Part shown: one piece after another, positions 1 to 64,000 of the stretch
Position numbering within the stretch: position 1 is the first letter of the stretch
How the letters are laid out: every line of letters begins with the position of its first letter
Assembly: GCA_959598745.1 (NCBI GenBank)
Contig: CAUGFN010000001.1
Coordinates: 3,713-67,712 of the forward strand
DNA from: an uncultured Eubacteriales bacterium
GTDB lineage: Bacteria; Bacillota; Clostridia; TANB77; UBA1234
DNA length: 64,000 nt
Direction of reading: 5' to 3'
The notes under the pieces: generated by a model
Told to the model about the DNA's origin: nothing
Database searches by the model: none
The model's input: only the letters and a program-made list of their open reading frames with translations
Made by a program: the position numbers and the translations under genes

Positions 1-2388
1 CCAGGTATCGACCACGCAAGTATCGCAACAGAGGCAAAAATAGTTGAACAAATGCGTAAAGAGGGTATTTCAAAAGAAGACATAGGAAGAGATGGATTCT
101 TAGAAAGAGCATGGGCTTGGAAAGAAAAATATGGTGGAACAATTTTAAATCAGCTTCGTAAAATGGGTGTTTCTTGTGATTGGTCTAGAGTTAGTTTCAC
201 AATGGATGAACATTTGACAAAAGCAGTAAAGAAAGTTTTTGTTGATTTATACAATAAAGGCTTAATTTATAAAGGCGAGAGAATGATAAACTGGTGTCCT
301 AAATGTTTGACTTCTATTTCTGATGCGGAAGTTGAATACGAAGAAGAGGCTGGTCATTTATGGCACATAAGATATGATGCACCAGATAAAAGCTATTCTA
401 TAATTGTTGCTACAACAAGACCTGAGACAATGCTTGGAGATACAGCAATAGCAGTACATCCAGATGATGAAAGATACAAAGATATTGTTGGAAAAACAGT
501 TGTACTTCCAATAATGAATAAAGAAATTCCAATAATTGCAGATACATATGTAGAGAAAGAATTCGGAACAGGTGCCGTTAAAATAACTCCAGCACACGAT
601 CCAAATGACTTTGAAGTAGGCTTGCGTCACAACTTAGAGGTTATAAAAGTATTTACAGAAGACGCTCATATGAATGGTTTAGTTGCTAAGTACGAAGGAA
701 TGGATAGATTAACAGCTAGAAAAGCAATTGTTGAAGATTTAGAGAAATTAGGATGCCTAGTAAAAACAGAAAATTACACACATAATGTTGGAAAATGTTA
801 TAGATGTCATGAGACAGTTGAGCCAGCAGTTTCAAATCAATGGTTTGTGAGCATGAAAGAACTTGCAAAGCCAGCAAATGAAGCTGTTAGAAATGGTGAG
901 ATGAAATTTATACCCGAGAGATTCGATAAAATCTATTTCTCATGGATGGATAATGTTAGAGATTGGTGTATATCTAGACAATTATGGTGGGGACACAGAA
1001 TACCAGCATATTATTGTGATGATTGCGGAGAAATGGTTGTATCTGAAACAGACGTTACAACATGTCCAAAATGTGGCGGAAAAATGAGACAAGATGAAGA
1101 TACACTAGACACATGGTTTAGCTCTGCGTTATGGCCATTTGCAACACTTGGTTGGCCGGAAAAAACAAAGGATTTTGAAAAGTTCTTCCCAACAGATGTA
1201 TTAGTAACAGGTTACGATATAATATTCTTCTGGGTTGCTAGAATGTTATTCTCTAGTATCGAAAATACAGGAAAGCCACCATTTAAAGAGGTTTTAATCC
1301 ATGGATTGGTAAGAGATGAGCAAGGTAGAAAAATGTCAAAATCATTGGGAAATGGTGTAAATCCACTAGATGTTATAGATAAGTATGGTGCGGATTCATT
1401 TAGATATGCATTAGTACAAGGAACAACACCAGGTAATGATACAAGATATTTGCCAGACAAGGTAGAAGCTGGTAGAAACTTTGCAAATAAGCTTTGGAAT
1501 GCGTCAAGATTTGCAATGATGAATTTTGGAGAAGATGAATTAGTTCATGATGAAAGTAAAATGACAATTGAAGATAAATGGATAATATCTAAAGCTAATA
1601 GAACTGTAAAAGAAGTTACAGAGGCAATGGATAAATATGATTTTGGTATAGCAATTCAAAAAATAATGGACTTTACGAGAGATGAGCTTTGTGACTGGTA
1701 TATAGAGATGATTAAGCCAAGACTTTACGACATGACAAACGAAACAAGAAGCGAGGCTTTATATACAATAAACGAGATATTAAAAATTTCGCTTAAATTA
1801 TTGCATCCATTTATGCCATTTATAACAGAAGAAATATATATGAAATTAGATCATAGCGATGAAAGCATAATGATTTCAAAGTGGCCTGAATATAAGGCTG
1901 AAAACGATTATAAGGCAGAAGAAAACGATGTTGAGCTAATAAAAGAAATTATCAAAAATATAAGAAATATCCGTGCTAATATGAATGTTGTACCATCAAG
2001 AAAAGCAAGTTTGATTTTTGTTACAGAAAATGAAAAGGTAATTGAAGAGGGAAGAGGATTTATTGAAAAATTAGCATATGCAGATAAAATAACAATACAA
2101 AAAGATAAAACAGGAATCGCAGATAATGCAGTTTCAATAGCAGTTCCAGGAATAGAAATATATATTCCATTTAATGAATTAGTAGATATTAGTGCCGAAA
2201 TAGAAAGACTTGAAAAAGAAAAGTTAACATATCAAAATGAAATAAACAGAGTAGAAAAAATGCTATCAAATGAAGGATTTGTTGCAAAGGCACCAGCAGC
2301 AAAAATAGAAGAAGAAAAGAATAAAAAAATAAAATATCAAGAATTACTTGCAAAAACAGAAGAAAGAATAAATGCTTTAAAGGCATAG
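1..2388 (+). CDS. valS: valine--tRNA ligase, 5'-truncated at window edge
   Basis: Long ORF (ORF track 52..2388, reading frame open to base 1); KMSKS motif (KMSKSLGN), C-terminal coiled-coil tail and zinc-knuckle CPKC...CPKCGG typical of ValRS. Confidence 0.93.
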   Translation, partial: PGIDHASIATEAKIVEQMRKEGISKEDIGRDGFLERAWAWKEKYGGTILNQLRKMGVSCDWSRVSFTMDEHLTKAVKKVFVDLYNKGLIYKGERMINWCPKCLTSISDAEVEYEEEAGHLWHIRYDAPDKSYSIIVATTRPETMLGDTAIAVHPDDERYKDIVGKTVVLPIMNKEIPIIADTYVEKEFGTGAVKITPAHDPNDFEVGLRHNLEVIKVFTEDAHMNGLVAKYEGMDRLTARKAIVEDLEKLGCLVKTENYTHNVGKCYRCHETVEPAVSNQWFVSMKELAKPANEAVRNGEMKFIPERFDKIYFSWMDNVRDWCISRQLWWGHRIPAYYCDDCGEMVVSETDVTTCPKCGGKMRQDEDTLDTWFSSALWPFATLGWPEKTKDFEKFFPTDVLVTGYDIIFFWVARMLFSSIENTGKPPFKEVLIHGLVRDEQGRKMSKSLGNGVNPLDVIDKYGADSFRYALVQGTTPGNDTRYLPDKVEAGRNFANKLWNASRFAMMNFGEDELVHDESKMTIEDKWIISKANRTVKEVTEAMDKYDFGIAIQKIMDFTRDELCDWYIEMIKPRLYDMTNETRSEALYTINEILKISLKLLHPFMPFITEEIYMKLDHSDESIMISKWPEYKAENDYKAEENDVELIKEIIKNIRNIRANMNVVPSRKASLIFVTENEKVIEEGRGFIEKLAYADKITIQKDKTGIADNAVSIAVPGIEIYIPFNELVDISAEIERLEKEKLTYQNEINRVEKMLSNEGFVAKAPAAKIEEEKNKKIKYQELLAKTEERINALKA

Positions 2389-2605
2389 ACTACAATAATA
2401 TAAGGTGAAATTATTTGTAATATCAGATAGGAAAGACATCGAATAAATGCTTGATAAGATATTACAAATATAAAAGTTAAGTGAAAATAAGTAGGAAATA
2501 CATGTAATAAGTAGTTCCTACTTATTTTGATGATAAAAAATGGAGGATATTTATTTTTAAATCGTTAGATAGAGGTAAAAATATCCAATTGCATTACATA
2601 ATTAG

Positions 2606-2634
2606 TTGACTGCTTTTTGAAAATGTGTTATAAT
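2606..2634 (+). promoter_or_regulatory. Consensus sigma-A promoter: TTGACT - 17 nt - TATAAT
   Basis: TTGACT at 2606-2611 and TATAAT at 2629-2634 with a 17-nt spacer. Sits upstream of the GC-rich small ORF, which has AGGAGG 8 nt before its ATG. Confidence 0.55.
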
Positions 2635-2705
2635 ATAAACACGCACATACTTAATAAAAGCTAGAGGTTTATTCTTCTAGTAAGAATTTTTAGGAGGGCA
2701 TAGTT

Positions 2706-2933
2706 ATGTGTAATCCATATGAGGTCAATCGTTTTAAAGGTGCAAGAAGTCGGAAGTTTGTGGTAAGCGGTTTGCCGTTCAAGTATCCCGACATCGTCGA
2801 CCTTATCGAGAAGGCCCGATGTGAGTGTATCGAAGAGGGGAACACCAGTAAACGCGAGGAGCTGTACAAGTTCTTTTGCATTGATGGTGACTTTCCAAAG
2901 GCGGAGTTCGAAAGGCTTTGGCCGCAAGGCTAG
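2706..2933 (+). CDS. Small GC-rich ORFan (75 aa) with perfect RBS; may instead, or also, be a structured sRNA
   Basis: AGGAGG-N8-ATG, own consensus promoter, intrinsic terminator directly after the TAG stop. About 50% GC with G/C-rich third codon positions in a ~30% GC genome. No family recognised. Confidence 0.4.
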   Translation: MCNPYEVNRFKGARSRKFVVSGLPFKYPDIVDLIEKARCECIEEGNTSKREELYKFFCIDGDFPKAEFERLWPQG

Positions 2934-2958
2934 GCTTATTAGATACGCCGGATGCACC

Positions 2959-2989
2959 TTCCCCCATTTATATGGGGGTTCTTTTTTTA
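2959..2989 (+). terminator. Rho-independent terminator (CCCCCAT...ATGGGGG followed by T-run)
   Basis: Perfect GC-rich stem followed by TTCTTTTTTT immediately after the small-ORF stop codon. Confidence 0.75.
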
Positions 2990-3012
2990 TGATAAAATAA
3001 ATTTATAATAAT

Positions 3013-3040
3013 AAAAAACCTTCCATGCGGAAGGCTTTTT
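3013..3040. terminator. Bidirectional hairpin terminator (AAAAAACCTTCC-ATGC-GGAAGGCTTTTT)
   Basis: A/T runs on both sides of a GC stem, lying between convergent genes. Confidence 0.7.
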
Positions 3041-3056
3041 AAATGATAGAAGTTGA

Positions 3057-3935
3057 TTAAGCACAAAAAATATTCAGTTTATGCATAATCTCATTTTCTT
3101 TGTCAGATAAATCTACTTTTTCAAATGAATGATATTTTTCTTCAAAAAAATCATCCAAAAGAATACAAAAACTACAAAATTCGCCATTTCCCATTTTTTC
3201 ATCGAAATCATCGATGATATTGTCGAATGAGAAAGAAATTATGCTAGTCCAAAACAGATTGAAGTACGCCATTCCATCGCTGTCAAAAGTGACGGAGTCA
3301 ATTTTGTTTGTGTCCAGAATACTTTTTCCATAATATGTTTCAAGTTTATAAATTATTGATCTCTCAAAATTGTCGCTAGAAAAGATTGTATCAAACTGCT
3401 TTGTTTCATCAGTATACTCAGAAATTTTGCCAACTATAAAGAAAGCCAAGTAGTCAGCAAGCATTTCTTCTAATGATGAGCCATACGTTAAATCGTTCCC
3501 TACAAAGCGTGTTACAGCAGAATAATTTGTGCTATCATCATGTGCTTTGCCTGAGAGAGAAAAAGCGTCGTATGGATTCAAAAAGAGAAAGTGTGCAAAT
3601 TCGTGAGCAATTACATATGCTATGTACTTTGTTGAATCATTAGGATTTATAAATAGTTTAATCTCAATAGCGTTTGAACAAGCATCGTTTGTGCAAGAGC
3701 CAATAGACCTCGAAAATGCTATTGGAGAGATAGAGACTTTAAGCTCGGATAATTTGCTCTGAAAAACGAAAGCATTTTCAAGGGAGTTGATGTACTCAAG
3801 AATCACTTTATTTACAATATCTTTCGCAAACTTCACATTTTCTTTTTGGACTTCAAAGTTTTTAAACAAGGTATTAACCTTCCTTTCATTTTTTATTAAA
3901 TAATATTCCGAGATAGTATTATACCAAAAAGTCAA
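3057..3935 (-). CDS. Hypothetical protein with HExxH zinc-metallopeptidase motif (HEFAH), 292 aa
   Basis: ORF track; the motif VIAHEFAHFLF is seen in the translation. Possibly ImmA/IrrE-like, but not confidently assigned. Confidence 0.45.
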   Translation of the reverse strand: MTFWYNTISEYYLIKNERKVNTLFKNFEVQKENVKFAKDIVNKVILEYINSLENAFVFQSKLSELKVSISPIAFSRSIGSCTNDACSNAIEIKLFINPNDSTKYIAYVIAHEFAHFLFLNPYDAFSLSGKAHDDSTNYSAVTRFVGNDLTYGSSLEEMLADYLAFFIVGKISEYTDETKQFDTIFSSDNFERSIIYKLETYYGKSILDTNKIDSVTFDSDGMAYFNLFWTSIISFSFDNIIDDFDEKMGNGEFCSFCILLDDFFEEKYHSFEKVDLSDKENEIMHKLNIFCA

Positions 3936-4088
3936 GCAGAAGTCAATTATGTAAACGAAAAACTTTTAAAAATTAGTTTACTAAATTTTTTGACTTTTAC
4001 CATTATTTGTGATATAATGTAAACGTGCCGTAAGGAAAGGAAAGATTTTCTTACAATAACATAATACGGAAGTTAGGGAGTGATACTG

Positions 4089-4598
4089 ATGTTTAAAGTA
4101 GGAGACAAGATAGTATATCCAATGCATGGTGCAGGAACAATTGAATCTATAGAAGAGCGTGAAATACTAGGAGAAAAACAAAAATATTACATAATGAAGA
4201 TGCCTGTTGGAGACATAAAAGTTATGGTACCAACGAAAAATGCTGAATTAATCGGCGTAAGAGATGTAATCGGTGGAGACGTGGCAGAAAGTGTATTAGA
4301 CGTTCTTAGTGCTATGCCAACGGATATGTCTTCTAATTGGAACAAAAGATATAGAGACAATCAGGACAAGATGAAGAGTGGCGATATATGTGAAGTTGCA
4401 GATGTTGTCAGAAACTTAACTTTCAGACAAAAAGACAAAGGGCTTGCTACTGGCGAGAAAAAGATGCTATCAAATGCAAAACAAATACTTATAAGCGAGC
4501 TAGTTTTGGCTGAAGCTATGACAAAAGAACAAGTTGAAGCCTTGATTGATGAGAAAATAGAAGAAGCGTACAATTCTTCTAAAGACGTGTTAGTTTAA
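4089..4598 (+). CDS. carD: CarD/CdnL family RNA-polymerase-binding transcription factor
   Basis: N-terminal MFKVGDKIVYPMHGAGTIE... is a typical CarD_CdnL_TRCF domain. AGGGAG RBS before the ATG at 4089; consensus promoter TTGACT-17-TGnTATAAT at 3990-4018. Confidence 0.8.
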   Translation: MFKVGDKIVYPMHGAGTIESIEEREILGEKQKYYIMKMPVGDIKVMVPTKNAELIGVRDVIGGDVAESVLDVLSAMPTDMSSNWNKRYRDNQDKMKSGDICEVADVVRNLTFRQKDKGLATGEKKMLSNAKQILISELVLAEAMTKEQVEALIDEKIEEAYNSSKDVLV

Positions 4599-4906
4599 GA
4601 GCGGATTTTTTAAGAATGTAACCTCAAGTTTATATAATTTGAGGTTACATTTTTTTAATTAATTTAAGAGTAACCCCCAGTTATACGGGATAACTATTTT
4701 ATGTATAAATAAGCTTTTTTAAAATAATTTTCATGTTTGGTTCTTTTTTAGCAACTAACCATATTATTACACCTGAGATTATAAACTTTCTGCTTGTTAA
4801 TTGTAATTGATATGTTTGTATAAAATGTATTCGCTATATTTAATCTTGTAATTTTTTTTATAAAATATATAATATATCTTATATACTAATATAAGGAGAG
4901 GATTAC

Positions 4907-5413
4907 ATGTCAGAGATAGTTTATGATGATAATGGTAAAATATTGGAAGGAACTTTGATAAAATATTATGAAGATGGCAAGATATTGTCTGAGACACCAT
5001 ATAAAAATGGAATGATTAACGGAACAGTTGTTGAATATTATTACAGTGGAGTTGTAAGTAGTAAGAGCGAATATGTAGATGATGTACTAAATGGAACAAC
5101 ATATGTATATTATAATTCTGGCGTTGTTTCGGAAGAAATACCGTATAGAAATGGAAGAATTAATGGTATTAAAAAGAGATTTTTTGAAAGCGGAGCAATT
5201 GCGGAAGAAGCTAGTTATTCAAGGGATATTTTGGATGGCGAGGTAAAAACATATGATTTAAACGGAAATGTAATAGATACAAAATATTTTAGAAAAGGAG
5301 AAACAATAGAAAAAGAGGATGTTGGAAAATTGAGAGCACAACTAGAAAAAGAAAAGGAAGAAAAGACAAAGATAGAATATTTAAATGATGAAGAGATGAA
5401 AAGATTGCTATAA
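4907..5413 (+). CDS. MORN-repeat / YwqK-like repeat protein, 168 aa
   Basis: Repeated Y..G......Y.NG.ING motifs are visible in the translation. Confidence 0.5.
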   Translation: MSEIVYDDNGKILEGTLIKYYEDGKILSETPYKNGMINGTVVEYYYSGVVSSKSEYVDDVLNGTTYVYYNSGVVSEEIPYRNGRINGIKKRFFESGAIAEEASYSRDILDGEVKTYDLNGNVIDTKYFRKGETIEKEDVGKLRAQLEKEKEEKTKIEYLNDEEMKRLL

Positions 5414-5586
5414 TAACTGCTTTTATGCATATTTGAACTAACATATTAACTATTGACAACGTAAGCTTTTATAGATAAAATAGAATGGCAGTGAAATATA
5501 TTATTCAAAAGATTGTTGTGATTTTGAGTATTGGGTAGATACTTTAAATAATAATATATTGAACATTGAAAAGTAAATAAAGGGAG

Positions 5587-7179
5587 GTGGACGATATTTT
5601 TACTAGAGAAATGATTGTCCCTTCTATTATTGTCGCTATTATTACAGCAGCGATTGTAATTTTTATTTTCTTTTTGCTAGAAAAAAATAAGACCAAAAAA
5701 GGGTTATCTAAAATCAAAAATGCCGAAGAAGAAGCTGAAAGATTAAAGAATGAAGCTAGAAACAAGGCATCAGAGATTGTTAGAATAGCTGAGGCAGAAA
5801 GGAAAGAAAAAGTTATTTTAGCTAAAGAAGAAATACAAAAAGAACGTGGAGATTTAGAAGGCGAAATAAGAGAGAGAAGGGCAGAAGTAGCAAAGCAAGA
5901 GAAGAGATTACTTCAAAAAGAAGAGACTTTAGATAAAAAAATCGAAAAATTAGAAGGAAAAGAAATTGAGTTATTGGATAAGGAACGAAAATTAGAAGAA
6001 GAAAAGGACGAACTTGGAAAATTTAAGGACAAGCAATTGGCTGAATTAGAAAGAATTTCTGGTTTATCACAAGAAGAAGCGAAAAAATATCTTCTAAGCA
6101 CATTAAATGAATCTTTGGCACATGATCAAGCTGTTATGATAAAAGAGTTTGAGAATAAGACAAAGGAAGAAGCTAACAAGAAAGCGAAAGAGTTAATTAC
6201 TTATGCAGTTCAAAAGTGTGCGGCTGACCATACATCTGAAACTACAGTTTCTGTTGTACCTTTGCCAAGCGATGATATGAAAGGTAGAATTATCGGAAGG
6301 GAAGGTAGAAATATCAAAACTCTAGAAACTCTAACTGGAATTGATTTGATTATTGATGATACACCAGAGGCTGTTATTTTATCAAGCTTCGATCCTATAA
6401 GACGTGAGGTTGCTAGAATAGCTCTTGAAAACCTAGTTACAGATGGTAGAATTCATCCTGCTAGAATAGAAGAGATGGTGGAAAAAGCCAAAGAAGAACT
6501 TGAAATTATAATCAAAGAAGAAGGCGAAGAAGCATCTATGGAAACTGGTGTTATAGGCTTACATCCAGATGTAATTAAGCTAATTGGCAAGTTAAAATAT
6601 AGAACAAGTTATGGACAAAATGTATTAAATCACTCTATAGAAGTTTCGCAATTGGCTGGTATTATGGCAGAAGAGTTAGGATTTGATCCTAAGCTTGCAA
6701 AAAGAGCGGGATTACTTCATGATATTGGTAAAGCAATAGACCATGAAATAGAAGGTACACATGTTGAAATTGGTGTTGACATCCTTAGAAAATATAAGGA
6801 AAGTAATGCTGTTATCAACGCAGTACAAGCTCACCATGGTGATGTTGAGCCATTAACAATGGAGGCTGTCTTAGTTCAAGCAGCAGATGCAATCTCTGCT
6901 TCGAGACCAGGTGCTAGAAGAGAAACTTTAGAGAATTATATTAAGAGACTTGAAAAATTAGAAGAAATTGCTGATTCTTTTGAAGGCGTTGAAAAATCTT
7001 TTGCAATTCAAGCAGGTCGTGAAGTTAGAATAATTGTAAAACCTGAAACTATTGATGAAGACAAGATGACAATTATGGCAAGAGACATTGCAAAGAGAAT
7101 AGAAGAAGAAATGGATTATCCAGGACAAATAAAAGTAAATGTTATAAGAGAGACTAGAGCAATAGAATACGCAAAATAA
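5587..7179 (+). CDS. rny: Ribonuclease Y
   Basis: N-terminal TM helix, long coiled coil, KH domain ([11 protein letters not shown]) and HD domain (LLHDIGK...HH). Start codon uncertain (GTG at 5587 or ATG at 5611). Confidence 0.9.
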
Positions 7180-7302
7180 AAAAGTAGGAGATGAACTTAG
7201 AAGGTTTGTCTCCTTTTCTTTTTATTTAAATTATGATATACTTTGAAAGGTAGGAAAATACTCTATTAAAAGTATTTAGTATGAATGTTAAGGAGGCTAA
7301 TT

Positions 7303-8079
7303 ATGAATTTTTTAATTATTGGAGATATCGTTGGAAAAGTTGGCATCGAAGCTGTTAAGAAAAACATATCAAAACTAAAAGAAAAATATAATATAGATTT
7401 TACAATAGCTAATGGTGAGAATTCAGCAGATGGTATGGGAATTACTAAGAATATAGTAAATGATCTATATGCATGTGGGGTTGATGCAATAACAATGGGA
7501 AATCACACATGGGGAAAGAAGGATATTTTCTCATTTATAGATGAAGATGAACGATTAGTTAGACCAGCAAATTATGCAGAAGGAGTATGCGGAAAAGGCA
7601 GTATATTACTACACTCAAAAGACAAAAAGATTGGTATTATAAATTTAATTGGTAGAGTGGATATGGGCGGAAGTTATGATAGTCCTTTTGTTGCTGCTGA
7701 TAAAGAGGTTGATAAGCTAAAGAAAAATGGTGCAGATATAATTATTGTTGATTTTCATGCTGAAGCTACTGCAGAAAAAATTGCACTTGCATATTATTTG
7801 AAAGACAAAGTTAATATTTTTTTTGGAACTCATACTCATGTACAAACAGCAGACGAGAAGATATATGATACAGGAATGGGATACATAACAGACGTTGGTA
7901 TGACGGGACCTAAGAATTCAATTATAGGTATGAATATCGAAGCAGCAATGAAAAGATTTTTGACACAAATTCCGGAAAGATATTCTTGTGCAGAAGGACC
8001 ATTTATGTTAAATGGCGTTGTATTTAACTTTGATGAAATAAGTAAAAAGGTAACGGATATTACAAGAATAAGTCTATAA
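7303..8079 (+). CDS. ymdB: YmdB-like metallophosphoesterase (TIGR00282 family)
   Basis: MNFLIIGDIVGK...GNHTWGKK motifs; conserved position after rny; AAGGAGG RBS. Confidence 0.85.
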   Translation: MNFLIIGDIVGKVGIEAVKKNISKLKEKYNIDFTIANGENSADGMGITKNIVNDLYACGVDAITMGNHTWGKKDIFSFIDEDERLVRPANYAEGVCGKGSILLHSKDKKIGIINLIGRVDMGGSYDSPFVAADKEVDKLKKNGADIIIVDFHAEATAEKIALAYYLKDKVNIFFGTHTHVQTADEKIYDTGMGYITDVGMTGPKNSIIGMNIEAAMKRFLTQIPERYSCAEGPFMLNGVVFNFDEISKKVTDITRISL

Positions 8080-8208
8080 AGGCCTAAATATAGCGATTTT
8101 TGTCAATCGATTCTCTAAGTTTTTATTGGAAAATACTGGCTTTTTATATAAAACTTTATATAATTTATAGTGTAGTAAGTAATCAAAATAAAAACAAGGA
8201 GGAATAAC

Positions 8209-8469
8209 ATGGATATTTTAAAAATTTCAACAAAATCAAATCCAAATTCAGTAGCAGGTGCTATAGCAGGATTAATTAAAGAGAAAGGAAGAGCAGAGAT
8301 GCAAGCAATTGGAGCAGGGGCATTAAATCAAGCTATAAAAGCAATAGCTATAGCAAGAGGATTTGTTGCACCATCTGGTGTTGATTTAATTTGCATACCA
8401 GCTTTTACAGAGGTTAAAATCGAGGACGAGGAAAGAACTGGAATAAAATTAGCAGTGGAGCCTAGATAA
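8209..8469 (+). CDS. spoVS: Stage V sporulation protein S
   Basis: 86-aa product MDILKISTKSNPNSVAGAIAG... matches SpoVS. The rny-ymdB-spoVS order is conserved. Confidence 0.9.
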   Translation: MDILKISTKSNPNSVAGAIAGLIKEKGRAEMQAIGAGALNQAIKAIAIARGFVAPSGVDLICIPAFTEVKIEDEERTGIKLAVEPR

Positions 8470-8487
8470 AAATAAATATATACATAT

Positions 8488-8510
8488 GACCGCACCTAGT
8501 GCGGTTTTTT
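8488..8510 (+). terminator. Rho-independent terminator after spoVS
   Basis: GACCGCACCTAGTGCGGTTTTTTG hairpin followed by T-run. Confidence 0.75.
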
Positions 8511-8583
8511 GTTATTCACATAAAAACTTTCTTGAAAAAGATAGTTGGATATTATAGAATGATTTTGAAAAAGAGGTGATTTC

Positions 8584-10161
8584 TTGGGTAAGAAGATTGT
8601 TTTGTTTTTTATATTTGTAGCTATTGTTTTGGGACTTACTGTCGGTATAAAAAGCGTAAAGATAGAAGAAAAAGATGAAGTTGAGCCACAATCATTGTTA
8701 AAAGATGTTAATGAAATTTATAGAGATGAATTGAATATATCTATTTCTGAGTTAGATACATTTAATCCATTAAAAACTAAAAATGCAGATGTAGTAGCAA
8801 TGCTTAATTTAATTTATGAACCATTAATTGCGTACAAGAGTGATGATGAGATAGAGTATGTGCTTGCTGAAAGTTGTACAAGATTAGATGAATGCAACTG
8901 GATTATTAAACTAAGGAATAATGTAAAATGGCATAGTGGAGTAACTTTTACAGCTAATGATGTTGTATTTACGTTTAATATGTTAAGAAGCAATGAGTTA
9001 ACTTACAGTTCGAACGTGAAAAATGTCAATAATATAGAGGTAATAGGAGATGATGCAATAAAAGTTAATCTTTCTTTAGCTGATGATTTCTTTGTTTCTA
9101 AATTAAGTTTTCCAATTGTTCCTGAATACTATTTTAAAGGTGAAAATTTTAATAATGAAAATAGAATTTCTAAAATGGTTGGAACAGGTCCATACAAATT
9201 TGTCAATACGTCAGATGATGTTATAGAATTATCATTTAATAAAAATTGGTGGAAAAAAGATAATGCTAAACTTCAAAAAATTTATGTATATAAATATGCA
9301 ACGTATGGAGAAGCAATAAAAGCATTCAAGTCTGCTGATATTGATTTGATTGTAACAAACATGTCTTCTTGGAAAGAAAAGTTTGGAACAATAGGCGTTA
9401 ATTCATATAGTTTTGAAAATTCAGAATATGAATTGATTATACCGAATTGCAACAATATTTTGCTTGCTGACAATTCTGTAAGAAGAGCAATTCTTCAAGC
9501 AATAAACAGAGAAAATATAATAAACAGTATATATAATGATAATGCAAGTGTTAGTGATATTCCAATTCACACAAACTCAAAAAATAGTATTACTAATGCA
9601 GAATATGATATTGAAAAGGCAAAACAAATTTTAATAAATGCTGGGTGGAGTCAGAGTCAAGATGGTTGGCAAAAAGATATCGAAGGTAAGAAATATTCTT
9701 TACATTTTACTTTGATGGTGAATGCAGACAATAAAGAGAAAATAGCTGTAGCCGAAAAAATAAAAGAAAATCTTAGTGAAATTGGTATACCAATAAGCAT
9801 AAATAAAACATCTATAGAAAATATAAAAAACAATATAAAGCAAGATAAATTTGAGTTGGCACTGTTATCCATTGATATAAAAAACGAAATGTTTACATGC
9901 AGTTTGGTGGAGAACGAAAGTGAAAACAACTATGCAAATTATTCTTCAGAAGCAATGAATTCTATAATCGAAAATTTAAAAGTTGATAACTTGAATTACG
10001 ATGAAAATATTTATACATATTCATTATTATTTAAGAATGATGCACCATATATAGGATTGTATTTTAAGACAAGTACCATTTTAACTAATAAGAGTGTTAA
10101 AGGAAACATAGAACCAACATGGTCGAATTATTTTAGAAATATGACGACATTTTGTAAATGA
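8584..10161 (+). CDS. ABC transporter substrate-binding protein, family 5 (peptide/nickel type), membrane-anchored
   Basis: 525 aa with an N-terminal signal/TM segment and SBP_bac_5-like composition. No adjacent permease or ATPase genes (orphan). Confidence 0.55.
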   Translation: MGKKIVLFFIFVAIVLGLTVGIKSVKIEEKDEVEPQSLLKDVNEIYRDELNISISELDTFNPLKTKNADVVAMLNLIYEPLIAYKSDDEIEYVLAESCTRLDECNWIIKLRNNVKWHSGVTFTANDVVFTFNMLRSNELTYSSNVKNVNNIEVIGDDAIKVNLSLADDFFVSKLSFPIVPEYYFKGENFNNENRISKMVGTGPYKFVNTSDDVIELSFNKNWWKKDNAKLQKIYVYKYATYGEAIKAFKSADIDLIVTNMSSWKEKFGTIGVNSYSFENSEYELIIPNCNNILLADNSVRRAILQAINRENIINSIYNDNASVSDIPIHTNSKNSITNAEYDIEKAKQILINAGWSQSQDGWQKDIEGKKYSLHFTLMVNADNKEKIAVAEKIKENLSEIGIPISINKTSIENIKNNIKQDKFELALLSIDIKNEMFTCSLVENESENNYANYSSEAMNSIIENLKVDNLNYDENIYTYSLLFKNDAPYIGLYFKTSTILTNKSVKGNIEPTWSNYFRNMTTFCK

Positions 10162-10274
10162 TGTGAGACGCGAAATAGCGTATATATCATGCTTTATATT
10201 AAACGTCTTGATGATGAATTTTAAAGTTCTAAAATAATTTTCTGAATAAACGAAAAATTATTCTTGACATTTTA

Positions 10275-10286
10275 GAACGAGTGTTC
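10275..10286 (+). promoter_or_regulatory. LexA (DinR) Cheo box GAACGAGTGTTC in the recA promoter spacer
   Basis: AGAACGAGTGTTCT matches the Firmicute SOS box CGAACNNNNGTTCG. It lies between TTGACA (10265-10270) and TATTAT (10288-10293). Confidence 0.65.
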
Positions 10287-10332
10287 TATTATTTAGTTGT
10301 AGCCAAAAGAGAAGTAATAAAGGAGGTTTATC

Positions 10333-11376
10333 ATGACTGATAATAATGAAAAGAAAAAAGCTTTAGAAGCGGCACTTGGACAGATAGAAAAGCAATTTGG
10401 AAAAGGTGCGGTTATGAAATTGGGAGAAAACGCACAAATGAACATAGATGTTATACCAACTGGTGCATTAAGTTTAGATATAGCACTTGGTATCGGTGGC
10501 GTTCCAAGAGGAAGAATTGTTGAAGTATTTGGTCCAGAATCTTCTGGTAAAACAACTGTTGCTTTACACATGATTGCGGAAGCACAAAAAATGGGTGGAG
10601 AGGCTGCTTTTATAGATGCTGAACATGCATTAGATCCAGTATATGCTAAACACTTAGGCGTTGATATAGATAATTTAATTGTTTCTCAACCAGATACAGG
10701 TGAGCAGGCTTTAGAAATTGCAGAGGCTTTGGTTAGAAGTGGTGCTATAGATATTTTGGTTGTTGACTCTGTTGCTGCATTAGTTCCTAAAGCAGAAATA
10801 GATGGAGATATGGGAGATTCTCATGTTGGACTTCAAGCTAGACTTATGTCACAAGCTCTTAGAAAACTTGCAGGTGTACTTAATAAATCTAATACAGTTG
10901 CAATATTTATAAATCAGTTACGTGAAAAGGTTGGAGTAATGTTTGGAAATCCAGAAGTGACTCCTGGCGGTAGAGCTCTTAAGTTTTATTCTTCAGTTAG
11001 ATTAGATGTAAGAAGAGTAGAAGCTTTAAAGATAAATAACGAGGTTGTTGGTAATAGAACTAGAGTTAAAGTTGTAAAGAATAAAGTCGCTCCTCCATTT
11101 AGAGAAGCTGAATTTGATATAGTTTATGGAGAGGGTATTTCAAAAGAAGGAAATGTATTAGATATAGGTGTTAACTTAAACATCGTTGAAAAAGCAGGAG
11201 CTTGGTTCAGTTATAATGGTACAAGAATAGGACAAGGTAGAGAAAATGCAAAACAATATTTAAAAGACAATCCTACTGTTTGTGCAGAAATTGAAACTAA
11301 GATTAGAGAAAATTATAACGATGCTTTTGATAAAAGTTTAAGTGAAAGTATAGAAAAAATATCAGAAGATGAATAA
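10333..11376 (+). CDS. recA: Recombinase RecA
   Basis: Walker [10 protein letters not shown] and the full-length conserved RecA sequence. Confidence 0.96.
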
Positions 11377-11428
11377 AGAGAATATAAGACGGGCCATACC
11401 CGTCTTATGTTTTATGGGAGGTATGCAA

Positions 11429-11866
11429 ATGATTGTTGATGATAAAATTATGAAATATATTGTGTTCAAAAAAAGAACAGAAGAAGAACTGAAAAATAAA
11501 TGTAAAATGCTAAAATACGATGATGAAACCATAGAGCAGATTGTGGAATATTTGAAAGAAAACGGATATATAAATGATGAGGTTTATGTAGAAAAGTATA
11601 TAAAAAACGTAATGAGATTAAAAGCTTGCTCAATAAGAGAAATAAAAATTGATCTTATGAAAAGAGGGATAAATGAAGATTTAATAGATAAATATATAAC
11701 AGATGACTTGGAGAGTTTTGAGGAAAAGTCAGCTAAAGAATTGGCAATAAAAAAATCTAAAATTGGTGATATAGAAAAAGTAAAAAGATATCTTTTAAAT
11801 AAGGGTTTTTCATATACCAATGTGGCTAAAGCAATTGACAATTTAGCTGATTTAGATGATAATTAA
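11429..11866 (+). CDS. recX: Regulatory protein RecX
   Basis: Directly downstream of recA. GGGAGG RBS 7 nt before the ATG at 11429; a hairpin plus U-run at 11392-11415 precedes it. Size and composition fit RecX. Confidence 0.75.
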   Translation: MIVDDKIMKYIVFKKRTEEELKNKCKMLKYDDETIEQIVEYLKENGYINDEVYVEKYIKNVMRLKACSIREIKIDLMKRGINEDLIDKYITDDLESFEEKSAKELAIKKSKIGDIEKVKRYLLNKGFSYTNVAKAIDNLADLDDN

Positions 11867-11904
11867 TACGTACATAAAATATTTTTATAGGAGGAAATTT
11901 GAAG

Positions 11905-12783
11905 ATGAATAACATATTACAAAAGGCTTCAGAGGCAGCTACATATATTAATTCTAAAATTGATTGTAGACCTAAAATTGCAATTATATTAGGTTCAGGA
12001 CTTGGTTCATTGGCAGATGAAGTTTATGAAAACAGAGTAGAGATTCCTTATGGTGAGATTCCAAACTTTCCTTTATCAAAAGTTGAAGGACATAACAATA
12101 AATTAATCATCGGAAAGATTTATGATAAAGACGTTATAATAATGCAAGGAAGATTTCATTACTATGAAGGCTATGAGATGAATGAAGTTGCTTTTCCTAT
12201 AAGAGTATTAGCGTTACTTGGCATAGAAAGTTTAATAATATCTAATGCTGCGGGTGGAATAAATAAAAAATTCAAGCCTCAAGATTTGATGATTATAAAA
12301 GACCACATAAACATATGTGGAGAATCACCACTTAGAGGAACAAATGAAGATGCGTTTGGAACAAGATTTCCTAGCATGACGAATGCTTATTCAAAGAGAC
12401 TTATAAATCTTGCCAAAGACGTTGCATCACTTAAGGCCTATGGAGATATGCTTGATAAGAAGGCAATGAGGATTGCAAAAGATAGTGATGATTTAGCGAT
12501 TGATTTAAAAGAAGGTGTGTATGCTTTTATGCCAGGTCCACAGTATGAAACAACGGCAGAAATAAAAATGCTTGAAATTTTAGGAGCAGATGCTGTTGGA
12601 ATGTCAACAGTGCCAGAGGTTATTGCAGCATCACATTCAGGAATAGAAGTGCTAGGGATTTCTTGCATTACTAATGTTGTTGGTGGCAATGAAGTTCCTT
12701 CACATGAAGAAGTTGTTGAAAATGCTGCACAAGTTGAAGAAAAATTCAAAACATTAATTATGCGAATTATAATGAAAATGTAG
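11905..12783 (+). CDS. punA: Purine nucleoside phosphorylase (PNP/MTAP family 2)
   Basis: Motifs IAIILGSGLG and GMSTVPEV, typical of PunA-type PNP. Confidence 0.75.
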   Translation: MNNILQKASEAATYINSKIDCRPKIAIILGSGLGSLADEVYENRVEIPYGEIPNFPLSKVEGHNNKLIIGKIYDKDVIIMQGRFHYYEGYEMNEVAFPIRVLALLGIESLIISNAAGGINKKFKPQDLMIIKDHINICGESPLRGTNEDAFGTRFPSMTNAYSKRLINLAKDVASLKAYGDMLDKKAMRIAKDSDDLAIDLKEGVYAFMPGPQYETTAEIKMLEILGADAVGMSTVPEVIAASHSGIEVLGISCITNVVGGNEVPSHEEVVENAAQVEEKFKTLIMRIIMKM

Positions 12784-12798
12784 TGCTACGGGGGAAAA

Positions 12799-13536
12799 AT
12801 GGAACAATACACGATAAAGATGGAGAACTTTGAGGGCCCACTAGATTTACTTTGCCATTTGATTGACAAGAACAAAATGGATATATGTGATATAAAGATT
12901 TGTGAAATAACAGATCAATATTTAGAGTATCTAAATGAGATGCATCAAATGAATTTGGATGTTACAAGTGAATTTATAGTGATGGCTTCAAGATTAATAT
13001 ATTTAAAATCAAAATCACTTCTTCCGACTGTTGTTGAAGATGATGAGGAAGAAATTGATTTGGTACAAATGCTTATAGAATATAAAAAATATAAAGAGTA
13101 TACAAAAACATTAAAGGAACGTATTGAAGTATATGGAGGCAAATTTTATAAATTGCCTGATAAAATAGAGTTGCCAAAAGGTAAATTGGAGGGCAGTTTT
13201 GATAGCAATTTAATTCCGAGCATATATAATGATTTTGTAACGAAGGAGGAGGCTAAAAGAAATTTAAGAGCAGATAATATAAATAGACTTGCTACAAGCG
13301 AAAAGTACACGATAAAGAATAAGATAAGAGAGATATTAAAAGAATTATGGAAAAAGTCAAGCTTTGTATTTAATAAGCTTTTTAATGTGAAAAAGAAGCC
13401 GAAGGCAGAAGTTGTTACAGCTTTTTTAAGCCTTTTAGAATTATCAAAAATGAGTAGAATAAAAATTACGCAAGACTCTTTATTCGGAGATATAAATGTT
13501 ACAAAAATAAAGAAAAATAGGGGTGAAGAATCTTGA
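12799..13536 (+). CDS. scpA: Segregation and condensation protein A
   Basis: ENFEGPLDLLCHLIDKNKMDI is the ScpA signature. Confidence 0.85.
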   Translation: MEQYTIKMENFEGPLDLLCHLIDKNKMDICDIKICEITDQYLEYLNEMHQMNLDVTSEFIVMASRLIYLKSKSLLPTVVEDDEEEIDLVQMLIEYKKYKEYTKTLKERIEVYGGKFYKLPDKIELPKGKLEGSFDSNLIPSIYNDFVTKEEAKRNLRADNINRLATSEKYTIKNKIREILKELWKKSSFVFNKLFNVKKKPKAEVVTAFLSLLELSKMSRIKITQDSLFGDINVTKIKKNRGEES

Positions 13537-14402
13537 AAAATGGAATAGCTTTTAGTGGCGGAGGCTTGAAAATTTTTGCACATATAGGTGCATTAAAAGC
13601 GTTAGAGGAACTTGGAGTTGAATTTGATTATGTCTCAGGAACTAGTTCCGGAAGTGTGATTGCAGCTTTTTATGCATTAGGAATAAAACCTAATGATATG
13701 TTTAAAATAATTTCTAGCAGATATAAAGATATAGCTAAAATTAATGTTAGAAATGTGTTTGGTTCAGCCATTAAATCAATTGCTAAAAATGAACTAAAAT
13801 TAAAATCGTTGATAAATGGAAGCAAAATAGAAAATGCAATGCGAAATATGTTAATAGAAGAAAAAATCACAAAAACTGATATGAAAGACCTGGATAAAAA
13901 ACTTGCAATTGTTTCGTGTGATACAGTAAGCACAAAAGAAGTTATATTTTTATCTGATGATTTTAATATCAAAAATACAGAAAGAACTGACTATATAATT
14001 GGTGCTGAAATTTCAAAAGCTATTAGAGCAAGCATGTCATTTCCAGGAGTGCTTACACCTTGTGACTTTGAAAAGTATAATTTAATTGATGGTGGAACAG
14101 TAAATAATTTGCCAACAAAAGTTTTGAAAGAAATGGGAGCAGAAAAAGTACTTGGTGTCTGTTTTGAATTGAATTCATATGAACCCGAGGATGATATATT
14201 AAGTGTTGCTTTAAGGGCTGCAGATATATTTTCTATTTTGAATATGTCAGTTGCAAAAGAATATTTAAATTTATTGCTAGAACTTTCAATTCCGGATACA
14301 GGGTTATTGGACATAAAAGATGTGAATCATGTTATTGATTTAGGCTATAACGAAACTATGGCTCAGAAAGAATTAATTTTAAGAGAATTTAAAAATTATT
14401 AG
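13533..14402 (+). CDS. Patatin-like phospholipase
   Basis: GGGLKIFAHIGALKALEE...GTSSGS (GxSxG lipase motif) and a DGG motif. Confidence 0.8.
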   Translation: MKNGIAFSGGGLKIFAHIGALKALEELGVEFDYVSGTSSGSVIAAFYALGIKPNDMFKIISSRYKDIAKINVRNVFGSAIKSIAKNELKLKSLINGSKIENAMRNMLIEEKITKTDMKDLDKKLAIVSCDTVSTKEVIFLSDDFNIKNTERTDYIIGAEISKAIRASMSFPGVLTPCDFEKYNLIDGGTVNNLPTKVLKEMGAEKVLGVCFELNSYEPEDDILSVALRAADIFSILNMSVAKEYLNLLLELSIPDTGLLDIKDVNHVIDLGYNETMAQKELILREFKNY

Positions 14403-14443
14403 AAAGGAGTTCATAAACTTTATATAGTTTATGTAATAATGAT

Positions 14444-15196
14444 ATGAAAAAAATAATTAAATTGGTAATAGCAATTATAGTTGCACTTGCAATAATTAGT
14501 GGGATAATGATTTTAGTAGATTGTAGCTCTATAAAAAGTGAAAAAGAGCCTATATTTGCAAAGATGTCAGCAGCCTTAAATGACGGTGGTACTGTCATAT
14601 ATACAGGTTTTGGTTATAAGATAATAGATTTTCATATGCTAAATGGATATGATGAAACAAAAGTTGGTACTTTGTTTACAAAACCAGAAGATTTTAGTGA
14701 GGAATACAAAAAATATGATGTAAATCTAATACCAAAAGATGATGATAAAAACCAAAATAATGGTGATAATAAAATAAACAGTGGAGATACTGAAAAAGAA
14801 AGCGGAGACAAAAATCAAGTAAGTGGCGATACAACTATAAGTAGCGGAGAACATGAAGTTAATAGTGGAGATAACGCTACAGTAAGTGGAGAGAAAAATA
14901 ACAGCATTGAACAACCAACTCAAAGTGGCGATTTAGAGAAATCAGGTGATAAAAAGGAAGTTGAGACGTTCTTTATAGGAAGCATTATTGGAATAAAAGG
15001 AGATATTATGCTTGTTACACCTTTAGAGGATCAAGAAATACTTAAATCTTCAGATATAATTAGTTTTTCAATAAAAAATGAAAACTCAAAAGATTATATA
15101 ATTGGACAAAAGGTAAAAGTAACATATATTGGAGATGTAAAAGAAACTTATCCTGCTGGAGTAGATGCTATCAGTGTTGACATAGTAAATAATTAA
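14444..15196 (+). CDS. Membrane-anchored/secreted protein with SGD/SGE low-complexity repeats
   Basis: N-terminal hydrophobic segment. Repeated NSGD/VSGD/SSGE/VSGE units in the middle of the protein. Confidence 0.4.
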   Translation: MKKIIKLVIAIIVALAIISGIMILVDCSSIKSEKEPIFAKMSAALNDGGTVIYTGFGYKIIDFHMLNGYDETKVGTLFTKPEDFSEEYKKYDVNLIPKDDDKNQNNGDNKINSGDTEKESGDKNQVSGDTTISSGEHEVNSGDNATVSGEKNNSIEQPTQSGDLEKSGDKKEVETFFIGSIIGIKGDIMLVTPLEDQEILKSSDIISFSIKNENSKDYIIGQKVKVTYIGDVKETYPAGVDAISVDIVNN

Positions 15197-15267
15197 AATA
15201 AATAGAATATTTTTATATAAAAAAGCCCATATTATTTTTAAAGCATAAATTAAGGAGGTAAAATAAT

Positions 15268-15777
15268 ATGAGCGAGCATCCTATTGAGGGACTTATGAAT
15301 ACTGCTATGAACAACTTAAGAGATATGATAGATGTAAATACTATTATAGGAGATTCTATTGAAACTGCAAACGGTACTGTTATAATACCGATATCAAAAG
15401 TCTCATTTGGTTTTGCGGCAGGTGGCAGTGAATTTAATATGAGTACATTAGAAGAGACAAAACGAAGTGGTTCAGAAGAGGAAACCAAGCATGCACTTCC
15501 TTTTGGTGGAGGTAGTGGAGCTGGTGTGCATATTGAACCAATTGGTTTCTTAGTGATAACAGAAGGCTCAACAAAAATGATACCAGTTGACCATTGCAAT
15601 GCAATTGATAAATTATTGGATTATGTGCCTGACGTTATAGATAAAATAACACAATTGTTTGATAGAGATAGAACATATACGTATGAGTTTTATGAAGATG
15701 AAAATGGTAACACTCATGAAGAATGTTCATGCGGTTGTGGAGAAGATGTTGAAGAGAATGAAAACGAAAATGAATAG
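15268..15777 (+). CDS. ytfJ: GerW/YtfJ family sporulation protein with acidic Cys-rich C-terminal tail
   Basis: MSEHPIEGLMNTAMNNLRDMIDVNTIIGD... resembles YtfJ/GerW. The tail CSCGCGEDVEENENENE is unusual. Confidence 0.7.
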   Translation: MSEHPIEGLMNTAMNNLRDMIDVNTIIGDSIETANGTVIIPISKVSFGFAAGGSEFNMSTLEETKRSGSEEETKHALPFGGGSGAGVHIEPIGFLVITEGSTKMIPVDHCNAIDKLLDYVPDVIDKITQLFDRDRTYTYEFYEDENGNTHEECSCGCGEDVEENENENE

Positions 15778-15928
15778 CAATATATTTTAGAATAAAAATA
15801 ACCATTTACAAAAACTGTTCTTAGAATTGAGCAGAATGTAAATGGTTGTTTTTATATGACTTTATTTTGATTTTTAAATAAAAAGCCTTCAGCCATTTAC
15901 GTAGCTGAAGGTAAAATTAAAATATGTT

Positions 15929-16372
15929 TTATTTCTTTTGAAGAACAGCAACTATTGCAACAACAGCAACAACAATTACTATAGCAATTACTGCACCAAC
16001 TGTGCTAGTTTTTTGTGTAGAAGGTGTTGTTGTGTTATCATCTTTTGATGTAGTATTATCATCTGTTGTTGTAGGTGTTTTTGTATCTTCTGGAGTTTTT
16101 TCTTCACCAGAAACTTCTCCTGATACTTCGCCAGAAACTTCGCCTGAAGTTTCTCCAGAAGTCTTGTTAGATATTTCTCCTGAAACCTCACCAGAAGTTT
16201 CTCCTGAAACTAATTCTTCGCCAGATTTTTCAGCTGTATCTATAGTTTCTCCACTCTCTGTAGTTATTTGAGCAGGTGAAATTAAAAGCGTACTTCCATC
16301 TGTTTCTGCAAAAACTAATGATAAAGAAAAGATCATGACTAAAGATACTAATAAAGCTATTTTCTTTGCCAT
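15929..16372 (-). CDS. Small secreted repeat protein (signal peptide, TSGE/VSGE repeats, C-terminal TM anchor)
   Basis: ORF track translation: signal peptide, (T/V)SGE(V/T) repeats, Thr-rich stretch, C-terminal hydrophobic anchor. Hairpin terminator on the minus strand at about 15890-15925. Confidence 0.5.
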   Translation of the reverse strand: MAKKIALLVSLVMIFSLSLVFAETDGSTLLISPAQITTESGETIDTAEKSGEELVSGETSGEVSGEISNKTSGETSGEVSGEVSGEVSGEEKTPEDTKTPTTTDDNTTSKDDNTTTPSTQKTSTVGAVIAIVIVVAVVAIVAVLQKK

Positions 16373-16548
16373 CTTAAAATCATCCTCCTTATAAAATTTG
16401 ATAATTATATTGATTAATCACCTAGGACATTATACAATAATAATGTCTTAATGTCTAGTGAAATAGAAAAAAATGGGATACTTAATCGAAAATAAAAATG
16501 TTAGATATTAGGTTTTACAATAGTATTAGGATTTAAGAGGAGAAAAGA

Positions 16549-17187
16549 ATGAGATTAAAAAAAGTAAAGGATGCAAAAGAAAGAGTCGAAGCTTCTGAAT
16601 ATTACGTGAGCACTCCAAGCGAATACAAAGGAAAATGGAATGAATTTTTTAAAAACAACAATCCTATTCATATAGAAATTGGTATGGGTAAAGGAAACTT
16701 TGTTATTGGTATGGCAAAAGCACATAAAGATATAAATTATATTGGAATAGAAATGTATGATAGTGTTATGGTTAAGGCAGTAGAAAAATTAAAACAAGAA
16801 GAAAAGCCTTTAAAAAATTTAAAACTTGTGCTAATTGATGCTATGAAGATTGATGAAATTTTCGAAAACGAAATCTCACGTATATATCTCAATTTTTCGG
16901 ATCCTTGGCCAAAGGCAAAACACGAAAAAAGAAGATTAACAAGCAAGATTTTTTTAGAAAAATATGATAAAATATTTAAAGGACAAAAACAAATATTTCA
17001 AAAAACAGATAATAACGATTTGTTTGATTTTTCTATGGTATCACTTGTTGAAAATGGCTATGAATTAAGAAATGTGACAAGAGATTTGCACTCTGAAAAT
17101 GTTAGTGATAATATAATGACGGAATATGAGGAAAAGTTTTCAAATGCTGGAATAAAAATAAATAAATTGGAAGCATACAAAGACTAA
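16549..17187 (+). CDS. trmB: tRNA (guanine46-N7)-methyltransferase
   Basis: IEIGMGKGNF...FSDPWPKAKHEKRRL motifs. Confidence 0.9.
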   Translation: MRLKKVKDAKERVEASEYYVSTPSEYKGKWNEFFKNNNPIHIEIGMGKGNFVIGMAKAHKDINYIGIEMYDSVMVKAVEKLKQEEKPLKNLKLVLIDAMKIDEIFENEISRIYLNFSDPWPKAKHEKRRLTSKIFLEKYDKIFKGQKQIFQKTDNNDLFDFSMVSLVENGYELRNVTRDLHSENVSDNIMTEYEEKFSNAGIKINKLEAYKD

Positions 17188-17208
17188 AGATAAAAGTGGA
17201 GGTAATTA

Positions 17209-18393
17209 ATGAAAAAAAACGGATTGATTTTTTTGTTTATTATAATTTTAGCACTTTTAATAGGACTAATAGCATTTAGCTCTAGAAATAATGGAAATAT
17301 TATACAAAGTCCAAATGATAATATTATTGATTTGACTAAAGAGAATAAAACAAAAGTTATGTGGAATGGTAGTAATTTGCTAATGTATGATGATTATATA
17401 TATTATGTCGATAACGAAGTTGGATATAACGGCGAAAGTGAAAACAAACTATGTAGAATTAAGTTAACAGGTGAAAATAAAGTGGAAGTTATGTATAAGA
17501 CTTCGCAATACGATATTGAAAATAGATTATACATATTTAATAATAATTTATTTTTCACGGTTTTAGGTCAAACCTTGTATATGAATCTTGACGATACTAG
17601 TTACATTAAAAAATTTTGTGTTGGTAAATTGTATAGCATTCAGGATGGAAATATAATATATCTATATCAAAATAAACTATGCAAAGCAGAATATTACAGA
17701 GAAACATTAATTGTTAGAAATCCGATATCACTAGTAAGTGGAAATTCGAGTTTTATGATTGAAGATGATGTAAATTTGTACTTTTCTTCTTCAAACAGTG
17801 ATGGTAGTATTTCTATTTTTAAAGTGAATAAAGAAAAACAATACGCGAATGTGCTAGACAGAATTTATATGAAGAATGAGAGTGAACAGCAGGTAATTGA
17901 TAGTGCTGTTACAGATAATGGATTATATGTTTTAATAGAGAGAAAAATGCCGGCTGGCGGTTCAAAATATATTCTTGAAAAAGTAAAAAAAGACGGTTCA
18001 GAGACGCAATCAATAGATTTGACAGGAGATGTTTATGAAATAAAATATGCAGACAACTCAAATATATATTTTATTTGTTATGGTGAAACTGAATTGAGAA
18101 AGTATAGTGAAAAATCTGAGAAAATTGAATCTGTGAAAGAAAATGACATGCCAATCATATACTCTTTACAAAAAGAAGAAACATCATTAAAACTATATAA
18201 GAATAATTCCTTAATTTGTGATATTTGTGAAGTGTATAGAGAAAATGCTCAAAATATTAATATAAGAGAAAAGGATAATTATATCTATATCGATTTTAAT
18301 TTAATTGACGGAATGTCAAGCGTTGGAGAATATATGATTTATAGGTTAAAGAAAGACGGAACAGAGTTAGAAAGATTGAACCAAAATATTTAA
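17209..18393 (+). CDS. N-terminally anchored hypothetical protein (possibly DUF5050-like beta-propeller)
   Basis: TM helix followed by a repetitive beta-rich domain. No confident family. Confidence 0.35.
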   Translation: MKKNGLIFLFIIILALLIGLIAFSSRNNGNIIQSPNDNIIDLTKENKTKVMWNGSNLLMYDDYIYYVDNEVGYNGESENKLCRIKLTGENKVEVMYKTSQYDIENRLYIFNNNLFFTVLGQTLYMNLDDTSYIKKFCVGKLYSIQDGNIIYLYQNKLCKAEYYRETLIVRNPISLVSGNSSFMIEDDVNLYFSSSNSDGSISIFKVNKEKQYANVLDRIYMKNESEQQVIDSAVTDNGLYVLIERKMPAGGSKYILEKVKKDGSETQSIDLTGDVYEIKYADNSNIYFICYGETELRKYSEKSEKIESVKENDMPIIYSLQKEETSLKLYKNNSLICDICEVYRENAQNINIREKDNYIYIDFNLIDGMSSVGEYMIYRLKKDGTELERLNQNI

Positions 18394-18405
18394 AGGAGGA
18401 TTTAT

Positions 18406-19701
18406 ATGGATAAAAAAGAAAAGATTTTTATAGTAGCAATAACATTAGTTATATTGATAGCAGTATTTTTGGCATTTTTAGTTTCTAATTCAAAAAAGCT
18501 TCCACCAGAGCTTACCGTACAAAATGTGGATAAAAAAAGTATAACATCAGTACTTGGCGGATATTCTTGGAAAGTTTTTGGCAATATAACTTCTACTGAT
18601 GCAATTGATTTGAAAGACTTTGAGTACAATACTAATAATACATTAGTTTCTAAAACAAACGAGATAATAACAGCATCTACAACAGAAAAATTTACAATAC
18701 AAGAAGTAAAGTATGCTAGCACTCTTAATGGAGAAACTTTTGATGTTACTTCTAAATTTGATGAGGCGGGAAATTACTTTACAATATATTCTCCAGAATT
18801 AGAAGGAACATATATATGCTTAATAAAATTAGATTTCTATTCTAAGGGTTCAGCTGAATACGGGTTTAAACTTGTTGTTACAGATGAGAACATATACGAT
18901 GTTGATGAAATGCTAAAGTATAGAAATACTAAGGCTTCAGATTTAGTAAAAGTAAAAGAAATTCTAAATCAATTAGCATATTCAAAAAATATTTCTGGCA
19001 TCGTAATTGATTCAGATACGAAAACTTTGTCTGTAAAATATGCAAATACTCCAATAGATGACAGAGATGATTTAAAAAATAACACGATTGCATTATTTGC
19101 ATTAGTTCCTGAATTAAATACTATTCAGTATGAAGTTGCAAATGGTCCTGTAGCAAACTATTCATATTCTAGAGATGAAATTAATTATCAAATAGGTAGA
19201 GATGTTTTGGAATATGCTATAGATAGTGATTTATGGAAGAAGGAAGTCATATACGGAGAGAAAGAGGCTGCAAATGAAGATATTTCATTATATTCATCTT
19301 TAATTTCATCAGCACTTTCAAAAATTTCTGAAAAGGACATAGGTGAGTATATAGCTATTGATATAAATGAAAATAATACAAGTGGTGAAATAAATTTAAG
19401 TCAATATGATTTTGAAAAAGTTTGCAAAGGTCTAATGAATGAACAAAAAGATTGGATAAAACTAGAGTCTGGTGATTCTAATCATAACAAAGGAACTTTA
19501 ATTAAGATAAGTGTAAATAGAGCTGAAGAAGAAAATGAATTTATTTTGAATGTAACGTTAATTACTTCAAAAAATAATAAAATTGATGCAGTTTATAGAG
19601 CTTTAAAACATGAAAGAGCAATCACGATAAGAGAAGGAATTGAGCCAATTGCAAGTGTAAGTGGCGAAGAAATGATTAGTGGAGAAGTAAACAAGGATTA
19701 A
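18406..19701 (+). CDS. N-terminally anchored hypothetical protein
   Basis: ORF with TM helix; hairpin terminator at about 19708-19745. Confidence 0.35.
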   Translation: MDKKEKIFIVAITLVILIAVFLAFLVSNSKKLPPELTVQNVDKKSITSVLGGYSWKVFGNITSTDAIDLKDFEYNTNNTLVSKTNEIITASTTEKFTIQEVKYASTLNGETFDVTSKFDEAGNYFTIYSPELEGTYICLIKLDFYSKGSAEYGFKLVVTDENIYDVDEMLKYRNTKASDLVKVKEILNQLAYSKNISGIVIDSDTKTLSVKYANTPIDDRDDLKNNTIALFALVPELNTIQYEVANGPVANYSYSRDEINYQIGRDVLEYAIDSDLWKKEVIYGEKEAANEDISLYSSLISSALSKISEKDIGEYIAIDINENNTSGEINLSQYDFEKVCKGLMNEQKDWIKLESGDSNHNKGTLIKISVNRAEEENEFILNVTLITSKNNKIDAVYRALKHERAITIREGIEPIASVSGEEMISGEVNKD

Positions 19702-19784
19702 TAAGGGAAACCTCAAATGGTGCGTCAAAGCACTGTTTGAGGTTTTACTTGTATGAAAAATTCAAAGTCACAAGGAAGAAATCT

Positions 19785-20327
19785 ATGAAGAAAATAACTA
19801 AGAATAATAAATTGATTATTTGGAAAAATATTCTTATGAAAATCTTGTGTATAATTATTTTTATTGTTAGTAGTATTTTGATTTTAAAAATTAAAATCCA
19901 AGTGAATATAGAGAGCCGTGGAATGAATGCATTTTTAAAACTAAAAGTAGGACCAGTAGAAATAAAGAAAAATGGCAGAGTGGTTGGCAAAAGAAAAAAA
20001 GGTAATAATTTAAAAGGAGAGAAGAAAAAGAAAATTAGCGCAAATGAGATAAAACAAATTATGAAAAGCGTTGAATTAACATATTTTGATGCAAATCTAA
20101 AAGTTGGCCTACTTTTTTTATTTCCGACTGTATTTTCGATTCCCATACTATCTACTCTTTTAGAATGTTTAAAAATGTTGCCTTTTAAAAAGATTGGTCA
20201 TTATAAGTACGTGATTTTGCAGGAGTATGATAGATTAATATTTGACACCAATATTAATATTGTATTAAAGATGAGGGTATTTGATGTGTTGAAATTGGCA
20301 ATAAAGCACCAAAATAAGCTAGCATGA
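19785..20327 (+). CDS. Hypothetical membrane protein (180 aa)
   Basis: ATG at 19785 with AAGGAAG RBS, downstream of the previous gene's terminator. The ORF-track start at 19737 would run through that terminator. Confidence 0.4.
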   Translation: MKKITKNNKLIIWKNILMKILCIIIFIVSSILILKIKIQVNIESRGMNAFLKLKVGPVEIKKNGRVVGKRKKGNNLKGEKKKKISANEIKQIMKSVELTYFDANLKVGLLFLFPTVFSIPILSTLLECLKMLPFKKIGHYKYVILQEYDRLIFDTNINIVLKMRVFDVLKLAIKHQNKLA

Positions 20328-20405
20328 ATGATGTAAATATATGTTGATTTTAGTCAAAAATTATTGTATTATGTATAGTAGTTCTTAAAAAGGAGATGAA
20401 ATGGA

Positions 20406-21078
20406 ATGAGTTTGGTTGAGGCAAAAGATGTACATTTTAGTTATCCTGCGAAAAAAGATGCTTTGAATGGAGTAAGTTTTAAAATAGAAGAAGGAGATTT
20501 TGTTTGTGTATTTGGTGAGAACGGCTCTGGTAAAAGTACACTTATGAAGTGCATTTTGGGTTTATACAAGCCACAGTCTGGAGAAATAATTGTTAACGAT
20601 AGAATCCGGATATTTACCACAAAAAACTGAAATACAAAGTAATTTTCCAGCATCGATTGAAGAGGTTGTTCTAAGCGGTACAATTGTTAATAATATAAAT
20701 AAAATTTGGTACAGCAAAAGAGATATAGCTATAGCAAACAAGGTTATGAAAGAGTTGGATTTGTTTGATATAAAAAATAAGTGTTTTAGAGATTTATCTG
20801 GTGGCCAGCAGCAAAGAGTTTTAATAGCTAGAGCGATATGTGCAACAGAAAAAGTTATCATTCTAGATGAACCGACAAATGGCCTTGATCCTGCTATTTC
20901 TACTCAAATATATGAAATCTTAGAAAGACTAAATAAAAAAAGAGGCTTGACAGTTATAATGGTTTCACATGATATTTCAAGGGCTATAAAATATTGTAGT
21001 AGGGTTATAGAAATTAAAGATGGAAGAGTTACATATATAGGCGATGCAAAAAGCTACAAAGGTGGAGGTGTTGCTTAG
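20406..21078 (+). pseudogene. Metal (Zn/Mn-type) ABC transporter ATP-binding protein, interrupted by a frameshift near 20610-20625
   Basis: The Walker A half (GENGSGKST, ORF 20406..20630) and the Q-loop/signature/Walker B half (LSGGQQQRV, ILDEPT, ORF 20590..21078) are in different frames and overlap. Read across the frames, the sequence fuses (SGEIIVNDRI/GYLPQK). Confidence 0.6.
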
Positions 21079-21900
21079 ATGATTACAACTATTACAGAAA
21101 TGTTAAGTTTTGCTTTTATACAGAGAGCAGCATTGGTTGGAATTCTAGTAAGTTTATGCGCAGCTCTTCTGGGAGTAAGCTTAGTTTTGAAAAGATACGC
21201 AATGATTGGTGATGGACTTTCACATGTTGGTTTTGGTATATTGACGATAGCTACTGCACTTGGCATTACTACACCTTTATACATCGCAATACCAGGAGTT
21301 ATAATTGCAGCTGTTGTGCTACTAAAAATAGGTGATGATAGCAAGATTAAGGCGGACAGTGCAATTGCTCTTATATCAAGTACAGCCTTAGCTTTAGGTG
21401 TGGCGGTCACTTCTTTAACTACGGGTATGAATACGGATGTATGTAATTTTATGTTTGGTAGTATCCTTGCTATGAGTGCTTCTGATGTTTATTTAAGTGT
21501 AACGGTTAGTGTTATTGTTGTAATTTTATTCGTCATCTATTACAGAAAATTGTTTGCAATTACATTTGACGAAGAATTTTCTAAAGCAGTTGGCTTGAAT
21601 GTAAAATGGTATACAAATTTGATTGCTATTTTGACAGCCGTTGTTATCGTCGTTGGAATGAGAATGATGGGAACCATGCTTATAAGTAGCATCATAATTT
21701 TCCCGGCACTTACATCAATGAGATTATTTAGGTCTTTTAAAAAGGTTGTAATAAGTTCGTCAATTGTTAGTGTGGTATCATTTTTAATTGGTTTATACAT
21801 ATCTTATGCATATAATATTAGTACAGGTGCGACAATTGTTTTAGTGAATGTTGTTATGTTTATAATATTTAGCATACTTGATAAAATAGTACATGATTAG
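21079..21900 (+). CDS. Metal ABC transporter permease (ZnuB/MntB-like)
   Basis: 273-aa polytopic membrane protein immediately after the ATPase. Terminator hairpin TGGCATA...TATGCCA followed by a T-run at about 21925-21965. Confidence 0.75.
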   Translation: MITTITEMLSFAFIQRAALVGILVSLCAALLGVSLVLKRYAMIGDGLSHVGFGILTIATALGITTPLYIAIPGVIIAAVVLLKIGDDSKIKADSAIALISSTALALGVAVTSLTTGMNTDVCNFMFGSILAMSASDVYLSVTVSVIVVILFVIYYRKLFAITFDEEFSKAVGLNVKWYTNLIAILTAVVIVVGMRMMGTMLISSIIIFPALTSMRLFRSFKKVVISSSIVSVVSFLIGLYISYAYNISTGATIVLVNVVMFIIFSILDKIVHD

Positions 21901-22140
21901 AAAATTTAAGTAATTAATATTGGCATATAATGCTTTTCTTGAAGAGTATTGTATGCCATTTTTTTATTTTAAAGATTTATAACAAAAATGGTAAACGTTG
22001 GCAGAATCATTATTTAAAGTTAGAATTTGATTGAAATAAGGTTTCATTTAATATAGAATATAAGAAAACTTGAGCTTTATGAGACTTTTTGATGTTTGAA
22101 TTGTCTAATTGGTGTAAGGCATTAAAAGGAGGGAAAATTT

Positions 22141-22683
22141 ATGGATAACGGCGCAAGTAGCTACCGTCGTTTCCTAAATGGAGATGAAAGTGGTCTTGAA
22201 GATATAGTTAAAATGTATGGCGATAGTCTTATGTTTTTTATAAATGGTTTTGTAAATAATCTTTCTTTGGCTGAAGAATTAATGGAAGATGTTTTTATGG
22301 AATTGGTTGTAAAAAAGCATAATTTTAAAGAAGAATCTTCATTTAAAACTTATTTGTTTCAAATTGGAAGAAATAAAGCTTTCAATGTTCTAAAAAAGAA
22401 TAAAAAATGTAGCTTTTTAGAAGATGAAATACTTGAGGATGAAGAAAGATTTGAAGAGAGTGTAATAAAAGATGAAGAACACAGAAATATACGCAGAATA
22501 ATAAAGACTTTACCAAAAGATTATGAAACAGTGTTGTTTTTAATATACTTTGAAGATATGTCTTATGATGAAATATCGAAGGTTATGCATAAAAATAATA
22601 AACAAGTAAAGAACCTTGCGTATAGGGCAAGGCTTGCTCTTAAAGAAAATTTAAGAAAGGAGGGATTTTCTTATGAAGAGTAA
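22141..22683 (+). CDS. ECF-type RNA polymerase sigma-70 factor
   Basis: Sigma-70 region 2 (FQIGRNKAFNVLKK) and region 4 (MSYDEISKVMHKNNKQVKNLAYRAR) are recognisable. Confidence 0.85.
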   Translation: MDNGASSYRRFLNGDESGLEDIVKMYGDSLMFFINGFVNNLSLAEELMEDVFMELVVKKHNFKEESSFKTYLFQIGRNKAFNVLKKNKKCSFLEDEILEDEERFEESVIKDEEHRNIRRIIKTLPKDYETVLFLIYFEDMSYDEISKVMHKNNKQVKNLAYRARLALKENLRKEGFSYEE

Positions 22684-24739
22684 TGAGGAGAGAGTTAAAA
22701 GTATACTTAAGAAAGCGAGTGAGTATAAAATGAAAAAAAGAAGAGAGGGATATGCACTTATTACTTGTATATGTGCAGTTGCAATAGCAGTGCTTGTTGG
22801 CGTTGATGCAACTAAAATACATCATGTTGAAGATGTGGAATTAAGCGTGCTAAAGGTAAATCAAAAAGAAGTTGAGTTTGAAAATCAAAAAGAATTGAAA
22901 CTTACAACTTTTAAAACGAAAGATGAATTAGTGAAAAAACTAGAAAATAGTAGGGAACGTATTAATAGAAAAACTATATTTAATTCTTTAGGCGATTTGA
23001 GATATGCAGATTCTATTTCAATTGATTCTGCAACGCAGGAATTATCAGCGACAGAAAATGTAGCTGGTGATAGCGGGGGTCAAAAATCTTCAGATGAATA
23101 TTCAGAAACCAACACACAAGTTCAAGGCGTTGATGAAGCAGATATAGTAAAGACTAATGGAGATTACATTTATTACTTATCAAATAATACTTTAAAGATA
23201 GTTAATAATAAAGGCGAAAAATTAGAGCTAGAGAAAGAAATTGATTTTAAGCTAAAAAATGACAATGACATATATCAAAGACCAAGAGAGTTATATTTGA
23301 GTGACGATTATATAATAGTAATAGCAACTAGTAGTATGAGTAGACCAATAATAGTAGAAAATGATATGGTTACTACGTATGGCTTTTACAGGGGTTTCTA
23401 TGATACAACATCAACAAAGGTTATGATTTATGATATAAATAATTATGATTTGGTTAGAGAGATAGAGACAGAAGGAAGCTATTGTTCATCAAGAAAAGTT
23501 GATGATGATATATATGTAATAAGCAATAAGTATGTATATTTTTATAACGACATTAATCCTGAAGATGTTGTACCACTTTTCAAAGATACTTGTGTCGAGA
23601 ATGGAAAAACTAAAGAAGTTGATATTGCATCAATAAAATGTTTTCCGGATATTGAGGATGATGACGAATGTTCATACATGATGATTACTTCATTTAGCTT
23701 GGACAATATATCTGAAAAAGCAAATGTAGAAACTTTTATAGGTACAGGTGAAGAAATATATTGTTCAAAAGAAAATCTATATGTAACGAAGTCAAGTTAT
23801 CCAGGCTGGTTAAGATATGATAATACTAATGGAAAAACTAAGATAAGAAAATTTGCTATATACAATGGAAAAATAAAATATGTGGCAGAAGGCGAAGTTA
23901 AAGGAACTTTATTAAATCAATTTTCAATGGATGAATATGATGGAAACTTTAGAATAACAACTACCAAAGAAAGTTCATGGAATAGTGATACATCTGAAAA
24001 TAATTTATATGTCTTGAATAAAGATTTAAAAGTTATTGGAAAGCTAGAAGGTTTGGCAAAAGGTGAGAGAATATACAGCACACGTTTTATGGGAGACAAA
24101 TGTTATGTTGTAACATATAAAACTGTGGATCCACTTTTTGTAATAGATTTAAGTGAGCCAACCAATCCGGAAGTTTTAGGAGAATTAAAGATACCAGGAT
24201 ATAGCAGTTACTTACATCCATTTGGCGAAAACTATTTAATCGGTTTTGGAGAAGATTCAATAGAGAAGATTGTTAAAAACTATGATGGAACAGAACGTGT
24301 AACAGCATATTCAACAGGATTAAAACTTGCTATATTTGACGTTAGTGATTATAACAATCCAAAAGAATTAGACTCTGTAAAGATAGGCGGAAGAGGAAGC
24401 TATTCTGAGTTATTGTACAATCATAAATCACTTCTATTCAAACAAGATGAAGGGTTATTTGCTTTTCCAGTTAGATTATATGATGAAAATGCAGGAACAT
24501 ATGAAAATGGAGTCCCAAGGTATGGAAAGTTAGAGTTTTGTGGAGCAGTTATATTTAATATAGATACAGAAAATGGTATAACATTGCTTGGCAAAGTTTC
24601 AAATGAAAATACTGAAAATCCTTATAGCAATATTGAAAGAATAATATATATAGGAGATAAGCTTTATACAATATCAAGTAATATGATAAAAGTATTAGAT
24701 ATGGATACAATGAAAGAAGTATCGAAAATAGAATTTTAA
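22673..24739 (+). CDS. Putative anti-sigma / membrane-anchored beta-propeller domain protein (688 aa)
   Basis: Overlaps the sigma gene by 11 nt (translational coupling). Short cytoplasmic N-terminus, one TM, then a large extracytoplasmic domain resembling the Firmicute 'beta propeller' family. Confidence 0.5.
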   Translation: MKSNEERVKSILKKASEYKMKKRREGYALITCICAVAIAVLVGVDATKIHHVEDVELSVLKVNQKEVEFENQKELKLTTFKTKDELVKKLENSRERINRKTIFNSLGDLRYADSISIDSATQELSATENVAGDSGGQKSSDEYSETNTQVQGVDEADIVKTNGDYIYYLSNNTLKIVNNKGEKLELEKEIDFKLKNDNDIYQRPRELYLSDDYIIVIATSSMSRPIIVENDMVTTYGFYRGFYDTTSTKVMIYDINNYDLVREIETEGSYCSSRKVDDDIYVISNKYVYFYNDINPEDVVPLFKDTCVENGKTKEVDIASIKCFPDIEDDDECSYMMITSFSLDNISEKANVETFIGTGEEIYCSKENLYVTKSSYPGWLRYDNTNGKTKIRKFAIYNGKIKYVAEGEVKGTLLNQFSMDEYDGNFRITTTKESSWNSDTSENNLYVLNKDLKVIGKLEGLAKGERIYSTRFMGDKCYVVTYKTVDPLFVIDLSEPTNPEVLGELKIPGYSSYLHPFGENYLIGFGEDSIEKIVKNYDGTERVTAYSTGLKLAIFDVSDYNNPKELDSVKIGGRGSYSELLYNHKSLLFKQDEGLFAFPVRLYDENAGTYENGVPRYGKLEFCGAVIFNIDTENGITLLGKVSNENTENPYSNIERIIYIGDKLYTISSNMIKVLDMDTMKEVSKIEF

Positions 24740-24856
24740 TATGTAAAGGTGGAAAAATACTTCCACCTTTTTATTGTTTTATGATATAATGTGAGCATTA
24801 AAAAAGGTTCTATAAAATTATTTTAGGAAGTTGATACATAAAGAGGTGAATGTGGG

Positions 24857-25054
24857 ATGAGAGTTATATTAGATAGATATGAAGGAGATTATGCTGTTGT
24901 TGAACTTGAAAGTGGGGAGCTTGTAAATATGCCTAGAATGCTTGCTATGAATGCTGAAGAGGGAGATATTATAGAACTAAGAATTTTAGAAAAAGAAACG
25001 GATGAAAGAAAAGCATATATACAAAATTTAGCTAATCAACTTTTCGAAGATTAA
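24857..25054 (+). CDS. DUF3006 family protein
   Basis: MRVILDRYEGDYAVVELESGE... matches the DUF3006 pattern. Confidence 0.6.
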   Translation: MRVILDRYEGDYAVVELESGELVNMPRMLAMNAEEGDIIELRILEKETDERKAYIQNLANQLFED

Positions 25055-25127
25055 AAATAAATGTTGGAATTATAAACGAAATATAGTATTATAATTATAG
25101 TGTATAAAGAGTATAGGAGGAAAAGAT

Positions 25128-25700
25128 ATGAAAAAACTTAGAATAGTCGGAATTGTTTTAATAATGGCTTTGTGTATTTTAGGAATGGTTGGTTGTAATA
25201 AAAAAGAAGAGAATCTAGACACTGGATTAAATAATGATATTAGTGATAAGGTTAATACAAGCTCAAAAGATGATGAGAAGGACTTAGAAAATATTATAGG
25301 TGGTTCTAAAATAGAAGAAAATACTAGCGGAAATAATGAGAGCGGAGATTCAGGCGATGTTTCAGGAAAAATAGGTTTATCAACAACAGAGGATAGAGCA
25401 GTTTTTAATTTTGGAAATGCTTATTATATAATATTTGATTTTAGTGGAGACCAAGTAGTAAATTATAGTTATTGTTATATGTATGATAATGAGGAAGCGG
25501 GAAAACAAGCATATGAGCAATATATGAATGAGTTAAAAGATGTTAATAATAGCGAGCTAACAGGGCTAGAAAATATAAAAGAAATTAAGAGAGATGGAAA
25601 GTATGTAACGATTACTATGAAAGAATCAGTAAGTCAAGATATGACAAGAGAAGAAGTAATGGAGACATACAAATATTTAGAAAAAATATCTCAAAAATAG
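25128..25700 (+). CDS. Lipoprotein (lipobox MVGC)
   Basis: Signal peptide ending ILGMVGC, followed by a polar region. Confidence 0.5.
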   Translation: MKKLRIVGIVLIMALCILGMVGCNKKEENLDTGLNNDISDKVNTSSKDDEKDLENIIGGSKIEENTSGNNESGDSGDVSGKIGLSTTEDRAVFNFGNAYYIIFDFSGDQVVNYSYCYMYDNEEAGKQAYEQYMNELKDVNNSELTGLENIKEIKRDGKYVTITMKESVSQDMTREEVMETYKYLEKISQK

Positions 25701-25909
25701 TTTTAGATTAAAATTTGTATGCGAAAAAATTTAAAAATAGGATTTGAATCAAATCAACGATTCAAATCCTATTTTTTAGTCAACTTATAAATGAGAATTT
25801 TTTAAAGCCGTTTTTACATTATAAAGAAACATTAATTTTTTTGATTTAAGTTTGAAATATATTAAAATTACACTGTTTCGATTAATGGTTATAATTTTCT
25901 TAAATGATG

Positions 25910-26314
25910 TTACCAAGGCTTTTTATCGCAATGGTCTTTTGGGCAAATGTCTTTTTGACAAGTGTCGCAGTGGTCTTTTTCACAATGATCTTTGTCGCAG
26001 TGGTCCTTGTCATGCTTAAATTCACAATCAACAAATAAATCATCAACTTTAGTGTCAGCAGTAAAGTCGATAGGAATCTCAACTTTCATCTTTTGAATAA
26101 TAGTGTACTTACAGCAACCGTTCTTTTGCATTTCATCACAACAAATATCATGCTTTCTTGGAACAACGATTGGTGTGCCACAGCATTCTGTTTTAATGTT
26201 TCCAACTTTTGCGCAAGGTGTTGTTGTTACAGGTAAACATATCGTTAGGAATTTTTCAATTATTGTTTTAAAATCGCAAAAATCAGGACGGTCAAATTTT
26301 TCATTTTCAAACAT
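25910..26314 (-). CDS. Cys/His-rich small protein with tandem KDHC repeats (possible spore coat/exosporium or metal-binding protein)
   Basis: Translation contains HDKDHCDKDHCEKDHCDTCQKDICPKDHCDKK plus CC pairs. Confidence 0.5.
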   Translation of the reverse strand: MFENEKFDRPDFCDFKTIIEKFLTICLPVTTTPCAKVGNIKTECCGTPIVVPRKHDICCDEMQKNGCCKYTIIQKMKVEIPIDFTADTKVDDLFVDCEFKHDKDHCDKDHCEKDHCDTCQKDICPKDHCDKKPW

Positions 26315-26474
26315 AGCATTTCCTCCTTTTCTAATTATAGAATATGAAGAAAATAAGAGAAATGTGAATGTTTAAGTCTGTTAATAAAAGAGATTTTTCA
26401 ATAAAAATAACTTACAACTAAAATTTTTATAGCTGATGTAATTATATTTGTGAAATTGCTTTCATACAATATGT

Positions 26475-27275
26475 ATGGGGGTGTTTAATTTGAAAAATAA
26501 GTTTGTTGTTATAAATGCAAAAATGTTTTTATTTGCAGTAATAAGCATATTCGTTTTAATATTAGCATGCGGTTGTGGGAATACAATAGTTGAGAAGATA
26601 TTAGAAACGGCGGCAAATTATAGATTGCTTCCGATATATAGCGTAGAAACAGAAGATAAAGTTGTAGCATTAACATTTGATTGTGCATGGGGAGCTGATG
26701 ACATACCAGATATCATAAACACATTGACCGAAAACGATGTGAAAGCAGCGTTCTTCATGGTAGGAGACTTTGTTAAAAAATACCCAGATGAAGTAAAATT
26801 AGTACATGATAATGGAATGGACATAGGCAATCATTCAAATTCACATGCACATGTAAATACCTTATCTTTCGATACAAATGTTGATGATATGAAAAAGTGC
26901 AATGAGAAAATAAGGAATATAACTGGTGAAGAAGTAAAACTATATAGAGGTCCTTATGGTGAATATAATAATACTGTAATAGAGGCGGCTAAAAGTTTAG
27001 AAATGCAAGTTATTCAATGGGATATAGACACATTAGATTATACAGGAAAAACACCAGATGAAATGTGCAAAAGAATAAAAGAGAAAATAAGAAATGGAAG
27101 TATAATTTTGATGCATAATGATACAAAGCATACGGCAGAGGGATTAAACCAAATAATAAGGACAATAAAAGATTTAGGTTACGAAATAGTTCTGGTTTCT
27201 GAAATGATTTATCAAGATAACTATGAAATAAATCACGAAGGGAGACAAATTTTAAAAGTGGTTGGGGCTAATTGA
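26475..27275 (+). CDS. Polysaccharide deacetylase family (NodB domain) sporulation-type protein
   Basis: TFDCAWGADD...GNHSNSHAH NodB motifs; N-terminal TM. Confidence 0.8.
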   Translation: MGVFNLKNKFVVINAKMFLFAVISIFVLILACGCGNTIVEKILETAANYRLLPIYSVETEDKVVALTFDCAWGADDIPDIINTLTENDVKAAFFMVGDFVKKYPDEVKLVHDNGMDIGNHSNSHAHVNTLSFDTNVDDMKKCNEKIRNITGEEVKLYRGPYGEYNNTVIEAAKSLEMQVIQWDIDTLDYTGKTPDEMCKRIKEKIRNGSIILMHNDTKHTAEGLNQIIRTIKDLGYEIVLVSEMIYQDNYEINHEGRQILKVVGAN

Positions 27276-27359
27276 TATTTTGAAACAACCCAAAATATCA
27301 ACGACTAAAAATAAAAAGAATAAAACTTATGGCACAAAAATAAACTTAAAAAGAGGAGA

Positions 27360-28510
27360 GTGATTTTTATGCCAGTTTTAAGATATGGTTCGAGTGGTGC
27401 TTATGTTGAATGGTTACAAAGCACCTTAAAAAAGTTGGAATACTATGCAGGAAATGTGGATGGAATATATGGAAATCAAACAATGGAGGCAGTAAAGAAC
27501 TTTCAAAAAGAATTTGGGCTACAACTGGATGGAATCGTTGGCATAGCGACTTGGAATGCACTAATGCCGTATTTAAATGGTAAACTTTTTGATATAGTTC
27601 CTACAGATATAATATATCCATATAGCATTATGATGAGAAATATAAATGCTTTAGTTACAAAGTATCCTTTTTTAGAATATAGCTATTATGGCAGAAGTAT
27701 AATGGGAAAGAATTTGCCAGTAATAAAAATAGGAAACGGAAGCAAAGAAGTTTTTTATAGTGCATCAATCCATGCAAACGAATGGATTAATTCGGTTGTG
27801 TTTATGAAATTTATTGAGGATTTTGCAAAGGCATATGAAAGTGAAGGAAATATATTTGGCTATGATGCAAAAAAGATATTTAATGAAACAACAATTTATA
27901 TAGCACCTATGGCAAATCCAGATGGAGTGGATTTAGTGCTTTGGCAATTGCCAGTGCGTTCGTCAGCATATATGAATGCCAGAAATATAGCTAGTGGATA
28001 TCCCAATATTCCTTTTCCAAACGGTTGGAAAGCTAATATTGTGCGGAGTAGATTTGAATTTGCAATTTCCCGCCGAATGGCAACTTGCACGTGAAAACAA
28101 GTTTAAACAAGGTTTTGTAAGACCAGCACCAAGAGATTTTGTTGGTTACCGGACCTTTAACTGAGCCGGAATCATTAGCTTTGTACAATTATACACTTGC
28201 ACATGATTTCAAATTGATTTTATCATATCATACACAAGGAGAAATAATATATTGGAGATATTTGGAATTCGAGCCGGTAGGTGCAGAAGAATTGGGAAAA
28301 GAATTTGCCAGAATTAGTACATACACATTAGATGATGAGAAAGAAACAAATAGTTATGCAGGATATAGAGATTGGTACATATCAAAATACAATAGACCTG
28401 GATACACGTTCGAAACAGGCATGGGACAAAATCCGCTACCAATTTCTCAGTTCGAAAAGATATACAAAGACAATGTAGGAGTTTTAGTGACGGCGGCTGT
28501 AAAAACATAG
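27360..28510 (+). pseudogene. Gamma-D-glutamyl-L-diamino acid endopeptidase (M14 peptidase with PG-binding domain), two frameshifts
   Basis: PG_binding_1 domain followed by M14 (SIHANEW). The conserved stretch VDLNLQFPAEWQLARENKFKQGFVRPAPRDFVGY is read only in a third frame between ORFs 27360..28094 and 28139..28510. Frames therefore run 0 -> 1 -> 2, with shifts near 28045 and 28140. Confidence 0.6.
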
Positions 28511-28520
28511 ATAAATTATG

Positions 28521-28549
28521 TTGACTGTATGCGGGAAATATGCTATAAT
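28521..28549 (+). promoter_or_regulatory. Consensus sigma-A promoter TTGACT-17-TATAAT driving the GC-rich bicistronic cassette
   Basis: TTGACTgtatgcgggaaatatgcTATAAT. Followed by an 11-codon uORF (ATGGGCGAAAAAACATGGACTTTGAAGGAGGCATAA) whose last codons contain the RBS of the next gene. Confidence 0.5.
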
Positions 28550-28629
28550 CTATGTCGAAGTTTATCGCTATAGGAGGAAAGCCCATAACTATGGGCGAAA
28601 AAACATGGACTTTGAAGGAGGCATAATTT

Positions 28630-29037
28630 TTGGAAACAACAGCACAGCGGTTAGCAGACATTGAGGAAGTATGGTTAGAAAACGCAGGAGATGTGGCATG
28701 TATTTCGAACCAGTGTGGTATAAGCCAAGGGATGGTGTATTACACAATGCGGAAATATTGCTATAAAAATGGGAAGGACTATCAAAGCTATCTTAGACAT
28801 CCGCATAAACCACATAAACCATATGAACGGCATGTTTATAAGACGCAAAAAAGTGCATCATTAGGAAGAATACAAAGGAAAGAGTACATTCTGACGAAAA
28901 CAAGCGAAGAAATGTCTGAGCAAGTAAGTGAGCTACTTAAAAGTTCGAGTAGTAAAGACATTCTTGCAGGAATTGACTTGCTCATCAGGATGGTTGAAAA
29001 GGAGATTTGTAGAAATGGGAACAACATTGTACATTAA
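28630..29037 (+). CDS. GC-rich ORFan 1 (135 aa, TTG start, HTH-like segment)
   Basis: GAAGGAGG RBS; HTH-like ISNQCGISQGMVYYTMRKY; repeated HKPHKPY. Roughly 41% GC against ~30% background. Confidence 0.45.
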   Translation: METTAQRLADIEEVWLENAGDVACISNQCGISQGMVYYTMRKYCYKNGKDYQSYLRHPHKPHKPYERHVYKTQKSASLGRIQRKEYILTKTSEEMSEQVSELLKSSSSKDILAGIDLLIRMVEKEICRNGNNIVH

Positions 29038-29908
29038 TGGTCGTTCTAAGGAATTAAGGTCCATCAGAGAGTACGTCAAAGCAGGATATACAAAGACGCA
29101 ACTCGCCAACGAGTTTAACTGCTCGGCAGAAACGTTTCTCGAAGCTTTGAAGGAAAAGACTGGTGTCAGATTCAAGGAGTACAACCGTGATTTGGAGCGA
29201 AATGAAAGTCGGTATAAGAGAAAAACAGGTCTTGAGATAAAGAGAAAAGAGGTAAATAGTATGTCAGAAACAACTGAAATCATTGAAAGCGAGCCGAATG
29301 TGAGTTACGAAAAGGAAAGTGCTCCGACGTTCCGGAATCGCGAAAGCGAACTAAACGAGCAGGCGGAGGAAAGCAAAAAAAATCTTTCTGAGATGAAAGA
29401 AAAACTTGAAAGAGCCAAAGTAAATCTCACAGAAATACAAAATGAAAAAGAAGAGATTCGAAACAAGGCTAACCAATGCAATGAAGAGTACGTGAGACTA
29501 AAAGTGGAGTTAGAAGAACTCAGAAAGAGTTTTGCCGAAGTTACTGCGCGATTAGAGACTCGTAAGGATGATGTCGAATCTTTGGAACATAATATAAGCG
29601 AAGAAGAAGAAAAGCTCTACAAAATAAACAAAGAGCTTGAAAGCTACAAGACGGTTGAAATCTATTGTGATGAGACCGGGTTCCACATCTCAAACGTGGA
29701 ATATATGCCTGACGATGATACCATCGATGAAATTCTTTGCAAACTGCGTAAAGATCCTAGGATGGAGCAGTATATGTTCAAAACGGTCCAGAACGTTGCT
29801 AAAATAAAGGCAGCCATCGCACTTGTGGAGATTGTCGGATTGGTGGAGTATTCTGTACAGCTCGAAAAGTGCAGTAAGGATGTTCAGGACGCATACTCTT
29901 GCGATTGA
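29015..29908 (+). CDS. GC-rich ORFan 2 (about 297 aa: N-terminal HTH-like domain, long coiled coil, C-terminal Cys-containing domain)
   Basis: AAGGAG-N9-ATG at 29015, overlapping the 3' end of ORFan 1. Coiled-coil heptads; weak hairpin after the stop. Confidence 0.45.
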   Translation: MGTTLYINGRSKELRSIREYVKAGYTKTQLANEFNCSAETFLEALKEKTGVRFKEYNRDLERNESRYKRKTGLEIKRKEVNSMSETTEIIESEPNVSYEKESAPTFRNRESELNEQAEESKKNLSEMKEKLERAKVNLTEIQNEKEEIRNKANQCNEEYVRLKVELEELRKSFAEVTARLETRKDDVESLEHNISEEEEKLYKINKELESYKTVEIYCDETGFHISNVEYMPDDDTIDEILCKLRKDPRMEQYMFKTVQNVAKIKAAIALVEIVGLVEYSVQLEKCSKDVQDAYSCD

Positions 29909-30326
29909 AAAATTGCACATAATTGTGCATAAGTTCTAATCGCTTCTAAAGTTTAAGTGCTAGAATGGAATGTAAATTCTTTTCTGGCACTTTTTCTATG
30001 CTAGAAAACATCATGTCTATTTTTAATATATGTTATAAAATGTAATGTATATACAAAAATTAATCGGATTTTGAATAAAATGTGTGTTAAATCGGCATGA
30101 ACGTATTTTTGTGAAGGCTAAAGCAAGTAATATTAAAATGAATAAGGTAGATAATAATAAGTAAAAATAATACTTTTACAAAAAAAGTAGACATTTTTGT
30201 AAAATTATGTAGACAAGAATATAAAATTATGGTAAAATAAGACTTGTGTTCAGGAATAAAATTCCTATAATGGGAATAAGATTACATTAGAAAACATATT
30301 AAAATGCGAATGAGGGGGATAAAAAA

Positions 30327-30989
30327 GTGGTAAATTATAGTGATAACAACATAATTACACTTATTGGTACTATTGTTTCTGATAAACAATTTAGCCATGA
30401 AGTATACGGAGAGGGATTCTATACATTTGATTTAGAAGTTCCTAGATTAAGTGAGAATAGTGACATCATTCCAGTTACTGCATCAGAGAGAATTCTAGAT
30501 GAAAATTTTAAAGTAGGTCAAAAAGTTATTATTGATGGCCAATTTAGATCTTACAATAATTATGAGAACGAAAAGAATAAACTTGTTTTGACAGTATTTG
30601 TTAAGGACATGAAAGAAGTAGAAGAAATTAGTGAAGATCAAAACCCTAATGAAATAATTTTAGATGGTTTCATATGTAAAAAACCTATTTATAGAACAAC
30701 ACCATTTGGTAGAGAAATTGCAGATATCTTGCTTGCAGTTAATAGAGCATACAACAAGTCAGATTATATACCATGTATAGCATGGGGCAGAAACGCAAGA
30801 TTTTGCCAAAACATGAGTGTTGGTGAAAGAATTAAGATTTGGGGAAGAATTCAAAGTAGATTGTACGAAAAGAAATTTGAAGACGGAACATCTGAAACAA
30901 GAAGAGCTTATGAAGTGTCTATTTCAAAACTAGAAGTTGAAAAAGACGAAAATATAGAAAATAGTAATGTCGAGGAACAAAACGCGTAG
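30327..30989 (+). CDS. SSB-family protein with two tandem OB folds
   Basis: The second half (GRIQSRLYEKKFEDG...) resembles canonical SSB; the first half is a divergent OB fold. Preceded by a 420-nt AT-rich region. Confidence 0.5.
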   Translation: MVNYSDNNIITLIGTIVSDKQFSHEVYGEGFYTFDLEVPRLSENSDIIPVTASERILDENFKVGQKVIIDGQFRSYNNYENEKNKLVLTVFVKDMKEVEEISEDQNPNEIILDGFICKKPIYRTTPFGREIADILLAVNRAYNKSDYIPCIAWGRNARFCQNMSVGERIKIWGRIQSRLYEKKFEDGTSETRRAYEVSISKLEVEKDENIENSNVEEQNA

Positions 30990-31133
30990 AGTATTCATAA
31001 TAATCATCCTCTTAACAAGGCTAGGTAAGTTAGTTGATTTACCTAGCCTTTAAAACTGCCTAAAAATTAATATTTTAAATACATTTGCGATTTTATCTAA
31101 TATATGATACTATGTTTCGGGGTGAATGTACAA

Positions 31134-31763
31134 ATGAGAGAAGAAGAAAGAGAAAGACTTATTGAACTTAGTAAATTTGAAAAAGAAGCATACGAAAAAG
31201 GATATAAATGCATAGCTGGAATTGATGAAGCTGGAAGAGGACCACTTGCGGGTCCTGTAGTAGCTGCCGCAGTAATTTTACCGAAAGATGCATTAATAGA
31301 AGGTGTAAATGATTCTAAAAAGCTTTCCGAGAAGAAGAGAGAGAAACTTTATGATGATATAATAAATAATGCATTGGCATGGGGTGTAGGAATAGTTGAT
31401 CATACAGTAATAGATGAAATAAATATTCTTAATGCAACTAGAAAAGCTATGAAACTTGCAATTGAAGATTTAAAAGTCAAACCAGATTTTATTTTAATAG
31501 ATGCTGAAAAGAAAGTAGATACAGATGGAATACCATACTTGCCTATAATAAAAGGAGATGCTCTTAGCATTTCAATAGGTGCAGCATCAATAATTGCAAA
31601 AGTCACAAGGGATAGAATGATGAGAGAATATGATAAAATCTTTCCAATGTATGGGTTTGAAAAGCATAAGGGGTATGGGACTAAGGCGCACGTCAAGGCA
31701 TTAAAAGAATTTGGTCCATGTATGATACACAGACAAAGTTTTTTGAAAAAGATATTAAAATAG
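31134..31763 (+). CDS. rnhB: Ribonuclease HII
   Basis: GIDEAGRGPLAGPVV motif. Confidence 0.88.
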   Translation: MREEERERLIELSKFEKEAYEKGYKCIAGIDEAGRGPLAGPVVAAAVILPKDALIEGVNDSKKLSEKKREKLYDDIINNALAWGVGIVDHTVIDEINILNATRKAMKLAIEDLKVKPDFILIDAEKKVDTDGIPYLPIIKGDALSISIGAASIIAKVTRDRMMREYDKIFPMYGFEKHKGYGTKAHVKALKEFGPCMIHRQSFLKKILK

Positions 31764-31857
31764 ACACAAACCATATTTTTACATTTATGTTACAATTGTG
31801 TTACAATGGTTGACATTTTTTGAAAATATATTAAAATATAGCATAGAGAGGTTATAT

Positions 31858-32406
31858 ATGCGAGTAGTTTCAGGAAATTTAAGAGGTATGAAATTAAATA
31901 CAATTGATGGTGATTCAACAAGACCAACACGTGAGGTGGTAAAAGAAGCATTGTTTAGTATATTAACTATAGATGTTCTTGATGCTACGTTTTTAGACTT
32001 ATTTGCTGGTAGCGGTGCAATAGGCATTGAAGCGATAAGCAGAGGAGCCAAAAGTGCAATACTAATTGATTTGAATCCAGCATGTGTAAAGGTTATAAAG
32101 GAAAACGTTAAAAAGGGAAGAATTGAAGATTGTACTCGTATTTATAATACAGACTATAAGGTAGCCTTGAAAAAGTTGAAAGGCGAAAAGATAGATATTG
32201 CGTATATAGATCCTCCATATAATAAAGAGATGGGCGTAGACGCAATAAGGAAAATGTGGGAATACGAATTGTTATCAGACAACGGTATAATTATAATGGA
32301 AACAGATACTAATGAAGATGCACCTGACGAGATTGAAGGGTTTACAAAGTATAACTACAAAAGATATGGAAGAAATATATTGAGTTTTTATAAACGAAAG
32401 GAGTAG
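31858..32406 (+). CDS. rsmD: 16S rRNA (guanine966-N2)-methyltransferase RsmD
   Basis: MRVVSG...DLFAGSGAIGIEAISRGA...DPPY motifs. Confidence 0.8.
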   Translation: MRVVSGNLRGMKLNTIDGDSTRPTREVVKEALFSILTIDVLDATFLDLFAGSGAIGIEAISRGAKSAILIDLNPACVKVIKENVKKGRIEDCTRIYNTDYKVALKKLKGEKIDIAYIDPPYNKEMGVDAIRKMWEYELLSDNGIIIMETDTNEDAPDEIEGFTKYNYKRYGRNILSFYKRKE

Positions 32407-32412
32407 GACGTT

Positions 32413-32850
32413 ATGGAGGTTTTAACGTTATTAGAAACATTAGAAGAAATGTTAGATAGAAGTTCTAATATACCACTAACTAAAAAATCTTTAGTTGATA
32501 AAGATGCCATTATCGATGTAGTTAATGAAATAAAAATGAAATTACCAGATGAATTAAAACAAGCAAAATGGGTAAAAGAAGAAAGGCAAAAGATTTTAGT
32601 TGATGCTCAAAAAGAAGCTAATCAACTTATAAAAGAGGCAGAAAATAGAATAATTGCAATGATTGATGAACATGAGATAACAAAGAAAGCATATGAACAA
32701 AAGGCAGAAATAATAGATAGTGCAAATGCCTTTTCAAAAGATTTGATAAATGGAACGAAGAAGTACGCAGATGAAATACTTGCTGAATTGGAACAGAATT
32801 TACAAGAAAAGATTGACGTAATAAAAGAAAACAGAAGTGAACTAAAATAA
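32413..32850 (+). CDS. Coiled-coil hypothetical protein (145 aa)
   Basis: ORF; heptad-rich; no family assigned. Confidence 0.35.
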   Translation: MEVLTLLETLEEMLDRSSNIPLTKKSLVDKDAIIDVVNEIKMKLPDELKQAKWVKEERQKILVDAQKEANQLIKEAENRIIAMIDEHEITKKAYEQKAEIIDSANAFSKDLINGTKKYADEILAELEQNLQEKIDVIKENRSELK

Positions 32851-33065
32851 AGTATTATACATAGAGTTAACGTGGGCCTCAAATTGTTATGAGAAAGATT
32901 TAACAATTAAGGTCCACTTTTTTATACAACAGTTTAGTGAAGAATTAAATCTCTCAAAAGATTTAAAAATAGAGTAGAGTCTAATATTTTGCGTAGTATC
33001 AACAATTCCGATTGAATTATGCTAAATATTATGCTATACTATGAAGCGTGAAAAGAGGTGAGAAA

Positions 33066-34109
33066 ATGTCTTATTATGATACACAGGATGAGAAAATTGC
33101 AGCTTTGCATCAAATCTATTCGGAAAAAGTGCCAGAGTTTATAAAGGAAATTGTTGACTTCCCGGAACTTGCTAGATTAAATGGAATTGATATAAATGCG
33201 GGAATAAATCTTAGTGGTTTTAACTTATATAAATATAAATACTCTGTATTAGACCATAGCATTGGTTTAGCGCTAATATTGAATAATTTTATTACCAATA
33301 AAAATAAGGTGCTATCAGCAATGCTTCATGATATTTCTGTGCCGGCATTTTCTTATGCTACAACATATATCGATGAGATTAATTTTGACAAGAATGACAA
33401 TGCACTAACTAATTATGATGTAATTGTCGGTTCTGACAAACTTTTTGCATATTTATTTGATAATAATATAAATATCGATGAAATTTGCGATTATACAGAT
33501 TTTCCGCTTGGCTATAACATTAGACCAACACTTTGTGCACATACATTAGAATATTTTTTGCATACAGCATATTTATCAAACATTTGCACGTTAGATGAAA
33601 TTAAAGAGTTTTATGAAGATTTGGTTGTAGTGCCGAATGATGATAATATGCCGGAATTTTGCTTTAATACCGTACATTTGGCCAAAAAATTCTGCTTAGT
33701 AAGTATTGAGTGCGGAGAAAAATATAGGTCATATGAAGCAAAAATGGCAATGAAATTTATAACTGATACGTTGGCTCCGATGGTAAGAAGAGGCGTAATT
33801 AGAAGAAGAGATTTGTATACGTCAACCGATAAAGTTATTATGGATATTGGATTGAATTGCAGTGATAAACGTATTAGCGATAGATGGCGTTATTTACCTG
33901 AGTTGCGTAAGGTCTATACTAAGTTTAATAAAGTTGAAAAAAAGTATTGTACAAAGATAGGAATGGATTTAAGATATGTTGATCCGCTTGTAAAGATAGG
34001 AAATAACTATATTAGAATTAGCAAACTTGATACAGATGTTGATAAAAAGATAAACGAATTTTTAGATTCAGACACAGATTTATATATGTATATAGATTAC
34101 GAGGATTAA
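33066..34109 (+). CDS. HD-domain-containing protein
   Basis: LDHSIGLA...MLHDISV motifs. Confidence 0.55.
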   Translation: MSYYDTQDEKIAALHQIYSEKVPEFIKEIVDFPELARLNGIDINAGINLSGFNLYKYKYSVLDHSIGLALILNNFITNKNKVLSAMLHDISVPAFSYATTYIDEINFDKNDNALTNYDVIVGSDKLFAYLFDNNINIDEICDYTDFPLGYNIRPTLCAHTLEYFLHTAYLSNICTLDEIKEFYEDLVVVPNDDNMPEFCFNTVHLAKKFCLVSIECGEKYRSYEAKMAMKFITDTLAPMVRRGVIRRRDLYTSTDKVIMDIGLNCSDKRISDRWRYLPELRKVYTKFNKVEKKYCTKIGMDLRYVDPLVKIGNNYIRISKLDTDVDKKINEFLDSDTDLYMYIDYED

Positions 34110-34290
34110 AAAGAATTAGATGGAAAACATTTAATTCTTTTTTTGATAGTAAAAATAAGTAGGGAGGTTACAATGTGATAATGTTTACAAAAAATTCACA
34201 CAAAAATTTTAAATCTACAACCTTTAAAATTCTTGTAGCTCTAAGCTTACAATTAAAGATAAAAATTAAATAAAAAGTTGGTACAAATTT

Positions 34291-34317
34291 TTAGCACTTG
34301 GTATTGACAAGTGCTAA
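34291..34317 (+). promoter_or_regulatory. CIRCE operator 1 (TTAGCACTT-N9-AAGTGCTAA)
   Basis: Matches the HrcA operator consensus TTAGCACTC-N9-GAGTGCTAA; overlaps a TTGACA -35 element. Confidence 0.75.
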
Positions 34318-34342
34318 AAGAAGTGATATTTTTATTATGTTG

Positions 34343-34369
34343 TTAGCACTTAGGTATGTCGAGTGCTAA
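34343..34369 (+). promoter_or_regulatory. CIRCE operator 2 (TTAGCACTT-N9-GAGTGCTAA)
   Basis: Second near-perfect CIRCE, 26 nt downstream of the first. Confidence 0.75.
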
Positions 34370-35447
34370 TGCAAAGAAGGTGAAAAAATTGATTTTGGAT
34401 GATAGAAAAAAGAAGATATTGGAGGCTGTCATAGAAGAATATAATGCGACAGCAGAGCCGGTCGGTTCTACAAAAATAGCAAATGAATATAACTTAGGTT
34501 TTAGTCCTGCTACTATAAGAAATGAAATGGCTAGCTTGGAGGAACTTGGATATTTGGAACAACCTCATACTTCAGCAGGAAGAATTCCATCAAGCAAAGG
34601 ATACAGATTGTATGTCGATTTGATTATGAAGGAAAAGACATTGACACCAAAAGAAAAAGAAATTATTGATAACACATTGAAGGAAGACGTAATAAAGCTT
34701 GATGAATTAATAAAAGAAGCATCAAATGTTTTATCTAGAATCACAAATTACGCATCAATTGCTGCTGGACCACAAATAGAGTCATGTACAGTTGAAGAAA
34801 TAAAATTAGTAAAAATTGGACATGATAGACTTATGATTGTGATTTTGGCAGACAACGGAATTATAAAAGAGAGCGTTGTAAGGTATGATGGCGATATCCC
34901 AAACGAAAATATTGAAATATTTAATAACTTTTTAAATTATAAATTTAAAGGCATGAACTTCAAAGAAGTATATGACAATATAAATACTCATATAGAAAAC
35001 GAGCTTTACAATATTAGCAACACAGTAATACCTTTAGTTATGGAGTTGAACAATTTACTTACAGAAGAAAATTCTGAGATATACTTAGATGGAACTAGAA
35101 ACATGCTTAACTTGCCGGAACTAAAGAAAGAAAAGACACTTAAAAACTTCTTAAACATAATAGAAACTCAAGATGCAATAAAAGAACTTATAAAGTCTGG
35201 TTATGACGGAAATATTAATGTGTATATCGGACAAGAAACAGCATTTGACGATTTGAAAGATTTTACAATAATAACATATAAGCAATCAATAAACGAAAAA
35301 GAAGTTGGAACGATAGGCATAATAGGACCAAAGAGAATGGATTACAAAAAAGTAATTCCAGTAATTAAGTATATAGGAGATTCTATACAAGAAAAAATAA
35401 AACAAGGGGGAGAAGTTGATGGCAGAAAACGAGAAGATAAAGAATGA
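34356..35447 (+). CDS. hrcA: Heat-inducible transcription repressor HrcA
   Basis: ILDDRKKKILEAVIEEY...EPVGS winged-helix N-terminus. The true start is probably TTG at 34389 (RBS GAAGGTG); the ORF-track ATG at 34356 lies inside CIRCE 2. Confidence 0.85.
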   Translation: MSSANAKKVKKLILDDRKKKILEAVIEEYNATAEPVGSTKIANEYNLGFSPATIRNEMASLEELGYLEQPHTSAGRIPSSKGYRLYVDLIMKEKTLTPKEKEIIDNTLKEDVIKLDELIKEASNVLSRITNYASIAAGPQIESCTVEEIKLVKIGHDRLMIVILADNGIIKESVVRYDGDIPNENIEIFNNFLNYKFKGMNFKEVYDNINTHIENELYNISNTVIPLVMELNNLLTEENSEIYLDGTRNMLNLPELKKEKTLKNFLNIIETQDAIKELIKSGYDGNINVYIGQETAFDDLKDFTIITYKQSINEKEVGTIGIIGPKRMDYKKVIPVIKYIGDSIQEKIKQGGEVDGRKREDKE

Positions 35448-35928
35448 AGAATTAGAGGAAAAAGAGGAAATATCTATCAAGGACCTAAACAACGAAATAG
35501 AAAAACTAAAGAAGGAAAACGAAAAATATTATGAACATTTACAAAGAACAGCGGCAGAATTTGATAATTATAAGAAAAGAGTGATGAAAGAAAAAGAAAA
35601 GATATATTCACTTGCTGTTGGAGATGTTGTTACAAAGTATATAGCTGTTTTGGATAACTTAGACAAAGCAGTTGCAGCAGAAACAACAGATCCTAAGGCA
35701 AAAGAAGGTTTTGAGCTTATACATAAGCAAATGCAAGATGTAATGAAAGAATTCAATGTCGAACTTATACCAACTGTTAAAGAAACATTTAATCCAGAGT
35801 TTCATGATGCAGTAATGCATATTGAAAGTAAGGATTATGGAGAACAAGAAATTGTTGAAGAACTTAGATCAGGGTATAAAATAGGCGATAGAGTATTAAG
35901 ACATGCAATGGTTAAAGTGGCAAACTAA
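35416..35928 (+). CDS. grpE: Nucleotide exchange factor GrpE
   Basis: Position between hrcA and dnaK; GrpE-like coiled coil plus C-terminal beta domain. Confidence 0.88.
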   Translation: MMAENEKIKNEELEEKEEISIKDLNNEIEKLKKENEKYYEHLQRTAAEFDNYKKRVMKEKEKIYSLAVGDVVTKYIAVLDNLDKAVAAETTDPKAKEGFELIHKQMQDVMKEFNVELIPTVKETFNPEFHDAVMHIESKDYGEQEIVEELRSGYKIGDRVLRHAMVKVAN

Positions 35929-35996
35929 GTTAAAAAATAAAATTAAATATATATATAGTGCCATTAGAAAATGGCAGGAAAGAAAGGATGATTATT

Positions 35997-37847
35997 ATGT
36001 CAAAAATTATTGGTATTGATTTAGGAACAACAAACTCATGCGTAGCAGTTATGGAAGGTGGAGAACCAGTTGTTATACCTAATGCAGAAGGAGATAGAAC
36101 AACTCCATCAGTTGTAGCATTTACAAAAACAGGAGAAAGATTAGTTGGTAAAATTGCTAAAAGACAAGCAGTAACAAACCACGACAGAACAATATCTTCT
36201 ATTAAAAGAGATATGGGTACAGATAGAAAAGTAAAAATAGATTCTGCAACATATACACCACAAGAAATCTCAGCAATGATACTTCAAAAATTAAAGTCAG
36301 ATGCAGAAAACTATTTAGGACAAAAAGTAACTCAAGCTGTTATAACAGTTCCAGCTTACTTTAGTGATTCTCAAAGACAAGCAACAAAAGATGCAGGTAG
36401 AATTGCAGGACTTGAAGTTTTAAGAATTATAAACGAGCCAACAGCAGCATCACTTGCTTATGGTCTAGATAAAGGCGATGAGCAAAAGATAATGGTTTAT
36501 GACTTAGGTGGTGGTACATTTGATGTATCTATCCTAGAAATTGGTGATGGCGTATTCGAAGTTTTAGCAACAAGTGGTAACAACAGACTAGGTGGAGATG
36601 ACTTCGATGAAAGAATAATGAAATACTTAATCGATGAATTCAAGAAAGACCAAGGAATAGATTTATCAACAGATCCAGCGGTTATGCAAAGATTAAAGGA
36701 AGCTAGTGAGAAGGCTAAAATAGAATTATCTAGCATGAGCCAAACAGATATCAATTTGCCATATATTACAGCTGATAGCACAGGACCAAAACATATGAAC
36801 ATTACACTTACAAGAGCAAAATTTGAAGAATTAATCAGAGACCTAGTTGATTCAACAGTTGGTCCAATGAATCAAGCTTTGAAAGATGCTAACTTGACAG
36901 CAGATAAACTAGATAAAATAATTCTAGTAGGTGGTTCATCAAGAGTACCTCTAGTACAAGAAACAGTTAAGAGAGTTACGGGTAAAGAGCCACACAAAGG
37001 TATAAACCCAGATGAATGTGTTGCAATTGGTGCAGCAATTCAAGCAGGTGTATTATCTGGTGATGTTAAAGACCTAGTTTTACTAGACGTAACACCATTA
37101 TCACTTGGTATTGAAACATTTGGTGGTGTATTTACTAAGTTGATTGAAAGAAATACAACAATCCCAACAAAGAAATCACAAATATTCTCAACAGCTGCAG
37201 ATGGTCAAACAAGTGTAGAAGTTCACGTATTACAAGGCGAAAGAGAAATGGCAGCATACAACAAGACACTTGGTAGATTCCAATTAACAGGAATTCCAGC
37301 AGCTCCAAGAGGAGTACCACAAATCGAAGTTACATTCGATATAGATGCTAACGGTATTGTTCACGTATCAGCTAAAGATATGGGAACAGGTAACGAGCAA
37401 AAGATTGTTATCACAGCAAGTACAAACTTAACAGAGAATGAAATAGAGCAAGCTGTTAAAGAGGCTGAAGCACATGCTGAAGAAGATAGAAAGAATAAAG
37501 AAGCTATTGAAGTTAGAAACAATGCTGACTCACTTGTATACAATACAGAAAAAACATTGAATGATTTAGGAGATAAAGTAAGTGCAGAAGAGAGAGCTAA
37601 AGTTCAAGCTGAGCTAGATAATGTTAAGAAAACATTAGAAGGAACAGACGTTGAAGCTATTAAATCTGCAACAGAGAAATTAACTCAAGAATTCTATAAA
37701 ATTTCTGAAAAGTTATATGCTAACGCTGGTGCAAATGCGGCAGGAGCAAATGCAGATCCTAACGCAGCAAATGGAAATAATGCAAACAGCAACCCAAACC
37801 AAGGTAATGATGGCACGGTATATGATGCAGATTACAAAGTTGAGTAA
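35997..37847 (+). CDS. dnaK: Chaperone DnaK (Hsp70)
   Basis: [18 protein letters not shown]..., full-length Hsp70. Terminator hairpin AGGGCGGATTTTATCCGCCCT at 37861-37885. Confidence 0.96.
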
Positions 37848-37994
37848 TTAATTAAAAAATAGGGCGGATTTTATCCGCCCTTGGTTTAGAAAAGACAGTT
37901 ATATATTTGAATAAGGCGACATTTTTGTCGTCTATTCGTGTAAATATATAATTTGCGAGATTAAGTGCTTTTAAGTGCTAAGGGGGATTAATTA

Positions 37995-39143
37995 ATGGCA
38001 GAACAAAAAAGAGATTATTATGAGGTTTTGGGTGTTTCAAAAACAGCAACGGATGAAGAATTAAAGAAAGCATATAGAAAATTGGCTAAAAAATATCATC
38101 CAGACGCAAATCCGGATAATAAAGAAGAAGCAGAAAAGAAATTCAAAGAAGTAAATGAGGCTTATGAAGTTTTATCAGATAAGCAAAAACGTAATATGTA
38201 TGACCAATTTGGGCATAGCGGAGCTAATGGTTATTCTAGTGATTTTAGTGGCTTCAGCGGGTTTGATGGTTTCTCTGGTGGTGCAGGATTCTCAGGAGTG
38301 GACTTTGATTTGAACGATATATTCTCATCTTTTTTCGGAGGTGGCAGTTCAAGAGGACGTAATTCTAGAAATGGTCCAGTAAGAGGAAGAGATTTAAAAG
38401 TAAGAGTTGAAATAACTTTTGAAGAGGCAGCTTTTGGTGTTAACAAAGAAATAACAATAAATAGAGAAGAGCAATGCGATACTTGTGGAGGAACAGGTGC
38501 TAAACCAGGCACAAAACCAGAGACTTGTAAGGTTTGTAATGGTACAGGACAAGTAAGAGTTACTCAAAATACGATACTTGGATCTTTTGCAAGTGTTAGA
38601 ACTTGTGATAACTGTGGAGGAACAGGAAGCGTTATAAGCAATCCATGTGATACTTGCAAGGGCAGAGGTACTGTTAGAAACCAAAGAAGAATTAAAGTAT
38701 CAATACCAGCTGGAATTGATAATGGTCAAGTTATATCATTAAATGGCGAAGGTGAACCAGGACTTCGTGGTGGTCCAGCTGGAAATTTATATATAACTGT
38801 AGCTGTTAGAAATCATGCAATATTCACAAGAAAAGGCGATAGTATATTCTGCAATGTCCATGTTTCATTTGCTGAAGCAGCATTAGGTGCGATAATAAAA
38901 GTACCTACATTGACTGGCGAGGAGCAATATGATTTGACAGAAGGAACGCAAACAGGTTCAATATTTACTTTAAAGGGTAAAGGAATAAAGAACATAAATG
39001 GCAGAGGCGTTGGTGACTTGTACTTTACTGTGATTGTAGATGTGCCTAAAAAGTTAAATAATGAGCAAAGAGAACTACTAAAGAAATTTGCAGAAATTAG
39101 TGGAGAAAACTTTGAAACTGGAAAAAGAAGAAGATTCTTTTAA
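37995..39143 (+). CDS. dnaJ: Chaperone DnaJ
   Basis: J domain (HPD), G/F region, four CxxCxGxG zinc-finger repeats. Confidence 0.95.
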
Positions 39144-39152
39144 AAGGAGAGA

Positions 39153-39899
39153 TTGATGTCTACTTTTTATATAAAAAATAATCAAACAGAAGGAAATAAA
39201 ATAATTATACAAGGTGAAGACTTAAATCATATAAAAAATGTTTTAAGATATCAAAATGGAGATAAATTAGAGGTTTGTAATGAAGGTGGTACTAGATTCT
39301 ACACTAAAATAAGTGATATGAATCAAAACGAGATAATATTAGATATCTTAGAAATATCAAATGACACGACGGAGCCTAATGTGAATGTCGTACTTTTTCA
39401 AGGCTTGCCAAAAGCAGGTAAGATGGAATTAATTGTACAAAAGTGTACAGAATTAGGCGTAAGTGGTATTGTGCCAGTGATTATGGATAGAGTAATTGTT
39501 AAATTAGATGAGAAGAATGAAAGTAAAAAAATCGAACGTTGGCAAAAAATAGCAAAAGAGGCCGCTACACAAAGTGGTAGACAAAAGATTCCATATGTTG
39601 AAAAAGCAATTAATTTAAAAAATAGCATTGAAAAACTTTCAAAATATGATATAGTTATAGTGCCATATGAGTGTGAAAAAGAAAATTATATAAAAAATGT
39701 GTTGAGAAATATGGATGAAAATGTTAAAAATATAGCTATTGTCGTAGGTCCAGAGGGCGGTTTTTCTGATGGTGATATAGAAATATTGTCGGAATTAACC
39801 AACATGAAGAAAGTTTCTTTAGGTCCTAGAATATTAAGGACTGAAACAGCAGGTTTTATAACTCTTGCGATGGCTATATATGAATTAGATAAGCTTTAG
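39153..39899 (+). CDS. rsmE: 16S rRNA (uracil1498-N3)-methyltransferase RsmE
   Basis: Position after dnaJ; C-terminal GPEGGFS and LGPRILRTETA motifs. Confidence 0.8.
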   Translation: MMSTFYIKNNQTEGNKIIIQGEDLNHIKNVLRYQNGDKLEVCNEGGTRFYTKISDMNQNEIILDILEISNDTTEPNVNVVLFQGLPKAGKMELIVQKCTELGVSGIVPVIMDRVIVKLDEKNESKKIERWQKIAKEAATQSGRQKIPYVEKAINLKNSIEKLSKYDIVIVPYECEKENYIKNVLRNMDENVKNIAIVVGPEGGFSDGDIEILSELTNMKKVSLGPRILRTETAGFITLAMAIYELDKL

Positions 39900-39923
39900 T
39901 AATTATTAAAAGGAGTAAGAAGA

Positions 39924-40346
39924 ATGAATTATACGGATAAGAACAAATTAATAGATTCACTTTGTGGAGTTGGATTAATGTTACTTTTAGTAGAAGTATT
40001 TTATGGAATAGTAGATAGTGCTTTTACTATATACAATTATAACTATCCAACCGTAACTAAATGGATTAATGTGTTTGGCATAATATTTTTATTGGCAGCT
40101 ATTATTACATTTATAAGAGCATATAAGAAAGATAGTATGTCAACTGGTATGTACGGAATCGAATTGACGGTGCTTGCTATATCAGCAGCATTGCTACCAG
40201 GAACATATTTAGAGTTTGCTTTTCCGTTTAATAAATTGAATGTTGTTTTTCCAATAGGATTTTTAATATATTATATTATAAAATTAATTGTTGTATTCGT
40301 AAAAGCGAAAGAGAAAGATAATAAATCGAAGGGAAAGAAAAAATAA
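39924..40346 (+). CDS. Small polytopic membrane protein (140 aa)
   Basis: ORF with three or four hydrophobic helices and a lysine-rich tail. Confidence 0.35.
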   Translation: MNYTDKNKLIDSLCGVGLMLLLVEVFYGIVDSAFTIYNYNYPTVTKWINVFGIIFLLAAIITFIRAYKKDSMSTGMYGIELTVLAISAALLPGTYLEFAFPFNKLNVVFPIGFLIYYIIKLIVVFVKAKEKDNKSKGKKK

Positions 40347-40348
40347 TT

Positions 40349-41224
40349 ATGATTAAAAGTATGACAGGTTTTGGACTTGGAAAATACGAGAGCAATTCTA
40401 GAGAGTATACTGTTGAAATAAAGGCAGTAAATCATAGATATAATGATATATCAATAAGAATGCCAAGATATCTTTCTTCGATTGAAGATAAAGTAAGAAG
40501 TTATATTTCCAAGAATCTTTCAAGAGGAAAAATAGATGTTTCAATTTCTTTGGTAAATATGAGTAGTGAGGGCAGAAATATAAGAGTAGACAAAGGTTTG
40601 GCAGAAATATACGTCAAAGAGATGAGAGAGTTAGTTAATACTTTAGGAATCACGGATGATATTACTGCAACGTCTATTATGAGAATGCCGGATATAGTTA
40701 CTATTGATGTTGACTCGGACGAGGACCTATATTGGAACGAGCTTCAAAAAGCTTTGGAGATGGCTATAAATAGTATTTCTTTAGCTCGTGAAGTAGAAGG
40801 AAAAAGATTGGCGGATGATATAAAAAATAGGCTAGCAAAGATAAGTTGTTATGTAGAAAAGGCCGAGGAAAGGTCTTCAAACTTATTAGAAGAGTATAGA
40901 GAAAAGCTATTAAACAGAGCAATAGAGCTTAAGGCGAATGAAATTATGGATGAAAATAGATTAGGACAGGAGATAGTTTTATTTGCAGATAAGTCAAGTA
41001 TATGTGAAGAAGTAACAAGACTTAAAAGTCATATAAAATCATTAGAAAATATGTTAGATTCTGATGGACCAATAGGTAAAAAATTGGACTTTTTACTTCA
41101 AGAAATGAATCGAGAGACAAATACGATTGGTTCAAAAGCAAATTGTCTAGATATTACTCAATTGGTTGTTGAGATGAAAAATGAAATAGAAAATATAAGA
41201 GAGCAAATACAGAATATAGAGTAA
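40349..41224 (+). CDS. yicC: YicC family stress-induced protein
   Basis: MIKSMTGFG...EIKAVNHRY signature. Confidence 0.8.
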
Positions 41225-41238
41225 TAAGGAGTGATATA

Positions 41239-41514
41239 ATGAAGTTTATAAACATAGGTTTTGGAAACATAATTTCAGCAGATAGACTTATTGCTATAGT
41301 TTCACCGGAGTCAGCACCAATAAAAAGAATAATACAAGATGCAAGAGATAATGGAAAATTGGTAGATGCTACTTATGGAAGAAGAACAAGGGCAGTTATT
41401 ATGATGGACAGTGATCATGTTGTTTTGTCTGCTGTTCAACCAGAAACAGTTGCAAATAGATTAGAAAAAGATACAGATGAGGATATTGAGGAAAGTATAA
41501 ACAATGAAGATTAA
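41239..41514 (+). CDS. remA: DUF370 / RemA-like extracellular matrix regulator
   Basis: [30 protein letters not shown] signature. Confidence 0.8.
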
Positions 41515-41534
41515 TTTTTAAAGGAGGAATAAAA

Positions 41535-41726
41535 ATGATAGTTAGACCTACATTACAAAGTTTATTAAAGAGAAATCCAAGCAAGTATTCTTTAGTAATT
41601 GGAACAGCTAAAAGAGCAAGACAAATTTCACAAGGAAGTCCAAAATTAACAAATGTTAAGGCAGAATCAGACGTCACAACTGCTGCTTGTGAAATAGATG
41701 AAGGAAAAGTAATATTAGAAAAATAA
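41535..41726 (+). CDS. rpoZ: DNA-directed RNA polymerase subunit omega
   Basis: 63-aa product, LLKRNPSKYSLVIGTAKRARQI. Confidence 0.8.
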   Translation: MIVRPTLQSLLKRNPSKYSLVIGTAKRARQISQGSPKLTNVKAESDVTTAACEIDEGKVILEK

Positions 41727-41939
41727 TTAAAAAGAGGACTTCTTTAAATTTGTTAGATGGTAAAAGAGGGTAAGATAATTCATCTAACAAGTTTTAAGTT
41801 GTCCTTATTTTATATAAAAAAACAATAAAAGCAAAATGCAATTCATGTTGTTTTTGCTAGTATTTAATTGCTAGAGATTGTTCATCCTATAGAGAATCTA
41901 AGGCAATAAAGAGAAACATTCAGTTACAGGAGGATAAAG

Positions 41940-44669
41940 ATGGGTTTTTTAAGTAAACTTTTTAAAAGTTATAGTGAGAAAGAAATTAATAAAATAAGAC
42001 ATTACGTAGATGACATAAATAAATTAGAACCAGAGATGGAGAAATTATCAGATGCAGAGCTAAGAGCAAAAACAGATGAATTCAAAAGCAGACTTGCAAA
42101 TGGGCAAACACTAAATGATATTTTAGTTGAAGCATATGCGGTTGCAAGAGAAGGCTCAAAGAGAGTATTTGGCAAAAGACCTTTTGATGTTCAATTAATG
42201 GGTGCAATAATTTTGCATCAAGGAAGAATAGCAGAAATGAAAACAGGTGAAGGAAAAACATTAACAGCTTCACTAGCATTGTATTTAAATGCGTTAGAGG
42301 GAAAAGGTGCACACTTAGTTACAGTAAATGATTACTTAGCTAGAACACAAGGAGAAGAAATGGGAAAACTATATAATTTCCTTGGTTTGAGCGTAGGACT
42401 TATATTACATGATTTATCTCCAGAAGATAGAAAAGCTGCATATGCTGCAGATATAACATATGGAACAAATAATGAATTTGGTTTCGATTATTTAAGAGAC
42501 AATATGGTTATACAAAAAAATCAAATGGTTCAAAGAGAGTTAAATTATGCGATTGTCGATGAGATAGATAGTATTTTAATTGATGAAGCTCGTACACCGC
42601 TTATTATTTCAGGACCATCAGATAAAGCTAATGAATTATATAAAACAGCGGATAAATTTGTAAAGGGCTTGAAAGCTAAAGTAATAACTAAAGACGATAA
42701 TAAAGAAGAAGAATCTGAAGAGGATATGCAATATGACTATATTGTAGATTTGAAAACAAGAAGAGCTACATTAACAAGTACTGGTACAAGGAAGGCTGAG
42801 AAATATTTCGGCGTTGAAAACTTATCAGATTTGGATAATATGACACTACTTCACCATATAAATAAAGCATTAGCTGCAAATGGTGTAATGAAGAAAGATG
42901 TAGATTACATTGTTAAAGATGGAGAAGTTTTAATAGTTGACGAGCATACAGGAAGAATAATGTATGGAAGAAGATATAGCGAAGGATTACACCAAGCTAT
43001 AGAAGCTAAAGAAAACGTAAAAGTTGCAAATGAAAATAAAACACTTGCAACAATCACTTTCCAAAATTACTTCAAGCTATACAATAAGCTTTGTGGTATG
43101 ACAGGTACAGCCCTTACAGAAGAAGAGGAATTTAGAGAAATATATGGCCTAGATGTTGTAGAAATTCCAACTAACAGACCTATGATAAGAGATGATAAAA
43201 ACGACTTAGTATATAGAACTAGAAGAGCAAAACTTCGTGAAGTTGTAAAGGATATTAGAGCTAGTAATGAAAAAGGACAACCAGTGCTAGTTGGTACTAC
43301 AAATATAGAAAAATCTGAAGAACTAAGTGATATGCTAAAAAAAGAAGGAATAAAGCATGAAGTGTTGAATGCTAAATATCACGAGAAAGAAGCTGAAATT
43401 GTTGCCCAAGCAGGTAAGTTTGGTGCTGTTACAATAGCTACAAACATGGCAGGTAGAGGTACAGATATAATGCTTGGTGGTAATACAGAAGCACTTGCAA
43501 AACATGAACTGAAAAAACGTGGATATACAGAAGATGTTATCATGAATGCCATAAGTTTAAATGAGACAGATGATGAAGATATTTTAGCAGTTAGAAAAGA
43601 GTATAAAGAAATATATGATAAGCTAGATAAAAACGTAAAAGAAGACAGAGAAAAAGTAATAAATGCAGGTGGTTTAAAAATCATAGGTACTGAAAGACAC
43701 GATTCAAGAAGAATAGATAATCAGCTTAGAGGACGTAGTGGTCGTCAAGGTGATGTTGGTGAATCAAGATTTTATATTTCACTTGAAGATGATTTGATGA
43801 AATTATTTGGTGGTGAAAGAATACAAACACTTGCAAGTGCTATGAATATGCCGGAAGATATGCCACTTGAAATGGGAATGCTTACTAGTGCAATACAAAG
43901 AGCTCAAAAGAATATTGAATCTATACATTATCAAGCTAGAAAGAATGTCCTTCAATATGACAATATAATGAATGAACAAAGACATATAATTTATGATGAG
44001 AGAAGAAAAGTATTAGAAGGTGAAAACTTAAGAGACAACATAATGAATATGTTGAAGAGAACTGTTGAGGAAGTTGTTGACTCATACTTTAATGTTTATG
44101 ATAGTTCAACAATAAATACAGAAGCTTTTGAAAATTACTTAGAAACAACATTTACAGTAGAATACAAAGTTGGAGAAGAAAGAGATCCAGAAGTAATAAA
44201 AGAGAAAGTATTAGAATTAGCTAAAGAAAAATATGAAGAAAAAGAAAAAGAACTTGGCGATAGAGTAAGAGAATTAGAAAGAATTGTAGTTTTAAGAACT
44301 GTTGATGAAAAATGGATTGATTATCTAGATGCAATGGAACAATTAAAGGAAAGCGTAAGATTACAAGGATATGCACAAAAGGATCCAGTTGTAGAATTCC
44401 AAAGAGAGAGCTATGATTACTTTAATGAAATGACATCAAGTATAGACGAAACTGTTGTGAAAACGATGTTGCATTTAGTACCAAGAGAAAAAGTAGAAAG
44501 AGTAAACCTAATTAGAAACATGGTAATGAACATGCAAGCCGCACAACAAGCTGGTGGTCCAGAAAAACCACAACCAAAAACAAATAAATCAGAAAAAGTA
44601 GGAAGAAATGACCCTTGTCCATGTGGAAGTGGAAAGAAATACAAGCAATGCTGTGGTAAAAACGCATAA
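41940..44669 (+). CDS. secA: Preprotein translocase ATPase SecA
   Basis: 909 aa; DEAD motor domains; C-terminal zinc-binding CPCGSGKKYKQCCG. Confidence 0.96.
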   Translation: MGFLSKLFKSYSEKEINKIRHYVDDINKLEPEMEKLSDAELRAKTDEFKSRLANGQTLNDILVEAYAVAREGSKRVFGKRPFDVQLMGAIILHQGRIAEMKTGEGKTLTASLALYLNALEGKGAHLVTVNDYLARTQGEEMGKLYNFLGLSVGLILHDLSPEDRKAAYAADITYGTNNEFGFDYLRDNMVIQKNQMVQRELNYAIVDEIDSILIDEARTPLIISGPSDKANELYKTADKFVKGLKAKVITKDDNKEEESEEDMQYDYIVDLKTRRATLTSTGTRKAEKYFGVENLSDLDNMTLLHHINKALAANGVMKKDVDYIVKDGEVLIVDEHTGRIMYGRRYSEGLHQAIEAKENVKVANENKTLATITFQNYFKLYNKLCGMTGTALTEEEEFREIYGLDVVEIPTNRPMIRDDKNDLVYRTRRAKLREVVKDIRASNEKGQPVLVGTTNIEKSEELSDMLKKEGIKHEVLNAKYHEKEAEIVAQAGKFGAVTIATNMAGRGTDIMLGGNTEALAKHELKKRGYTEDVIMNAISLNETDDEDILAVRKEYKEIYDKLDKNVKEDREKVINAGGLKIIGTERHDSRRIDNQLRGRSGRQGDVGESRFYISLEDDLMKLFGGERIQTLASAMNMPEDMPLEMGMLTSAIQRAQKNIESIHYQARKNVLQYDNIMNEQRHIIYDERRKVLEGENLRDNIMNMLKRTVEEVVDSYFNVYDSSTINTEAFENYLETTFTVEYKVGEERDPEVIKEKVLELAKEKYEEKEKELGDRVRELERIVVLRTVDEKWIDYLDAMEQLKESVRLQGYAQKDPVVEFQRESYDYFNEMTSSIDETVVKTMLHLVPREKVERVNLIRNMVMNMQAAQQAGGPEKPQPKTNKSEKVGRNDPCPCGSGKKYKQCCGKNA

Positions 44670-44895
44670 TAGAGCCATTTGTTAAAATTAAATAATCAAA
44701 AATTAGTAGTAAAATTGATATTTGTCCACCCAAAATCAATCGATGTGGTTGTTACTAGATAAATAAAAATGTGGACAAAATCAATTGAAATTAAAGGATG
44801 TCAGCGAAATAAAATTTGTTGACATCCTTTTTAACAAACATATAGGAAGTTAATACTTATAATATAAAATATATTTAAATTTAGGAGAAACAGGC

Positions 44896-45921
44896 ATGGA
44901 TAATAAATTGATTGGAAATGAGAAAAATATTTTATTTTATAGCGATGAAGAAGGGAATACAAAGGTAGAAGTATTATTAGAAAACGAAGATGTATGGCTA
45001 AATACGGATGCATTAGCATCACTTTTTAATATTGATAGAAGTGGAATTGTAAGACATATTAACAATATTTATAAAGATGAAGAATTAAACGAAAATGTAA
45101 CTTGTGCAAAAATTGCACAAGTTCAAATAGAAGGAACTCGTGAAGTTAAAAGAATTTATCCATACTACAATTTGGATATGATTATTTCAATAGGTTTTAG
45201 GGTTAACTCTAAGAAAGCGATTAAATTTAGAACTTGGGCAAATAAAATAATTAAAGATTATATGGTTCAAGGTTTCGCCTTGAATGACGAAAGATTTTTA
45301 AAAGCCCAGAAATTTGATCAAGAGTATTTTAAAAGATTACTTGAAAGAATTAAATTAATTCGTACAAGTGAGAGAATGTTTTATCAAAAAATTACTGATA
45401 TATTTGCTGAATGTTCTGTTGATTATGATAAAAATAGTGATACTGCAATAACTTTTTATAAAACTATTCAAAACAAATTTCATTATGCAATTACAGGAAA
45501 AACTGCTGCTGAAATAGTTTATAGCAGAGTAGATTCTAAAAAAGAACATATGGGCCTTACTGCCTGGGAAAACTCACCTAATGGAAAAATTTTAAAATCT
45601 GATGTAATTATTGCTAAGAATTATTTAAATGAAAAAGAAATTAAAAATTTGAATAATTTAGTAAACTTATTTTTGGATATTGCCGAAAATAATGCAGAAA
45701 GAAATATAACTATGTATATGGAGGATTGGAAAAATGAAGTAGAAAATGCTTTGAAAGTTTTTCATTATGAAGTTATAGAAGGAAAAGGAAAGATTTCACA
45801 TAAACAAGCAGTCGAAAAAGCGGAAAATGAATATGAAAAATATAAAGTTATACAGGATAAAAATTATGTATCAGATTTTGATAGACTGTTAAGCGAAACA
45901 AAGCAAATTGAAAATAAATAA
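44896..45921 (+). CDS. RhuM-family (virulence-associated) protein
   Basis: Recalled family signature across the length of the 341-aa product. Inserted between secA and prfB. Confidence 0.7.
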   Translation: MDNKLIGNEKNILFYSDEEGNTKVEVLLENEDVWLNTDALASLFNIDRSGIVRHINNIYKDEELNENVTCAKIAQVQIEGTREVKRIYPYYNLDMIISIGFRVNSKKAIKFRTWANKIIKDYMVQGFALNDERFLKAQKFDQEYFKRLLERIKLIRTSERMFYQKITDIFAECSVDYDKNSDTAITFYKTIQNKFHYAITGKTAAEIVYSRVDSKKEHMGLTAWENSPNGKILKSDVIIAKNYLNEKEIKNLNNLVNLFLDIAENNAERNITMYMEDWKNEVENALKVFHYEVIEGKGKISHKQAVEKAENEYEKYKVIQDKNYVSDFDRLLSETKQIENK

Positions 45922-46039
45922 ATTGTACATGTATAAAAATCGAAAAAATATTGACTTTTTATGTCGACATGATATAATATCCAACGTAAACGATAAGTTT
46001 ATAAAATATAAAAAAACTTTTTTATAGGAGGACTTCACA

Positions 46040-46399
46040 ATGATTGAAGTTACTTTTTTACGTTTGGACTGGCTTAAAGGCAGACACCTTTGGAAGAATG
46101 AAATCGATAACGTTGCTATTCCAGAAAACGCAGTTGAGACAAAAGACGGAAATGGATACTCTTTACCAGCAGAATTGAATTTAACTGTTAAGGAAACAAA
46201 TGGTTCTGCTGTGTACACATGGGACATATATGAGTTCGTAAAAGAGGTAAATGGCTGGGAACGGTTATCAACACCACGGTTTACTGCTTTACAAGAGGCT
46301 TTCAGACGGCAAAGAACCTTAAAGTTAGATGAGGATATTCCAACTTGGTCTTATTATTCACTGGTAGGGCTAAAAGAAATAGTCGAGAGTTGCAAGTAG
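46040..46399 (+). CDS. GC-richer ORFan (119 aa)
   Basis: Own promoter TTGACT-16-TGaTATAAT (about 45953-45983), GGAGGA RBS, hairpin terminator at 46405-46450. No family recognised. Confidence 0.4.
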   Translation: MIEVTFLRLDWLKGRHLWKNEIDNVAIPENAVETKDGNGYSLPAELNLTVKETNGSAVYTWDIYEFVKEVNGWERLSTPRFTALQEAFRRQRTLKLDEDIPTWSYYSLVGLKEIVESCK

Positions 46400-46544
46400 T
46401 CAAACCCTAATATAAAAAGCATGATATAGAGAGATTTCTCTACATCATGCTTTTTATGTTTTGATAGATGAATAATATATGAGATTGCAACATTTGGTAA
46501 TTTGTAATATAATAAATAAACAATATTTAGAAGGATGTGATTTA

Positions 46545-47649
46545 ATGCTAGAGTTAGAAGAAGCAAATCTAACACTTAAAGAATATGAGAAAAAGCTAAA
46601 TGAATTAAGGGATTCTCTTTGACATCGATGGCAAGAAAAATAAAATCGTCGAACTAGAAGAAAAAACAAAAGACAACGATTTTTGGCAAGATACGGAAAA
46701 ATCAACTAAGGTATTACAAGAAATAAAAACATTAAAAAACAGCGTAACGAAATTTGAAGATATATATAATATGCTTTCTGATACAATGGTTCTTATCGAA
46801 CTTGGCAATGAAGCAAATGACGAGAGTGTTGTTCCAGAAGTAAAAGGCAATGTGAAGAAATTATCTAAAAAAATAGATAATCTAGAAGTTGAAAGTTTAC
46901 TTTCTGGTAAACATGATAAGGATAATGCAATAATTACAATTCATCCAGGTGCAGGAGGAACTGAATCACAAGATTGGGCAGAAATGCTTTATAGAATGTA
47001 TTCTATGTGGGCTGAAAAAAACGATTACAAGTTAGAAGAACTTGATTATTTAGAAGGTGATGGTGCAGGTTTAAAAAGTGTTACTTTTAGTGTTTCAGGT
47101 GAAAATAGCTATGGTTATTTAAAAGGCGAAAGTGGCGTACATAGATTAGTAAGAATTTCTCCTTTTGATTCTGCAGGTAGAAGACATACATCTTTTGCAT
47201 CAGTCGAGGTAATACCTGAGATTTCAGATGATGTAGAAGTTATAATAAATCCTGAGGATTTAAGAGTAGATACTTATCGTTCAAGTGGGGCTGGTGGACA
47301 GCACGTAAATAAAACAGAATCTGCAATAAGAATAACTCATATACCAACAAATATAGTTGTTTCTTGTCAGACTCAACGTTCACAAATACAAAACAGAGAA
47401 ACAGCAATGAAGATGTTAAAATCTAAACTTTTAGAATTAAAAGAGAGAGAAAATAAAGAAAAGATAGAAGATTTAAAGGGTGTTCAAAGAGAAATTGCTT
47501 GGGGAAGCCAAATTCGTTCATACGTATTTTGCCCATATACAATGGTAAAAGATCATAGAACAAATTATGAAACAGGAAATGTAGAAGCTGTTATGAATGG
47601 TGAAATAAATGAATTTATAAATGCTTATTTGAAATCTCTAATAAAGTAA
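46545..47649 (+). CDS. prfB: Peptide chain release factor 2 with programmed +1 ribosomal frameshift
   Basis: ORF0 MLELEEANLTLKEYEKKLNELRDSL ends at the classic CTT TGA C slippery site (46617-46623), preceded by an SD-like AGGGA. The downstream frame continues as RF2 with GGQHVNKTESAIRITHIPT. Confidence 0.9.
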
Positions 47650-47861
47650 AATGTTTTTTATATTTGTGATAATGATAAGCATAAACTTTTTGCAAAGAAA
47701 CAATACATGAAACTAAAAATAATAATTATAAAAATGTTTTAATCAAAAGTAAACACTTCTTGCTATAAATTTTAGCAAGGGGTGTTTATATTTTTATGTA
47801 ACATGGAATAAAAATAGAAGACACATACCAAACTAACAATCGGTACGTGCCTTCTACATAA

Positions 47862-47933
47862 CTACTTCCATACTGCCTCCTCTATGATTATTAATACACC
47901 AATCAAGTATACAACCACGGCATCTAAAACCAT
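47862..47933 (-). CDS. Speculative 23-aa hydrophobic peptide ORF (MVLDAVVVYLIGVLIIIEEAVWK) in the polC upstream region
   Basis: Minus-strand ATG preceded by AGGAG about 12 nt upstream (GTG 3 nt further upstream gives 8-nt spacing). Lies in a GC-rich patch of an otherwise ORF-free 750-nt intergenic region. Resembles type-I toxin-like small membrane peptides, but is very short. Confidence 0.2.
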   Translation of the reverse strand: MVLDAVVVYLIGVLIIIEEAVWK

Positions 47934-48401
47934 CACCGGAATTTTCTCCTAGGTAAGATTACCAATAAATCGATATCTGTGAGGATACGCTCATCAGTAT
48001 CAGGTAAGATATACCTTATGTATGTATTTCTATTATTGTAGCATACTTAACATAAAAAATCAACTAATTTTTAACACTATTCAAATTTATATATGTTCGA
48101 GTAAAAAGAATTTCATTTTTTAAGGCGAGTTCTTCGCTTAGCAATATGTGATGTTCTTAGCATAAAGCTTTTTCTTTTGAAGTCTTATGTCTTGCTCATG
48201 CTAAAGAACATCCATAGTGCTTGGCGAAGCTGTTTGAGATCTAAAAAATGAAAACTTTTTGCGAAGATAAAATATATAAATTTGAATAGCATCAATACTA
48301 AATATTGCCCTAAAAATATTTGTCGTTTTTTCAAATTTTTACCTTTGTATATTCTGATTATTGTGGTAATATTTATATGGACTATTTTTTGGAGGACTTA
48401 A

Positions 48402-51400
48402 ATGATGGATAATAATGAAGTTAATTGGGGAGAAGTAATTGATTTCTTCTCTAAAAAATATATATCACTTAGAGCAATGCTTATGGGTAGTGAAATTAGT
48501 GTCGAAAACGATAATATAAATGTTATGCTTAAATCGAAAGGTAAATTTATGTTGGAGCAAAAAAATGCTAACAAAACTATTAGTGAATTTTTGCATAATA
48601 CAACAGGCAAAACATATAGCGTTGCTTTTCTTGAACCTGATAAAATTGAGCAATGTGAAAACAAAGAAGAAACTATTATAAAAAATATTTTGGCAGAGAA
48701 TGCAAAACTTGCTGAAGAACATGCAAAGAATCCACCTAAAGAGGCAAAGCAAGATATACCAAATATGAAGATGGGTTTTGCACCTAAGCAAAATTCGGAT
48801 AATGCAAAGCCAAATTTCGTGCCACAACAAAATTGGAACAATAATCAAAATGCAGAAAATCAGGGAGAAAAGAGAGCTCCTAGAAAGCGTTCAATGGCAT
48901 ATATAGAAAATGAGGAAAATCTTATTTACAAAGGCTATAGAGACACAAAAGATCCAAAGGATGTTAAGATAATAAATCTATCGCCAGAGCAACCGGGGGT
49001 AATTATAAAAGGTAAGATTAGTAATTATGATAGCAGAGAAACGAAAAATGGTGGTTTCTTAATATCTTTTGATATCTATGATGGTACTAGTTCTATAAAT
49101 GTCAAAGCCTTTTTGAAAGCTAATGAATTTTCTGAGGTTAATCCTAAAATGAAATCTGTTAAAGCTGTTAGACTTGTTGGAACATATGAGTATAATACTT
49201 TTTCAAAAGAGTTTGGCGTTATAGCAGATTCGCTTGAAGAGACAACGATTGAAGAGCACATTAGAATGGATAATTCAGAAGAGAAACGTGTTGAGCTTCA
49301 TATGCATACGCAAATGAGCACAATGGACGGAATGACTTCTGCAACTGACCTTATTAAAAGGGCGATTAAATGGGGACATAAGGCAATTGCAGTTACGGAC
49401 CATGGTGTTGTGCAAGCATTTCCAGAGGCTAAAAAAGCTGCAAAAGATTCAGATATTAAAATCATTTATGGCGTTGAGGCATACTTAGTACCTGATAGGA
49501 TTACTTCGGTAAACAACGGTAAAAATCAAAATATAGATGACATTGTTTATTCTGTACTAGATATTGAAACAACAGGACTTTCAAAGCAAACAGAGAAAAT
49601 AACAGAGTTTGGTATCATGAAGGTAAAGAATGGTGAAGTTATTGATACTTTTGAATGTTTTGTAAATCCTGAAAAGCCAATACCACCAAGAGTTGTAGAG
49701 GTAACTAATATCACAGATGACATGGTAAAAGATGCCGAAACAATTGATAAAGTTTTGCCGAGAGTATTAGAGTTTGTTGGCGATTCTGTAATTGTTGCGC
49801 ATAATGCTGATTTTGATGTTGGATTTATAAAGTATAATGCAGAAAAATTGGGATTAGAGTTTGACAATACATATATTGATACACTTGCACTTGCAAAAGA
49901 ATTGTTTCCCAATTTTAAAAAGTATAAATTGGGAATTATAGCTGAGAATTTAAATATAGAAGTTGATGTTGCACATAGAGCGCTAGCTGATGTTGATACA
50001 CTTGTAAAAGTTTTTAATGTGATGCTTAAAATGCTTGCTGAAAAAGAAATACATACATTAAACGAAGTCGATGATAAATTATCAGAAGGCATAAATTTTA
50101 AAACTTTGCCATCCTATCATGCGATAATACTTGCAACCAATAAAGCTGGTCTTAAAAATTTGTATAAGTTAATATCAATATCTCATTTAGACTATTTTTA
50201 TAAAAAGCCTAAAATACTAAAAAGCATATACAAGCAATATTCAGAAGGCTTAATAATTGGTAGTGCGTGCGAGCAAGGAGAACTATATAGAGCAATTGTT
50301 GAAGATAAACCTGAAGAAGAAATTGAATCAATTGCAGATTTTTATGATTATCTAGAAATTCAGCCTTTAGGTAATAATATGTTTATGGTTAGAAATGGCA
50401 CTGTTACAGGTGTTGATGTTTTAAAAGATTTTAATAAGAGAATTGTAGATTTAGCGGATAAACAAGGAAAGCCATGTGTTGCAACATGTGATGTGCATTT
50501 TATGGATCCCGAAGATGAAATATATAGAAGAATTTTGCAAGCTGGACAAGGTTACGAAGATGCAGATGAGCAACCACCTTTGTATTTGAGAACAACAGAA
50601 GAAATGCTAAAGGAATTTGATTATTTAGGTGAAGAAAAAGCCTATGAAGTTGTTGTTACAAATACAAATAAAGTTGCAGATATGTGCGAAAAAATTAGTC
50701 CAATAGCCGACTACAAAGCTACTCCTCACATTGATGGATGTGAAGACATGATTAGAAATATAACAATGAAAAGAGCAGTAGAATTGTATGGAGATCCACT
50801 TCCAGAGATAGTAAAAGCAAGAATAGATAAAGAACTTGAATCTATTATAAAAAATGGTTTTTCCGTTATGTATATTATTGCGCAGAAGCTAGTTGCTAAA
50901 TCAAATGAAGATGGATACTTGGTTGGTTCAAGAGGTAGTGTTGGTTCATCATTTGTTGCTAACATGACAGGAATAACAGAAGTTAATTCACTTCCGCCAC
51001 ATTATAGATGTCCAAAGTGTAAGTATTCAGATTTCACTGACTATGGAATAAAAAATGGATTCGATTTACCAGATAAAATTTGTCCAAATTGTGGCGAAAA
51101 ATTAGCTAAAGATGGTATGGATATCCCGTTTGAAACATTCTTGGGATTTGATGGAGATAAAGAGCCTGATATAGACCTTAACTTCTCTGGTGAATATCAA
51201 GCGAAAGCACATAGGTACACAGAGGTTATATTCGGTAAAGGAACAACATTTAAAGCAGGAACAATAGGCACAATAGCGGATAAAACAGCATTTGGATACG
51301 TTAAAAAATATTATGAAGAGAGACATATACCAGTTAATAATGCAGAAATAACAAGACTAGCATTAGGTTGTACAGGTGTTAAGAGAACAACAGGACAGCA

Positions 51401-52595
51401 CCCAGGTGGAATTATAGTAGTTCCAATGGGTAACGAAATTTATGAGTTCTGTCCAGTGCAGCACCCAGCAGATGACCCTGATACAGATATAAAAACAACA
51501 CACTTCGATTATCACTCAATAGACCAGAATCTATTGAAACTTGATATACTAGGCCATGATGACCCTACAATGATAAGAATGCTTCAAGATATAACAGGTG
51601 TGGACCCACAAAAAATACCACTAGATGATAAAGAGACAATGTCAATATTCTGCTCGACAGAAGCACTTGGCGTAACACCAGAGCAAATTCATTCAGAAGT
51701 TGGAACATATGGTGTGCCAGAGTTTGGTACAAAATTTGTTCGAGGAATGTTAGTAGATACAAAGCCAACACTTTTCGAAGAATTGCTTAGAATATCAGGA
51801 CTTTCTCATGGTACAGACGTGTGGCTAAACAATGCTCAAACACTAATTGAAGATGGAACAATAAAATTGGAAGACGCAATATGTACAAGAGATGATATAA
51901 TGCTTTACTTAATAAAACAAGGGTTGCCACCAAAACCTTCATTTAAGATAATGGAATCAGTTCGTAAAGGAAAAGGGTTATCGGAAGAGCAAGAAACACT
52001 TATGAAAGAAAATAATGTTCCTGATTGGTACATAGCATCTTGCAAAAAGATTAAATACATGTTCCCTAAAGCCCATGCTGCGGCTTATGTAACGATGGCT
52101 TTTAGAATTGCATGGTTTAAAGTGCATATTCCACTTGCTTACTATGCTGCATTCTATTCAATAAGAGCCGATGAATTTGATAGTGATTGCATGATATATG
52201 GAAAAGAAAAAGTTATAAACAAGATGCGTGAAATAGATATACAAGGTAATGCGGCATCAACAAAAGACAAAAATATGTATTCAATACTGGAACTAGTTTT
52301 AGAAATGTATGAAAGAGGATTTAGTTTCTTGCCAATAGACTTGTATGAATCAGATGCAAAGAAATTTAAAATAGAGGGCAATCAAATAAGACCACCACTA
52401 AATAGTATAGGAGGCCTTGGAACTGTTGCGGCAGAGAATATCCAAAGGGCAAGAGAAGTCGATGGAAAATTTACATCGGTAGAAGAATTAAAAATAAGAT
52501 GTGGAATAGGCAAGTCAACAGTAGAGCTACTAGAAAAAGCAGGCTGTTTAAAAGGCATGATGCAAAGCAACCAAATGAGCTTATTTACAATGTAA
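48402..52595 (+). CDS. polC: DNA polymerase III PolC-type
   Basis: 1397 aa with OB domain, PHP domain, DEDD exonuclease (YSVLDIETTGLS), polymerase core and C-terminal HhH. Confidence 0.96.
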   Translation: MMDNNEVNWGEVIDFFSKKYISLRAMLMGSEISVENDNINVMLKSKGKFMLEQKNANKTISEFLHNTTGKTYSVAFLEPDKIEQCENKEETIIKNILAENAKLAEEHAKNPPKEAKQDIPNMKMGFAPKQNSDNAKPNFVPQQNWNNNQNAENQGEKRAPRKRSMAYIENEENLIYKGYRDTKDPKDVKIINLSPEQPGVIIKGKISNYDSRETKNGGFLISFDIYDGTSSINVKAFLKANEFSEVNPKMKSVKAVRLVGTYEYNTFSKEFGVIADSLEETTIEEHIRMDNSEEKRVELHMHTQMSTMDGMTSATDLIKRAIKWGHKAIAVTDHGVVQAFPEAKKAAKDSDIKIIYGVEAYLVPDRITSVNNGKNQNIDDIVYSVLDIETTGLSKQTEKITEFGIMKVKNGEVIDTFECFVNPEKPIPPRVVEVTNITDDMVKDAETIDKVLPRVLEFVGDSVIVAHNADFDVGFIKYNAEKLGLEFDNTYIDTLALAKELFPNFKKYKLGIIAENLNIEVDVAHRALADVDTLVKVFNVMLKMLAEKEIHTLNEVDDKLSEGINFKTLPSYHAIILATNKAGLKNLYKLISISHLDYFYKKPKILKSIYKQYSEGLIIGSACEQGELYRAIVEDKPEEEIESIADFYDYLEIQPLGNNMFMVRNGTVTGVDVLKDFNKRIVDLADKQGKPCVATCDVHFMDPEDEIYRRILQAGQGYEDADEQPPLYLRTTEEMLKEFDYLGEEKAYEVVVTNTNKVADMCEKISPIADYKATPHIDGCEDMIRNITMKRAVELYGDPLPEIVKARIDKELESIIKNGFSVMYIIAQKLVAKSNEDGYLVGSRGSVGSSFVANMTGITEVNSLPPHYRCPKCKYSDFTDYGIKNGFDLPDKICPNCGEKLAKDGMDIPFETFLGFDGDKEPDIDLNFSGEYQAKAHRYTEVIFGKGTTFKAGTIGTIADKTAFGYVKKYYEERHIPVNNAEITRLALGCTGVKRTTGQHPGGIIVVPMGNEIYEFCPVQHPADDPDTDIKTTHFDYHSIDQNLLKLDILGHDDPTMIRMLQDITGVDPQKIPLDDKETMSIFCSTEALGVTPEQIHSEVGTYGVPEFGTKFVRGMLVDTKPTLFEELLRISGLSHGTDVWLNNAQTLIEDGTIKLEDAICTRDDIMLYLIKQGLPPKPSFKIMESVRKGKGLSEEQETLMKENNVPDWYIASCKKIKYMFPKAHAAAYVTMAFRIAWFKVHIPLAYYAAFYSIRADEFDSDCMIYGKEKVINKMREIDIQGNAASTKDKNMYSILELVLEMYERGFSFLPIDLYESDAKKFKIEGNQIRPPLNSIGGLGTVAAENIQRAREVDGKFTSVEELKIRCGIGKSTVELLEKAGCLKGMMQSNQMSLFTM

Positions 52596-52691
52596 GAGGG
52601 CAATTGCAGTAAAAAAGCTATTGCAAATTGCATATTTATGGTATAATAGAAATATCATCAGGATTATTTTTGAAAGGTGGTGTAGTATAAA

Positions 52692-53069
52692 TTGGCGGAT
52701 AACGAAGTAGTAGATGGAATTTTAGACAAGGCTTTATCACCAATATTAGCAGTACTAAAATGGATAATAAGTATTATTTTTTCTAGTAGAATTACTATAG
52801 TATTAGTATTTTTAATAGCTATAAATGTAATAGCAATCATTCTTATGAAAAAGGACAAAGAGTATGCACAAAATGGTGAGAGAAGGATTAGGGAGATAAC
52901 GCTACTACTTGTCGCTCTAGTAGGAGGTTCTTTAGGAATGTATTACGCAATGTTTAAGTATAAGCATAAGACATTGCATAATAAATTCAGATATGGTGTT
53001 CCAATAATTATGGTTATGCAGTTTGCATATGTCGCCTTTTTGGTAGCGAATGGAATACTTTATAACTAA
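52692..53069 (+). CDS. DUF1294 family membrane protein
   Basis: RIREITLLLVALVGGSLGMYYAMFKYKHKTLHNKF resembles the DUF1294 core. Start uncertain. Confidence 0.55.
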   Translation: MADNEVVDGILDKALSPILAVLKWIISIIFSSRITIVLVFLIAINVIAIILMKKDKEYAQNGERRIREITLLLVALVGGSLGMYYAMFKYKHKTLHNKFRYGVPIIMVMQFAYVAFLVANGILYN

Positions 53070-53102
53070 AGTGTTTGTTAAAGAGATTGAGGAGGAATTA
53101 TT

Positions 53103-53630
53103 ATGAATATTAAAGTAACAGGTAAAAATATTGAAATTACAGATGCAATTAGAGAATATATTGAAAAAAGATGTGAAAGATTAGAAAAATTCGAAGGAAA
53201 AAATACAGATGTAAATGTAGTATGTAGCATTGAAAGAGAAGATCAAATAGTAGAAATTCAAATTAATCATGACGGAGAATTTTTAAGAGTAGAAGAGAAA
53301 AATGCAGATCTTTATGCTTCTATAGACTTAGCAATGGACAGAGCAGAAAGACAACTTAGAAAAGAAAAAGAAAAGAAGATTGGAAAAAATAGAGATGCAT
53401 CTTTAAAGGATAAAATAATGGGAATGTTCAAAGGCGAAGATAAAGAGAATGCAGGAAAAATCACAAAGACAAAAACATATGAAATAAAGCCAATAACTGT
53501 AGAAGATGCAAAATTAAAAATAGAAGAAAGCAAAGATATGTTTTTAACATTTATAAATGTTGAGACAAATGCAGTAAATGTTATATATCAAAGAGGAGAT
53601 GGAACATTCGGAATAGTAGTTCCAGAATAA
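53103..53630 (+). CDS. hpf: Ribosome hibernation-promoting factor (long HPF/RaiA)
   Basis: MNIKVTGKNIEITDAIREYIEKR... with a C-terminal dimerisation domain. Bidirectional terminator at 53639-53669. Confidence 0.88.
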   Translation: MNIKVTGKNIEITDAIREYIEKRCERLEKFEGKNTDVNVVCSIEREDQIVEIQINHDGEFLRVEEKNADLYASIDLAMDRAERQLRKEKEKKIGKNRDASLKDKIMGMFKGEDKENAGKITKTKTYEIKPITVEDAKLKIEESKDMFLTFINVETNAVNVIYQRGDGTFGIVVPE

Positions 53631-53688
53631 TATAAAAAACAAGTGGTCAAATAGGCCACTTGTTTTTTATATAGAATTGGGCAATGGC

Positions 53689-54060
53689 TCAAGTGCTATA
53701 AGGGTACAATCTGTTTAAAAGCAAGTCGATTTCTCTAACAAGCTTTTCTTTGTCATAAGTTGAAAAGTCAGATTCTAAGATAGACTGTACCATATTTAAA
53801 TACTTTTTGCTGGCTTCCTCATAGAGATTTTCACGGCTTTTAAGATAATGTGCAAATCTTTTGGTAAAGGTAACATCAACATCGTTACGACCGAAAAGCA
53901 TGTTCGTCAATCGATCTTTGTTGCTTTGAAAAGGCTCATAAATTTTGTATTGCCAATTAAATGGGTAATCCAAGAGGCAAGATTGTAAATCGATGACATC
54001 AATTGTGCCGTCTTCATTTACGTTAGGCATATCAATAGTATATGATAAGAAAGTTGCCAT
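53689..54060 (-). CDS. Hypothetical protein (123 aa)
   Basis: ORF only. Confidence 0.35.
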   Translation of the reverse strand: MATFLSYTIDMPNVNEDGTIDVIDLQSCLLDYPFNWQYKIYEPFQSNKDRLTNMLFGRNDVDVTFTKRFAHYLKSRENLYEEASKKYLNMVQSILESDFSTYDKEKLVREIDLLLNRLYPYST

Positions 54061-54269
54061 GGTATAAGCCCTCCTAAGAAAAATAAAATTACAACTACAT
54101 ATTATAATATTTATTTTACAAGTGCAATAGTAAATGCGAAAAGTTTAGATTTTATGATTTAAAAGTATTTGTATGCAAAAGTATTCTTTGAGAAAATAAT
54201 ATATAAAAAGGTCCACTGCAACAGAGGACCTTTTTATTACTCAAAGTGTCATTTTACAAAATAACAAAA

Positions 54270-54650
54270 TTATTTTGCAAAATCGTATGGATGGCGCTGG
54301 TGAATTTCTTCGTTGATGATTGCGAGGAGTGTGGATTTGCAATTAAGATTGCTATCCTTAATTGCCTTGATGGTTCCGAGAAGTTCGGCATACTCTTCAG
54401 TCTGGCAAATTGCTTCGCGGTCGCTCAAGTAGTCAAGTAACTTCTTGTCTATAGTGTACGAAACTCTATCGTGTCCATAAACAAGCAATTCTAGAGCTCT
54501 TACATTCTCCTTCGGAGAACAAGTGAAGTTGTATCTCCATTCATGGGCGTCTTCAGACCAACAGGAATTTTCGTCAGCCACCCTCATTGTTGCATTTCTT
54601 CCATCCTTAACCATTACAATGGTTCGCTTTAAATTTGCCAACATAGACAA
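54270..54650 (-). CDS. GC-richer ORFan (126 aa), minus strand
   Basis: AGGAGG-N8-ATG on the minus strand; promoter TTGATT-17-TATAAT; bidirectional terminator at about 54205-54235. Roughly 42% GC. Confidence 0.4.
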   Translation of the reverse strand: MSMLANLKRTIVMVKDGRNATMRVADENSCWSEDAHEWRYNFTCSPKENVRALELLVYGHDRVSYTIDKKLLDYLSDREAICQTEEYAELLGTIKAIKDSNLNCKSTLLAIINEEIHQRHPYDFAK

Positions 54651-54891
54651 ATCCTCCTATAAATTTATTTTGGAACTTTATTATATAATAGAAATCTAAA
54701 TAAATCAAGTGATTTCCAAAAATTTCATATAAAGTTTACAAAACGTAATTAGTGTGGGGTAAATATGCCTTAAAACTATAATTTATTTGCTAAATTTTTA
54801 TAAATTATGTAATTTCTGTGCCTTCGGACAAATTTATTGCAAAATTAGACCTATTTCGATATAATTATAATTGATTTAGGAGTGATACATT

Positions 54892-57800
54892 ATGAAAAGA
54901 GTTTTGCATATAGGGTTAGATGTTGGATCTACAACTGTTAAGGTTATAGTTATGGATGAAAGTTTGAAAATAATTTACAGCTCGTATGAACGACATTTTT
55001 CAGATACTAAAAATACGGTTTGTACGTGTTTAGAAAATTTAATAGAAAAATTCCCAGGTTATGATTTTAATATTGCATTAACTGGTTCAGGTGCAATGTT
55101 CGTTTCGAAATTATTGGATTTACCTTTTATACAAGAAGTTATATCATGTAAAAGAGCAGTAGAAAAATATATTCCAAGAACTGATGTTGTAATAGAATTA
55201 GGTGGAGAAGATGCAAAAATTATATATTTTGATAAATCAATAGAACAAAGAATGAATGGTACTTGTGCTGGTGGAACAGGTGCTTTTTTAGACCAAATGG
55301 CACTGCTATTGGATACTGATACACAAGGTTTAAATGAACTTGCTAAAAAACACAATACTATTTATCCAATTGCCTCTCGTTGTGGAGTGTTTGCTAAGTC
55401 AGATATTCAACCACTTTTAAATGAAGGTGCTGCAAAGGAGGACATAGCGGCTTCTATTTTTCAAGCTGTAGTTAATCAAACTATAAGTGGTTTGGCTTGT
55501 GGCAGACCAATAAAGGGCAATGTAGCGTTTTTAGGAGGACCACTTAATTATTTGCCTGAACTTAGAAAAAGATTTATAGAAACTTTGAAGTTATCAGATG
55601 ATGAAATAATAATTCCGGAGGATGCACATCTTTTTGTTGCAAAGGGAGCTGCACTTGATTCTGTGAATTACAATGCAATAAATGCAGAAAAATTGAGAGC
55701 CAAAATCCAAATGTTAAAATATGCTCATGACGACACGACGGTGCCTCTAAATCCGCTTTTTACAGTTGATGCAGAGTATGAAGAATTTAAAAAGAGACAC
55801 GAAGCTGATAAGATAAAAAGAAAACCTTTAAACAATTATAAAGGAGATGCTTTTTTAGGAATAGATGCAGGTTCGACAACAAGTAAGCTTGTTTTAATTT
55901 CATCGGATGGAAAATTACTATATGAAAGTTATAAAAGTAACGAAGGAAGTCCTCTTCAAAGTGTAATTAAGATGATGGAAAAACTATATGATGTTTTGCC
56001 GAAGCAAGTTACAATTAGATATGCCGGTGTTACAGGCTATGGTGAAAAATTGATTCAGTCCGCTTTAAATATTGAATTAAATGAAATAGAGACTATAGCA
56101 CATTATAGTGCTGCTAAGAAATTTATGCCAAACGTTACAAGTATAGTAGACATTGGTGGTCAAGATATGAAATATATAAGTATCAAGGACGGTGCGATTG
56201 ATAACATCATGTTAAATGAGGCATGTTCATCAGGCTGTGGTTCATTTATTGAGACTTTTGCGAAAAGTTTGAATTTGAGCATACAAAAATTTGTTGATGA
56301 AGCTATTAAGGCAAGAAAACCAGTAAATTTGGGTTCAAGATGTACTGTGTTTATGAATTCGAAAATTAAGCAGGCACAAAAGGAGGGCTATACTGTTGGC
56401 GATATTTCAGCAGGTCTTTCATACTCAGTTATAAAGAATGCAATACAGAAAGTTATGAAAGTAAGAGATGTTGCGACTCTTGGAGACAATATAGTTGTGC
56501 AAGGCGGAACTTTTTACAATGATGCCGTATTAAGAGCTTTTGAAATTATAGTTGGAAAAAATGTTGTAAGACCAGATATTGCAGGACTTATGGGAGCCTA
56601 TGGTGTAGCTATACTTGCAAAAGAAAAGTTCGATGCATTAAATGATAAAAACTATGTTTCAAAAGTATTTAAAAAAGATGAATTAGAAACTTTAACTGTA
56701 AGCATAACTCACACAAGGTGTAAGGGATGCGAAAACAATTGCTTTTTAACAATAAATGAATTTTCAAATGGTAAGAAGTTTATATCGGGAAATAGATGTG
56801 AAAAAGGTGCTGGAAGAGATAAGGCTAATTTGAATTTGCCTAATATGTATGCATACAAATACAAAAGGATTTTTGATTATGAACCACTTAGCGAAGAAAA
56901 AGCTTATAGAGGAACGATAGGAATACCAAGAGTTTTGAATATGTATGAAGATTATCCTTTCTGGTTTACATTTTTAACAAAACTTGGCTTTAGAGTTCTA
57001 ATATCTGAAAAGAGTAATAGAAAAACTTATGAAAAAGGCATGGAATCAATGCCTTCTGAATCCGTGTGCTATCCGGCAAAACTAAGCCATGGACATGTTA
57101 TGAGCCTTATAGAACAAGGAATAAAAACAATATTTTATCCATGTGTACCGTATTCTAGGAAAGAGTTCAAGGATTCAGATAATCATTATAATTGTCCAAT
57201 TGTAATTTCATATCCTGAAGTTTTGAAAAACAATGTGGAAGAATTAAATGAAATTAAATTTATAAACAGTTTCTTACCATTCGACACTAAAAAACTTGTA
57301 AAGACAATTTTAGAGCTACCTGAGTTTAGTGAATATAGGTTTAGTAAGAGTGAACTTACAGAAGCAGCCGAAGAAGCAGAAAAAGAATATCAAAAATGTA
57401 AAAAAGATATTTTAGAAAAAGGAAAAGAAACATTAAAATATATAAATGATAATAATTTAAAAGGAATCGTGCTTGCAGGAAGACCATATCATATAGATCC
57501 GGAAATAAATCATGGAATAGATAAGATGATTACGAGTCTGGGACTTTGTGTGCTAACAGAAGACAGTGTTGCAGGACTAGTCGAACCAAAAAGACCACTT
57601 AGAGTCGTAGACCAGTGGACATATCATGCAAGACTATATGCTGCAGCGGATTTTGTTGGTAAACACGAAAATATAGAACTAGTTCAATTAAACTCATTTG
57701 GTTGTGGTGTTGATGCAGTAACAACTGACCAAGTCGAAGAAATATTAAAAAGTTTCGGGAAGATGTATACATTAATAAAAATAGATGAAGTAAACAATTT

Positions 57801-59199
57801 AGGCGCAATAAGAATCAGAATAAGATCGCTTTTAGCAAGTATGAATAAGCATGAAACTTGTATAGTGCCAAAAGAAACTCAAGTTGGCGAATATGAAATA
57901 GAAAAAAAGATATTTGATAAAGAAATGAAAAAAGATTATACAATATTGATACCGCAAATGGCACCAATACATTTCGAGTTATTGCAAGCAGTACTTAGAA
58001 AATATGGATATAATGTTAAACTGCTTCGTGAGTGTACAGCACATACGGTAGAAGTAGGACTAAAATATGTTAATAACGATGCATGCTATCCATCAATATT
58101 AACGACAGGACAAATGATAGAAGCACTTGAATCTGGTGAGTATGATGTGGAAAAAACAGCGCTTATGATGTCACAAACTGGTGGAGGTTGTAGAGCAACA
58201 AATTATATAGCTTTCATTAGGAAAGCTTTAAAAGATGCTGGATTTACAAATGTACCTGTAATATCATTTAACTTTAGTGGTATGGAGAAAATGCCAGGTT
58301 TTAAACTTACACCAAAGATGATAGACAAACTATTAAAAGCAGTTGTGTATGGCGATTTATTGCAAAAACTATTGCTAAAAAATAGAGCTTATGAAGTACA
58401 CAAAGGTGATACAGAAGAAACATACGAAAAATGGATGGCAAAATGCAAAGATATCCTAGAAAACGGAAGTATAAAAGATTTCAGAAAAAGTATTTATGAA
58501 ATGGTTGAAGATTTTGAAAAGATAGAGGTTAATTTGTATCAAAGAAAGCCGAAAGTGGGAATAGTTGGAGAGATTTTAATAAAATATCATCCATTTGGAA
58601 ATAACAACATAATAGAAAAGCTAGAAGCAGAAGGTGCAGAAGTTACAATGCCAGACTTCATGGGATTTGTAAAATATGCGGCAACACCGAGCATAACATG
58701 GCATAAACTAATGAACTTGGACAAAAACAAATCAGAAATATTCAAATTTGCACTTAAAATAATAAACTCATTTGAAAAAGACTCTCGTAGAGCACTTCAA
58801 ATGTCAAATAGAGATTATTTATTACCAATAGATATATGGAAGTTATCAGAAAAAGTCGACAAGATATTGTCGCTTGGAAATCAAACCGGAGAAGGCTGGT
58901 TCTTAACAGCAGAGATGATAGAGTATATAGAACATGGAATTGACAACATAGTTTGCGTTCAGCCATTTGCGTGTCTTCCCAACCATGTAGTGGGTAAAGG
59001 AATGATAAAGAAAATAAGAAGCAAATATCCAGAGGCTAACATAGTGCCAATTGACTATGATCCAGGTGCAAGTGAAGCAAATCAAACTAATAGAATAAAG
59101 CTGATGATGACAGTTGCAAAGGATAATATGCCAAAAACAGAAAATATAAAGAAAGATTTTTATAGTGAAAAACAAACTATTTTAGAAACAAAAAAATAA
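54892..59199 (+). CDS. CoA-substrate-specific enzyme activase fusion (two BadF/BadG/BcrA/BcrD-type ATPase domains plus a 2-hydroxyacyl-CoA dehydratase-like domain), 1435 aa
   Basis: Two acetate/sugar-kinase-type ATPase N-termini (IGLDVGSTTVK..., LGIDAGSTTSK...) followed by a large C-terminal domain. Matches the large activase-related proteins known from Clostridia. Confidence 0.7.
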   Translation: MKRVLHIGLDVGSTTVKVIVMDESLKIIYSSYERHFSDTKNTVCTCLENLIEKFPGYDFNIALTGSGAMFVSKLLDLPFIQEVISCKRAVEKYIPRTDVVIELGGEDAKIIYFDKSIEQRMNGTCAGGTGAFLDQMALLLDTDTQGLNELAKKHNTIYPIASRCGVFAKSDIQPLLNEGAAKEDIAASIFQAVVNQTISGLACGRPIKGNVAFLGGPLNYLPELRKRFIETLKLSDDEIIIPEDAHLFVAKGAALDSVNYNAINAEKLRAKIQMLKYAHDDTTVPLNPLFTVDAEYEEFKKRHEADKIKRKPLNNYKGDAFLGIDAGSTTSKLVLISSDGKLLYESYKSNEGSPLQSVIKMMEKLYDVLPKQVTIRYAGVTGYGEKLIQSALNIELNEIETIAHYSAAKKFMPNVTSIVDIGGQDMKYISIKDGAIDNIMLNEACSSGCGSFIETFAKSLNLSIQKFVDEAIKARKPVNLGSRCTVFMNSKIKQAQKEGYTVGDISAGLSYSVIKNAIQKVMKVRDVATLGDNIVVQGGTFYNDAVLRAFEIIVGKNVVRPDIAGLMGAYGVAILAKEKFDALNDKNYVSKVFKKDELETLTVSITHTRCKGCENNCFLTINEFSNGKKFISGNRCEKGAGRDKANLNLPNMYAYKYKRIFDYEPLSEEKAYRGTIGIPRVLNMYEDYPFWFTFLTKLGFRVLISEKSNRKTYEKGMESMPSESVCYPAKLSHGHVMSLIEQGIKTIFYPCVPYSRKEFKDSDNHYNCPIVISYPEVLKNNVEELNEIKFINSFLPFDTKKLVKTILELPEFSEYRFSKSELTEAAEEAEKEYQKCKKDILEKGKETLKYINDNNLKGIVLAGRPYHIDPEINHGIDKMITSLGLCVLTEDSVAGLVEPKRPLRVVDQWTYHARLYAAADFVGKHENIELVQLNSFGCGVDAVTTDQVEEILKSFGKMYTLIKIDEVNNLGAIRIRIRSLLASMNKHETCIVPKETQVGEYEIEKKIFDKEMKKDYTILIPQMAPIHFELLQAVLRKYGYNVKLLRECTAHTVEVGLKYVNNDACYPSILTTGQMIEALESGEYDVEKTALMMSQTGGGCRATNYIAFIRKALKDAGFTNVPVISFNFSGMEKMPGFKLTPKMIDKLLKAVVYGDLLQKLLLKNRAYEVHKGDTEETYEKWMAKCKDILENGSIKDFRKSIYEMVEDFEKIEVNLYQRKPKVGIVGEILIKYHPFGNNNIIEKLEAEGAEVTMPDFMGFVKYAATPSITWHKLMNLDKNKSEIFKFALKIINSFEKDSRRALQMSNRDYLLPIDIWKLSEKVDKILSLGNQTGEGWFLTAEMIEYIEHGIDNIVCVQPFACLPNHVVGKGMIKKIRSKYPEANIVPIDYDPGASEANQTNRIKLMMTVAKDNMPKTENIKKDFYSEKQTILETKK

Positions 59200-59369
59200 G
59201 ATATTTCACAGACAAAGTTATAGGTTTAAAATAAATATGCCATAGAAAAAGTGAAATTGACATAAATAAAGATAAATGGTATAATGAATCTGTGCTTATA
59301 TCTTTATACACTCCTTGGCAGCATGTATGGACATAAGTAATATTTGATAATTAAAAGGAGAAAAACGTT

Positions 59370-60038
59370 ATGCAACAATGGATGACCAATTACACAGAGG
59401 TGCAGTTAGAATTCTTGGACTACAAGCGAGAAATGGAAAGCTTACCTTGGCAGGAAAGAGAGCACGATTATAGGCTTTCAAGGGAACTGTACGTAAGTAT
59501 AAAACACCAACTTCGTGACAAATTCCCGAGAACAGCAATGTACACCTCTAACGAGCGACTTTTGGATTTTTCCGAAAAGCTTGCGAGCATGGTCGAGGAC
59601 TATCAAGTGGCTGTGATGTCTTATGAGGCATTGGCACAGGTTGTGGCTGAACAGAGTTACCGGATTCGTCCGATTATAGGAATAATCCGGAAAGACGAAC
59701 TCTTTGCACTTGTGGATAAGAGAGCAAGGATAATCGGTGTTCACGTACCGAAAAGCAAGAAACTGAAAGCTTTGGAACAGAGAGTAGAGAAAGCTTTAGT
59801 GCAGCTTGATGGCTTCATTACGGGGAAAGGTGGAACACCTAACGCGTTCGTCCGTGTGGCTCTCGAAAACTTTATTTTCGAACAGAAGCATGATTCCAAT
59901 GTGCCGGAAATCAAGATTGTTGCCGTAAAAAAGCCGATTAAAGGAGGCAAAGAGGTTGACATCCGTGGTTTTGGAGGACTTCAAATGAGCTTCAAGGTAT
60001 TTGAAGGAAGAGAGGTAGTATATTACCATATCATTTGA
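59370..60038 (+). CDS. GC-rich ORFan (222 aa)
   Basis: Promoter TTGACA-17-TATAAT (59266-59294); AAAGGAG RBS; terminator GCAGTGAGA...TCTCACTGC followed by TTTTT (60040-60075). Roughly 45% GC. Confidence 0.4.
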   Translation: MQQWMTNYTEVQLEFLDYKREMESLPWQEREHDYRLSRELYVSIKHQLRDKFPRTAMYTSNERLLDFSEKLASMVEDYQVAVMSYEALAQVVAEQSYRIRPIIGIIRKDELFALVDKRARIIGVHVPKSKKLKALEQRVEKALVQLDGFITGKGGTPNAFVRVALENFIFEQKHDSNVPEIKIVAVKKPIKGGKEVDIRGFGGLQMSFKVFEGREVVYYHII

Positions 60039-60161
60039 TGTCGCGAAAGCAGTGAGATTTTTCTCACTGCTTTTTGAATATGTCACCATTGAAAAAAATA
60101 TAAAAGTATGATATAAGTATATCTATGTAAACAAGAATATAAGAAAAGAGGATTAGATATT

Positions 60162-61802
60162 ATGAGTAAAGAATTAGCGGAATTGATGTTTCCAAATATC
60201 GACAAAACGCCAGATTATTATGAAAAATTATATCCAAAAAGAAATTTGCCAGAAGGTGCTGTTGTAACACGTTTTGCACCTAGCCCAACAGGTTTTATTC
60301 ATGTAGGTTCACTTTTTGGAGCAAATTTAGATAGAAGATTTGCCACACAAAATAATGGTATATGCTACTTAAGAATAGAAGATACTGATGGAAAAAGAGA
60401 AGTTGAAGATGGCATAAACTTAATTATAAATGGCTTGAAAGTATTTGGCATAGAGTTTGATGAGGGACCTATCGATGGAAAAACAAAAGGCGATTACGGT
60501 CCATATATTCAAAGTGAAAGAAAAGAAATATATCAAACATATGCTAAAGATTTGGTTGAAAAAGGATTAGCTTATCCATGTTTCTGCAGTGCAGATGAAC
60601 TTAACCAAATTAGAGAAAGACAAGAAAAATTAAAAATAGTGCCTGGATATTATGGAGAATTCGCAAATTGTAGAAAATTAAGCGAGGCCCAAATGGTAGA
60701 AAGAGTTAAAAATGGAGATCCATTTATAGTTAGACTTAAATCTATGGGAAGCACATCTAAAAAAATTAGATTTAAGGATATGATAAGAGGAATAATTGAA
60801 TTTCCAGAGAATGTACAAGATGTAGTAATCATAAAATCTGATGGACTTCCAACATACCATTTTGCACATGCAGTTGATGATCATTTGATGAGAACAACAC
60901 ATGTTGTAAGAGGTGAAGAGTGGTTGCCATCAGTTCCAATCCATGTAGAATTATTCAAAACACTTGGATTTGAAATGCCAGAATTTATTCATACACCAAC
61001 AATAATGAAAGAAGATGGCGGAAGCAAGAGAAAGATAAGCAAAAGAAAAGATCCAGAGGCTGCAGCGTCATATTATAAAGAAAACGGAATACCAAAAGAG
61101 GCAGTTATAGATTATCTTATGAATATACTAAATTCTAACTTCGAAGAATGGAGAAAGAATAATCCACACGGAGATTTAAAAGAATTCAAAATAGATTTAA
61201 ACAAGATAAGTTCAAGTGGTGCTTTATTTGATTTAGTAAAATTAGCAGATGTATCCAAAAATACAATCGCAACATTTACAGCTGAAAAGGTATATGAAGA
61301 TGGTCTTGAATGGGCAGAAGAGTTTGATAAAGACTTAGCAGAACTTATGAAAAAGCATAAAGAATTTACAATTAATATTTTAAATATAGAAAGAACAGGA
61401 ACAAAAATAAGAAAAGATATAGCTAAATGGTCAGAGCTAAGAGAAAACCTTGAGTATTTATATGATGAAGTATTCTTTACAAAAGAGCATGAAGATGAAT
61501 GGCAAAATATAACAGATAAAGAAGAAATTAAGAAAATAATAACAGAGTATTTAAATGTATATGATGAAAATGACGATAAGGATACATGGTTTAACAAAGT
61601 AAAAGATGTTGCAGAAAAATTTGGTTATGCTAGAGAAGTAAAAGAATATAAGAAAAATCCAGAGAATTATAAAGGCCATGTTGGAGACATAAGCACAGTA
61701 ATAAGAGTGGCACTTACTGGAAGAAGAAATACTCCAGACTTATACGAAATACTTAAAAATCTTGGAAAAGAGAGAATTGAAAAAAGATTTGCAAGAATAT
61801 AA
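60162..61802 (+). CDS. gltX: Glutamate--tRNA ligase (long form)
   Basis: RFAPSPTGFIHVG (HIGH region), RIEDTD, KISKRK (KMSKS-like). Confidence 0.8.
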   Translation: MSKELAELMFPNIDKTPDYYEKLYPKRNLPEGAVVTRFAPSPTGFIHVGSLFGANLDRRFATQNNGICYLRIEDTDGKREVEDGINLIINGLKVFGIEFDEGPIDGKTKGDYGPYIQSERKEIYQTYAKDLVEKGLAYPCFCSADELNQIRERQEKLKIVPGYYGEFANCRKLSEAQMVERVKNGDPFIVRLKSMGSTSKKIRFKDMIRGIIEFPENVQDVVIIKSDGLPTYHFAHAVDDHLMRTTHVVRGEEWLPSVPIHVELFKTLGFEMPEFIHTPTIMKEDGGSKRKISKRKDPEAAASYYKENGIPKEAVIDYLMNILNSNFEEWRKNNPHGDLKEFKIDLNKISSSGALFDLVKLADVSKNTIATFTAEKVYEDGLEWAEEFDKDLAELMKKHKEFTINILNIERTGTKIRKDIAKWSELRENLEYLYDEVFFTKEHEDEWQNITDKEEIKKIITEYLNVYDENDDKDTWFNKVKDVAEKFGYAREVKEYKKNPENYKGHVGDISTVIRVALTGRRNTPDLYEILKNLGKERIEKRFARI

Positions 61803-61847
61803 TAAAAATTGTTGACAACAAATAATAAATGTTGTAGAATAATAAAC

Positions 61848-61961
61848 GTGGTGAGGATATAGACGAGGTCACACCTGTTCCCATACCGAACACAGAAGTT
61901 AAGCTCGTATGTAGCCGAAGATAGTAATGGGTCGCTCATTGTGAAAATAGGAACTTGCCGC
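61848..61961 (+). rRNA. rrf: 5S ribosomal RNA (orphan; no 16S/23S nearby in this window)
   Basis: GGTGAGGATATAGACGAGGTCACACCTGTTCCCATACCGAACACAGAAGTTAAGCTCG... matches the conserved 5S core. Own promoter TTGACA-17-TAGAAT at 61812-61840. Confidence 0.75.
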
Positions 61962-61969
61962 TTTTATAT

Positions 61970-62045
61970 TCCTCTTTAGCTCAGTTGGTAGAGCGTCCGG
62001 CTGTTAACCGGCAGGTCGTAGGTTCGAGTCCTACAAGGGGAGCCA
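61970..62045 (+). tRNA. tRNA-Asn (GTT), CCA encoded
   Basis: Cloverleaf: acceptor TCCTCTT/AAGGGGA, D arm GCTC-AGTTGGTA-GAGC, anticodon loop CTGTTAA, T arm GTAGG-TTCGAGT-CCTAC, discriminator G plus CCA. Confidence 0.85.
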
Positions 62046-62049
62046 ATTT

Positions 62050-62085
62050 AAACTAGTTCATTGATTGAACTAGTTTATTTTTTTC
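62050..62085 (+). terminator. Rho-independent terminator after the 5S-tRNA unit
   Basis: AAACTAGTTCA-TTGA-TTGAACTAGTTT followed by ATTTTTTT. Confidence 0.75.
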
Positions 62086-62243
62086 TAAAATTCTAGAAAA
62101 CATAAGGTTCATGTAATATATCTGTAATAAAAACTTAATATTTCTGTAATTGTAATAAAACCATGAAAAATGTATAATCTAAGTAAATGATTACTAATGA
62201 AGATGGGAGGAAGTTTAAGTTTTACTATAGTAGACTTAGATGA

Positions 62244-62999
62244 TTGCGTATGGAAAATAATGATGTTAATGTTACTTCAGTTGAGTTACAAAGATGTATT
62301 CAAAAGCTAGATAAATTAGAAAAAATGATTAATCCTAATAGCAAAAAGTCACTTATTCTATGGGAAGAAGATGATGCATTTAAAAATTTAATTTCTGATA
62401 TTAAAGATTATGCGATGAACTGTGAAACTTCGGAATTCCCAATAGAGTTACTAGATAAATTAAAGGCATTACAAAAAGATGCAACTAATCAAATAATAGA
62501 GGGAACAAGCAAGATTGTTTCTTTGAATGAACAAGCAAAAACTAATTTAGAACTTAGCAGAACATTGTCTACAATGTATATTTCAGCAATGGCTGCTAAT
62601 CCTTTAGATGAGTATGAAGAGGAACTTTCTAATCCAGAACTTGCACCAATGAAAGAGCATTTGGAAACTATTTGTACTGCTGTTCCAGAGTCTGAAGAAT
62701 ATGCAAAGGCTGAAAAGACAATAAAATCTAAAATAAGCAATTTGGAAAATAGTGTTCATATAACTATTGACTTAGAGAGAACAACAAGTAAGGCTAGTGC
62801 TTTAGAGTATATTAAAGCTGAAATAGTTCCAGCAATAGACAGACTACAAGCTGAATATGATGCTAAGTATGTAATTGTTGATCAAGAACCGGACGAAGAG
62901 GTGTCTCTTGCTCTTAGAAAAACATTCAAAGAGAAGATGTATGATGCAATTGTTAAACCATTTGCAAGTTTATTCAAAAAGAAATCAAAAGCTAAATAA
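62244..62999 (+). CDS. Hypothetical protein (251 aa, acidic, helical)
   Basis: ORF; start may be ATG at 62250. Confidence 0.35.
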   Translation: MRMENNDVNVTSVELQRCIQKLDKLEKMINPNSKKSLILWEEDDAFKNLISDIKDYAMNCETSEFPIELLDKLKALQKDATNQIIEGTSKIVSLNEQAKTNLELSRTLSTMYISAMAANPLDEYEEELSNPELAPMKEHLETICTAVPESEEYAKAEKTIKSKISNLENSVHITIDLERTTSKASALEYIKAEIVPAIDRLQAEYDAKYVIVDQEPDEEVSLALRKTFKEKMYDAIVKPFASLFKKKSKAK

Positions 63000-63202
63000 A
63001 AATGTAGAATTTATTGAACTTCTATTATTAAACAGAAAATGTTTAATGATAGAAGTTCTTTTTACTTAAATCTCTATTAATGCATTAATAGAGATGATTA
63101 TACTAAAAATGATAAAAGATTTATGCAAAAATCAAAGCCATATAACCACTTGAAATTTAAGGCTTTTTATGACATAATGTAGTTGTTATAAGGAGAATTG
63201 AT

Positions 63203-64000
63203 ATGAAAGAAAGAGATTTTAAATCGTTAGAATACAATAAAATAAAGGATAAAGTAAGTGAAAAATGTGTTACATATCTTGGAAAAGAACTAGTAAAAGA
63301 ACTTATTCCATCAACTGAAATTTATAGAGTGAAAAAGTGGCAAAAAGAGACAACAGAGGCAGTATCTATTTTACTTAGAAAAGGCGAAGCACCACTATTT
63401 AGTGTGCCTAATTTTGATGAGACATTTAAAAAGATTAATGTTGTCGCAATGCTTAATATGAAGGAGCTTTTACAAATTGCAACTTTGCTTTCTAATATGA
63501 AGAGGCTTAAAAATTATTTTAAGAATGATGATATTAATGATTCTGACTTTGAGATTGTTTCGGAATATTTTGAAAATTTATATTCTAATCCAAACGTAGA
63601 AAATGAAATTTTTAGGTGTATAAAATCAGAGGAATTGATGGATGACAGAGCAAGCAAAGCTTTGTATGATATAAGACGTCAAATAAATGACAGTGAATCA
63701 AAGATAAAAGAAAAATTGAATAATTTAATAAAGTCTAGTACTACATCAAAGTATTTACAAGATGCAGTTGTTACTTTTAGAAATGATAGATATGTTATTC
63801 CGATTAAGCAAGAATATAGAAATGAGATTCCTGGATTGGTGCATGATTCTTCAGCTTCTGGAAACACAATATTCGTAGAACCAACAGCTGTGTTTAATAT
63901 AAATAATGAGATAAAAGAATTGAAGATAAAGGAACAATTAGAAATTGAAAGAATTTTGGCTCTTTTAACACAAATGGTTTTACCTATAGTTGAAGATATA
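63203..64000 (+). CDS. mutS2: Endonuclease MutS2, 3'-truncated at window edge
   Basis: ATG at 63203 after AAGGAG. N-terminal MKERDFKSLEYNKIKDKVSEKC... matches MutS2. The reading frame is open to the end of the window. Confidence 0.8.
   Translation, partial: MKERDFKSLEYNKIKDKVSEKCVTYLGKELVKELIPSTEIYRVKKWQKETTEAVSILLRKGEAPLFSVPNFDETFKKINVVAMLNMKELLQIATLLSNMKRLKNYFKNDDINDSDFEIVSEYFENLYSNPNVENEIFRCIKSEELMDDRASKALYDIRRQINDSESKIKEKLNNLIKSSTTSKYLQDAVVTFRNDRYVIPIKQEYRNEIPGLVHDSSASGNTIFVEPTAVFNINNEIKELKIKEQLEIERILALLTQMVLPIVEDI

Follow-up and report, generated by a model that had tools for sequence, protein, structure and literature searches.

A GC-rich single-gene cassette upstream of gltX in uncultured gut Clostridia and its conserved leader hairpin

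In this study, we analyzed one gene and its control elements within a window of 64,000 nucleotides (the whole stretch of DNA under analysis) from an uncultured Eubacteriales bacterium, and compared them with related loci, designated here by L numbers. The region is self-contained and holds one gene, insulated by a promoter and a terminator that serve it alone; members of the gene family occur only within one clade of uncultured AT-rich gut Clostridia. Comparison of the loci shows that, throughout the clade, the gene has been inherited together with a promoter close to consensus, a covarying hairpin at the 5' end and an intrinsic terminator. The leader, a conserved structured element, is the most informative feature of the locus. 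The locus is the cassette of a real, fast-diverging cytosolic protein, placed 5' of gltX; tentatively, we read its mRNA as one that would be abundant and stable with its translation held down. The cassette is not evidence of a new biological system.

Architecture of the cassette and its place beside gltX

The coding sequence (59370-60038, + strand, ATG start) encodes a 222-aa soluble alpha+beta protein of an uncharacterised family and lies between a CoA-activase gene and gltX, where the first-pass annotation had recorded a 222-aa open reading frame. That annotation also listed a TTGACA-17-TATAAT promoter, an 80-nt leader, an AAAGGAG ribosome-binding site and a hairpin followed by TTTTT, and all of these features were recovered. 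Specifically, a sigma-A-type promoter at 59257-59285 (+) matches the consensus at 12 of 12 positions (TTGACA at 59257-59262, a 17-nt spacer, an extended -10 TG at 59277-59278 and TATAAT at 59280-59285) and is the sole perfect site in the 1.7 kb scanned. The features placed within the annotated span of 59266-60075 therefore stand, but its start does not; since 59266 falls within the promoter, the true start is 59257. The TTGACA-17-TATAAT arrangement is kept in seven related loci (L001, L007, L021, L010, L012, L015, and L016), and L014 and L017 carry variants of it close to consensus. The leader between the -10 box and the ATG measures about 78-84 nt, and the Shine-Dalgarno (SD) sequence AAAGGAG (59354-59360, +), read from the sequence 9 nt 5' of the ATG, is kept in all family leaders.

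Downstream of the gene, folding and an inverted repeat place an intrinsic terminator at 60045-60076 (+), with a 12-13-bp stem, a UUUU loop and a U-run. It consists of a perfect 12-nt inverted repeat (60046-60057 / 60062-60073) followed by a T-run, and its fold of -19.7 kcal/mol corresponds to z = -6.6 against shuffles; the consensus terminator scanner did not list it. The terminator stem of L001 carries a compensatory G-C to A-U change, and a strong hairpin with a T-run, unrelated in sequence, occupies the terminator position in every family member. At the downstream edge of the cassette, the motif TTGAAA-17-TGaTATAAG (60089-60117, +), also read from the sequence, is a putative separate promoter of gltX, which the scanner left unlisted because its last base is G; the motif recurs 5' of gltX in L001, L012, and L016.

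The gene had been described as about 45% GC with G/C-rich third codon positions, and our measurements agree with this, giving a GC of 0.435 and a GC3 of 0.462 for the coding sequence, compared with 0.31 and 0.22 for the window and 0.31-0.33 and 0.18-0.21 for the flanking genes. Composition is thus not uniform along the window; the GC3 of the gene ranks top among the 43 window ORFs of at least 150 aa (mean 0.218, sd 0.063) and exceeds their mean by about 3.9 sd. Codon choice differs strongly from that of the host (CCG 0.71 vs 0.08; CAG 0.58 vs 0.11), CGN makes up 50% of the arginine codons vs 8% in the host, and amino-acid usage shows more Arg, Gln, and Val and less Asn. The leader, the terminator and gltX beside the coding sequence are not enriched in GC.

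All homologues were found on AT-rich contigs of gut Clostridia. Hosts were surveyed by scanning genomes with the C-terminal part of the adjacent CoA-activase, which returned only uncultured gut Clostridia MAGs, namely UBA4698, UBA1234 and relatives of Clostridium sp. CAG:245, CAG:273, and CAG:571, as well as bins from Hadza, Nepal, rabbit, goat, and chicken guts. Wherever the downstream DNA was visible, the family gene stood directly 5' of gltX, an adjacency seen in the window and in L001, L007, L021, L022, L012, L014, L016, L108, L109, L110, and L112. The gene is present at the same site in 12 or more related loci, and calling it isolated proved incorrect, as synteny extends to relatives with a GltX identity of only 72-83%. 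The upstream neighbour is usually the same BcrAD/DUF2229 CoA-activase, with a DUF4435 gene in L014 and an M23 peptidase plus two unknown genes in L010 as other neighbours, and the surroundings of the family gene are housekeeping genes. Where the CoA-activase is only 66-72% identical, many different genes lie 3' of it, and not gltX. In L019 and L020 the CoA-activase is 96-97% identical, but the downstream genes and the CoA-activase C-terminal tail are other ones; since the family gene is anchored to gltX, which lies elsewhere in these two contigs, they do not count as evidence for absence of the gene. Between close relatives, only 31-54% of the DNA just 5' of the promoter can be aligned, which marks the 3' end of the CoA-activase gene as a rearrangement point. 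In L022, an extra 119-aa ORF, for which neither a homologue nor a domain was found, stands between the leader and the family gene.

A small protein family without recognisable domains

An exhaustive HMMER search of 1.84 billion cluster representatives returned 16 proteins at E <= 1e-3, 13 of them at E <= 1e-10. The matches are 214-232 aa long, cover the protein over its full length and show 28-35% identity; a word-indexed search had reached just three clusters (98, 96, and 68% identity). The earlier label of ORFan, meaning a gene with no homologue, consequently has to be withdrawn in favour of a small family of about 16 clusters, clustered at 50% identity. Fifteen full-length homologues can be aligned from one end to the other. 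They retain the length and frame of the ORF although amino-acid identity is down to 25-35%, and share the motif YFALIDExARxIGVYIPKSxRQ, the invariant residues G104, P127, and A142, and the C-terminus LYYHI. Family members are unnamed in every source and were seen only in metagenome assemblies, the exact window protein being present on 25 contigs. In these two respects the gene resembles the lineage-specific hypothetical genes of gut Clostridia MAGs, but it differs from them in its conserved leader RNA, its fixed gltX anchor and the GC3 excess of the whole family.

The family gene is under purifying selection, as indicated by dN/dS values of 0.088 (window vs L001) and 0.10 (window vs L021). An AlphaFold2 model built on the 15-sequence alignment reached a pLDDT of 88.9 and a pTM of 0.77, in which the N-terminal residues 1-75 form a helical bundle and residues 76-222 an alpha/beta domain; the C-terminal domain modelled alone gave a pLDDT of 92.7. 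Taken together, the dN/dS of about 0.09-0.10 and the pLDDT of 89 show the protein to be real.

The statement that the protein has no recognisable domain was borne out, as Pfam, PHROGs, NCBIfam, and PADLOC gave nothing significant for the window protein or for all 15 aligned members. One family member matched AbiEi weakly in PADLOC (E = 0.035), without a match for the window protein. Strong homology to a known conserved protein did not appear in the structure searches either. A profile search of PDB sequences returned nothing below E = 0.1, and Foldseek gave no match at E <= 0.001 for the full model against PDB and BFVD or for the C-terminal domain against PDB, the best matches having E values of 0.04-0.14 and TM <= 0.26. 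The family is thus a compact one with a confident AlphaFold model and without a detectable relative in PDB or BFVD.

Several known folds were considered and rejected. For a PD-(D/E)xK nuclease the order of secondary structures is compatible, but the position of the acid is V/I (V-P-K, residues 126-128); nucleases were not among the Foldseek matches of the window protein model. The resemblance of G104-x11-D116-E117 to a Pol-beta nucleotidyltransferase or RelA-SpoT fold is superficial, with no G[GS] and with adjacent acids, and the Foldseek matches to TUT7, GLD-2, and SpoT had E values of 0.08-0.5 and TM < 0.2. The VOC (glyoxalase-bleomycin-resistance) fold comes nearest in that residues 79-125 form one beta-alpha-beta-beta-beta unit and VOC proteins are the top, non-significant Foldseek matches (E >= 0.08, TM <= 0.26, rmsd 14-17 A). 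However, a second complete module and a metal-ligand motif are absent from the window protein, and with a best E of 0.14 and TM <= 0.26 for the domain-only model, VOC superfamily membership was rejected as well.

The family diverges fast. Its dN is 12-14 times that of gltX in three pairs (window-L021, window-L001, and L108-L014) and 34 times in L112-L022, where GltX is 98% identical and the family proteins are 32% identical. At the same gltX dS of 0.64, the family dN was 0.20 in one pair and 0.57 in another, which means that the divergence is not clock-like. In addition, the gene occurs twice in tandem in L012; a leader precedes each copy, and the first copy is split into two ORFs. Paralogue sorting or allele replacement may have contributed to the divergence.

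The leader hairpin and the control of translation

Covariation defines a conserved 5'-proximal hairpin at 59293-59339 (+), drawn from the leader alignment and RNAalifold as an outer stem P1, an inner stem P2 and an apical loop of about 13-21 nt. In P1, GCUUAU (59294-59299) pairs with AUAAGU (59333-59338), and P2 lies inside it. The hairpin starts 9 nt past the -10 box in 8 of 8 leader types compared (the window, L007, and L021 counting as one type), and transcription is predicted to start at about 59292. The 80-nt leader remains recognisable among members with 25-35% protein identity, including L010 with its different upstream context, and it is more conserved than the coding sequence, as the hairpin is 100% and the CDS 90% identical between the window and L021, and 83 and 71%, respectively, between the window and L001. 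Unpaired loop bases are conserved as well (a GCAAC motif), and 9 leaders share an invariant CA.C. A leader peptide (ATG TAT GGA CAT AAG TAA in the window) was rejected, since it is not conserved in L001 or L015.

Among 15 distinct sequences, 92.6% of the cells in the alignment are paired and 4 of 9 pairs have changed on both sides (AU/UA/GC at one pair and UA/GC at another). None of 500 shuffles reached the observed covariation score, and pairing falls to 17-53% when the partners are slid by 1-3 columns. G-U pairs occur on the + strand only, such as UG in 8 sequences at pair 17/54, and the distance between the hairpin arms varies among leaders; these two observations favour an RNA structure over a DNA operator. 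When the window, L015, L010, and L112 leaders were each folded independently, the same arrangement of P1, internal loop, P2, and large apical loop resulted. The individual hairpins fold no better than shuffles (z = -0.3 to -1.6), and so the support is comparative and not thermodynamic.

A covariance model, R1, found the hairpin 5' of every family copy, including six unseen ones (the first copy of L012 at 61.9 bits, L109 at 56.3, L108 at 56.1, L013 at 50.8, L112 at 38, and L110/L111 at 32.4). Elsewhere in the window it found nothing (next best 20.8 bits, E = 0.26), and over 895 kb of related loci there were no matches beyond the family leaders. The weak match of L022 (26.6 bits) is a genuine leader, followed there by the 119-aa ORF mentioned above and then the family gene. 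When JGI metagenomes were scanned with the leader pattern, 9 stretches came up; L105 is the single real one among them, and it precedes the same gene family. Rfam 15 had no match at E <= 1 in 59100-60300 and none at the leaders of 9 other loci, and at gathering score it returned only 5S rRNA and tRNA in the whole window. The hairpin is accordingly a candidate RNA motif outside Rfam, not described before, with covariation support.

The apical loop always contains a pyrimidine tract complementary to the SD; in the window this is CUCCUU (59311-59316, +), a candidate anti-SD by virtue of that complementarity. The loop-SD duplex amounts to -5.7 to -11.9 kcal/mol in 13 of 13 distinct leaders, with a mean of -8.0, whereas 40 host genes evaluated with identical geometry gave -4.3 (Mann-Whitney p = 4e-5, for leaders that share ancestry). 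In L112, CCCC pairs with a GGGG SD, the only clear covariation event for the loop-SD contact. The loop-SD helix forms in both the MFE and the centroid folds of the whole mRNA, and together with P1 and P2 it would make a pseudoknot-like contact. The hairpin probably masks the ribosome-binding site. As a general observation, any CU-rich loop pairs with an SD.

The reading that we tentatively prefer combines these elements as follows. Transcription would start about 2 nt 5' of the hairpin and thereby give a 5'-terminal stem. In Bacillus mRNA decay, a stem in this position protects against 5'-end-dependent decay, and the stem of the cassette should protect its mRNA in the same manner. The CUCCU of the loop would pair with the SD about 40 nt downstream and limit the loading of ribosomes, and the host-rare codons could slow translation further. 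The net outcome would be an abundant, long-lived, poorly translated mRNA, which would suit a protein tolerated only at low dose or released on a trigger. In type I toxin mRNAs, such as aapA3 of Helicobacter pylori, structures of the 5' UTR sequester the SD (PMC6733600). The leader appears similar to these in having a CU-rich anti-SD upstream within a structured leader, with translation presumably off and the promoter active, but type I toxins are small membrane peptides with an antisense RNA antitoxin, whereas the product here is a 222-aa soluble protein. Because the toxins of type I systems are hydrophobic and shorter than 60 aa, membership of a type I toxin-antitoxin system was rejected for this 222-aa soluble alpha+beta protein; the promoter scan identified no antisense gene or promoter at the cassette. 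A perfect promoter with restrained translation makes a coherent picture, and other readings of it are possible.

A somewhat unlikely but serious alternative is that the gene codes for an ordinary, constitutively expressed accessory protein, that the hairpin only stabilises the mRNA with an incidental loop-SD match, and that the GC content stems from a non-adaptive process, for example GC-biased gene conversion at a frequently recombining locus. In favour of this, a dN/dS near 0.1 is nothing unusual, the gene sits among housekeeping genes, and the upstream DNA, hypervariable and rearranged in close relatives, fits recombination, as does the divergence that is not clock-like. Stabilising stem-loops at the 5' terminus are known from the ermC and aprE leaders of Bacillus, and the stem here likewise begins only a few nt after the predicted 5' end, at a constant spacing of 9 nt to the -10 box. 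The difference is that the loop sequence here (CUCCU and the GCAAC bases) is conserved beyond what a stabiliser needs, the 5' end being a predicted one. As to the GC content, recombining bacterial genes tend toward higher GC (PMC4450053). Nevertheless, the leader, the terminator and gltX do not share the enrichment. A GC3 of 0.46-0.54 against 0.2 is, to our knowledge, a shift far beyond the effects reported for gene conversion.

Returning to the preferred reading of restrained translation, we consider it doubtful that the protein is a conflict or stress effector, our likeliest guess, made because of its fast evolution, tandem duplication and restrained expression, which are its sole basis; the absence of PADLOC and PHROG matches, the housekeeping surroundings and the ordinary dN/dS of 0.1 stand against such a role. 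Similarly doubtful is the most far-reaching version of the argument, in which the 5' hairpin and SD pseudoknot would be a new, signal-responsive class of cis-regulatory RNA serving a family with a new fold, with selection and not ancestry keeping host-rare, G/C-ending codons in genomes of about 30% GC to provide a further level of control over expression, so as to form a 'poised mRNA' module for a dose-sensitive effector beside gltX.

We consider it unlikely that the leader is a small ligand- or factor-sensing switch, such as a pseudoknot riboswitch or an operator bound by a protein or sRNA, that gates the SD. The preQ1 and SAM-II riboswitches are characterised by a small hairpin, a loop pairing with the downstream SD and conserved unpaired loop bases. 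Members of this pseudoknot type act on translation by burying the SD (PMC7641330; bioRxiv 10.1101/2024.05.09.593440). The leader shares these properties, for it has a small covarying stem enclosing a conserved loop with the invariant unpaired CA.C, the loop is complementary to the downstream SD, and the geometry permits an H-type pseudoknot with it. In addition, the conservation of the leader above that of the fast-evolving protein suggests contact with something conserved in the host. However, known riboswitch classes usually serve several gene families. The present element is conserved, structured and covarying, but it serves one gene family in one clade and not several families or lineages, it lies outside Rfam 15, and its fold is small and weak.

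It is very unlikely that the transcript is a dual-function RNA whose abundant 5' hairpin additionally targets, in trans, the SD regions of further mRNAs. Firmicute sRNAs such as RNAIII and RsaE/RoxS do this with C-rich loops, and the very strong promoter, the conserved apical CUCCU loop and the higher constraint on the leader than on the protein are in keeping with such a role, but no terminator lies between the hairpin and the CDS, and a separate short transcript or targets are unsupported. If the preferred reading of a stable, poorly translated mRNA is true, the leader adds to the translational control elements of gut Clostridia, which are barely studied as the hosts are uncultured.

Codon usage and the origin of the gene

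The GC of the coding sequence is above that of the rest of the locus by 5-18 points in all 14 intact family copies measured, the exception being the split first copy of L012 (0.314 vs 0.315). L110 is the extreme case, with a GC3 of 0.54 in a locus of 0.28 GC. Host-rare, GC-rich codons are a trait that the entire family shares. In the comparison of the window with L001, dS is saturated at 2.3, and GC3 is 0.42-0.46 in both. Synonymous sites are saturated and yet GC3 stays high, and recent transfer is therefore rejected as the cause; the recent foreign import that the high GC had implied in the first-pass annotation does not hold. Candidates for the upkeep of the G/C-ending codons are selection (for codons rare in the host or for a stable mRNA), GC-biased gene conversion, and recurrent import from a source unseen in any collection. 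Polarised substitutions, used as a test of amelioration, comprise 30 AT-to-GC vs 15 GC-to-AT changes and show no excess of the latter; the test is weak, as the flanking genes have the same parsimony bias. An atypical GC3 kept in a vertically inherited gene despite saturated synonymous divergence makes this a clean natural case, and a possible test case for rare-codon selection vs biased gene conversion. It also cautions that a GC-rich gene in an AT-rich genome is no proof of recent transfer.

The explanation that the cassette is a recently acquired foreign ORFan, imported from a donor of higher GC, is accordingly highly improbable, although its codon and amino-acid usage are atypical of the host. 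Apart from the persistence of high GC3 at saturated synonymous sites, the gene is syntenic with relatives out to a GltX identity of 72%, and neither bracketing repeats nor mobility genes were found at the cassette. Neither tblastn of phage and plasmid collections nor scans of viral contigs, three with a single protein and one with the leader pattern, gave a match, and no family member was found in a GC-rich host.

That the gene is not protein-coding, but a structured non-coding RNA or a chance ORF, can practically be dismissed; GC-rich islands within AT-rich genomes often point to structured RNAs, but the dN/dS of 0.09, the ORF length and frame kept among distant homologues, the confident AlphaFold2 model, a folding z of -1.5 for the CDS that equals that of gltX, and the lack of an Rfam match all speak against it. 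With the same z of -1.5, mRNA structure within the CDS was rejected as the cause of its GC-richness as well. The whole mRNA folds with z = -3.75, a value that probably comes mainly from the terminator hairpin.

Variable junction downstream of the CoA-activase gene

The last ~15-20 codons of the CoA-activase gene, the usual upstream neighbor of the GC-rich 222-aa family gene, were hypervariable together with the following spacer (window 59120-59250), and between 31 and 54% of this stretch could be aligned in close relatives. In two related loci from other gut Clostridia, L019 (4400-4800) and L020 (6900-7200), the CoA-activase was 96-97% identical, yet its gene was followed by other genes, namely rpsO-pnp or a series of small unknown ORFs. 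The 3' end of the CoA-activase gene and its spacer thus look like a recombination or rearrangement breakpoint; misassembly of the MAGs may also account for the differing downstream DNA in L019 and L020.

Arrangement of the family gene among relatives

Several related loci departed from the usual gene order. In L022 (UBA1234), an additional 119-aa ORF (7150-7509) lay between the conserved hairpin-bearing leader and the family gene, which started 13 nt after it; this ORF contained no domain and had no homolog among 5.8 billion proteins. This arrangement of leader, 119-aa ORF and family gene is a two-gene operon variant. The family gene was tandemly duplicated in L012 (790-2409) as well as in L013, each copy having its own promoter and leader, and the first copy of L012 was broken into ORFs of 130 and 85 aa, a sign of a frameshift, of a pseudogene or of misassembly. 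In L014, the CoA-activase gene was replaced as immediate upstream neighbor by a DUF4435 gene (315-1055). DUF4435 is a Toprim-like domain known from some defense systems, and this was the sole defense-flavored neighbor among the family-gene loci seen. Additionally, L112 carried a long, near-perfect palindromic hairpin (23-137) that matched plant miRNA-precursor models on both strands, with scores of ~40 bits that fell short of the gathering score. This hairpin probably represents a large inverted repeat rather than a miRNA.

gltX and other features of the window

At window 60077-60161, gltX was preceded by a short leader and by its own putative promoter of the extended -10 type (TTGAAA-17-TGaTATAAG). 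Neither a T-box nor any other Rfam element was present there, and the promoter motif was found again upstream of gltX in distant relatives. Directly 3' of gltX (window 61847-62045), a solitary 5S rRNA gene (61847-61963; 70.8 bits) was followed by tRNA-Asn(GUU) (61970-62045); the window contained no 16S or 23S rRNA genes.

The second composition outlier of the window was the region 28630-29908. Its ORF 29015-29908 (297 aa from ATG, or 326 aa if the GTG at 28928 is used) had a GC of 0.407 and a GC3 of 0.443, ranking second in GC3 among the 43 ORFs of at least 150 aa, and its Pfam matches were all weak, to coiled-coil models and, at the N-terminus, to a resolvase-type HTH_7 (E = 0.01). The ORF overlapping it from upstream (28630-29037) appeared atypical in composition as well. 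A local GC peak of 0.43 (window 54300-54600) coincided with a pair of small, functionally uncharacterized ORFs on the minus strand, located between the hibernation-factor and CoA-activase genes and ~121-125 aa long in the related loci L001 and L007.
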